DNA of 36,357 nucleotides from Bacteroidia bacterium. Its GTDB lineage: Bacteria; Bacteroidota; Bacteroidia; Bacteroidales; VadinHA17. The first letter of the stretch is position 1; each line of letters begins with the position of its first letter. The stretch covers positions 1 to 36,357 of the forward strand of contig JAPLDX010000053.1 of the NCBI GenBank assembly GCA_026391215.1, in the 5' to 3' direction. Shown piece by piece: positions 1 through 36,357 of this stretch. The notes below the pieces were generated by a model, which made no database searches, was not told where the DNA came from, and worked only from the letters and a program-made list of their open reading frames with translations. The translations under genes and the position numbers were made by a program.

Positions 1-615
1 CCAATCGAACTTTTCCCCTTTTGCTTCAATCCACTCAGGCTTCATTTTCTTAAATATCAGGTAAAGGGAAACCAGTCCGAATGGCACAAGAAATGCAAAG
101 ATGCTTCTCCATCCGAAATGCTGTGTTAAAAGGCCTCCGATTACCGGTCCCCCGGAAAGACCGGTATAAACGGCAGTTATATTGATACCCATTGCCCTGC
201 CTCGTTCTCCCGGTCCGAAAACAGAGGTCAGAATAGCCATGCTGGTGCCGAAGATCAGCGCTGCAGAAATACCCTGTAATATCCTGAAGATTATCAGGGA
301 TTCAATATTCCACGAAAAAATGATAAGGAAAGTAGAAATAGTAAAAAGAGATATTCCATACGTGAAAATTTTCTTCCTGCCCACAATATCCGCGAGCCTG
401 CCGAAAGGAAGGAGAAAGATTACAGATGAGAGAATAAAGCTGCTGGCTATCCAACCGAGCTCTATTGCTGTTGTATTGAAATCTTTTGCTATCGCCGGCA
501 AGGCAAGATTAATGGCCGACCCCAGGAAAGGAGTGAGAAAAGCTGCAAATGAAGTTACAATCAGTACAGATTTTTTCAGTGTTTTGTCATCGACCGTGGA
601 GACCTGTTCCTGCAT
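1..615 (-). CDS. MFS transporter, DHA2/EmrB-QacA-like drug:H+ antiporter (5' part; runs off window start)
   Basis: Not in the ORF track because it is truncated. Manual translation from ATG at 615 gives MQEQVSTVDDKTLKKSVLIVTSFAAFLTPFLGSAINLALPAIAKDF, then MFS motif A (FGRLADIVGRKKIF), FRILQG, GERGRAMG and GPVIGG..FGWRSIF. Confidence 0.9.
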   Translation of the reverse strand, partial: MQEQVSTVDDKTLKKSVLIVTSFAAFLTPFLGSAINLALPAIAKDFNTTAIELGWIASSFILSSVIFLLPFGRLADIVGRKKIFTYGISLFTISTFLIIFSWNIESLIIFRILQGISAALIFGTSMAILTSVFGPGERGRAMGINITAVYTGLSGGPVIGGLLTQHFGWRSIFAFLVPFGLVSLYLIFKKMKPEWIEAKGEKFDW

Positions 616-621
616 AAGTTT

Positions 622-1074
622 CTAATCTTTGTTTTTAGTGTCAATGATAATTGTTACAGGGCCGTCATTAACCAGGCCTATTTCCATCATGGCGCCGAAT
701 TCTCCTGTTGCAGTATCCTTTCCTGTAATCTCAGAGATCCTTTTAATAAAACTATTATAAAGGGGTATGGCATTTTCAGGCCGTGCAGCCCTGATATAAG
801 ACGGCCTGTTTCCTTTCTTCGTTTTTGCATGAAGCGTAAACTGGCTGATAACCATAATGCTGCCGCTAGTCTCCAGAATAGAAAAATTCATTACTTCGTT
901 ATTGTCGTTGAAGATGCGAAGCTGAACTATCTTATTTGCAAGCCACTCAACATCAACATCATTATCATCTTCTTCAATCCCAACAAGCACAAGAAGCCCG
1001 GGACCAATTTCGGATCTCAACACGTTCCCTATAGTAACTGAAGCCCTGCTTACACGCTGAATAACGGCTCTCAT
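622..1074 (-). CDS. dtd: D-aminoacyl-tRNA deacylase
   Basis: MRAVIQRVSRASV N-terminus, SQFTL and NDGPVT motifs. Start moved to ATG at 1074, downstream of a TATATTTG box. Confidence 0.97.
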   Translation of the reverse strand: MRAVIQRVSRASVTIGNVLRSEIGPGLLVLVGIEEDDNDVDVEWLANKIVQLRIFNDNNEVMNFSILETSGSIMVISQFTLHAKTKKGNRPSYIRAARPENAIPLYNSFIKRISEITGKDTATGEFGAMMEIGLVNDGPVTIIIDTKNKD

Positions 1075-1094
1075 TGGATCGCTTTTCTTGTGTT

Positions 1095-1146
1095 CAAATA
1101 TAGACAATCAATTTAAATGCAAAAGGGGGATGATTTATTATATTTG
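1095..1146. promoter_or_regulatory. Divergent Bacteroidota sigma-A -7 boxes (TATATTTG) for dtd (minus, 1095-1102) and mntP (plus, 1139-1146)
   Basis: Exact TAnnTTTG matches about 20 nt upstream of each start codon. Confidence 0.65.
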
Positions 1147-1167
1147 CCCGGCAAAAAAGTAAAACAG

Positions 1168-1728
1168 ATGGACTTCCTGACAATATTATTAGTTGCCCTT
1201 GGCTTATCATTCGACACATTTGCGGTTTCACTTTCATTCGGAGTGGTTCAGAATAAAATATTGTTCCGGCAGGCGGTAAGGGTTGCAATCGTACTTGCTG
1301 TTTTTCAGGCAGGGCTACTTGTTCTGGGATATTTCCTCGGTTCATTTGTCAGTGATATAATCAAAGCTGCTGATCACTGGGTTGCCCTGGCATTGCTTTC
1401 CTTCCTTGGTATCAGAATGATGATCGAGGGGATAAAAAGAAAGGAAAATGCTGAGGCCAGGGACTATACGAAGCTTAAAGAGCTTCTGACAGTTGCAGTA
1501 GGGACCAGTATTGATGCATTTGCCGTAGGCATAAGCTTTGCTCTTCTTGAAATGAAGATCTGGCTTTCGGGGCTGATAATCGGGGTGGTGACGTTCCTTG
1601 CATCAATGACAGCGATCAGGATCGGTAAATCAGCAGGTACAAGACTTGGTCAGCGTGTAGAGATCGCAGGGGGACTGATATTGATAGGTATCGGAGTAAA
1701 AATATTCCTGGAGCATATGCTGGGATAA
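1168..1728 (+). CDS. mntP: Manganese efflux pump MntP
   Basis: Duplicated GLSFDTFAVS / GTSIDAFAVG motifs, six hydrophobic segments, C-terminal EIAGGLILIGIGVKI. Start placed at ATG 1168. Confidence 0.93.
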   Translation: MDFLTILLVALGLSFDTFAVSLSFGVVQNKILFRQAVRVAIVLAVFQAGLLVLGYFLGSFVSDIIKAADHWVALALLSFLGIRMMIEGIKRKENAEARDYTKLKELLTVAVGTSIDAFAVGISFALLEMKIWLSGLIIGVVTFLASMTAIRIGKSAGTRLGQRVEIAGGLILIGIGVKIFLEHMLG

Positions 1729-1767
1729 AAAACTAACAGCGGAGCAGGAACAAGAAGACTTTCAGGC

Positions 1768-4122
1768 CTATTTTTTAATTGTCCTGATCCCGAATACCGG
1801 CCCTGCCATATTATTTGGATGTGCCTGGAATTTCACTGTCACTTTTGACCTGCCTTTTGTTATTTCTTCAGGAATATCGTACTGAACGATAATATATTGT
1901 CCCTCCTTTTTTCCGGAGATGTTTTCAGTGGCAATTACCTTGTTGTTCACCAGGATATCGAATGTTTTTGCTCCCGGAAAACCTCCCCAGTATTCAACAG
2001 CAAGAGCAATTGGTATATCGCCTGAAACCTTCATGGTGTAGGAGAACCACCCGCTCCTGGCTTCGCGGTCAGCCCTTTCTTTAAATGCGCCAGAGGTTGT
2101 TCTTTCTCCTTTGAAACCATGATCGCGCTCCGGTTGCATTTCCCCGGGTTGTACAAAATCTATAGTTGCATCTTTGATCTTCTTAATCTTTTCCATTTCT
2201 GCCTGATATTCAGCCTGCCTGGTCTTCCAGGCTTCCTCAGTAAACATGTCCCAGTAAATGGAATAACGTCTATCATAAAATGTGTAAAAAGGCATCATTT
2301 CTACATCTCTGGGCCTTCCGATATTAACCGTCATAAATGTGTTAGGCTTACCCTCAACCGGCTTCATCCAGGCACCGGGATCCCTGTTTTCAGTCATCAG
2401 AACAGGAACATATAGTGCATCTCTTGATGTGGAATCCTTAACGGGGCCAAGGTCTCCGGCCATAACAAGAGGACCGTACATCACTGAAACCCTGTTGCTG
2501 TCATCAGGCATCGTTTCAAGGCGTAATGAGAATGGCATTTTTACTTCTATATTATCTCCTGATTTCCATGTCTTTGTTATAGGAACAAAACTCCCTGGTT
2601 TCTGGCTAAAACGCTTCTTTTTCCCATTTACAGATATCTCAATACCGTTTTTTGCCCAGTAAGGATATCGTATCTGAAGAGTAAGCTTCAGTGGTTTTTC
2701 ACATGTAAATTTAAGGGCCGTTCCTTGTTCCCGGGGATATTTTGTGTTTTGAACGACCTTTAGCCCTTTCTCTTTCCAGCTAAGCTCTGAGGCAATGAAC
2801 TGGAACAGAAAAAGCTCATTATCATTGTGATAGAATATATTCCTTCCATATTTTGAATGATTTTCCATTCCTGTCCCTATACAGCAGGTGAACCATTCGG
2901 GATCCTGGAACTCCTTGAAGCCTCCCATGTCAAGGGAAAGGTTATAGGTCACATGACCATCTTCAGGGTCCTGTGTTGAAAGGATGTGGTTGAAAAGAGC
3001 TCTCTCATAAAAATCTGCGACATTGGCTGATGCATCCCATTCAAAAAGATGTTCGGAAAGCTTGAGCATATTGTAAACATTGCACGATTCAGTGGTACCA
3101 TCCCCAAGCCTGTCGCGGAGCTTATCGGCCGGGCCAAAATATTCATTATTGCCATTCCCGCCTGTGACATAAGAGTGGTGATATACGACAGTATTCCAGA
3201 AAAACAAGGCAGCTTTTTTGTCGGAAGTATCTCCGGTAAGTTCATAAAGTCTCGCCAAGGCAATAAGCTTGGGAATATTAGTGTTACAATGCCTGCCGGG
3301 AAGAACATCTTTTCCGGCTTTCATCGGATCAAGGAATGATTTCTGATAAAAAATCCTTGATATTCTCAGATACTTATCATCTTTAGTGTCGGCATACAGG
3401 TCAGCAAGCGTCTCGCTTATCCCGCCATGTTCGCAGCGAAGCATGTTCTGTACCTGCTCATCGTTAAGAGGCGACACTATCCCGTCAATCCAGTCAGCGA
3501 ATCTTCTTTCCACCTCCAGGGCAGTCTGGTTTCCGCAAAGATGATAGGCATCTCTCAGCCCGGCCATAACTTTGTGTTGCGTATAGAAAGGAGCCCAGAT
3601 ACCATTGAGGTCGAATCCCTGCGACCTGATATTACCCCTGGCTACCTCCTCTTCAAAGATTTTCTTGCCATTTGGAAAAGCTCCGATATACCCGTTTCCA
3701 TCAATATCCTGTAGTTTTTTCAACTCATCAACAATGTAATTAACCCTTGCAAGGAATGCCGTATCGCCGGTAGTCAGATACATCATTGAACATCCGCTCA
3801 GGTAGTGCCCAAGGCTGTGTCCTGCCAACGATTCATCTTCCCATCCCATGTAATGTTCGGCCTTTGGAGTTAGTCCAGCCTCAGAATAAAATTTTGATAG
3901 TAATCTGTCGGGCTCATAGGTGAGCAGGATTTTTGCATCGAGATTCGTGGCATGCAAAAAAGGACCATCAAGAAGCTTTATGTCGGAGAGGCTGAATGGG
4001 AGGGCCCTGAAAGAAACGATCCCGGGACCGCCAGTAAAAGTCTTTTCAGCTGCCTCATTCTTACAACCGGCGATAGCAATGACAAATAAAATTGAAAACA
4101 AGCAGGAAGTATATTTTTTCAT
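1768..4122 (-). CDS. GH127/GH146-type beta-L-arabinofuranosidase-like glycoside hydrolase, predicted lipoprotein
   Basis: Lipobox IAGC. Motifs YMGWE, GHSLGHYLS, WAPFYTQHK, CEHGG, HCNTNIPK, ESCNVYNMLKL, YERALFNHIL and FTCCIGTG (Zn/Cys catalytic). ATG at 4122, or GTG at 4128 overlapping the upstream stop. Confidence 0.9.
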   Translation of the reverse strand: MKKYTSCLFSILFVIAIAGCKNEAAEKTFTGGPGIVSFRALPFSLSDIKLLDGPFLHATNLDAKILLTYEPDRLLSKFYSEAGLTPKAEHYMGWEDESLAGHSLGHYLSGCSMMYLTTGDTAFLARVNYIVDELKKLQDIDGNGYIGAFPNGKKIFEEEVARGNIRSQGFDLNGIWAPFYTQHKVMAGLRDAYHLCGNQTALEVERRFADWIDGIVSPLNDEQVQNMLRCEHGGISETLADLYADTKDDKYLRISRIFYQKSFLDPMKAGKDVLPGRHCNTNIPKLIALARLYELTGDTSDKKAALFFWNTVVYHHSYVTGGNGNNEYFGPADKLRDRLGDGTTESCNVYNMLKLSEHLFEWDASANVADFYERALFNHILSTQDPEDGHVTYNLSLDMGGFKEFQDPEWFTCCIGTGMENHSKYGRNIFYHNDNELFLFQFIASELSWKEKGLKVVQNTKYPREQGTALKFTCEKPLKLTLQIRYPYWAKNGIEISVNGKKKRFSQKPGSFVPITKTWKSGDNIEVKMPFSLRLETMPDDSNRVSVMYGPLVMAGDLGPVKDSTSRDALYVPVLMTENRDPGAWMKPVEGKPNTFMTVNIGRPRDVEMMPFYTFYDRRYSIYWDMFTEEAWKTRQAEYQAEMEKIKKIKDATIDFVQPGEMQPERDHGFKGERTTSGAFKERADREARSGWFSYTMKVSGDIPIALAVEYWGGFPGAKTFDILVNNKVIATENISGKKEGQYIIVQYDIPEEITKGRSKVTVKFQAHPNNMAGPVFGIRTIKK

Positions 4123-4124
4123 AA

Positions 4125-4910
4125 TCACAATGGTTTCATTTTTCTTTTACGCCCTGTAAACACGGCCATTTCCTTATAGCCTGAAGATCTGAGCAATTCA
4201 TAGGCCTCATCGAAATATTGTCCTACCCTTGCCGGGAAATGAGCATCGGAATTGACACATACAGGCACCTTTTTCTCACTGAAAATATGAAGGAAGCGTC
4301 TGTCGGGATAGAAATCCGCAAGAGGCCGGTTCCTTCCGTTTGTATTCAGCTCAAAAGCGACATCATATTTTTTCATAACGTCAGCAAGTTTTCGGTAGAG
4401 CGGCTCGGGATTAAATGACGGCTTATATCCATAGATCCTTATAAGGTCGCAATGGCCGATAATATCATAAAGTTCTGAGGAGACTGCTCCAACGACATTT
4501 TCAAAATACGATTCATATAATCTGTCAATGTTCTTTCCTTCATAAAATTCAGGACCCAGATCCACGGTTTTTTCTCCCAGATAATGAACAGAACCGATCC
4601 TGTAATCGAGAGCGAGATTATCCAGGAAAAGTCCTGTCTCCTTCTCAATTCCAGGAATGAAATCTATCTCAAGGCCTGTTTTAATAACAATACTTTTAGT
4701 GTCATTACGCAGCTTGCTTGTGTAGTTAATATAATTCCCGACATTATCCGGATCCATACACCATTCCTTATTATCCCTGAAAAGTGAAAGATGCTCTGAA
4801 AAACCTATCTCAGAAATACCTGAAGCGACTGCCCTGGAAATATAATCTTCCGGAGCAGATTTGCCGTCGCTGAAAGTAGTATGGATATGATAGTCAGTTT
4901 TATAGGGCAT
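4125..4910 (-). CDS. Histidinol-phosphatase, HisJ family (PHP domain)
   Basis: DYHIHTTFSDG, GFSEH, GLEID, IGSVH, GHCDL, ELNTNG and NSDAH PHP motifs. Confidence 0.88.
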   Translation of the reverse strand: MPYKTDYHIHTTFSDGKSAPEDYISRAVASGISEIGFSEHLSLFRDNKEWCMDPDNVGNYINYTSKLRNDTKSIVIKTGLEIDFIPGIEKETGLFLDNLALDYRIGSVHYLGEKTVDLGPEFYEGKNIDRLYESYFENVVGAVSSELYDIIGHCDLIRIYGYKPSFNPEPLYRKLADVMKKYDVAFELNTNGRNRPLADFYPDRRFLHIFSEKKVPVCVNSDAHFPARVGQYFDEAYELLRSSGYKEMAVFTGRKRKMKPL

Positions 4911-5003
4911 TGGGGTAAATTATGTCTATTTACACGAGTATCAAAATAGGAATAAATTTGGGAATTATACAAATCAGGGAAATGCAATGTTGTAATAAAA
5001 GTC

Positions 5004-5011
5004 TAAATTTG
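5004..5011 (+). promoter_or_regulatory. Putative -7 promoter box (TAAATTTG) of the Crp/Fnr gene
   Basis: TAnnTTTG match 23 nt upstream of ATG 5035. Confidence 0.55.
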
Positions 5012-5034
5012 CTAAATTCTGACAGTAGAGCATT

Positions 5035-5721
5035 ATGGATAAAGACTGCATATGCGAGAATTGTGAATTCAGAGAAGTAGTGTTTTCCTTTCTCGACGAT
5101 GAATCTGTTCAGCATTTATGCGATAACAAGGAACAGCAATCCTTTCGCAAGGGAGAGATCATTCATAATGAAGGAGAAAGGATAACCTATTTCAAATACC
5201 TTAAAAGCGGACTCATAAAACTTTACAGAAAAACACCTTCCGGAGACGAGCAGATAGTCAGCATTACCAAGCCTTTTGAATTCGTAAGCAACATAAGCAT
5301 CTTTTCGGAAGAGCGTTATAAATATTCAGTTGCGGCAGTTGAGGACTCTGTTGTTTGCGTTGTAAAGCTGGACTTTATCAAGGAGATAGCTCTGAAAAAC
5401 GGTGCATTTGCAATGGGTCTGTTGTCGAAGGTTTCAAAGGTCAATGAAAAAATAATTTCCCAGACACTCGACATCAGGCAAAAAAATCTTATAGGCAGGG
5501 TGGCATATATCCTTTTATACTTCACAAATGAGATTTACAATACACAGGTTTTTGACCTCCCCGTTTCTAGAAAGGAAATAGCAGATTATATCGGCATGAG
5601 CACTGCAAATGTTATCAGAACTCTTTCCGATTTTAAAAAGGAGGGTATAATCAGGGTCTTTGGAAAAACAATTGAAATTGTCGATATGCGCCGCCTTGAG
5701 ATCATGGCAAAAATAGGATGA
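5035..5721 (+). CDS. Crp/Fnr family transcriptional regulator with N-terminal Cys cluster
   Basis: cNMP-binding fold (KGEIIHNEGE..YLKSGLIKLY), C-terminal HTH (SRKEIADYIGMSTANVIRTLSDF), N-terminal CICENC. Confidence 0.92.
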   Translation: MDKDCICENCEFREVVFSFLDDESVQHLCDNKEQQSFRKGEIIHNEGERITYFKYLKSGLIKLYRKTPSGDEQIVSITKPFEFVSNISIFSEERYKYSVAAVEDSVVCVVKLDFIKEIALKNGAFAMGLLSKVSKVNEKIISQTLDIRQKNLIGRVAYILLYFTNEIYNTQVFDLPVSRKEIADYIGMSTANVIRTLSDFKKEGIIRVFGKTIEIVDMRRLEIMAKIG

Positions 5722-5830
5722 CTCAAGAGAAGACAATATTTCCGGATCTCAGAATTAAAAATCAGATATGGTCAAAATATTTATAATTGTCTTTTAGGAA
5801 TTCAATTAACCTGCCTTATAAACCTAAATC

Positions 5831-7363
5831 ATGAAAATCAGAGAATATAGTGTAAGAGATATCCCGCGAAGAAAGTTTCTTGAGCTGAGCATGAAAGGTG
5901 GATTGCTGATCGCAGCCACTCCCGCCCTGCTTACGCAACTGGTGTCCTGCCAGAAAGGATCTGTGGGTTTGTCCGGTCCGGGCATAGACAAGGATTTGGC
6001 CGCCAGGGTAATTGCAAAAGCACTTGAAAAAGGAGGTGATTTTGCTGACATATATCTTGAAAACCGTGTTTCACGGCAGATAGTGATGGAAGAATCCAAA
6101 TTCAAAAGCGGATTATACGGAATAAGCCAGGGCGCAGGTGTAAGAGTCGTTTCGGGTAACAAAACCGGGTATGCCTATACTGATGAAATAACTGAAGAAA
6201 AACTGATGAGAGCGGCCGATGTAGCATCATATGTAGCACTGAACAGCACTCCGGTATCTCCTGTAAATATTTCTGAAACAACACGTCCTTCATTCGTTAC
6301 AGTATCACAACCACTTGGAGATATTGCTGATGAAAAGAGAATTGAAGTAATAAAAAGGGCTGATCAGGCTGTAAAAGATTATGATCCGAGAATTAAAATG
6401 GCAATGATCGACTATTACGATGAAGTGAGAAGCAGGATTATCGCCAACAGTGAGGGAATCTATATCAAGGATGAACTTCCCCTCTTGTTTTTCATTGTTC
6501 AGGCGATGAGTGATGACGGCAAAACAAGACACATGGCCCGCGAAAGGCTCAGCAATCATTCAGGATTTGAGATGTTTGAGAAAGTGACTCCTGAAACAAT
6601 TGCCAGGAATGCAGCGAGGGAGGCCATAGAAATGCTTAAAGCCGAAGATGCACCGGCAGGTATCATGGATGTTGTCATGCAGAACGGATGGGGAGGAGTT
6701 TTGGTTCATGAAGCTGTTGGGCATCCTCTTGAAGCCGATAACATATCAAAGGGGATTGGTGCATTTACAGGAAAAATTGGACAGAAAGTCGCAAGCGACT
6801 GCTTTACAATGATTGACGACGGAACACTTCCCAATTTCCGGGGGACGATAAATTTTGACGATGAAGGTACTGAAGCCAGGCGAAATGTACTGATTGAAAA
6901 TGGCATACTAAAAGGTTTCATGACCGACATTCTCAGTTCAAAACAGCTTAATATGACAAGAACCGGGAACGGAAGGCGCGAATCGTTCAGGTATATTCCG
7001 ATTCCGAGAATGACAAATACTTTCATTGAAAAAGGGAAAGATAATCCGGCCGATATTCTTTCTTCAACCAAAAAAGGTATTTATGTGCAGAGCCTTAGTG
7101 GAGGCAGTGTCAACCCTGTGACCGGGGTATTTAATTTTACATGCAGGGAATCATATCTCATTGAAAACGGGAAGAAGACTAATCCCATAAAAGGAGCAAC
7201 ATTGATAGGTTCATGCATGGATGTTATATCCAACATCGACGCTGTCGGCGACGACCTTGAATTTGGACCAGGCATATGTGGGAAAGGCCAGTCAGCTGAA
7301 GTTACAGCCGGACAGCCAACGGTAAGGATAAGAGGGATAAATGTGGGAGGAAGCAAAGCATAA
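5831..7363 (+). CDS. tldD: TldD family metalloprotease subunit with Tat/lipoprotein signal peptide
   Basis: HEAVGHPLEAD zinc motif, DDEG, TGNGRRES, PRMTNT and C-terminal ICGKGQ Cys ligand. N-terminal PRRKFL plus hydrophobic core plus LVSC. Confidence 0.92.
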   Translation: MKIREYSVRDIPRRKFLELSMKGGLLIAATPALLTQLVSCQKGSVGLSGPGIDKDLAARVIAKALEKGGDFADIYLENRVSRQIVMEESKFKSGLYGISQGAGVRVVSGNKTGYAYTDEITEEKLMRAADVASYVALNSTPVSPVNISETTRPSFVTVSQPLGDIADEKRIEVIKRADQAVKDYDPRIKMAMIDYYDEVRSRIIANSEGIYIKDELPLLFFIVQAMSDDGKTRHMARERLSNHSGFEMFEKVTPETIARNAAREAIEMLKAEDAPAGIMDVVMQNGWGGVLVHEAVGHPLEADNISKGIGAFTGKIGQKVASDCFTMIDDGTLPNFRGTINFDDEGTEARRNVLIENGILKGFMTDILSSKQLNMTRTGNGRRESFRYIPIPRMTNTFIEKGKDNPADILSSTKKGIYVQSLSGGSVNPVTGVFNFTCRESYLIENGKKTNPIKGATLIGSCMDVISNIDAVGDDLEFGPGICGKGQSAEVTAGQPTVRIRGINVGGSKA

Positions 7364-7386
7364 TTTTAATGTCAACCGGAATAAAC

Positions 7387-8721
7387 ATGAAAAATACAGA
7401 TTTAACTGAAAAGCTTGTTGATAGATGCATAAGCCTGGGAGCAGATGCTGCAGAAGTTTTTCTTGAAACCAAAAGGAACCTGTCAATCAATGTACTGAAA
7501 TCTGAAATTGAAACCATTGAGCAAGCCTCATACCAGGGAGTTGGTTTCAGGGTTTTTATTGAAGGCAAAATGGGGTTCAGCCACTGCAATGATTTCAGCA
7601 GCAAGTCGCTTGATGATACAATCTCAAAGGCAATAGCCTTTGCCAGACTATCGACACCGGATGAAAACAATGTTCTTACAGACGATAAAGGGATTACGAC
7701 AATTAAAGACCTTTATGATCCTGCAATTACAGAAGAACCTATGGACAAAAAGATCAAAATGGCTCTTGACCTTGAAAAGCTTGCCATGAAAGATCCGAGG
7801 ATCACAAAGAGCGCCGGAGCAGGCTATGGTGAAGGAGAATCGGTGATCTATATTGGAAATTCAAACGGGCTGATTAAATCTTACAAATCATCCGGCTGCT
7901 CAATGGGTGTTTCTGTTGTCGCAGAGAAGGGAGAACAAAAAAATACAGGAGGGGAATATTGTTCAAGGGTTTTCTTTTCCGACCTGGTACCCCTCGAAGA
8001 GATAGCTGCTGTAGCCTCCAGGAAAGCTATTGAACTTTTGGATCCTGTTATGATAAATACACAAAAGGCTGCAGTTATTTTTGATCCGGATGTTGCAATG
8101 GCTCTTCTGAGAGGAGTTATTTCTGCTATCAATGGAGAGCGGGTGCTGCAGGGAGCAAGCTTCCTTAAAGAATACCTTGGCAGGCAGATTGCATCACCGT
8201 TACTTACATTGACTGATGACGGGACTATTCAGAAATGCCTTGGGAGCGCTCCTTTTGACGGGGAGGGAGTTCCCACTGTTAAAAACGTACTTGTTGAAAA
8301 CGGCTTTTTAAAAAGCTTTATTTACAATACTAAAGCAGCAAAAAGAGCAGGAGTAAAGAGCACAGGCAATGCTGCACGCGCAGGTTTCAGTTCTTTACCG
8401 GGGATAGGCACTCACAATGTCTGTGTTTCAACAGGGAAACACACCCGGGATGAAATAATTGCAGCAACTAAAAAAGGACTCTTTCTGCTGGAACTAACAG
8501 GCTATGGAATAGACTCTGTAAGCGGCAATTTCAGCGGAGGGGCCAGCGGCTTCTGGATCGAAAACGGTGAACTTGTCCATCCTGTCAAAGGGATCACAAT
8601 TGCAGGAAAAGCTTTTGAGATCCTTAATGCAATCGATATGGTTGGGAACGACTTGGATATGAACAAGATAAATACTGCTCCAACATTCAGGATAGCCGAA
8701 ATGCAGATTGGAGGCAAATAA
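7387..8721 (+). CDS. pmbA: TldE/PmbA family non-catalytic subunit
   Basis: GADAAEVF, GVGFRV, PFDGEGVPT, STGNA, SGNFSGGASGFWIENGE. No HExxxH motif. Directly follows tldD. Alternative start at 7369. Confidence 0.9.
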   Translation: MKNTDLTEKLVDRCISLGADAAEVFLETKRNLSINVLKSEIETIEQASYQGVGFRVFIEGKMGFSHCNDFSSKSLDDTISKAIAFARLSTPDENNVLTDDKGITTIKDLYDPAITEEPMDKKIKMALDLEKLAMKDPRITKSAGAGYGEGESVIYIGNSNGLIKSYKSSGCSMGVSVVAEKGEQKNTGGEYCSRVFFSDLVPLEEIAAVASRKAIELLDPVMINTQKAAVIFDPDVAMALLRGVISAINGERVLQGASFLKEYLGRQIASPLLTLTDDGTIQKCLGSAPFDGEGVPTVKNVLVENGFLKSFIYNTKAAKRAGVKSTGNAARAGFSSLPGIGTHNVCVSTGKHTRDEIIAATKKGLFLLELTGYGIDSVSGNFSGGASGFWIENGELVHPVKGITIAGKAFEILNAIDMVGNDLDMNKINTAPTFRIAEMQIGGK

Positions 8722-8743
8722 TTGGATTAAATTCAAAATGTTT

Positions 8744-8751
8744 TATTTTTG
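8744..8751 (+). promoter_or_regulatory. Putative -7 box (TATTTTTG) for the pfk-rsgA unit
   Basis: TAnnTTTG match overlapping the GTG chosen by the ORF track, which argues for the ATG at 8772 or 8799 instead. Confidence 0.55.
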
Positions 8752-8771
8752 TGGTCTCAAAAAATGAGAAT

Positions 8772-10001
8772 ATGGCAACAACTAAAAAGCAGAATAACAT
8801 GGTAAACGTGAAAAAAACGAAAGGGACAATTGCTATCCTAACTGGTGGTGGAGACGTGCCGGGGCTAAATCCCGCAATACGCGCAGTGACTATTCGTGCA
8901 AACCGGGAAGGATACCAGGTGATTGGACTTAGAAGAGGATGGGCAGGCATTACGGAGCTGATAAGAGATCACAAATATGACAACAGCAATAATTTCATGC
9001 CACTCACCGACGACCTGGTTAACAAATCAGGCCGTACAGGAGGTACTTTCCTTCATACTTCAAGGACAAGACCCAGCCACATGTCAAAAACAAGTGTTCC
9101 GGAACATCTTCAGGGAACCTATAATGAAGAAACGAACGATTTGACACCGGAAATAATAAAAAACCTCGAATGGCTTGGTGTTGATTATCTCGTACCGATA
9201 GGTGGAGACGATACGCTCAGCTATGGGGTTCACCTGTACAAAAAAGGAGTTAAAGTCGTTGCTATTCCCAAGACAATGGACAATGATGTTCCGGGTACAG
9301 ATTATTGCATAGGATTCAGCACCTGCGTCACCAGAACTATCCAGATGACGAACAGCCTGAGAACATCCGCAGGCTCCCATGAGAGATTTCTGGTTCTCGA
9401 AGTATTCGGACGATATGCCGGATTCACGGCAATGCTACCCACATTGGCAGGTTCTGCCAATAGATGTGTTATCCCTGAATATAAATTTGATATTGAGCAA
9501 CTTGCCAGATTACTGGTTGAAGACAGAAACCATAATCCAAGCAAATATTCCATAGTTCTTATTTCGGAAGGAGCAATGTTCAAAGGAGGCGAGATGATAT
9601 TTGCTGACGGCGAACGGGATGCCTATGGACATGCCAAGCTGGGAGGGATAGGCGATATTGTTTCCGCTAAGCTCAAGGAGCTGTCACCTAAATTCAACCA
9701 TGGGAAAACCATAAATGTTATTAACCAGAAACTTGGATATATGGTCCGTGGCGGCGATCCTGATTTTCTTGATTCAGTTGTACCCATGGCCTATGGCAAC
9801 CTCGCCCTTGATCTGATCCTCAAAGGTATTCATGGAAGAATTGTTGTTTTGAAAAACGGACGATATGATAATGTCCCGATTGATGTTGTAACATCATCCA
9901 AAAAAATAGTGAAGCTATCGGATTATAATACTGAAAGGCTAAGACCTGTTTTTCACAGCTTCGAAATGAAACCATTCCTTCTGATGGCTTCAGATAATTG
10001 A
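8772..10001 (+). CDS. pfkA: Phosphofructokinase (PfkA family) with PPi-type signature residues
   Basis: LTGGGDVPGLN, GGTFLHTSR, IGGDDT, IPKTMDND, EVFGRYAG and LGYMVRGG motifs. Confidence 0.93.
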   Translation: MATTKKQNNMVNVKKTKGTIAILTGGGDVPGLNPAIRAVTIRANREGYQVIGLRRGWAGITELIRDHKYDNSNNFMPLTDDLVNKSGRTGGTFLHTSRTRPSHMSKTSVPEHLQGTYNEETNDLTPEIIKNLEWLGVDYLVPIGGDDTLSYGVHLYKKGVKVVAIPKTMDNDVPGTDYCIGFSTCVTRTIQMTNSLRTSAGSHERFLVLEVFGRYAGFTAMLPTLAGSANRCVIPEYKFDIEQLARLLVEDRNHNPSKYSIVLISEGAMFKGGEMIFADGERDAYGHAKLGGIGDIVSAKLKELSPKFNHGKTINVINQKLGYMVRGGDPDFLDSVVPMAYGNLALDLILKGIHGRIVVLKNGRYDNVPIDVVTSSKKIVKLSDYNTERLRPVFHSFEMKPFLLMASDN

Positions 10002-10002
10002 T

Positions 10003-10929
10003 TTGAAACAAGGTATTGTCATAAAATCTACCGGCAGCAGGTATCGGGTTCTGTATGGTGAAGCAGAAATTGTTGAATGCAGCATTAAAGGAAAGTTCAG
10101 GGTAAAGGGAATCCGTACGACAAATCCTGTAGCTGTGGGCGACAATGTTCTTTTTGAATTTGAAACCAGCAGGGGCCCGGGCATAATTACAGAAGTCCTT
10201 GAGCGCAGAAATTATATCCTCAGAAAATCATCAAACCTGTCAAAAGAAACGCAGATAATTGCTGCAAACATTGATCAGGCGTTCCTGATGATTACTATTA
10301 TTCTTCCTGAAACTCCGATCGAATTTATTGACAGGTTTCTTATTACTGCGGAGGCTTACCGTATCCCGGCAAGCATTATTATCAATAAAACAGATATTTA
10401 TGGTCCTGATGAAAAGGCAAGAATGGAATATCTTATATCAGTTTATGAAAAAGTCGGTTACCGGTGTTTCCCTCTTTCCGTGAACAGCAATACCGGAACA
10501 GACATCCTCAGGGATGCAATGAAGGACAAAATAAACCTTCTTGCCGGCAATTCCGGAGTTGGAAAGACCTCGCTGCTGAACAAGTTTGATCCGTTACTAG
10601 ATCTGAAAACAGAAAAGATATCTGAGTACCACAGGCAGGGTAAGCATGTGACAACATTTCCCGAAATGCACAAAATGCCGTTCGGGGGATTTGTGATCGA
10701 TTCCCCGGGTATAAGAGGATTCGGAGTAGTGGATATGGAAAAGAATGAGATATACCATTTCTTCCCTGAAATATTCAGAATATCAAAAAATTGCAGGTTT
10801 TACAATTGCCTTCATCTTGAGGAACCCGGATGTGCTGTCAGAGAAGCTGTGAAAAACGGTATAATTGATCAGCTGCGTTACAGAAGCTATGTCAATATCC
10901 TTGATGATGACAATCGTAAATACCGCTGA
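10003..10929 (+). CDS. rsgA: Ribosome small subunit-dependent GTPase A
   Basis: OB-fold (VAVGDNV), circularly permuted GTPase (NKTD, GNSGVGKT, GKHVTT, DSPG), Zn finger CRFYNCLHLEEPGC. TTG start. Confidence 0.97.
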   Translation: MKQGIVIKSTGSRYRVLYGEAEIVECSIKGKFRVKGIRTTNPVAVGDNVLFEFETSRGPGIITEVLERRNYILRKSSNLSKETQIIAANIDQAFLMITIILPETPIEFIDRFLITAEAYRIPASIIINKTDIYGPDEKARMEYLISVYEKVGYRCFPLSVNSNTGTDILRDAMKDKINLLAGNSGVGKTSLLNKFDPLLDLKTEKISEYHRQGKHVTTFPEMHKMPFGGFVIDSPGIRGFGVVDMEKNEIYHFFPEIFRISKNCRFYNCLHLEEPGCAVREAVKNGIIDQLRYRSYVNILDDDNRKYR

Positions 10930-10990
10930 TATTATTATTTAATTTTATGCATTATCTTTATACTAATTAGCAGCTAAAAAGTTTTGCCTG

Positions 10991-13804
10991 ATGAAGCGGA
11001 TACTGATAATAGTCTATTCGGCATTTTTATTAATAATGGTTGCTAATTTCTTTTATTATAGAAACCTGTACAATAAACAGATACAATATATAGTTGCATT
11101 GCTTGACCGTCAGGTTCAGATAGTAGGCCTTTCTGTTGACAACACAAATAATGACTTCTTAAGCGATCTTACCGAAATAAGCTATTCAGAAGATCTTGCC
11201 ATGTTCTTCAGAAATATGGATAACCACGAGAGAGCAATTGACAAGATGAAATTATTCTACTCGAAATATGAAAATTTCGTTACCGGCATTAAGTTGTTTG
11301 ATAATAGAAGGAATGAATTTACTTTAAAAAAAGATGAGTTAATATGGCTTCCCCAGGATTACATTCTTCATGTGCAGGGAGAAATTTTTCATCAGGAAAG
11401 GATGGTCATTGAAGACAATAAATATGAATATTTCCTACCGGTATTTGAAAATAGCATTGTTGTTGGCAATATTGCCGTTTCTGTTGATTATAAAAAATAT
11501 TTCGATGAAATTTTCTCTGTCTTTAATCTTAAGGATTACCAGTGGCAATGGGTTGTAAGTGATTCAGGGGAAATAGTTTATGATAATGCCACCAGGAAAA
11601 CCGATTATTCACAGCTAAATACAATTACTACTGCTCTTAATGAAGGATCGGTTGAGAATATTGTTCACCGGGCAACCATTGAAAACAAGACGACTGAAAT
11701 ACTATCTTCTTATTATTCAACACAGCTTCTGGGTAGGGATCTTGGAGTTGTTTTTTCAGCGCCGACAAATTACTTCCAGAAATATATTATCAGAAATTCC
11801 ATTTTCATTGTTGTCGCAACACTCCTCCTCATACAGGGTATAATTTTCGTTTTCTGGAGACGGATCAAATCACAGAAATCTGAATCAAAACGCCTTGAGG
11901 AATCTGAAAAAATGCTCTTTAAGCTTATTGAAGAGATGCCTGTAGGTGTCATAATACATAACAAGGACAGGGAGATAATCAAAGCAAATAAAGTTGCTGC
12001 GACACAATATTCATATCCCAGTGAAGAAGAGATGAAAGGCAAGTTGTTCCCTGAGACCTCAACCTCAGAAGTAAGTGAGTATTTTGCAAAAAACCTTGCC
12101 GGCACCTTCAATCCCGATCAGTTTGTGATCATTAAGAAAGAAATAGGCGAGATAGTACTCTACAGAAACAACATACTTGTCGTTTTTATGGGAGAAGAGG
12201 CAAATATGGAAATACTGATAGATGTGACCATGCTTGAGTCTGCAAGAAAGCAGGAGGCTAAGGCAAATGTTGCAAAATCAGAATTCCTTGCCAGAATGAG
12301 TTATGAGATCAGGACTCCGCTGAATGGCATCATAGGAATGACAGATGTTTTAAATAAATATGAACAGACAGCCGAGGTAAAGGAAATTGTTTCAATCTTG
12401 CGAAAATCAACAGAGATCCTTCTTAATATTATTAACGATATACTTGATTTTTCAAAGATTGAAACAGGGAAAATGATCCTGGATGAAATCCCATTTGATC
12501 TGAGGGAAGAGATGAGCTATTGTGCTGACCTTGCCAGGACCTATATTGCTGATAAAGAATTAAGATTTTCATATTCTGTCGATGAAAATGTTCCGGAAAG
12601 CATTATTGCAGATCCGTTCAGGCTAAGGCAGATACTGACCAACATTATCTATCATTCTGTACGTTCTACAGAAAAGGGAGAGATACGGCTGAACTGCAGG
12701 CTTCAAAGCAATAAAAGCGGAATTGTAACCCTGGGATTCGAATTGACAGACACCGGGATGAATTTCGATAAAGCCAGTCTAAAAAAGATTTTCGGGGACT
12801 TTATAAATATTGAATCAAAGGTAAAAAGCAGTGATGAATCTGGTTTTGGGACCATTCTTGCACGTCAGCTTATTGAAATGATGGGCGGCGAGATTAATGC
12901 CGAAAGCCCTTCAGGGATATCAGGCAACAAAGGGACTAAAATCAGGTTTTCAGTAACAGCATATTCCAACGATCGTACTGTAAAGAACCTTAACCAGGAA
13001 AATATCAGATCATTTGATAAAATAAGAACACTAGTCATAACAGGATCCCAGAACAGGGATGAGGAGATTCTTGGCTCGCTTCACAAGCTTGGACTAAATG
13101 TTTCAGTGACAACCTTCCAGAAACAGACTGTAAACCAGGTTAAAATGAATCTGAATTCAACAGGCGAAAAGTATAAGCTTGTAATAATACTTGACGATGA
13201 AGAATTCAATGGATTTGATACTGCCAGGACAATATGGGAGAATAATCTTTCAGGCAATATCATATTAATGATGATCAGTTCCAACGACATGAAGGGAAAT
13301 TACATGAAATGCATTACCATGGGAGTTGATCATTACCTTGTTAAACCATACAATGTGACCGAACTGGCTGCCATGCTCCAGGATAGCTTCCCGTATGTAG
13401 AATCCGGTTCAGCGTCAGTCGATATAAGCGATATTAAGAGCGACATAAAAATACTGGTTGTTGAGGATAACAAGATGAATCAGATAGTAATCGGCACAAT
13501 GCTGAAAACACTTGGATATTCATGTGATATGGCTGAAGATGGAGTTGCAGGATACATCAAGGCTAATGAAAAACATTACGATCTTATTTTCATGGATCTC
13601 ATTATGCCTGAAATGAATGGCTACGATTCTGCCAGGAAAATACTTGCTAGCGATAAAACAACTCTCATTGCGGCATTTACTGCCGACAATATGCCTGACG
13701 CCAAAAGAAAAGCCGAATTATCAGGGATTAAGGAATTTATTGCCAAACCCGTAAGAATTGAAGAACTGAAAAAAATCTTTGCAAAACACTTTAAGAAGAG
13801 CTGA
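10991..13804 (+). CDS. Membrane-bound hybrid sensor kinase/response regulator-like protein with degenerate kinase core
   Basis: Two TM segments flanking a periplasmic domain, PAS-like segment (IEEMPVGVIIH), HisKA-like FLARMSYEIRTPLNGIIG, HATPase-like domain, degenerate receiver, intact C-terminal receiver (VEDN, FMDLIMP, KP). Confidence 0.88.
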   Translation: MKRILIIVYSAFLLIMVANFFYYRNLYNKQIQYIVALLDRQVQIVGLSVDNTNNDFLSDLTEISYSEDLAMFFRNMDNHERAIDKMKLFYSKYENFVTGIKLFDNRRNEFTLKKDELIWLPQDYILHVQGEIFHQERMVIEDNKYEYFLPVFENSIVVGNIAVSVDYKKYFDEIFSVFNLKDYQWQWVVSDSGEIVYDNATRKTDYSQLNTITTALNEGSVENIVHRATIENKTTEILSSYYSTQLLGRDLGVVFSAPTNYFQKYIIRNSIFIVVATLLLIQGIIFVFWRRIKSQKSESKRLEESEKMLFKLIEEMPVGVIIHNKDREIIKANKVAATQYSYPSEEEMKGKLFPETSTSEVSEYFAKNLAGTFNPDQFVIIKKEIGEIVLYRNNILVVFMGEEANMEILIDVTMLESARKQEAKANVAKSEFLARMSYEIRTPLNGIIGMTDVLNKYEQTAEVKEIVSILRKSTEILLNIINDILDFSKIETGKMILDEIPFDLREEMSYCADLARTYIADKELRFSYSVDENVPESIIADPFRLRQILTNIIYHSVRSTEKGEIRLNCRLQSNKSGIVTLGFELTDTGMNFDKASLKKIFGDFINIESKVKSSDESGFGTILARQLIEMMGGEINAESPSGISGNKGTKIRFSVTAYSNDRTVKNLNQENIRSFDKIRTLVITGSQNRDEEILGSLHKLGLNVSVTTFQKQTVNQVKMNLNSTGEKYKLVIILDDEEFNGFDTARTIWENNLSGNIILMMISSNDMKGNYMKCITMGVDHYLVKPYNVTELAAMLQDSFPYVESGSASVDISDIKSDIKILVVEDNKMNQIVIGTMLKTLGYSCDMAEDGVAGYIKANEKHYDLIFMDLIMPEMNGYDSARKILASDKTTLIAAFTADNMPDAKRKAELSGIKEFIAKPVRIEELKKIFAKHFKKS

Positions 13805-13844
13805 ACAATCAGCTGCAGTGAGTGTCAACTAACCGGCTTCGTTT

Positions 13845-14888
13845 ATGATATTTCCGGTACTGAAAAAAACAGATATCTGCAAATTTCTTGAGCTGGCAGA
13901 AAATATCCCTGTAATAGATGTCAGGTCTCCTTCAGAGTTCAGCTACGGGCATATTCCGGGTGCATATAATATTCCTCTGTTTAACGACAGGGAACGCGAA
14001 ACCGTCGGCGTAATATATAAAAAGGAGGGACGCAGCAAGGCTGTAATGAAGGGAATTGAGCTGACGGGTCCGGCGATGCATCTGAAGCTTAAAGAAGCCA
14101 TTGACATTGCAAAAAACGGGAAACTGCTGGTGCACTGCTGGAGAGGAGGGATGAGATCAGAAGCAATGGCATGGCTGTTTTCACTTGGCGATATTGAAAC
14201 AGAAGTTCTCGAAAAAGGATATAAGGCATTTCGCAATCATATACTGACAACCCTGGCCGAAAAACGCAAAGTCATGATCCTTGGAGGAATGACGGGCAGC
14301 AGTAAAACAAAAATTCTCAATCATCTGGAGAACCTTGGCCAGCAGGTAATTGATCTTGAACGACTTGCAAATCATAAGGGATCAGCATTCGGAGCCCTGG
14401 GACAACCACCTCAGCCATCTTCAGAACATTTTGCAAACCTTCTTTTCAATGAATGGAAAAAGATCAACTGCGATCTGCCTGTATGGCTTGAAGATGAAAG
14501 CCGCAATATCGGGACTGTCTTTATGCCGGATGTTTTTTATAATAATATGCAGGAGTACCATTCGATAATTCTGTTAATGGAAATAAGAAAAAGACTTCCC
14601 CGGCTTATCGAGGAGTATTCAGCATATCCTCCGGAGATGCTCAAGGGATCCATTCTGAAGATAAGCAAAAGGATGGGAGGTGATAATGCCAGGGATGCCC
14701 TGAATGCCATCGATAACGGTGATTTAGAAAAGGCTATTGAAATCACTCTTAAATATTATGACAAGACATATATGTACGGAATCAGACGAAAGCCGGCCAG
14801 GAATCTAATTTTCATTGAAACAGACAGTGATGATATAGATTATAATGCAAAGAAAGTACTTGAAGCTGCAAATAAGATAACCTGTTAA
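13845..14888 (+). CDS. mnmH: tRNA 2-selenouridine(34) synthase MnmH/SelU
   Basis: Rhodanese domain (IDVRSPSEF..GHIPGA, HCWRGGMRS), P-loop GGMTGSSKT, IDLERLANHKGSAFG, EDESRNIG, YYDKTY. Confidence 0.94.
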   Translation: MIFPVLKKTDICKFLELAENIPVIDVRSPSEFSYGHIPGAYNIPLFNDRERETVGVIYKKEGRSKAVMKGIELTGPAMHLKLKEAIDIAKNGKLLVHCWRGGMRSEAMAWLFSLGDIETEVLEKGYKAFRNHILTTLAEKRKVMILGGMTGSSKTKILNHLENLGQQVIDLERLANHKGSAFGALGQPPQPSSEHFANLLFNEWKKINCDLPVWLEDESRNIGTVFMPDVFYNNMQEYHSIILLMEIRKRLPRLIEEYSAYPPEMLKGSILKISKRMGGDNARDALNAIDNGDLEKAIEITLKYYDKTYMYGIRRKPARNLIFIETDSDDIDYNAKKVLEAANKITC

Positions 14889-14894
14889 TACGGT

Positions 14895-16154
14895 TTATTC
14901 AGGTTTTTTAAGATCCTCAGCATTCACCCACCTATAAATTTTATCAGATCTCCTGAGATAATCAGGGATACTTATTGAACAATACTCTCCTTGTTTCGCT
15001 TTTTCAGTCTCTTTAAGATCAACCCGTATTTCACTCACCGTATATTCAATAACCCCTGTCGTTGGCCCGATAATCAGAATAGCATCTCCTTTGCTCAAAT
15101 CCCCGTTCTCAACTTTTATCTCAGCCACATTAAGCTTTGTGAAATAATTGGTCACTTTGCCAAGATAGACCTTTCTTTTTGTGGCAGATGATCCATATCC
15201 GGTATTCCATTCTCCAAGCTTCTGCCCCAGATAATAGCCATCCCAGAAGCCCCTGTTAAACACCGAGGAGAGCCTCTCTTTCCATACATTAATTTTTTCA
15301 GAGGTATATGTTCCGTCAATTACAGCTTTAACAGCTTCATCATAGCAAGAGGAAACCACCTTTACGTATTCAGCAGAGCGGGCCCTTCCTTCAATCTTGA
15401 ATACAGTCACCCCTGCATCCAGAATCCTGTCAATGAACCCGATTGTACAGAGATCCTTTGGAGACATTATATATTCATTATCTATTTCAAGCTGATAACC
15501 GGATTCCTTTTCTGATACGATATACGATTTGCGGCATGTCTGGTAACAGTTACCACGGTTGGCAGAGGCATTATTCTCATGAAGGCTGAGGTAACATTTT
15601 CCTGAGACAGCCATACAAAGGGCACCATGAGCAAACATCTCTATCTTTACCGGTTCCCCCTTTGGACCCCTGATATTCTGTTCCCGGATCAAATTGGATA
15701 TATGCCTGACCTGATCCAGATTCAATTCCCTTGCAAGCACTACAACATCGGCCCATTGCGAATAAAACCTGAGAGCCTCTGCATTCGATATGTTAAGTTG
15801 TGTCGAAATATGTACTTCAATGCCTGATCTGAATGCATAGTTTATTACCGATATATCTGATGCAATTATTGCCGAAATTCCGCTTGAGACAGCAGTATCA
15901 ATTATCTTCTGCATCTGTTCTATTTCAGAATCATATACCACTACATTTACTGTGAGGTAACTTTTTAATCCGTTTGTCAGGCAGATTTCAGCAATATTCC
16001 TCAGGTCGCTAAGAGTAAAGTTGTTTGCTGAACCGGCTCTCATATTGAGCTGTTCAGCACCGAAATAGACAGAATCAGCACCGCCCTGAATTGCAGCTGC
16101 AAGCGATTCATAGGATCCCGCAGGAGCCATTATCTCAATATCCTTCCTGTTCAT
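14895..16154 (-). CDS. Peptidase U32 family protein (TrhP/RlhA-like Fe-S RNA hydroxylation factor)
   Basis: EIMAPAG, GADSVYFG, HISTQ, VVLAREL, EMFAHGALCMAVSGKC, NRGNCYQTCR, MSPKDL, KIEGR, plus C-terminal beta domain. Confidence 0.92.
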   Translation of the reverse strand: MNRKDIEIMAPAGSYESLAAAIQGGADSVYFGAEQLNMRAGSANNFTLSDLRNIAEICLTNGLKSYLTVNVVVYDSEIEQMQKIIDTAVSSGISAIIASDISVINYAFRSGIEVHISTQLNISNAEALRFYSQWADVVVLARELNLDQVRHISNLIREQNIRGPKGEPVKIEMFAHGALCMAVSGKCYLSLHENNASANRGNCYQTCRKSYIVSEKESGYQLEIDNEYIMSPKDLCTIGFIDRILDAGVTVFKIEGRARSAEYVKVVSSCYDEAVKAVIDGTYTSEKINVWKERLSSVFNRGFWDGYYLGQKLGEWNTGYGSSATKRKVYLGKVTNYFTKLNVAEIKVENGDLSKGDAILIIGPTTGVIEYTVSEIRVDLKETEKAKQGEYCSISIPDYLRRSDKIYRWVNAEDLKKPE

Positions 16155-17317
16155 TGCCCCGGCTGTTTATTCATTATTATCCTGATGCATGATCCTTTTT
16201 CAACCTCCGAATGTCTTACATAAATACGGCCATTGTGAAACTCTTCAACTATCCTTTTGGCAAGGGAAAGACCCAGGCCCCAACCTCTCTGCTTTGTTGT
16301 ATATCCGGGATTGAAGATCTTTTTGAAGGCTCTCTTTGGGATCCCTTTTCCTGTATCGGAAATATCAATAAGCACATTCTTTTCCGTTTCTGAAATGCCG
16401 ATCCTTAATTCACCGGCCCCTTCCATTGCATCAATAGCATTCTTGCAGACATTCTCAATGACCCATTCAAAAAGGGCGGCATTGACAGGAACAATAATTG
16501 ATTTTGATTCATCAAAACCTGACAGGAACCTGATCTTGGACGATGTCCTTGATTTTAAATAATCAATTGTACGAGAAGTGATTGCAACTATGTTCTCATC
16601 ATTCAATATGGGTTTTGAACCGATCTTTGAAAATCTTTCAGTTATTTTTTCAAGTCTTTCAACGTCAAGAGCGATCTCTTTAGTTAGCGCCACTTCAGGA
16701 TATTTATTCTGAAGAATTTCAACCCATCCGGCAAGCGAGGATGCAGGCGTTCCAAGCTGATGAGCCGTTTCTCTTGACATGCTGACCCACACCTGGTTGC
16801 TCTCGGCTTTCCTTGATGAGCTGAAAGCAAGATATGCAACAAGGATGAACAGGAAAATGATCCCCATCTGGACAAAGGGATAGTAGTTAAGCTGAGTAAG
16901 AATTATGCTGTCTTTGTAATAGATTAGATTAGCATGATTATACCCCAGATCAATGATTATAGGATTATTTTTCTTTTTAATTTTATCAAGTTGTGCTCTC
17001 AGATATGAGGGATCACGCATCCGGATCTCATCAAAATTTCCGGAACTGATTATGCTGTCTGCCTCATCAGTCAAAATGACCGGTATGGTGGTATTGGTTT
17101 CAATGATTGAATAGATAAAGTCAATGTTCTGGCTGGTATCAGCAAGGGTCAGGAGCCTGGTTGCTTCAGCCCATTGTTCCACCTTCTTCCTTTCTTCTGT
17201 TTTAAGTATCCCCACCAGGTAGCGTGTGTAAACAAGAGATCCGAGACCTGTAAGAATTGCGAACAGGAAAAGGATAAGCATCAATGAGGTCTTATTGCGG
17301 TGACCGTTCAATTTCAT
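16151..17317 (-). CDS. Membrane sensor histidine kinase (orphan)
   Basis: Two TMs, H-box ETAHQLGTP, N-box ENVCKNAIDAM, G1 DTGKG, F IFNPGYTTK, G2 GWGLGLSL. Confidence 0.92.
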   Translation of the reverse strand: MKLNGHRNKTSLMLILFLFAILTGLGSLVYTRYLVGILKTEERKKVEQWAEATRLLTLADTSQNIDFIYSIIETNTTIPVILTDEADSIISSGNFDEIRMRDPSYLRAQLDKIKKKNNPIIIDLGYNHANLIYYKDSIILTQLNYYPFVQMGIIFLFILVAYLAFSSSRKAESNQVWVSMSRETAHQLGTPASSLAGWVEILQNKYPEVALTKEIALDVERLEKITERFSKIGSKPILNDENIVAITSRTIDYLKSRTSSKIRFLSGFDESKSIIVPVNAALFEWVIENVCKNAIDAMEGAGELRIGISETEKNVLIDISDTGKGIPKRAFKKIFNPGYTTKQRGWGLGLSLAKRIVEEFHNGRIYVRHSEVEKGSCIRIIMNKQPGQ

Positions 17318-19935
17318 TACCTCCTTTTCTTTATTAAATTCTTTAGAATGTTATTCTGCTCCGGTTGTTCTTCTTCTATTTCAACATTTACCGTGTCAGC
17401 TTCATCCCATGTAATTTTAAACCTGGGAGTTGTAGCCGCAGGTTTTTCAGTAACGGCTGTATCATTTTTAAACCACCCGTACTCCTCATTCAGAATTGTT
17501 TTTAGGGTCTGCCTTTCCGTCCTGATATCGTTTTTGATCACATTTCCTGCAGCTTTGACATCATACCCGACCTTCACCTCTTCACCCTTATTTTCAATTT
17601 TAAGGAGAACCGATGTGCGTCCAAGCCCGTCATCCTTTATTGCGCCGAATTCTGTAGTGTTAGGTTTAAGCTTCTTTAATTTCTTACTGAGAATTTCCGA
17701 TAGCAGGATCTTTACATGATACTCATAATCATTATCGAGGCTATGTTTCCCATTCACTGACAGATCCGCCGCATTCGACTTTACGTCCATCAAGGGAATA
17801 TACAGGAAATTATTTCTTATAAAAAAATCATTTTCGAGCTTCTCAAAGCTTATGTTTTCAAGTTCGGACATTTCAATAAATGCAGAAAGCTGTCTGACAG
17901 GCTCAAAATCAATAAGGGCGCCATCAGTTATAACATATTTGCCTTCACCATTAATTGATTTTATGTCAATCTTCCAGAGTGAATCAGCCGGCAGAAGCAG
18001 GGAAAGAGAGCCGGAAAGATTTCCATTTAAATTTTCTGCTTTCAGAAAATCCTGTCCGAAATTACTGAAGGCCCTGAATGCGGAATTGATATTTACTTCT
18101 TCAAAATCAAAGCTTCCCTTGGCATTAAATGATTTATCAGGGTTCTGGACAATAAAACCATTACAGGAGATCGTTCCGTCTAAAGAATTTAATCTTAAGG
18201 TTTTAAAATTCACGAGCTTTGGTTTATAGCTGAGTGATCCACTGATTTTGTTCGCGTTGAATTGCCTGAAGCTTAATGTATCAATGACAAAATTCAGATC
18301 CAGTATGATATCAATTGGAAGAGAGTGGGCTTTTTCCCTTTTTGAAGAAGAATCAGCAGCTGAGGAAGGAGTGAAAAAAGATTCAGGCATGAGATGATCA
18401 CATCTGACACTGGCTGATGCAACAAGTATTTCAGGTTTTCCTGCCAGCCATTCGGGGAGCTTTTTAAAAATCCCGGTTATAACAAATTTATGATCCTTAT
18501 ATTTAAAATGCAGATCATTTGCTGTCACTGAATCCTTCAGTACCAGGTTCCCGTTTACCTGGCTGACCAATATCCTGTCATTCTTCAGACCAATTGAAAA
18601 TGAATTAAACATCAAGTCAACGTCTGGATCCAGGTCAATGAAATCCTGGAAAGAATACTTCTCCCTGCCCGGAAGGGCACCTTCCATTTTAAGATCAAGG
18701 TCGATGTATCCTTTTGATGAAGAAATAACTTTAATCCTGAAGAAATCTTTCAGCTCAGAGGGTATCACTTTCCCTTTTAACTTAAGTATTCCATTCATGG
18801 AATCAAAATTGCTGAGAGAAAGCGATCCGGAATATTGTGCCGAACCAAGGTTCCCTTTGAAATTATTTATTTCAAGCAGGCTGGTCTCCGGGATATGACC
18901 GGAGCCATTGGAAAAGAATCCTGAAAGAGAAACGCCATTTACATTCATGGACTTGTCAATCAGGGTTACTGAACCGTTATTCAGCAGGAATTTTATTTCA
19001 ATACCCGGATATGAGGTCCGGCTCATCAGGCCTTTAACATTACTTTTTACCTGCAAAACTCCAGCCGGATCATAATCAGTTATTTTTTTTAAAAATTCTT
19101 CCGGGATATATTTTTTAATTCCCTGTATATCAAGATTTTCTCCAGTGAGTGACAAATCAAGCATGTCATCCGAAGAAATAAAACCTTTTACCGAGAACAA
19201 GTATTTATCCAGTTTGAGAGAGCCTTTGTTGAAAACTACGCCGCTATCGTAACTTTGAAGATTAATATCTATTTCGGCCGGTATTGTGCTGGCTATCCTG
19301 GTATTGTACAGCCTGAAATCAGTGACCTGAAGCGACGAGACAGCTGTGAAATCAATTTCGTCTTCCGATATTCTGCTTGTAAGCTGACCGTTTTCCAGCA
19401 TTCCTGCAATTTCAAGCTTGATTGCAAGATTGTTATAATAAACTTTAATATCTGTCACCGAGATCTTGTTAAGGTCAATGGTGAAATCGCTGCCTGTCTC
19501 TTCGCCGGTCTCAACCGTAATATCATAGTTGATCATACCTGCAGTATCAGTTAGCAGCTTCAGCAAGCCCTCCCTGACCCCGATTCTTTCTATATTGTAA
19601 ATTCCGTGGTAGATGTCAGCAATGCTGAATTCAATAAATACGGATTTTGCAGTCAGAAGGGTATCTGTATCAATACCAGGGAAGGCTCTTCTATTAAAGC
19701 CCGGGGATGAATGGACAATAACGTTTTTAAGGTCAAGAGAAGCATTGGGAAATTTTCTCAGGAACGATAACCCGACTGATTCAAATTCATATTTAGTAGA
19801 AATGCTTTTGTTGAGGGATCTGAGAATAATACCTGCTACCTTATCCTGCATCAGGAAAGAAGCGGAAAAAAGGACTACAGTCAATGTAATGATCAGAACA
19901 GCAATTACTTTCAGTATTCTAAAGAATAGTCTCAT
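17317..19935 (-). CDS. AsmA-like envelope protein (bridge-like lipid transport superfamily)
   Basis: N-terminal TM anchor, SFLRKFPNASLDLKNV AsmA-type start, long beta-rich body, C-terminal AsmA_2-like region (ENDFFIRNNFLYIP..VNGKHSLDNDYEYHV). Confidence 0.78.
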   Translation of the reverse strand: MRLFFRILKVIAVLIITLTVVLFSASFLMQDKVAGIILRSLNKSISTKYEFESVGLSFLRKFPNASLDLKNVIVHSSPGFNRRAFPGIDTDTLLTAKSVFIEFSIADIYHGIYNIERIGVREGLLKLLTDTAGMINYDITVETGEETGSDFTIDLNKISVTDIKVYYNNLAIKLEIAGMLENGQLTSRISEDEIDFTAVSSLQVTDFRLYNTRIASTIPAEIDINLQSYDSGVVFNKGSLKLDKYLFSVKGFISSDDMLDLSLTGENLDIQGIKKYIPEEFLKKITDYDPAGVLQVKSNVKGLMSRTSYPGIEIKFLLNNGSVTLIDKSMNVNGVSLSGFFSNGSGHIPETSLLEINNFKGNLGSAQYSGSLSLSNFDSMNGILKLKGKVIPSELKDFFRIKVISSSKGYIDLDLKMEGALPGREKYSFQDFIDLDPDVDLMFNSFSIGLKNDRILVSQVNGNLVLKDSVTANDLHFKYKDHKFVITGIFKKLPEWLAGKPEILVASASVRCDHLMPESFFTPSSAADSSSKREKAHSLPIDIILDLNFVIDTLSFRQFNANKISGSLSYKPKLVNFKTLRLNSLDGTISCNGFIVQNPDKSFNAKGSFDFEEVNINSAFRAFSNFGQDFLKAENLNGNLSGSLSLLLPADSLWKIDIKSINGEGKYVITDGALIDFEPVRQLSAFIEMSELENISFEKLENDFFIRNNFLYIPLMDVKSNAADLSVNGKHSLDNDYEYHVKILLSEILSKKLKKLKPNTTEFGAIKDDGLGRTSVLLKIENKGEEVKVGYDVKAAGNVIKNDIRTERQTLKTILNEEYGWFKNDTAVTEKPAATTPRFKITWDEADTVNVEIEEEQPEQNNILKNLIKKRR

Positions 19936-19976
19936 ATTCTAATGTGATATCTTGATGCCGGCACGATATCAGTGAA

Positions 19977-19984
19977 CAAAGGTA
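19977..19984 (-). promoter_or_regulatory. Putative -7 box (TACCTTTG) for the asmA-like/kinase/U32 operon
   Basis: TAnnTTTG match on the minus strand about 40 nt upstream of ATG 19935. The downstream genes overlap by 1 and 4 nt. Confidence 0.55.
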
Positions 19985-20048
19985 ATTCATTTGAGCAAAT
20001 GTGGAGCTTAATGTCACAGCATCATAAGGAATAAACAATGCAGGCAAC

Positions 20049-20083
20049 AAAAAAATAGCGTCACGATAAATCATGACGCTATT
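20049..20083 (-). terminator. Rho-independent terminator of the ECF operon
   Basis: Minus strand reads AATAGCGTCATGA-TTTA-TCGTGACGCTATT followed by a T run, 17 nt after the stop at 20101. Confidence 0.85.
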
Positions 20084-20100
20084 CAGGGAATGAAAAATAA

Positions 20101-21066
20101 TTAATTAACAGTAAATGCCAGCCCTATTTCAAATGGGAACAAGTCAATGCCATCCGGGCTTTTGCCTGGCTTAAAAAGAGGAGTGAGGTAATAAGTTCCG
20201 TAAATATGGAAATTCTCAAATCCGAAGCGGGCAGTGGCGCCATATCTCAGAAGATTCAGGCTGAAATCACCGTCTGATGTTATCTTGTCACCGTTCTCAA
20301 AGACCATTCTTGAAATTGAATACACTTTGATGGCTCCTACCGGGCCAAAAGCCAGGTTGAGAGTATGATAATCTGCAGGTATCTGAATCTCAAGAAGGAA
20401 GGGAAGGTTCAGGTATAAAGTAGAAAGCCGCGATTTTTTAAGTACTTCACCCGGATCAAGAATTTCAATGATACCAGCTTCTCCTTTCTGTATATTATTA
20501 TTACCGTCAAATCTGTAATTATTCATATTAAGACCAAGTCCTGTGACAATTCCAAAATGTCTTGTAAATCCCAGGCTCCATTGTGAGAAATTTAAATTGA
20601 AATTCACTGATTTTGATGAATGGAGATTCATGTAATCAATGCTTTCAGGTAATGTAAGGCTGTTATCGGAGGTAAGATAATTATTTATTCCTGCCTCTAC
20701 AGCGCCCCAATGACCCTTGAATTGACTCCTTCTGTTTGCCCTGTTGTCGCGTTTATCTTCATCATCCTTATAATATTCAAAATATGAATCTTCTTCATCC
20801 TTATCATATTTTTCAAACTGGATCTTTGATTCACCTTCTTCAAGGTTCTCAAGGATAACTACTCCCCGGTTACCCACTTTTACCCTGACTTCATCCTGGT
20901 CATCCTCAACGACCACCATTTCGTCACCTACAATTACCCTGGTGATTTCATTTGTATCCGATACGATTTCCTGCCGACCGGGTTCTTTGTTCTCACCCCG
21001 GGTTTCCTGGCAGAATCCCTGGGTCATTATTGCTGATAGCAATAGAAATATTCCGATTTTTTTCAT
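20101..21066 (-). CDS. Outer-membrane beta-barrel protein (PorT/OMP_b-brl_2-like) with acidic N-terminal domain
   Basis: Signal peptide MKKIGIFLLLSAIMTQGFC-Q, alternating beta strands (GIVTGLGLNMNNYRF, YLNLPFLLE, RYGATARFG), terminal EIGLAFTVN. Start moved to 21066. Confidence 0.75.
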   Translation of the reverse strand: MKKIGIFLLLSAIMTQGFCQETRGENKEPGRQEIVSDTNEITRVIVGDEMVVVEDDQDEVRVKVGNRGVVILENLEEGESKIQFEKYDKDEEDSYFEYYKDDEDKRDNRANRRSQFKGHWGAVEAGINNYLTSDNSLTLPESIDYMNLHSSKSVNFNLNFSQWSLGFTRHFGIVTGLGLNMNNYRFDGNNNIQKGEAGIIEILDPGEVLKKSRLSTLYLNLPFLLEIQIPADYHTLNLAFGPVGAIKVYSISRMVFENGDKITSDGDFSLNLLRYGATARFGFENFHIYGTYYLTPLFKPGKSPDGIDLFPFEIGLAFTVN

Positions 21067-21096
21067 GACTGTCCTTTTAATTATTTCTGATGCAGG

Positions 21097-21123
21097 GACG
21101 TATTGCATGTCTGAAAAGTTACA
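21097..21123 (-). promoter_or_regulatory. Putative ECF-sigma promoter (TGTAAC-N17-CGTC) upstream of the beta-barrel gene
   Basis: Shares TGTAACTTTTC and CGTC with the site upstream of the sigma gene. Confidence 0.65.
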
Positions 21124-22222
21124 GTGAAGGATTGGATTTTTTAACAGGAGTGTTAATTTTCAATACTCTTGAACTGAAATATAATGATTTCACCTCTCCT
21201 TCTTCATCATTGTTTTCTACAAGGGCCATTTCCCAACCGAGAAGTTCGTTAAGGCCTTCAATTCCGGCTTCGGCTAATTCGTACGGTTTAAGCGGAGAAT
21301 CATCGTACTCTTTATCTTTCAATATCTTTTCCCTGAAAGCGCTTGCAATGAACCTTCTTAACTTGCTTCTTTCACTATCGTAATACGGAATCTCTTCAAT
21401 GACTATGTTTGAAGCAACCAATGAAGGAGCGGCAATTCCCATACTGATTTCAAGATCTGCAGAAACAGGAATTGCAGATATTAAAAATTCAGGGCTTCTC
21501 TCTGAAAATGAAGAAGAATCTTGCTGTAAAAATGCCACCGGCAGATCTATAATCCGAGATTCACCAGGTACAAAGATTTCAATACCGGAATTCGTTTCAG
21601 AAGCTTCTGATTGATATTGTACTTTGGAGGCGAGGTTTTCTATAGAGGTTATAACTGCACCAGGTTTGAGGAGAACAGTATCATTAAATGAATTTTCTGC
21701 AATCAATTCATTCGCTGTTTCCCTGGAGCGCGGAACAAAAATGTAACTCAATACTATTATGGCAATTGTTGCTGCAGCACTCAAACCAATAACGGATAAA
21801 CGCAATATTTTTTCTGTCCGGGTTCTCTTTCTTAAGAGATTTTTATTCCTGAACCTTATTTCCGGAGGTCTTAACCTGGTCCTCTGAATGGAATCAAATA
21901 GTATCCTGTTCTCAGGATTTCCGGAAATATTCTCTTTCAGGTCTTTAATTTGTGCATCGGGAAGATCATTTTCAAGATAAGCAACAGAAAGATATTCAAT
22001 CTGTGAAGGAGGCAATTCCGAGGCACTTTTCTTAAGATTTTTCTTTTCCAGCGTCCTGATGTTGTCCGGGGAGATGAGGGTTAATGATAATGAATCGGCT
22101 TCCTCCTTAAGATCAGGATTTTCATCAAGGAACGTCATAAGCTGTTCAGTACGGGCTTCATTCAGATTTCCGTCCAGCCAGTCAATTAGCCATATTTCAT
22201 AATTTGATCTGTCGGGTTTCAT
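21119..22222 (-). CDS. Putative anti-sigma factor (single TM)
   Basis: Lies 2 nt downstream of the ECF sigma. N-terminal NYEIWLIDWLDGNL..FLDENP anti-sigma-like helices, TM LSAAATIAIIVLSYIF, low-complexity periplasmic linker. Confidence 0.75.
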   Translation of the reverse strand: MKPDRSNYEIWLIDWLDGNLNEARTEQLMTFLDENPDLKEEADSLSLTLISPDNIRTLEKKNLKKSASELPPSQIEYLSVAYLENDLPDAQIKDLKENISGNPENRILFDSIQRTRLRPPEIRFRNKNLLRKRTRTEKILRLSVIGLSAAATIAIIVLSYIFVPRSRETANELIAENSFNDTVLLKPGAVITSIENLASKVQYQSEASETNSGIEIFVPGESRIIDLPVAFLQQDSSSFSERSPEFLISAIPVSADLEISMGIAAPSLVASNIVIEEIPYYDSERSKLRRFIASAFREKILKDKEYDDSPLKPYELAEAGIEGLNELLGWEMALVENNDEEGEVKSLYFSSRVLKINTPVKKSNPSL

Positions 22223-22224
22223 GG

Positions 22225-22710
22225 CTACAGAACAGTTTCAATTTTACCTATGTAATTTCTCAGGGCAACCCTGCCCCTGTATATTGATATTTTTACCTGG
22301 GCTTCAGTCATACCGGTTATCTCTCCAATCTCTCTATAACTATATCCCTCATAATCACGCAGAAGTAAAGAAGTCTTTTGTTGTTCCGGCAAACGTTCAA
22401 GAGCAGAATGCAGTATTTCGTTAAGGTCGGGATACTGTGATTCGTACAGCAGATCAGCTTCATGGTATTCTTCAAGAACTGTCATTCTCTTTTCTTTACG
22501 GATAATGTCAATCATTTCATGATAGGCTGTTGAGAATAACCAGGATTTAGCAACAACAAATTCTATTTCGGCAACACGTCTCCACAGCTTCTCAAAGCTG
22601 TCCTGGACAATATCATTTGCCCGGTCTTCATCCTTAAGATCAGCACGGATGAAGCGGTAAACAGAATCGGCATATTCTTCAACAGATCTGTTATATTCTT
22701 CTACTGTCAT
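22225..22710 (-). CDS. ECF RNA polymerase sigma-70 factor
   Basis: Region 2 (ANDIVQDSFEKLW, KSWLFSTAYH) and region 4 (ALERLPEQQK..LLRDYEGYSYREIGEI..VKISIYRGR). 161 aa. Confidence 0.96.
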   Translation of the reverse strand: MTVEEYNRSVEEYADSVYRFIRADLKDEDRANDIVQDSFEKLWRRVAEIEFVVAKSWLFSTAYHEMIDIIRKEKRMTVLEEYHEADLLYESQYPDLNEILHSALERLPEQQKTSLLLRDYEGYSYREIGEITGMTEAQVKISIYRGRVALRNYIGKIETVL

Positions 22711-22730
22711 AAACCGGTATACAGGATAAA

Positions 22731-22756
22731 GACGGATGAAAAGGAGAAAAGTTACA
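22731..22756 (-). promoter_or_regulatory. Putative autoregulatory ECF promoter (TGTAAC-N16-CGTC)
   Basis: Matches the general ECF AAC(-35)/CGT(-10) consensus with 16 nt spacing, 20 nt upstream of the sigma ATG. Confidence 0.75.
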
Positions 22757-22764
22757 AATGAAGA

Positions 22765-22871
22765 ACCCCCTCCCGCTAAATCGGGATCCCCCTAAAGGGG
22801 GGTTAAATCCTAAAAATAACAGATTTTTTTTATAATATGAAATTAGTCCCCCTTCAGGGGGGATGGGGGGT
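22765..22871. repeat. REP-like GC-rich inverted repeat pair with internal hairpins
   Basis: Left arm ACCCCC[TCCCGCTAAATCGGGA]TCCCCCTAAAGGGGGGTTAA and right arm TTAGTCCCCCTTCAGGGGGGATGGGGGGT are imperfect reverse complements separated by 36 AT-rich nt. Confidence 0.75.
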
Positions 22872-22883
22872 CTGTTTTTATTA

Positions 22884-24296
22884 TTATTTTTTCGGCTGGT
22901 ACACTCTTATCCAATCTATTTCCATTGAAGTCATGCTGCTGATGGGCTTATCGAGGCCCCCCGAGAAGAGGATATACATTGGCTCCTGCGGGACATCTGT
23001 TGTCTGGACAAATGCTTCAGTATCATTGACTTTCCAGACGAGCTTATCAGGGGTCCATTCAAGTGTGAAGATGAAGAAATCATTAGCATATTTTGAACCG
23101 ACTGAACCCTTTACCTTTTTCTCCGGTGTTGCAAAGTAATCAAACTGCACCTTGCCGTTTGAAGTGCGGCAAACATCCAAATGGGGAGTTATTTTATCCG
23201 CAAGCAGCCAGAATGCGCCTTTGGTTGCCGGATTTCCGAGCTTAATCTTTGCTGTGAAAGTACCATACTTCTGACGGAAACTTTTTCCGGTATTTATAAT
23301 TCCTGAAGTATACGCAAATTCCTTTGTTTTAAAACCATCAGTACTCCAAACCTTGCCCTCTTTCTTTTGTGGTTTTGTTATGATCTTAAGTACACTGTTG
23401 CGGATTTCAAAATTATCTTTTTCAGTGTATGCCTGGAGATCGTTGCCCACAGTGTAATTGTCCTTAAGAAGCTTATCACCCCAGAAATAATTTGTCAGCC
23501 ATGTTTTAGTATCCAGCTTGTCACCGTCAAATTCATCACTGAAAATGAGCTCCCTGTTTTTCAGGACATCAAATTTATTTGAATCTTTTACCTTACAATA
23601 CCACAGAATATCCTCGTTCTTTTTCATTCTGTCATACTCTTGTAGCTCCTTGAACATCTCAGATTTTTCGAATCTTTTCTTATCGAGAAGATAATTTTTC
23701 TTTTCCTTGAAATCATCGGTAGCAACATATTCCTTTAGTTCATTGTAACGTGCAAGGCGCGTTGAACCGTCGGTATTCAGGAAATTAGCGTACTCTTTTG
23801 ATTTTTTAAATGTATAGTAATCTTTGATCTCAGAGCTTGATTTCAGACGGTTATATTCCTGGAGCTTTTTGTCATCATCAGTCCCTTTAAATTCCTTGGA
23901 CTTCATCTTTTCCCTGAATTCTACAGACTGAACAAGCTTCTCAAGAGATTCATATCCCGTTATTTTGTCAGAACCATCAAGCTCCTTGAATTTCTTAAGA
24001 GCCGATCCGGCTATGGTTCTGAAATAGAGTACAATATCTTTTGCTTTTTGCAGTGCGAGTAACTCTTTCTCTTTTGCATATTCCCCGGAATTCTTAAAGC
24101 TGAGCGACTCTATCTCTTTCTTTTTCTGAAGAAAATCAGATGAGGTGACCAGTTCTTTCAGCTCATTATATTTTTTCAGGGTATCTGACTCTGCAAACGC
24201 TTTTAGCTTGTCAAATTCTGCTATCAGCGCCTTTTCGGCCTGTTCAATTTTAGCGGTTGACGGGATCATTCCCAGAAGAAACTTGAGACTTGCCAT
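22884..24296 (-). CDS. GH16-like domain protein (catalytic motif absent) with three N-terminal ~70-aa helical repeats
   Basis: C-terminal LIFSDEFDG, YTSGIINT, QKYGTFTAKIK, AFWLL, FTLEWTPDKLVWKVN, PMYILFS and MEIDWIRVYQ are GH16 (laminarinase-type) hallmarks. ExDxxE is replaced by HLDVCR. No clear signal peptide. Confidence 0.82.
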   Translation of the reverse strand: MASLKFLLGMIPSTAKIEQAEKALIAEFDKLKAFAESDTLKKYNELKELVTSSDFLQKKKEIESLSFKNSGEYAKEKELLALQKAKDIVLYFRTIAGSALKKFKELDGSDKITGYESLEKLVQSVEFREKMKSKEFKGTDDDKKLQEYNRLKSSSEIKDYYTFKKSKEYANFLNTDGSTRLARYNELKEYVATDDFKEKKNYLLDKKRFEKSEMFKELQEYDRMKKNEDILWYCKVKDSNKFDVLKNRELIFSDEFDGDKLDTKTWLTNYFWGDKLLKDNYTVGNDLQAYTEKDNFEIRNSVLKIITKPQKKEGKVWSTDGFKTKEFAYTSGIINTGKSFRQKYGTFTAKIKLGNPATKGAFWLLADKITPHLDVCRTSNGKVQFDYFATPEKKVKGSVGSKYANDFFIFTLEWTPDKLVWKVNDTEAFVQTTDVPQEPMYILFSGGLDKPISSMTSMEIDWIRVYQPKK

Positions 24297-24480
24297 TGCA
24301 TAAATGTTTTAAGTACAACTGATAAAGATAAAAATCTTTCCTGAATAATTAATCCGGATATTTAAAATTAATAAGATTCACACCGAAAACTATTAAGTGA
24401 AATTTATAGATCCGGGAAAATAAATAACGTCAATTTGTAAAATTTATTGAAAATAATTTGTACAAATAAAATTTCATATT

Positions 24481-24506
24481 TATCTTTGACTAACCGTTCA
24501 ATCAAA
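24481..24506 (+). promoter_or_regulatory. -7 box (TATCTTTG) overlapped by a putative TetR operator palindrome TTTGACTAACCGTTCAATCAAA
   Basis: 16 of 22 positions are dyad-symmetric. The site lies between the promoter box and the tetR ATG at 24510. Confidence 0.6.
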
Positions 24507-24509
24507 AAC

Positions 24510-25142
24510 ATGTCACCAAGGACACCACAACAGTTTAAGGAGATGAGGGAAGAGAAAATGACCCTCATAATGGACGTTGCATTAGAGCATTTTGCCAATG
24601 AAGGCTACTTCAGAACAACAATAAGCCATATTGCAAGGCATGCAGGAATATCAAAAGGCCTGATGTACAATTATTTTGATAGCAAAGAAGCTTTACTGAA
24701 AGCAATTATTCATCGATCGGTGAATGAAGTATATAAGTATTTAGACATTGACAGGGACGGATACCTTTCAGACGATGAATTCGAATTCTTTATGAGAAAA
24801 ATTAACGTGCTTTTAAAAGAAAAACGGTACTTCTGGCGGCTATTGATGCAGCTTCTAATGCAAAATGATGTCAGGGAACAATTTCTGGAAGCATTCCCGG
24901 AGTCGGATTCACTGATACATCCCGGCCATGAACCGGGAGACAACTATTACCCATTGCAGATGGTGAAAATGATCAAAGATTATTTTGTTAGAAAAAAAGG
25001 GAAATCCGGAAAACAGTATGATCCTGACAGTGAGATCAACATGTTTTATATTACTATGATGGGTTTTGCAGTGAAGAGCATTTATTCGAATACTGATGAT
25101 AATGAAAAGGCAATAAACAGGCTAATTGAGTTATATAAATAG
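24510..25142 (+). CDS. TetR/AcrR family regulator with EF-hand-like loop
   Basis: HTH ALEHFANEGYFRTTISHIARHAGISKGLMYNYFDSKEALL, then DIDRDGYLSDDE loop. Start moved to ATG 24510. Confidence 0.94.
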   Translation: MSPRTPQQFKEMREEKMTLIMDVALEHFANEGYFRTTISHIARHAGISKGLMYNYFDSKEALLKAIIHRSVNEVYKYLDIDRDGYLSDDEFEFFMRKINVLLKEKRYFWRLLMQLLMQNDVREQFLEAFPESDSLIHPGHEPGDNYYPLQMVKMIKDYFVRKKGKSGKQYDPDSEINMFYITMMGFAVKSIYSNTDDNEKAINRLIELYK

Positions 25143-25148
25143 ACTTTC

Positions 25149-25913
25149 ATGAAAAATAGATTAACAATTATAATTTTCTTTATTGTCTCAGGTTGCTGTA
25201 TCAATCCGCTTAAAGCACAGGAATTAAGTGCTACAGAAATCATAAAGAAAACCGATGAAAAGTTCAAGGGAGAACAGAGTGGCTACAGCGTCATGGCAAT
25301 GACCATTGTAAGGCCGGCATGGCAAAGGACGGTCGAATTCAAATCATGGGCAAAGGAGAATGACTATGCACTAACACTTATTACTGCACCAGCCCGGGAA
25401 AAAGGACAAACATTCCTGAAGCGCAAGAACGAAATGTGGAGCTGGAATCCTTCAATCAACAGACTGATCAAGCTGCCTCCTTCAATGATGTCGCAGGGCT
25501 GGATGGGCTCTGACTATACAAATGATGATATTCTAAGCGAGTCATCTGTTGTAAATGATTACACGCATACCCTTGAGGGAGAAGAGACAATTGATGGTAA
25601 TCCCTGCTATAAAATAAAGCTGACAGCTAAGGAAGATGCTGACATCCTTTGGGGCTCCCAGATGTGGTGGGTCATTAAAAAAGACTTTATAGCAATAAAG
25701 GCTGAGCTTTACGATGAAGACGGATATCTTGTAAGGTCAGAAACTGCTTCTGACCTTAAGATTATGGATGGGAGGCTACTTCCCTCTTATCTTGAAATTG
25801 TTCCTGCAGATGCAGAGGGACAAAAAACAATTGTCAGAATTATTGAAATGAAGTTCAATATTAAACTGGAAGAGAGCTTTTTCTCACAGCAGAACATGAA
25901 GACTATCAGATAA
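25149..25913 (+). CDS. LolA-like outer membrane lipoprotein-sorting protein
   Basis: Signal peptide, then APAREKGQTFLK..EMWSWNP, SMMSQGWMGSDYTNDD and FFSQQNMK, typical of the LolA_like family found with FtsX-type ABC permeases. Confidence 0.85.
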   Translation: MKNRLTIIIFFIVSGCCINPLKAQELSATEIIKKTDEKFKGEQSGYSVMAMTIVRPAWQRTVEFKSWAKENDYALTLITAPAREKGQTFLKRKNEMWSWNPSINRLIKLPPSMMSQGWMGSDYTNDDILSESSVVNDYTHTLEGEETIDGNPCYKIKLTAKEDADILWGSQMWWVIKKDFIAIKAELYDEDGYLVRSETASDLKIMDGRLLPSYLEIVPADAEGQKTIVRIIEMKFNIKLEESFFSQQNMKTIR

Positions 25914-25933
25914 ATAAATTAAACAAAGTACTA

Positions 25934-27349
25934 ATGAAAGATTATCAGCTGGCGTGGAAAAACCTCTGGCGCAACAAGAGAAGAACACTGATCACTGCGG
26001 CTTCAGTGTTTTTTGCTGTCTTCTTTGCGCTTGTCATGCGTTCATTTCAACTAGGGGCCTATGACCGGCTTTTCAAGAACGTCATTGAGTCATACAGCGG
26101 ATATCTGCAGCTGCAGCATGAAGACTATTTTGATGATCCGAATCTTGATAACACTTTTAAAATTGACCAGACCCTGATTGATCAGATGAAGGAAGATCCC
26201 AATGTAAATGATGTTGTTCCAAGGCTTGAATCCTTTGCGCTGGCAGCGGCTGGCAGTCATACGCAGGGAGTTATTGTTCTGGGAATTGATCCTGATCGTG
26301 AAGATAAGGTGATGAAAATCAGCAATAAACTGGTTAAATACAAATTAACCTCCGGGACCATTGGAAAACTGAAAAATGATTCAATACCCGACAAAACAAA
26401 AAAACTTCTTGATGTCTTCAGCAATGAAGCCTATTACAGTGAAGCTCGTCTTATGATGGATCTGGGTATCAGCGATGAAGACAGTGCGACTATTCTTCCG
26501 ATCATCAGAAGGCACGCTTCTATAAGCAATGGATATCTGACAGAAAACGGAACTAGCGAAGTAGTAATTGGTGATGGACTTTCAGAATATCTTAAAGCCG
26601 GAGTAGGTGATACAATTGTTTTAATGGGTCAGGGTTATCATGGAACAACAGCAGCAGGCAAATATATGGTGAAGGGAATTATCAAGCTGCCTGCTCCGGA
26701 TATAGATAATGTAATTGTCTATATTCCGATTGAAAGTGCCAGGGAACTTTATGCGGCTCCCGGTATGGCAACTTCAGCAGTAATAAGTCTTAACAGCAAC
26801 GACGACAATGATATTCTGCAAACTGGAAATCGCCTGCAGAAAATAATCTCTGATCCAATGATTATAAAAACATGGCAGCAACTGAATGCGCTGATGGTCA
26901 ACCAGATGGAAGCTGATAACAAGAGCGGTATGATAATGATCGCAGTTCTTTATATGGTAATTGCTTTCGGCGTTTTTGGTACAGTCCTGATGATGTTGGC
27001 TGAAAGGAAGAGGGAATTCGGAATGCTTGTATCTATTGGCATGAAGAAAAAAAGGCTGGCAAAGGTCATATCCCTGGAGATGCTTTTCATAGGTTTTCTT
27101 GGTGTTGCAGCAGGTGTTGCCGGATCACTGCCGTTAGTATTTTACGGGAATATACATCCTCTGAAGTTTACAGGAGAGTTTGCAAGAATGTATGAGGATA
27201 TGGGATTTGAGGCGGTAATGCCCACAATGCTGCCGGATACTTTTTACCTGTGGCAGGTCGTGGTTGTACTGGTAATTTTAGTGATCGCAATTATATTCAG
27301 TACACGCAAGATTTTCAGGATGAATGTTATTAATGCAATGAGAGCTTAA
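25934..27349 (+). CDS. ABC transporter permease, LolC/E-MacB-FtsX family
   Basis: LAWKNLWRNKRRT, large periplasmic domain, TVLMMLAERKREFGMLVSIGM, 4 TMs. Confidence 0.93.
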   Translation: MKDYQLAWKNLWRNKRRTLITAASVFFAVFFALVMRSFQLGAYDRLFKNVIESYSGYLQLQHEDYFDDPNLDNTFKIDQTLIDQMKEDPNVNDVVPRLESFALAAAGSHTQGVIVLGIDPDREDKVMKISNKLVKYKLTSGTIGKLKNDSIPDKTKKLLDVFSNEAYYSEARLMMDLGISDEDSATILPIIRRHASISNGYLTENGTSEVVIGDGLSEYLKAGVGDTIVLMGQGYHGTTAAGKYMVKGIIKLPAPDIDNVIVYIPIESARELYAAPGMATSAVISLNSNDDNDILQTGNRLQKIISDPMIIKTWQQLNALMVNQMEADNKSGMIMIAVLYMVIAFGVFGTVLMMLAERKREFGMLVSIGMKKKRLAKVISLEMLFIGFLGVAAGVAGSLPLVFYGNIHPLKFTGEFARMYEDMGFEAVMPTMLPDTFYLWQVVVVLVILVIAIIFSTRKIFRMNVINAMRA

Positions 27350-27359
27350 ACAGAAAAAC

Positions 27360-28787
27360 ATGATTACAGCGATAGCCTGGAAAAACGTCTGGAGAAACAA
27401 AACGAGAAGCCTGATAGTTATTGCCGCAGTGACAATAGGTGTCTTCGCCGGAATTTTCTCAATGGCCGCAATAAACAGCACCGTCGTGCAGAGAATTGAT
27501 GCTGCCGTTAATGAAGAACTTTCCCATATTCAGGTGAACAATAAGGATTTCCGGAAAAGCACCGATATTCAGAATGTCATCAGCGACTATCAGGGAGTTG
27601 TCGCTGCACTTGAATCCACTCCTGGTGTAACAAAAGTAACCGGCAGGATCATTATCAGGGGAATTGCCTCAACAGCTATAAAAAGCGCAGGGGTTGAAAT
27701 AACCGGAATTGATGTTGAGAAAGAGAAAGAGATATTCACTATATCCGAAAAGCTTATTCCCGGAACCGGGAGCTTTTTCGAAACAGATACTAAATTTAAC
27801 ACAGTATTTATCGGTGAAAAACTGGCGAAGGAGCTGAATATTATCAGGTACATCATTACTCCCGAATCAATAATCATATTAACAGACGAAGGAGTCCCGA
27901 CAGATATTATTTCAAAAGTTGGAACACTTCAGGGACAACGATTTGTATCGGATAAGAAATTTATAAAAGCCTGCGAAAAGATTCTTGAACCTTCGGAGAT
28001 GGAAAAATACGAATGGAAGATCAAGGAAGCAGCCTGGTCATACAGGGAGGGCTCCAAGATCGTCCTTTCGTTCCTCGATATAAATAATAACCAGACCGGC
28101 GCTGCATTCAGGGTAAGCGGCATATTCAGAACTAACAATGATATGTTTGAATCACTTTCCCTATTTGTTCCCATGGATGAGCTGAGACAGCTTACAGGGA
28201 TGGAGAAAGGTGCTTTTCACAGGGTTATAGCCAGGCTTGAAAATAATGATATTACAAATAGCGTAACCCCTGTAATAAGAGAAAAACTAGTAGATTATGA
28301 GGTGCTTAACTGGAAGGAAATTCAACCCGATCTTGCAATGATCACGGATTTTATAGAACAGATCTATGGCGTTTTTATGGCGTTAATACTTGCTGCCCTG
28401 GCATTCGGGATTGTAAATACAATGCTTATGTCAGTTCTTGAAAGGACCAGGGAACTGGGAATGCTGATGGCGATAGGGATGAACCGCAGAAAAATATTCA
28501 TAATGATAATGTTGGAATCAATTTTCCTGTCAATTGTAGGCGGTTTTGCAGGAATGGCTGTCAGTGAGGTTGTGATTACAATCACAGGGAAAACAGGCAT
28601 TAATCTTGTGAAATATTCCGAAGGTATGGAGGCTATAGGCTATTCGGCATACCTGTTTCCAACCATTGATACACAGTTCTTTATTACAACAACAATTCTT
28701 ATCGTTCTTACAGGAATATTATCAGCAATTTACCCGGCGCGCAAAGCTTTAAAGCTTAGTCCTGTTGAGGCATTAAGAGGGGAGTAG
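27360..28787 (+). CDS. ABC transporter permease, LolC/E-MacB-FtsX family
   Basis: IAWKNVWRNKTRS, NTMLMSVLERTRELGMLMAIGM, YPARKALKLSPVEALR. Confidence 0.93.
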   Translation: MITAIAWKNVWRNKTRSLIVIAAVTIGVFAGIFSMAAINSTVVQRIDAAVNEELSHIQVNNKDFRKSTDIQNVISDYQGVVAALESTPGVTKVTGRIIIRGIASTAIKSAGVEITGIDVEKEKEIFTISEKLIPGTGSFFETDTKFNTVFIGEKLAKELNIIRYIITPESIIILTDEGVPTDIISKVGTLQGQRFVSDKKFIKACEKILEPSEMEKYEWKIKEAAWSYREGSKIVLSFLDINNNQTGAAFRVSGIFRTNNDMFESLSLFVPMDELRQLTGMEKGAFHRVIARLENNDITNSVTPVIREKLVDYEVLNWKEIQPDLAMITDFIEQIYGVFMALILAALAFGIVNTMLMSVLERTRELGMLMAIGMNRRKIFIMIMLESIFLSIVGGFAGMAVSEVVITITGKTGINLVKYSEGMEAIGYSAYLFPTIDTQFFITTTILIVLTGILSAIYPARKALKLSPVEALRGE

Positions 28788-28811
28788 AAACATTGAAAAT
28801 TGACAAAAACC

Positions 28812-29501
28812 ATGGCAGTAGTAGAAATCAATAACGTTTTTAAGACCTATCATGATACAGAAGTTGAAGTGAAGGCAATTAACGGAGTAACGCTAAGTTT
28901 CGAGAAAGGGGACTTTGCTGTAATAGTTGGCCCTTCGGGATCCGGGAAGACGACATTGCTCAATCTTGTCGGAGGCCTGGATCAGCCAACCGGAGGCGAA
29001 ATTCTGATTGCGGGCCATCGTCTGTCAGAACTCCGGTCCTCAGAGCTTATTGACTTCAGGATGGATCATGTGGGATTTGTCTTTCAGTCCTATAATCTAA
29101 TTCCTGTGCTTACAGCTGCCGAAAATGTGGGATTTATTATGAACCTTCAGAAATGGCCAAAGGAAAAACGCATGGCAAGGACAGATGAACTTCTTTCATC
29201 AGTCGGACTTGCCGACAGGCATAAAAGCCGCCCGTCGCAGCTGTCAGGCGGTCAGCAGCAGAGAGTAGCGGTCGCCCGCGCCCTGGCAACACACCCTGAA
29301 TTCATACTTGCTGATGAACCGACAGCTAACCTCGATTCCAAATCTGCTGAATCCCTTCTCGATATAATGGAAAAACTGAACCATGAAGAGGGAATGACAT
29401 TTATCTTTTCAACTCATGACACAAGAGTAATGAAAAGGGCCCATCGTGTTATCACGCTGGAAGACGGAAAAGTAGTTTCAGATGAAATAAGAACGGAATG
29501 A
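28812..29501 (+). CDS. ABC transporter ATP-binding protein, LolD/MacB-type
   Basis: Walker A GPSGSGKT, GFVFQSYNL, signature LSGGQQQRV, Walker B ILADEPTANLD, H-loop STHD. Confidence 0.96.
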   Translation: MAVVEINNVFKTYHDTEVEVKAINGVTLSFEKGDFAVIVGPSGSGKTTLLNLVGGLDQPTGGEILIAGHRLSELRSSELIDFRMDHVGFVFQSYNLIPVLTAAENVGFIMNLQKWPKEKRMARTDELLSSVGLADRHKSRPSQLSGGQQQRVAVARALATHPEFILADEPTANLDSKSAESLLDIMEKLNHEEGMTFIFSTHDTRVMKRAHRVITLEDGKVVSDEIRTE

Positions 29502-29517
29502 ACTGCGGATCTTCAGC

Positions 29518-30672
29518 ATGAAAAAAATATTACTTGTTTCAACCTTACTGATAATTCTGAATTCAGCACTTTTCTCTCAGGAGGAAAAACAAAAACCTTT
29601 TGAGCTGAACGGATACCTGACAACAATGCAAAGTGCTATGTTTGATACTCTTTCAGGACCGGTCTTTTATGAAAACCTTCTGAATAACAGGCTTAATTTC
29701 AAAGGGTATATTAATGATAAAATAACTTTAGCTGTTGAATTGAGAAACCGTCTTTTTACGGGTGATATGGTCAGGTCATATTACGGTTATTCTGATATGA
29801 TCGCAACAGATGAGGGTTGGGTTGACATGTCATGGAATATTGTTGATGAAAAATCCTTCTTTTTGAATACGACCATTGACAGGGCATGGGTAGACTTGAA
29901 TCTAAATAAGTTCCAGGCAAGAATAGGACGCCAGAGGATCAACTGGGGACAAACATTCGTCTGGAATCCGAATGATATTTTTAATGCCTATTCCTTTTTT
30001 GATTTTGATTACATAGAAAGACCGGGCAGCGATGCAGTGAGACTCCAGTATTATCCATCCTTTTCATCAGCAATTGAAATTGCTGCAAAAATTGACAGTG
30101 AAGAAGATATAACCGCTGCAGGCTTATACCGGTTCAGTAAATGGGGCTACGATATCCAGTTCCTGGCCGGGTATTCAAACAGCTCAGATATTGTTGCAGG
30201 AACCGGATGGTCAGGCTCAATCGGATCGATATCATTCCGGGGTGAAGCATCATGGTTCAGGCCGCTGGAAAACTTCAGCGATACTACCGGTACAACAATC
30301 ATAACTGCAGGGATTGATAAGGTTTTTGAAAACAACTCAATTGTCCAGTTTCAGGTGATGTACTGCAATAATCCGCTTAAGCTGAATAATTTCTCAAGTT
30401 TTTATTCAGGCAATCTCTCAGCAAAAGATCTTGCATTTTCAGAGTTTTCAGCTTTCGGACAGTTCACCTGGGCAGCAACTCCACTAATGAATGTTGGAGT
30501 GTCAGCGATGTGGTTCCCTGATCTTAAAGGTTATTTTGCCGGTCCATCATTTGACTATTCCCTTGCTGAAAATGTTGATTTCTCACTTATATGGCAGCAT
30601 TTCAACGCTGAAATGGGAGGATCCAAAACAAGGATAAACATTGGATTCCTGAGAGTTAAATACAGTTTCTAA
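29518..30672 (+). CDS. Predicted outer-membrane beta-barrel protein of unknown function
   Basis: Signal peptide ending ALFS-Q, motifs IDRAWVD, RIGRQRINWG, WNPNDIFN, ERPGSDAVR, amphipathic strands, C-terminal RVKYSF BAM-type signal. Confidence 0.8.
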   Translation: MKKILLVSTLLIILNSALFSQEEKQKPFELNGYLTTMQSAMFDTLSGPVFYENLLNNRLNFKGYINDKITLAVELRNRLFTGDMVRSYYGYSDMIATDEGWVDMSWNIVDEKSFFLNTTIDRAWVDLNLNKFQARIGRQRINWGQTFVWNPNDIFNAYSFFDFDYIERPGSDAVRLQYYPSFSSAIEIAAKIDSEEDITAAGLYRFSKWGYDIQFLAGYSNSSDIVAGTGWSGSIGSISFRGEASWFRPLENFSDTTGTTIITAGIDKVFENNSIVQFQVMYCNNPLKLNNFSSFYSGNLSAKDLAFSEFSAFGQFTWAATPLMNVGVSAMWFPDLKGYFAGPSFDYSLAENVDFSLIWQHFNAEMGGSKTRINIGFLRVKYSF

Positions 30673-30680
30673 AATTTTAA

Positions 30681-30688
30681 TACTTTTG
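30681..30688 (+). promoter_or_regulatory. Putative -7 box (TACTTTTG) for the methyltransferase-yidD unit
   Basis: TAnnTTTG match 25 nt upstream of ATG 30714. Confidence 0.55.
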
Positions 30689-30713
30689 CCGCAGTAATTA
30701 TTAGTTTCCTGCC

Positions 30714-31451
30714 ATGGCACTGGTGCATGAATTTGAGAATAGCGGCAACTGGCTATTTAAACGAAGGGGCTGGCTTCCTGTTTTTATGGTTGTTGCCGGA
30801 ATTGTAATGATGTATCTTGGGAACAGGCAGGCAATAATATTTGACCTGCGTGATGAAATGATATTTCTTGGTATAAGCCTTTTTGGTGAGGCAATTCGCA
30901 TAATCACTGTCGGATTCGCTGCAAAAAACACATCAGGACGAAATACGGCGGCAGGGCAGATTGCAGATGAACTCAATGTAACCGGTGTCTATTCAATTGT
31001 AAGGCATCCTCTTTATGTTGGGAACTTTTTTATGTGGCTGGGGCCAGTTCTTTTCCTGAAGTCTGCCTGGTTTACAGTTGTTTTCTGCCTTGTTTACTGG
31101 CTCTATTATGAGAGAATAATGTTTGCTGAAGAACAGTACCTGAGAAGAAAGTTCAGCGAGGAGTATGACAGATGGTCAGAGAAGGTCAGTGCTTTTATTC
31201 CGTTCACATTTAAATTCATAAAGCCGAAGCTTCCATTCTCAATGCGCAATGTGCTCAGCAGAGAATACAACAGCTTAGTAAATATTTTCTTAATATTTAC
31301 AGTCCTTGATTTTTGCAGGAATTATTTTCTTACAGAGAAATTTTTCTTTACACAGACCTGGATCTATTCACTGGCAGGAGCTGCAATAATATGGATCATC
31401 GTAAGATCGATCCATAAGTATACAAAATGGCTTGAAGTAAAGGGGAGATAA
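30714..31451 (+). CDS. ICMT/PEMT-family membrane methyltransferase, LmtA-like (lipid A phosphate methyltransferase)
   Basis: GVYSIVRHPLYVGN and YERIMFAEEQYLRRKF ICMT motifs. The KNTSGRNT motif and termini resemble Leptospira LmtA as I recall it. Confidence 0.8.
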   Translation: MALVHEFENSGNWLFKRRGWLPVFMVVAGIVMMYLGNRQAIIFDLRDEMIFLGISLFGEAIRIITVGFAAKNTSGRNTAAGQIADELNVTGVYSIVRHPLYVGNFFMWLGPVLFLKSAWFTVVFCLVYWLYYERIMFAEEQYLRRKFSEEYDRWSEKVSAFIPFTFKFIKPKLPFSMRNVLSREYNSLVNIFLIFTVLDFCRNYFLTEKFFFTQTWIYSLAGAAIIWIIVRSIHKYTKWLEVKGR

Positions 31452-31468
31452 TATTATAGCCGAAAACG

Positions 31469-31768
31469 ATGCCAGGATACCTTAATAAAGTATTTTCATT
31501 TCTTCTTTCCATCCCGGTTTATTTATACAAATATGCCATTTCACCTTATCTGCGGCCTGCATGCAGACACATACCTTCCTGTTCGCAGTACATGCTTGAT
31601 GCGCTGAGGATTCATGGACCTTTTTCCGGATTTTTAATGGGGACCAACAGAATATTGCGATGCAGACCAGGAGGAACACATGGCTACGACCCTGTTCCAC
31701 TTTTCCGGTTTAAAAGATATAAGCCTTTTAAGCGATATGAAAAATGCAACCGTCTAAAACAATCCTAA
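31469..31768 (+). CDS. yidD: Membrane protein insertion efficiency factor YidD
   Basis: YKYAISP..CRHIPSCSQY..HGPFSG..RILRCRPGGTHGYDPVP. Confidence 0.93.
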   Translation: MPGYLNKVFSFLLSIPVYLYKYAISPYLRPACRHIPSCSQYMLDALRIHGPFSGFLMGTNRILRCRPGGTHGYDPVPLFRFKRYKPFKRYEKCNRLKQS

Positions 31769-31799
31769 TAGAATAGACGACTGCAGGACCGCATGACTT

Positions 31800-32549
31800 T
31801 TAAAAATTCAACTCTTCTTTAAGGTGTTTATAGCCGGCCCTGCTTACCGGGAGCTTTTCCCCTGACTTAAGGACAGCAACATGATTATCCTTTTCATAGG
31901 GTTCAATTCGGTTGATCTCCTGGACCCTGACAATATATGAACGATGAATTCTTACAAAATCATTTACAGGCAGGTTCTCCTCATAGAACTTCATTGTCTG
32001 TTGTTTTAATGCTTTACCGGCAGAATGATATATCATCACGTAATCATCCTGAGCCTCAACATACTTAACCTGTTCAACAGGGATAAGATTAATGGCATTG
32101 CCTTTACGTACCACTATCCTGTTGACAGGAGCAGCTGTTTCAGGTTTTTTTGCCAGCAGCTGTCCCGGATCCGGGATCTCTGTCCCTGACCGGATCTTGT
32201 CAGCAGCTTTATTGACAGCATCAAGGAAACGTCTTTTAGGGAAAGGTTTTAGAAGATAATCCACTGCATTAAGCTCGAAAGCTTTTAAAGCAAACTGGTC
32301 ATAAGCCGTGGTAAAGATAATCGCGGGTTTTTCGGTAAGAACCTCAAGCAATTCAATCCCGGTGAGCCTGGGCATCTGAATATCAAGAAAAACAAGGTCG
32401 GGTTTCAAGACTGAAATTGATTTCAATCCCGAAAAGCCGTCGCCGCATTCAGCTATAACATCAATAAAATCCAGTTCTTTTAAATAATGCTTGATAATTT
32501 CCCGGGCAGGGGCTTCATCTTCAATTATTATGGTCCTGATCTTTTCCAT
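31800..32549 (-). CDS. LytTR family response regulator
   Basis: Receiver (IIEDE, FLDIQMP, FTTAYD, DYLLKP) plus LytTR domain (FVRIHRSYIV, LPVSR). Confidence 0.96.
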   Translation of the reverse strand: MEKIRTIIIEDEAPAREIIKHYLKELDFIDVIAECGDGFSGLKSISVLKPDLVFLDIQMPRLTGIELLEVLTEKPAIIFTTAYDQFALKAFELNAVDYLLKPFPKRRFLDAVNKAADKIRSGTEIPDPGQLLAKKPETAAPVNRIVVRKGNAINLIPVEQVKYVEAQDDYVMIYHSAGKALKQQTMKFYEENLPVNDFVRIHRSYIVRVQEINRIEPYEKDNHVAVLKSGEKLPVSRAGYKHLKEELNF

Positions 32550-32638
32550 CTTTTTACGGATTCCTGTAAACCCCTTTGCCTGTAAGTATTTTGGGGATTT
32601 ACGGACCTTAAATATAAAAATAAAATTTCAAATGGCAA

Positions 32639-33694
32639 TCACTTATAATCTACAGGAATATAAAGACTTACAGTATATATCCCGTTTTCTTTTGTGGTTT
32701 TTATTGATGCTTTATTCCCATAGAACAATTCAAGTCTCCTGGCAACATTTAACAAGCCGGTTCCTGTTCCTTTCCTCATTGCCGGGGAAGGATCATAATT
32801 ATTGCTGATTATAAATTCAACATATCCTTCAACCATTCTTACCCTGGTGGTAATCCTGACACATTCTGTGCTTTCATAAACGCCATGCTTTATAGCATTT
32901 TCATAAAGCGGCTGCAGGATCATTACAGGCATTTTTATTTCGAGACACTTTTCATCGATTTCCTCATCAGTAGATAGTTTGTCGCCGAACCTGACTTTTT
33001 CTATCTCAAGATAAAGCCTCAGGTTCTCAAGTTCACTTCTGAGCGAAACAGGCTGTTCATCTTTCTTCGAAAGTGCATATCTCATGAACTCGGAAAGCTT
33101 AATGACCATATCCCTTGCTTTTTCAGGATCAGTAATTGTCAATGAGCTTACTGAATTGAGGCTGTTAAAAAGAAAATGAGGATTGATCTGGGAACGGAGC
33201 ATCTTCAGCTCGGTTTCCTTTACGAGAGTTTCCAGCTTTGCCTCCCTTGACTTTTTTTCCGAGAGGTTAGTAAGGCTGACAAACAGGAAATAGGTAAGGA
33301 TTATCAGCCCGAAAATAAAAACACTTGTTCCGATCCTGTAAGGAAGCGTGGCGGTCCAGTATGCTTCAAAACCTGATTGTTGCGGAAGTATTAATGTCAG
33401 AAGCAATTTTGTTATCAGTATCCAGAATACTATGGTAATAATTCCAGTTGCTGCCAGATTTAAAACAAGGGAAAATGGCTTTGTATTATTCTTGTTGAGG
33501 AAGCTGAAAGGGTACCATAACGATAATGCTATCCCTGAGTATATCAAAAGGGACAATCCGGAATCAAGTATACTGATATTGACGAAACTGCCATATGCAT
33601 AATAATATATAAGTGCCTGGCCCAGCGCAAGAAACAGCCAGACCAGCCACCATACCACCATACGTACCCTGTTTTCAAGTACAGGATGTTTCAT
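32639..33694 (-). CDS. LytS/YehU-type sensor histidine kinase
   Basis: About four N-terminal TMs, LRSQINPHFLFNSLN, LQPLYENAIKHG, GTGTGLLNV. Confidence 0.95.
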   Translation of the reverse strand: MKHPVLENRVRMVVWWLVWLFLALGQALIYYYAYGSFVNISILDSGLSLLIYSGIALSLWYPFSFLNKNNTKPFSLVLNLAATGIITIVFWILITKLLLTLILPQQSGFEAYWTATLPYRIGTSVFIFGLIILTYFLFVSLTNLSEKKSREAKLETLVKETELKMLRSQINPHFLFNSLNSVSSLTITDPEKARDMVIKLSEFMRYALSKKDEQPVSLRSELENLRLYLEIEKVRFGDKLSTDEEIDEKCLEIKMPVMILQPLYENAIKHGVYESTECVRITTRVRMVEGYVEFIISNNYDPSPAMRKGTGTGLLNVARRLELFYGNKASIKTTKENGIYTVSLYIPVDYK

Positions 33695-33705
33695 TTTGGA
33701 ATGTT

Positions 33706-34458
33706 TTAATAGCTTTTCACCTCACCTCCGCCAAAAACGACGGCTCCCTTTATCACCAGCTGGCTGACATTATCAACTGTTCTTCCGGGAAAGAGTTTTC
33801 GGGAGTCGGTGAATCCGCCAAGAACGGGTGTAACTTCGATAGTAACATACCATGTATCCGGTATAATAATGGTTACACCACCGAAAACGGCGGCTATTTC
33901 AAGTATATTTCTGCCAGGAGCCAGTTTTGCCTTTGTTAGGTCAAGATCGATACCTCCGAAAACGGATGCTACCTTGCCTCCCCGGAAATTCTGCGAAATA
34001 ACCTGCCGCTCATTTCCGCTGAAAATTGTTGCATAATCTATTAGATCTTCGCTTTCCATGCCTTTGGATGAAATCCCACCCCAGCCTTTTCGCTTGGTAA
34101 CAATAAAAATGATACCGATGATTATGAAAATTGAAGGCCAGAACATATTATACATATGGAATGTCTCCCGGAAGACCAACGGTATCATGAAAAATCCGCC
34201 AACAGCCATTACGATTATCCCTCCTGTCTTTTCTGATGCTCCGAGAGTCATTACAAGCCCAATGGCTACGAGAAGCATCGGCCAGCTGAATATCACATGA
34301 TCGATAAAATCGGGGAAAAATCCTGTGTTTCTTATGACCAGGAACAATCCTGCAAGAACCAGTATAACCCCTATGATCACCCTGTTATTTGTAAGATGAG
34401 AACGCTCGTGTCCTAACGGATTCCGGTTATCATCCTTAAAATCATTTATTGTTTCCAT
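33706..34458 (-). CDS. LiaF-like cell-wall-active antibiotic response membrane protein (DUF5668 + DUF2154-like)
   Basis: Four TMs with WPMLLVAIG/FWPSIFII, C-terminal beta domain with repeated VFGG motifs (FGGIDLDL, VFGGVTIIIP, VFGGGEVK). Confidence 0.85.
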   Translation of the reverse strand: METINDFKDDNRNPLGHERSHLTNNRVIIGVILVLAGLFLVIRNTGFFPDFIDHVIFSWPMLLVAIGLVMTLGASEKTGGIIVMAVGGFFMIPLVFRETFHMYNMFWPSIFIIIGIIFIVTKRKGWGGISSKGMESEDLIDYATIFSGNERQVISQNFRGGKVASVFGGIDLDLTKAKLAPGRNILEIAAVFGGVTIIIPDTWYVTIEVTPVLGGFTDSRKLFPGRTVDNVSQLVIKGAVVFGGGEVKSY

Positions 34459-34483
34459 AATTGTAAATTTATTTGTTTCTTAA

Positions 34484-34852
34484 TTATTTGCTGATGTTTT
34501 TTCTTTTAAATATTGAAGAAATGATAAATGAAATCCCTATCAGCATTATTACTGCAGGCCAATAGACAGTTTTAATCAATGTCGGAATTTCACCATAAAA
34601 ATCATCAATCAAAAACCAGGCACCCCCCGCCATAAGAAGCAATCCGGGGATGAACTGGAGGTTAAGCAGCATGAGAACACCGACGAAAATCATCGCTGTT
34701 TCCCAGGTAAAGTACTCCTTTATACCTCCAAGATGCAGCATATCGTTGGTTGCCACCAGGAGAGCGACTCCAAGGGCAATAAAGAAGAGACCGATGCCAA
34801 TTTGTGGATGGTGCTCCCTGTGTTTGTGCAGATAATGATCATAATGTTTCAT
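34484..34852 (-). CDS. Small 4-TM membrane protein (LiaF/DUF5668-like TM domain) with His-rich N-terminus
   Basis: GLFFIALGVALL, FTWETAMIFVG and YWPAVIMLIG parallel the TM part of the downstream gene. Confidence 0.75.
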   Translation of the reverse strand: MKHYDHYLHKHREHHPQIGIGLFFIALGVALLVATNDMLHLGGIKEYFTWETAMIFVGVLMLLNLQFIPGLLLMAGGAWFLIDDFYGEIPTLIKTVYWPAVIMLIGISFIISSIFKRKNISK

Positions 34853-34874
34853 ATCTCAAAAATTTAATATGGTT

Positions 34875-34963
34875 CAAAAATAGCCCTGAAAATGCCACAG
34901 AGTAAGAGAAAATCGGTAAACTGCGTATTTTTAACGGTAAGCTGATGTATCAGCCGGAAATTG
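34875..34963 (-). promoter_or_regulatory. -7 box (TATTTTTG, 34875-34882) with upstream LytTR-type direct repeats
   Basis: Minus strand CAGTTTACCG (34914-34923) and CAGCTTACCG (34935-34944) have a 21 bp period. A weaker CAATTTCCG lies at 34955-34963. Confidence 0.65.
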
Positions 34964-35005
34964 TTAGTTTTTTGTTATTAATTTTTTTAATTGAATAAGC
35001 TTTCA

Positions 35006-35013
35006 TATTTTTG
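35006..35013 (+). promoter_or_regulatory. Putative -7 box (TATTTTTG) for yceD-rpmF-plsX
   Basis: TAnnTTTG match 16 nt upstream of the start. Confidence 0.6.
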
Positions 35014-35029
35014 CAAACCAAAAAATTAA

Positions 35030-35554
35030 ATGATGTCCGGTTTATTTACCATACCGATAAGCGGTTTGAAAGTTGGACAGCACTATTTTGATTTTAAAAT
35101 TGACAAAGCGTTTTTTGAACAGTTTGAGGAGTCGGAAGTAAAGAAAGGCAAGCTTTCTGCGTTTATTGAAGCTGACAAGAGATCTTCTCATATTGATCTC
35201 ACAATCAGGATCAGTGGAGCTGTAAGCATACCATGCGACAGGTGTCTGGGGATATTTTCACAGCCAATCGATTGTGTCAACAGATTGCTGGTTAAATTCG
35301 GCAAAACACATGACGACAATGATCCGGATATGATTACTGTGCCTCCAGATGAGAATGACATTGACCTGAAGCAGTATTTTTATGAATATATTCTTCTTGC
35401 ATTGCCTATAAAAAGAGTCCACTCCGATGATAGCAGCGGGAAAAGCACCTGTGACCCGGAAATGCTCGAGAAGTTACGGGAGCATGTTATTGGTGAAGAG
35501 AATGAAAGCGATCCTCGCTGGGATGAATTAAAGAAATTGATGAACAATAACTAA
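35030..35554 (+). CDS. yceD: YceD/DUF177 family protein
   Basis: CDRCL, IDLKQYFYEYILLALP, DPRWDELKKL. Canonical position upstream of rpmF. Confidence 0.93.
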   Translation: MMSGLFTIPISGLKVGQHYFDFKIDKAFFEQFEESEVKKGKLSAFIEADKRSSHIDLTIRISGAVSIPCDRCLGIFSQPIDCVNRLLVKFGKTHDDNDPDMITVPPDENDIDLKQYFYEYILLALPIKRVHSDDSSGKSTCDPEMLEKLREHVIGEENESDPRWDELKKLMNNN

Positions 35555-35565
35555 AGACTGAAAAA

Positions 35566-35751
35566 ATGCCAAATCCTAAACGCAAACACTCAAAACAAAG
35601 GAGAGATAAACGCAGAACACATTACAAGGCTACTGCACCAACTGTAGCTACTTGTTCAAACTGCGGAGCATCGGTCAGGTACCACAGAGTATGTCCTGAG
35701 TGCGGATTTTACAGAGGAAAACCCGTAATTGAGAAAAAGGCAACTGCCTGA
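35566..35751 (+). CDS. rpmF: 50S ribosomal protein L32 (Zn-ribbon form)
   Basis: MPNPKRKHSKQRRDKRRTH, CSNC..HRVCPECGFYRG. Confidence 0.98.
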   Translation: MPNPKRKHSKQRRDKRRTHYKATAPTVATCSNCGASVRYHRVCPECGFYRGKPVIEKKATA

Positions 35752-35778
35752 CGCTTTGTGTAACCAATCAGCGAGACT

Positions 35779-36357
35779 ATGAGAATAGGCCTTGATGTAA
35801 TGGGTGGTGATTTTGCACCTGAAGCAATCATTGAAGGCGCAGCAGATTCCCTCCGGCATTTGTCTTCTGATGACACCCTGGTGCTCATTGGAGACAAGAA
35901 CGCAATTCAAAACAAGCTGGCTGAGATGAATACCGATCTGTCTCATCTGGAGATTATTCATACAACACAGGTGATAGAAATGGGAGATGTCCCGTTAAAA
36001 GCCTATTCAGCAAAGCAGGATTCAAGTATAGCAGTCGGATACAGGATGCTGAAAAACAATGAAATTAACGGTTTTTGCAGTGCCGGAAATACAGGAGCTA
36101 TGATGGTAGGTGCAACTCAAACCGTAAACGTGATCCCGGGAGTTATAAGACCCGCTTTAGCCGTGATTGTTCCTGCAGTTGATAATCGTCATTCGGTTAT
36201 CCTGGATGTCGGTCTGAATCCTGACACCAAGCCGGACGTACTAATGCAGTGGGGTATCCTGGGAAGTATTTTTGCCGAATACGTGCTTGAAATAAGGAAT
36301 CCCGTTGTCAAGTTGCTGAATATTGGTGAAGAAGAATCGAAAGGAACTCCCTCCATC
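35779..36357 (+). CDS. plsX: Phosphate acyltransferase PlsX (5' part; runs off window end)
   Basis: Not in the ORF track. Manual translation gives MRIGLDVMGGDFAPEAIIEGA, KQDSSIAVG, SAGNTGA, GVIRPAL, LDVGLN, LLNIGEEESKG. Confidence 0.96.
   Translation, partial: MRIGLDVMGGDFAPEAIIEGAADSLRHLSSDDTLVLIGDKNAIQNKLAEMNTDLSHLEIIHTTQVIEMGDVPLKAYSAKQDSSIAVGYRMLKNNEINGFCSAGNTGAMMVGATQTVNVIPGVIRPALAVIVPAVDNRHSVILDVGLNPDTKPDVLMQWGILGSIFAEYVLEIRNPVVKLLNIGEEESKGTPSI

Follow-up and report, generated by a model that had tools for sequence, protein, structure and literature searches.

It has long been an open question whether cytosolic Ca2+ acts as a signal in bacteria and by which proteins it is read; bacterial responses to Ca2+ are known mostly through periplasmic two-component sensors. 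A locus from a Bacteroidia bacterium (GCA_026391215.1, 3.39-Mb genome) raises this question for a single protein: does a TetR-type repressor with an apparent EF-hand loop just behind its DNA-binding domain take Ca2+ as an input? The locus was analysed within a window of 36,357 nucleotides (contig JAPLDX010000053.1, positions 1 to 36,357 of the forward strand). The matter of a Ca2+ signal could be put directly to the test with a repressor that combines an EF-hand of its own, a known 22-bp operator and a defined target operon. Our main reading, to which we assign a probability of roughly 0.4, is that the protein is a TetR autorepressor whose EF-hand-type site, made in place, provides a Ca2+ input to an envelope-export operon.

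The regulator gene and its DNA-binding domain were placed as follows:

24510..25142, + strand, TetR/AcrR-family repressor gene P0001 (210 aa, translated from the ATG at 24510)
24567..24707, + strand, TetR_N helix-turn-helix DNA-binding domain (aa 20–66; Pfam PF00440, E = 6.2e-16, 58.4 bits versus a cut-off of 24)

The product of 24510–25142 is a TetR/AcrR repressor. This identity, proposed earlier in the sequence-only reading, rests on the Pfam match and on Foldseek matches to solved TetR structures. Comparison of the whole AlphaFold2 model (mean pLDDT 86.6, pTM 0.80) with solved structures gave 197 matches at E ≤ 0.001, the best at 4e-6, and all of the matches listed were TetR-family or TetR-fold (LuxR/HapR-type) regulators. 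The highest TM value, 0.69, was obtained for the FadR-type structures 3whb and 1vi0. The model has 10 helices, as expected for the all-helical two-domain TetR fold (about 9–10 helices). The gene is present in a single copy in the 3.39-Mb genome. A longer open reading frame starting with TTG at 24447 was rejected as the TetR gene, since orthologues whose start was read begin differently, with MSPR, MSPK, MTPR, MCPR or MPR.

Among proteins of known structure, the window's regulator most resembles the FadR/FasR-type TetRs of Bacillus subtilis (3whb and 1vi0), Thermus thermophilus (3anp) and Mycobacterium tuberculosis (6o6o). It shares with them the overall fold (Foldseek E from 4e-6 to 1e-4, TM up to 0.69), the N-terminal helix-turn-helix and, as predicted here, repression of the adjoining operon through a palindromic operator; however, identity to the window protein is only 13–22% among the Foldseek matches listed. 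In the Protein Data Bank, searched by sequence, no close relative was found (best E = 1.4e-9, largely over the N-terminal part), and the acidic loop described below was found in none of the three TetR alignments from that search.

The loop and the helices on either side of it occupy the following positions:

24684..24743, + strand, helix α4 (aa 59–78), helix that leads into the EF-hand-like unit (assigned by DSSP in the AlphaFold2 model)
24744..24779, + strand, 12-residue EF-hand-type loop DIDRDGYLSDDE (aa 79–90; codon reading, Pfam, pattern and conservation)
24771..24821, + strand, helix α5 (aa 88–104), exit helix from loop position 10 (DSSP on the AlphaFold2 models)

Codon reading confirmed that the loop, already noted in the sequence-only reading, corresponds to residues 79–90. 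It shares with canonical EF-hand sensors the 12-residue length, oxygen donors at positions 1, 3, 5, 9 and 12, Gly at position 6 and a hydrophobic residue at position 8, and the window protein fits both a PROSITE PS00018-style pattern and the tighter consensus of its family, D-x-[DN]-x-D-G-x-[LIV]-[ST]-x-x-E-[FLM]. Pfam EF-hand_1 (PF00036) aligned residues 71–97 with profile positions 2–28 of 29 (E = 1.3e-4). The score of 21.7 bits, or 24 bits in the genome scan, did not reach the curated cut-off of 25.4, which counts against a Ca2+ sensor. In a six-frame scan of the 3.39-Mb genome, the TetR loop was nevertheless the only EF-hand_1 match at E ≤ 0.01. Pfam reported a single EF-hand stretch per chain and no pair. 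Canonical EF-hands work as pairs and unpaired ones usually bind weakly, so a lone site inside a TetR fold sets this protein apart from them and also weighs against sensing.

The helices reported to flank the loop just after the helix-turn-helix were reproduced by AlphaFold2, with α4 at residues 59–78, a non-helical stretch at 79–87 and α5 at 88–104. By DSSP, two models agreed that the chain is non-helical up to residue 87 (from 79 in the full model and from 76 in the fragment) and helical from 88. The predicted loop, with pLDDT of about 90, thus comprises nine non-helical residues followed by helix. Since α5 is predicted to start at residue 88, the exit helix would begin at loop position 10, as it does in canonical EF-hands. 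α4 and α5 are predicted to form an antiparallel hairpin, a difference from canonical EF-hands. The AlphaFold2 models contain no ions.

Sequence and structure searches with this region gave different answers. When the 40-aa segment alone was searched by sequence against solved structures, the best 60 matches were all EF-hand proteins, and the same was true of a 47-column family profile (calmodulin, 1.7e-8); no TetR appeared among the 60 best matches of either query. The best sequence matches of the loop segment were calmodulin, Entamoeba CaBP1 (1jfj), secretagogin and NCS-1. Foldseek, whose score includes sequence as well as structure, gave no match to the loop fragment at E ≤ 0.001, and its top ranks were mostly EF-hand proteins at E between 0.7 and 6. 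A structure-only comparison of the 47-aa fragment with 48,161 chains (VIA-align) gave 3356 matches at Z ≥ 2 and none at Z ≥ 5; the best Z was 4.8, and the best 50 of the 3356 rows were generic helical hairpins without any EF-hand protein. These fragment structure searches count on the negative side of the sensor proposal without deciding the loop geometry.

Conservation of DxDxDG..E among orthologues was borne out: the pattern was found in 66 of 80 rows, which had not been chosen by motif. All 80 orthologues have an oxygen donor at loop positions 1, 3, 5 and 12, Asp or Asn at positions 1 and 3, and Leu or Ile at position 8; Asp5 and Glu12 each occur in 79. EF-hand_1 was detected at E ≤ 0.01 in 59 of 72 orthologues, with a best value of 8.9e-8, and precomputed labels of PF00036 or PF13499 are attached to some relatives. 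Among the window protein and its best 120 relatives (76–97% identical), 118 of 121 have the pattern. Of 150 distant proteins that each represent a 50%-identity cluster, 74 have it as well, and these are tighter than the pattern requires (Glu12 in all 74, Gly6 in 73, Asp5 in 72). In a sample of 300 genomes drawn evenly from the same order (Bacteroidales), the strict motif occurs in at least 47. Among the best 29 loci, 28 bear the motif, and these 28 represent 23 family codes. One of the carriers is a named strain, Sunxiuqinia elliptica.

A chance match of one protein to a short, loose pattern has some footing, since PS00018-type patterns are prone to false positives and 215 of 200,000 shuffles of the window protein (about 0.1%) fit the loose form. 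The tighter family consensus, however, was reached by just 1 shuffle in 200,000, and hundreds of relatives share the motif at this place in the chain. Chance was rejected on these two grounds, and its likelihood is negligible. Judged from the alignments and predicted helices, the loop is a family-conserved EF-hand-type motif between two helices.

The motif is not invariant. Ser replaces Gly at position 6 in 12 of the 80 orthologues, 11 of which also have Asn at position 1, so strict EF-hand geometry is not indispensable; this N1/S6 subclade retains the operon and the operator. Such tolerance counts against a Ca2+ sensor and favours a reading without metal, by which D-x-D/N-x-D-G...S/T-x-x-E would be a turn with a helix cap that happens to resemble an EF-hand and whose conservation serves folding or a protein contact. 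Asp, Asn and Gly are common turn formers, and S/T-x-x-E (positions 9–12) is a classical helix-capping box, so that part of the motif conservation needs no metal. The structure-only search, which did not single out EF-hands, and the Pfam score of the window protein point the same way. On the other hand, three to four carboxylates within nine residues would be destabilising if left un-neutralised, and all liganding positions, beyond the capping ones, are kept over segment identities of 28–90%. Moreover, the hydrophobic pattern of both flanking helices follows the EF-hand profile (27 of 29 positions in the Pfam alignment), and the best 60 matches of the family profile are exclusively EF-hand proteins. 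A metal-free loop is, in our estimate, somewhat unlikely.

To place the origin of the loop, motif-bearing TetRs of the order were compared with motif-less ones elsewhere in the phylum. In other orders, the loop of the TetRs that belong to the same operon is equally long, but the motif is present in 0 of 45 cases, which argues that the motif is an add-on rather than essential to the regulator. Twenty-nine motif-less TetRs from other parts of the phylum align over α4, loop and α5 with a length difference of at most one residue, and 27 of them adjoin a LolA_like gene. The EF-hand-type site therefore seems to have been made in place, by convergence, and not by domain insertion. By the same alignment, which runs through the whole hairpin, common descent with the EF-hand superfamily was not supported, and the loop would be analogous rather than homologous to EF-hands. 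The presence of motif-less TetRs beside the same kind of operon also counts against the sensor proposal.

A FastTree phylogeny of 123 full-length representatives, built with the loop columns removed, required 24 changes of motif state compared with a mean of 41.4 after shuffling, and none of 500 shuffles was as low; the tree was poorly resolved, with 11 of its 120 inner branches starred, and at least 5 of the changes are forced by starred branches. The tree is blind to gain versus loss, so the in-place origin is argued from the comparison of order and phylum. Rigden and Galperin reportedly described, in 2004, DxDxDG calcium-binding motifs in unrelated folds, with the short acidic loop recurring by convergence. 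The TetR case differs from these in having the full EF-hand signature, including Glu12 and both flanking helices, and in residing in a transcription factor. If the reading is true, it would be a clear example of a convergent EF-hand within an unrelated fold.

Upstream of the TetR gene, a candidate promoter and operator overlap:

24457..24460, + strand, candidate −33 element TTTG of a Bacteroidetes-type promoter (sequence and spacing counts)
24481..24488, + strand, candidate −7 promoter box TAtcTTTG (TAnnTTTGA[CA] in 74 of 79 upstream regions)
24485..24506, no strand assigned, putative operator, imperfect palindrome TTTGACTAACC/GTTCAATCAAA (16 of 22 positions self-complementary)

TTTG and TAnnTTTG are what we take to be the Bacteroidetes promoter consensus. 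In 50 of 79 upstream regions, TTTG lies 17–23 nt 5' of TAnnTTTGA, most commonly at a spacing of 20 nt (32 cases), and the TA of the candidate −7 box is kept in 75 of 77 (T) and 76 of 77 (A) sequences. The TTTG of this box is also the start of the left operator arm. A repeat search with a seed of 6 did not pick up the palindrome at 24485–24506, which was established by a script check. The operator consensus TTGACYRRNCGKTCARTCA, derived from the same upstream regions on which it was scored, was found within one mismatch in 75 of 79 of them (the window and 78 other loci). The palindromic operator over the promoter that had been suggested for this gene is thus conserved, and a palindromic operator at the regulated promoter, usual for the TetR family, is predicted here.

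The promoter site is the only perfect operator match in the 3.39-Mb genome. Further operator-like sites with one or two mismatches numbered three forward and three reverse, versus four and five for a reversed control, and the two of them that were inspected (contigs C77 and C122) fall inside long open reading frames. This genome search provided no evidence of a wider regulon.

Downstream, the TetR gene heads a run of transport genes:

25149..25913, + strand, LolA_like protein (Pfam PF17131, E = 4.1e-52; start codon 6 nt past the TetR stop)
25934..27349, + strand, FtsX-type permease with a MacB-like periplasmic domain (Pfam; conserved loci)
27360..28787, + strand, second FtsX-type permease (Pfam; conserved loci)
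28800..29501, + strand, ABC transporter ATPase (Pfam PF00005, E = 1.1e-34)
29518..30672, + strand, 384-aa secreted protein without a Pfam family (downstream of the ABC gene in 56 of 80 loci)

In 75 of 80 loci the gene next after TetR encodes a LolA_like protein, and the contigs of the remaining five end there. The 384-aa protein is possibly an outer-membrane barrel, given its signal-peptide-like start and C-terminal ...YSF. The downstream transporter operon of the sequence-only reading is accordingly found, by gene order and Pfam content, to be a conserved unit, TetR-LolA_like-FtsX-FtsX-ABC-(outer-membrane protein).

In the mechanism that we propose, the autorepressor would bind the conserved palindrome on its own promoter and keep this operon off. 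In a Bacteroidales lineage, the existing α4-loop-α5 hairpin would have been remodelled in place into an EF-hand-type site able to bind one Ca2+ per TetR subunit, the likely ligands being Asp/Asn at positions 1 and 3, Asp5, the backbone carbonyl of position 7, Ser/Thr9 through a water molecule and a bidentate Glu12. In TetR proteins α4 is the lever between the DNA-reading head and the sensor body; gain or loss of a metal ion at its far end would be expected to alter the α4/α5 angle or stiffness and thereby the affinity for the operator, in either direction. Cytosolic Ca2+ would be a second input beside an organic, probably lipid-like, ligand of the C-terminal domain, with Ca2+ influx upon envelope damage as a possible trigger. 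To our knowledge, cytosolic Ca2+ signalling is not established in Bacteroidales, which counts against the proposal. Its broad form, that a large Bacteroidales TetR clade consists of direct one-component cytosolic Ca2+ sensors with a convergent hinge EF-hand controlling envelope export, is possible and offered tentatively.

The same locus could be explained by a structural Ca2+ (or Mg2+) site that stabilises the α4–α5 junction, the inducer being an organic, probably lipid-like, C-terminal ligand and the metal carrying no signal. In support, the C-terminal domain is retained and W109, L111, Q118, Y158, F159, D171, F179 and G185 within it are conserved, and the nearest solved folds, FadR and FasR, sense acyl-CoA or fatty acids. 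A hydrophobic cargo is suggested by the LolA_like carrier of the operon, and the motif-less TetRs that adjoin the same operon type in other lineages fit as well. Against it, the EF-hand-type loop sits on the allosteric lever helix, and Glu12, which favours Ca2+ over Mg2+, is nearly invariant. A structural Ca2+ site, especially an unpaired EF-hand, would also be hard to fill at sub-micromolar cytosolic free Ca2+. We consider a purely structural site unlikely.

Direct Ca2+ sensing by a TetR protein, which the loop suggests may occur here, would be new to the family as far as our literature search goes: it found no report of a TetR with an EF-hand in sources outside subscription journals. The words calcium, Ca2+ and EF-hand are all absent from PMC13176608, a survey from 2026 that covers motifs in the ligand domains of TetRs, and PMC6223229, which mentions both the TetR family and the EF-hand, has the latter in a reference title only. 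Inorganic sensors of the TetR family named in an excerpt of PMC11672702 respond to heme and Zn, with Cu only putative; SczA is a Zn-sensing TetR of streptococci and ComR a putative Cu-responsive one (PMC11672702). The window TetR would join SczA and ComR as a family member with an inorganic-ion effector.

If the sensor reading holds, the protein would be the first transcription factor with an EF-hand from bacteria and a TetR that Ca2+ switches in nature, which would be immediately useful, as TetR proteins are standard parts of synthetic gene circuits. Should the site turn out to be structural only, or empty, what is left is a conserved loop, a curiosity, in a regulator that is ordinary in other respects. 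A repressor that senses Ca2+ by its own EF-hand, as proposed here, would follow the logic of DREAM/KChIP3, a eukaryotic transcriptional repressor that Ca2+ releases from DNA; that protein differs in having four EF-hands and an unrelated DNA-binding mode, without an evolutionary link.

The site might also bind a metal other than Ca2+, possibly a lanthanide in part of the family. Pro at position 2, the hallmark of lanmodulin EF-hands, is present in 36 of the 74 motif-bearing representatives and in 38 of the 80 orthologues. We know of no reason for lanthanide sensing in the cytosol of these bacteria, and such a metal is highly improbable. In lanmodulin, according to an excerpt of PMC10949232, each EF-hand depends critically on its Pro2, along with Asp9, for specificity towards lanthanides over calcium. 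The window protein has Ile2 and Ser9, and Asp9 occurs in just 1 of the 80 orthologues.

The TetR gene of the window encodes a 210-aa product. The TTG at 24447, taken as the start by the ORF finder, was rejected; those orthologous proteins whose start was read begin with MSPR, MSPK, MTPR, MCPR or MPR, which therefore sets the start at 24510. The codons of the EF-hand-type loop were read exactly where the sequence-only reading had placed it.

24510–25142, + strand: TetR gene, ATG to stop
24744–24779, + strand: EF-hand-type loop DIDRDGYLSDDE

A Pfam TetR_N match over aa 20–66 (E = 6.2e-16) assigns the protein to the TetR family, and its gene is single-copy in its own genome (3.39 Mb, 98.9% complete). 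The AlphaFold2 model, built from a 68-sequence alignment, showed a TetR fold (pLDDT 86.6, pTM 0.80) with a sole poorly predicted stretch at aa 132–143. The best solved-structure matches of the whole model were TetRs, foremost the acyl-CoA/fatty-acid-sensing FadR/FasR group. No close solved structure was found by sequence, the best match (E = 1.4e-9) being aligned largely at the N-terminus only.

The window's loop fits a PROSITE-style EF-hand pattern. Among 200,000 shuffles of the protein, 215 fitted the loose pattern and one the tighter family consensus. Pfam placed several sub-threshold EF-hand models over aa 71–106, the best being EF-hand_1 (21.7 bits versus a cut-off of 25.4, with 27 of 29 profile positions aligned), and in a six-frame search of the 3.39 Mb genome at E ≤ 0.01, EF-hand_1 matched nowhere but at the TetR locus. 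When aa 66–105 alone were compared with all solved-structure sequences, the 60 best matches were all EF-hand proteins, led by 1jfj (5.5e-7), with calmodulins near 4e-4. EF-hand proteins were matched more strongly by a 47-column profile of the a4-loop-a5 segment (80 rows), which returned 539 solved-structure sequences at E ≤ 1, the 60 best again being EF-hand proteins with no TetR among them; calmodulin scored 1.7e-8, although such whole-sequence E-values are inflated by repeated EF-hands in the targets and the best single-stretch values were about 0.006.

The predicted secondary structure has the canonical EF-hand layout. Helix a4 spans aa 59–78, residues 79–87 are non-helical and helix a5 covers aa 88–104, so that the loop comprises positions 1–9 and the exit helix starts at position 10; a separate model of the 47-aa fragment gave the same exit-helix boundary. 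Foldseek with this fragment ranked EF-hand proteins first, yet at E-values of 0.7 or worse, and a structure-only aligner returned generic helical hairpins. The protein is EF-hand-like on paper and is not a member of the superfamily by descent; its own Pfam score lies below the cut-off, and it has no paired EF-hand site.

Conservation of the loop among orthologues, which the sequence-only reading had named as a check, was borne out. The pattern was kept in 118 of 121 close relatives (the window's protein and the 120 best of 2055 matches, 76–97% identical), the three exceptions having one to three loop positions changed each. It occurred at the same place in 74 of the 150 best 50%-identity-cluster representatives (32–83% identical), several of which are fragments. 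Residue choice in these 74 was narrower than the pattern demands: all had Glu at position 12 and one of Leu, Ile and Val at 8, position 6 was Gly in 73, position 5 was Asp in 72, position 9 was Thr, Ser or Glu in 70, and position 3 was Asn in 53 and Asp in 20. A set of 80 rows not picked by motif consisted of the window and 79 of the 80 best related loci from species-representative genomes (L001–L080), L067 being excluded as its contig ends within the segment. Here the pattern fitted 66 rows. Positions 1 and 3 were Asp or Asn and position 8 was Leu or Ile in all 80, while Asp at position 5 and Glu at position 12 were each present in 79. The 14 misfit rows comprised 12 with Ser at position 6, one with Ala at 6 and one with Asn at 1. 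EF-hand_1 was detected by Pfam at E ≤ 0.01 in 59 of 72 full-length orthologues (best 8.9e-8), after exclusion from the orthologue alignment of nine partial or interrupted loci (L054, L059–L061, L063, L064, L067, L077, L079). This conservation indicates that the loop is under selection.

The rows with Ser at position 6 form one clade (L046–L048, L050, L052, L054–L058, L060, L061). In 11 of its 12 rows Asn replaces Asp at position 1, while Asp at 3 and 5, Thr at 9, Glu at 12, the operon and the operator are all retained. The clade is a natural test case for the importance of strict EF-hand geometry.

The wider distribution of the signature was assessed in two samples. Among 400 genomes drawn evenly from the phylum, and not counting the window's own, 45 had a relative at E ≤ 1e-20, and the motif was found at none of these 45 places (35 readable; frame not found by the HTH pattern in 10). 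A LolA_like gene adjoins 27 of the 29 phylum loci fetched with flanks. When aligned over a4-loop-a5, these 29 TetRs differ in length from the window's protein by no more than one residue, and most carry an ordinary D/S-P helix cap at the loop position. Among 300 genomes drawn evenly from the window's own order, 80 had a relative: the strict motif was present in 47 and a near variant in 5, 23 places were without it, and the frame was not found in 6. The best 29 of this sample included 28 motif-bearing loci from 23 family codes. The comparison therefore indicates that the full EF-hand signature arose in one order, within an existing hairpin and without insertion, in a regulator that like its operon is spread across the phylum, and that the signature has been widely kept there since, the tree of representatives being too weak for counting gains versus losses. 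One motif-bearing locus, L018, is on a 2.9-kb contig that bears a Spirochaetes MAG label; it has a 64%-identical TetR gene product and two operator copies, and the label is probably a binning error, because all other loci are labelled Bacteroidota.

Some metal probably binds the loop, and a loop that binds none is rather unlikely. The loop sits at the far end of a4, and in the TetR family effector binding moves a4, so that the register between the operator and the two recognition helices is lost. Bound Ca2+ at the a4/a5 junction would fix it, whereas the four to five opposed carboxylates of an empty site would make the junction looser; occupancy would thereby be passed on to the DNA-binding head. 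We assign a probability of about 0.4 to Ca2+ acting as a signal through the loop, a proposal drawn entirely from sequence. The same site could serve as a structural metal site only, which we consider unlikely: an unpaired EF-hand is unlikely to be permanently filled at sub-micromolar free cytosolic Ca2+, which tips the balance slightly towards sensing. A metal other than Ca2+ is suggested by Pro at loop position 2, common to half of the family (36 of 74 representatives, 38 of 80 orthologues); according to PMC10949232, this residue is critical for the preference of lanmodulin, a lanthanide-binding EF-hand protein, for lanthanides over Ca2+. The window's protein has Ile at position 2 and does not share the position-9 Asp of lanmodulin, which is why the lanthanide idea is treated only as a lead. 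Another metal is very improbable.

Ca2+ sensing would add to the inorganic species sensed by TetRs, which according to PMC11672702 include heme, Zn (SczA) and putatively Cu (ComR). Our literature search, which covered sources other than subscription journals, turned up neither an EF-hand in a TetR nor a TetR that senses Ca2+. The nearest known functional analogue is the eukaryotic repressor DREAM. The system would make bacterial cytosolic Ca2+ sensing testable by simple assays.

In the window the proposed operator at 24485–24506 is an imperfect palindrome (16 of 22 positions), but it is conserved across upstream regions: in 75 of 79, the TetR start codon is preceded by a site with at most one mismatch to TTGACYRRNCGKTCARTCA, a consensus derived from the same 79 regions in which it was counted. 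The operator was also said to overlap the promoter, which agrees with the occurrence of TAnnTTTGA[CA] in 74 of 79 regions; the left operator arm therefore appears to double as the TTTG of a candidate Bacteroidetes-type -7 box, whose consensus is TAnnTTTG. An extra TTTG lies 17–23 nt further upstream in 50 of 79 regions, most often at 20 nt. In the window's own genome the operator was the only perfect match; weaker matches were no commoner than for the reversed pattern, and both checked sites lay inside ORFs. In 33 of 79 regions, including L001, L002, L006, L007, L020 and L046, the operator that overlaps the promoter is followed about 30 nt downstream by a second, more degenerate copy (e.g., TTGAATGAACGTTTAATCAAA). 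The window has the first copy only, ending 3 nt before the ATG.

The TetR stop codon is separated from the next start codon by 6 nt. LolA_like directly follows TetR in 75 of 80 loci, the remaining five contigs ending there, and two FtsX permeases and an ABC ATPase come next in nearly all loci with long enough contigs. This arrangement is an operon for an envelope ABC system, predicted to be repressed by its own TetR. The following genes lie beyond the ATPase.

29518–30672, + strand: 384-aa secreted protein, no Pfam family, signal-peptide-like start, C-terminal ...YSF
30714–31451, + strand: PEMT/ICMT-like membrane methyltransferase, directly after the operon
31469–31768, + strand: YidD homologue, directly after the operon

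The 384-aa protein follows the ATPase in 56 of 80 loci within the fetched flanks and may be the export system's dedicated outer-membrane component. The methyltransferase, downstream in 30 loci (most fetched flanks end there), may modify an exported lipid-like cargo.

Further genes flank the operon on the opposite strand.

20101–21108, − strand: OMP_b-brl_2 outer-membrane protein
21119–22222, − strand: 367-aa protein with no Pfam family
22225–22710, − strand: ECF sigma factor, part of the 20101–22710 block
22884–24296, − strand: 470-aa protein, Lys/Glu-rich repetitive N-terminal half, C-terminal GH16-like domain (Pfam E = 3.7e-9)
31800–34852, − strand: consecutive genes for a LytTR response regulator, a His_kinase (PF06580) sensor and two LiaF-like membrane proteins

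The 367-aa protein may be the anti-sigma factor of the adjoining ECF sigma factor. The GH16-like gene is divergent from the TetR operon, and an opposite-strand relative lies upstream of TetR in many related loci. The cluster at 31800–34852, adjoining the export operon, resembles a two-component module of the envelope-stress type.
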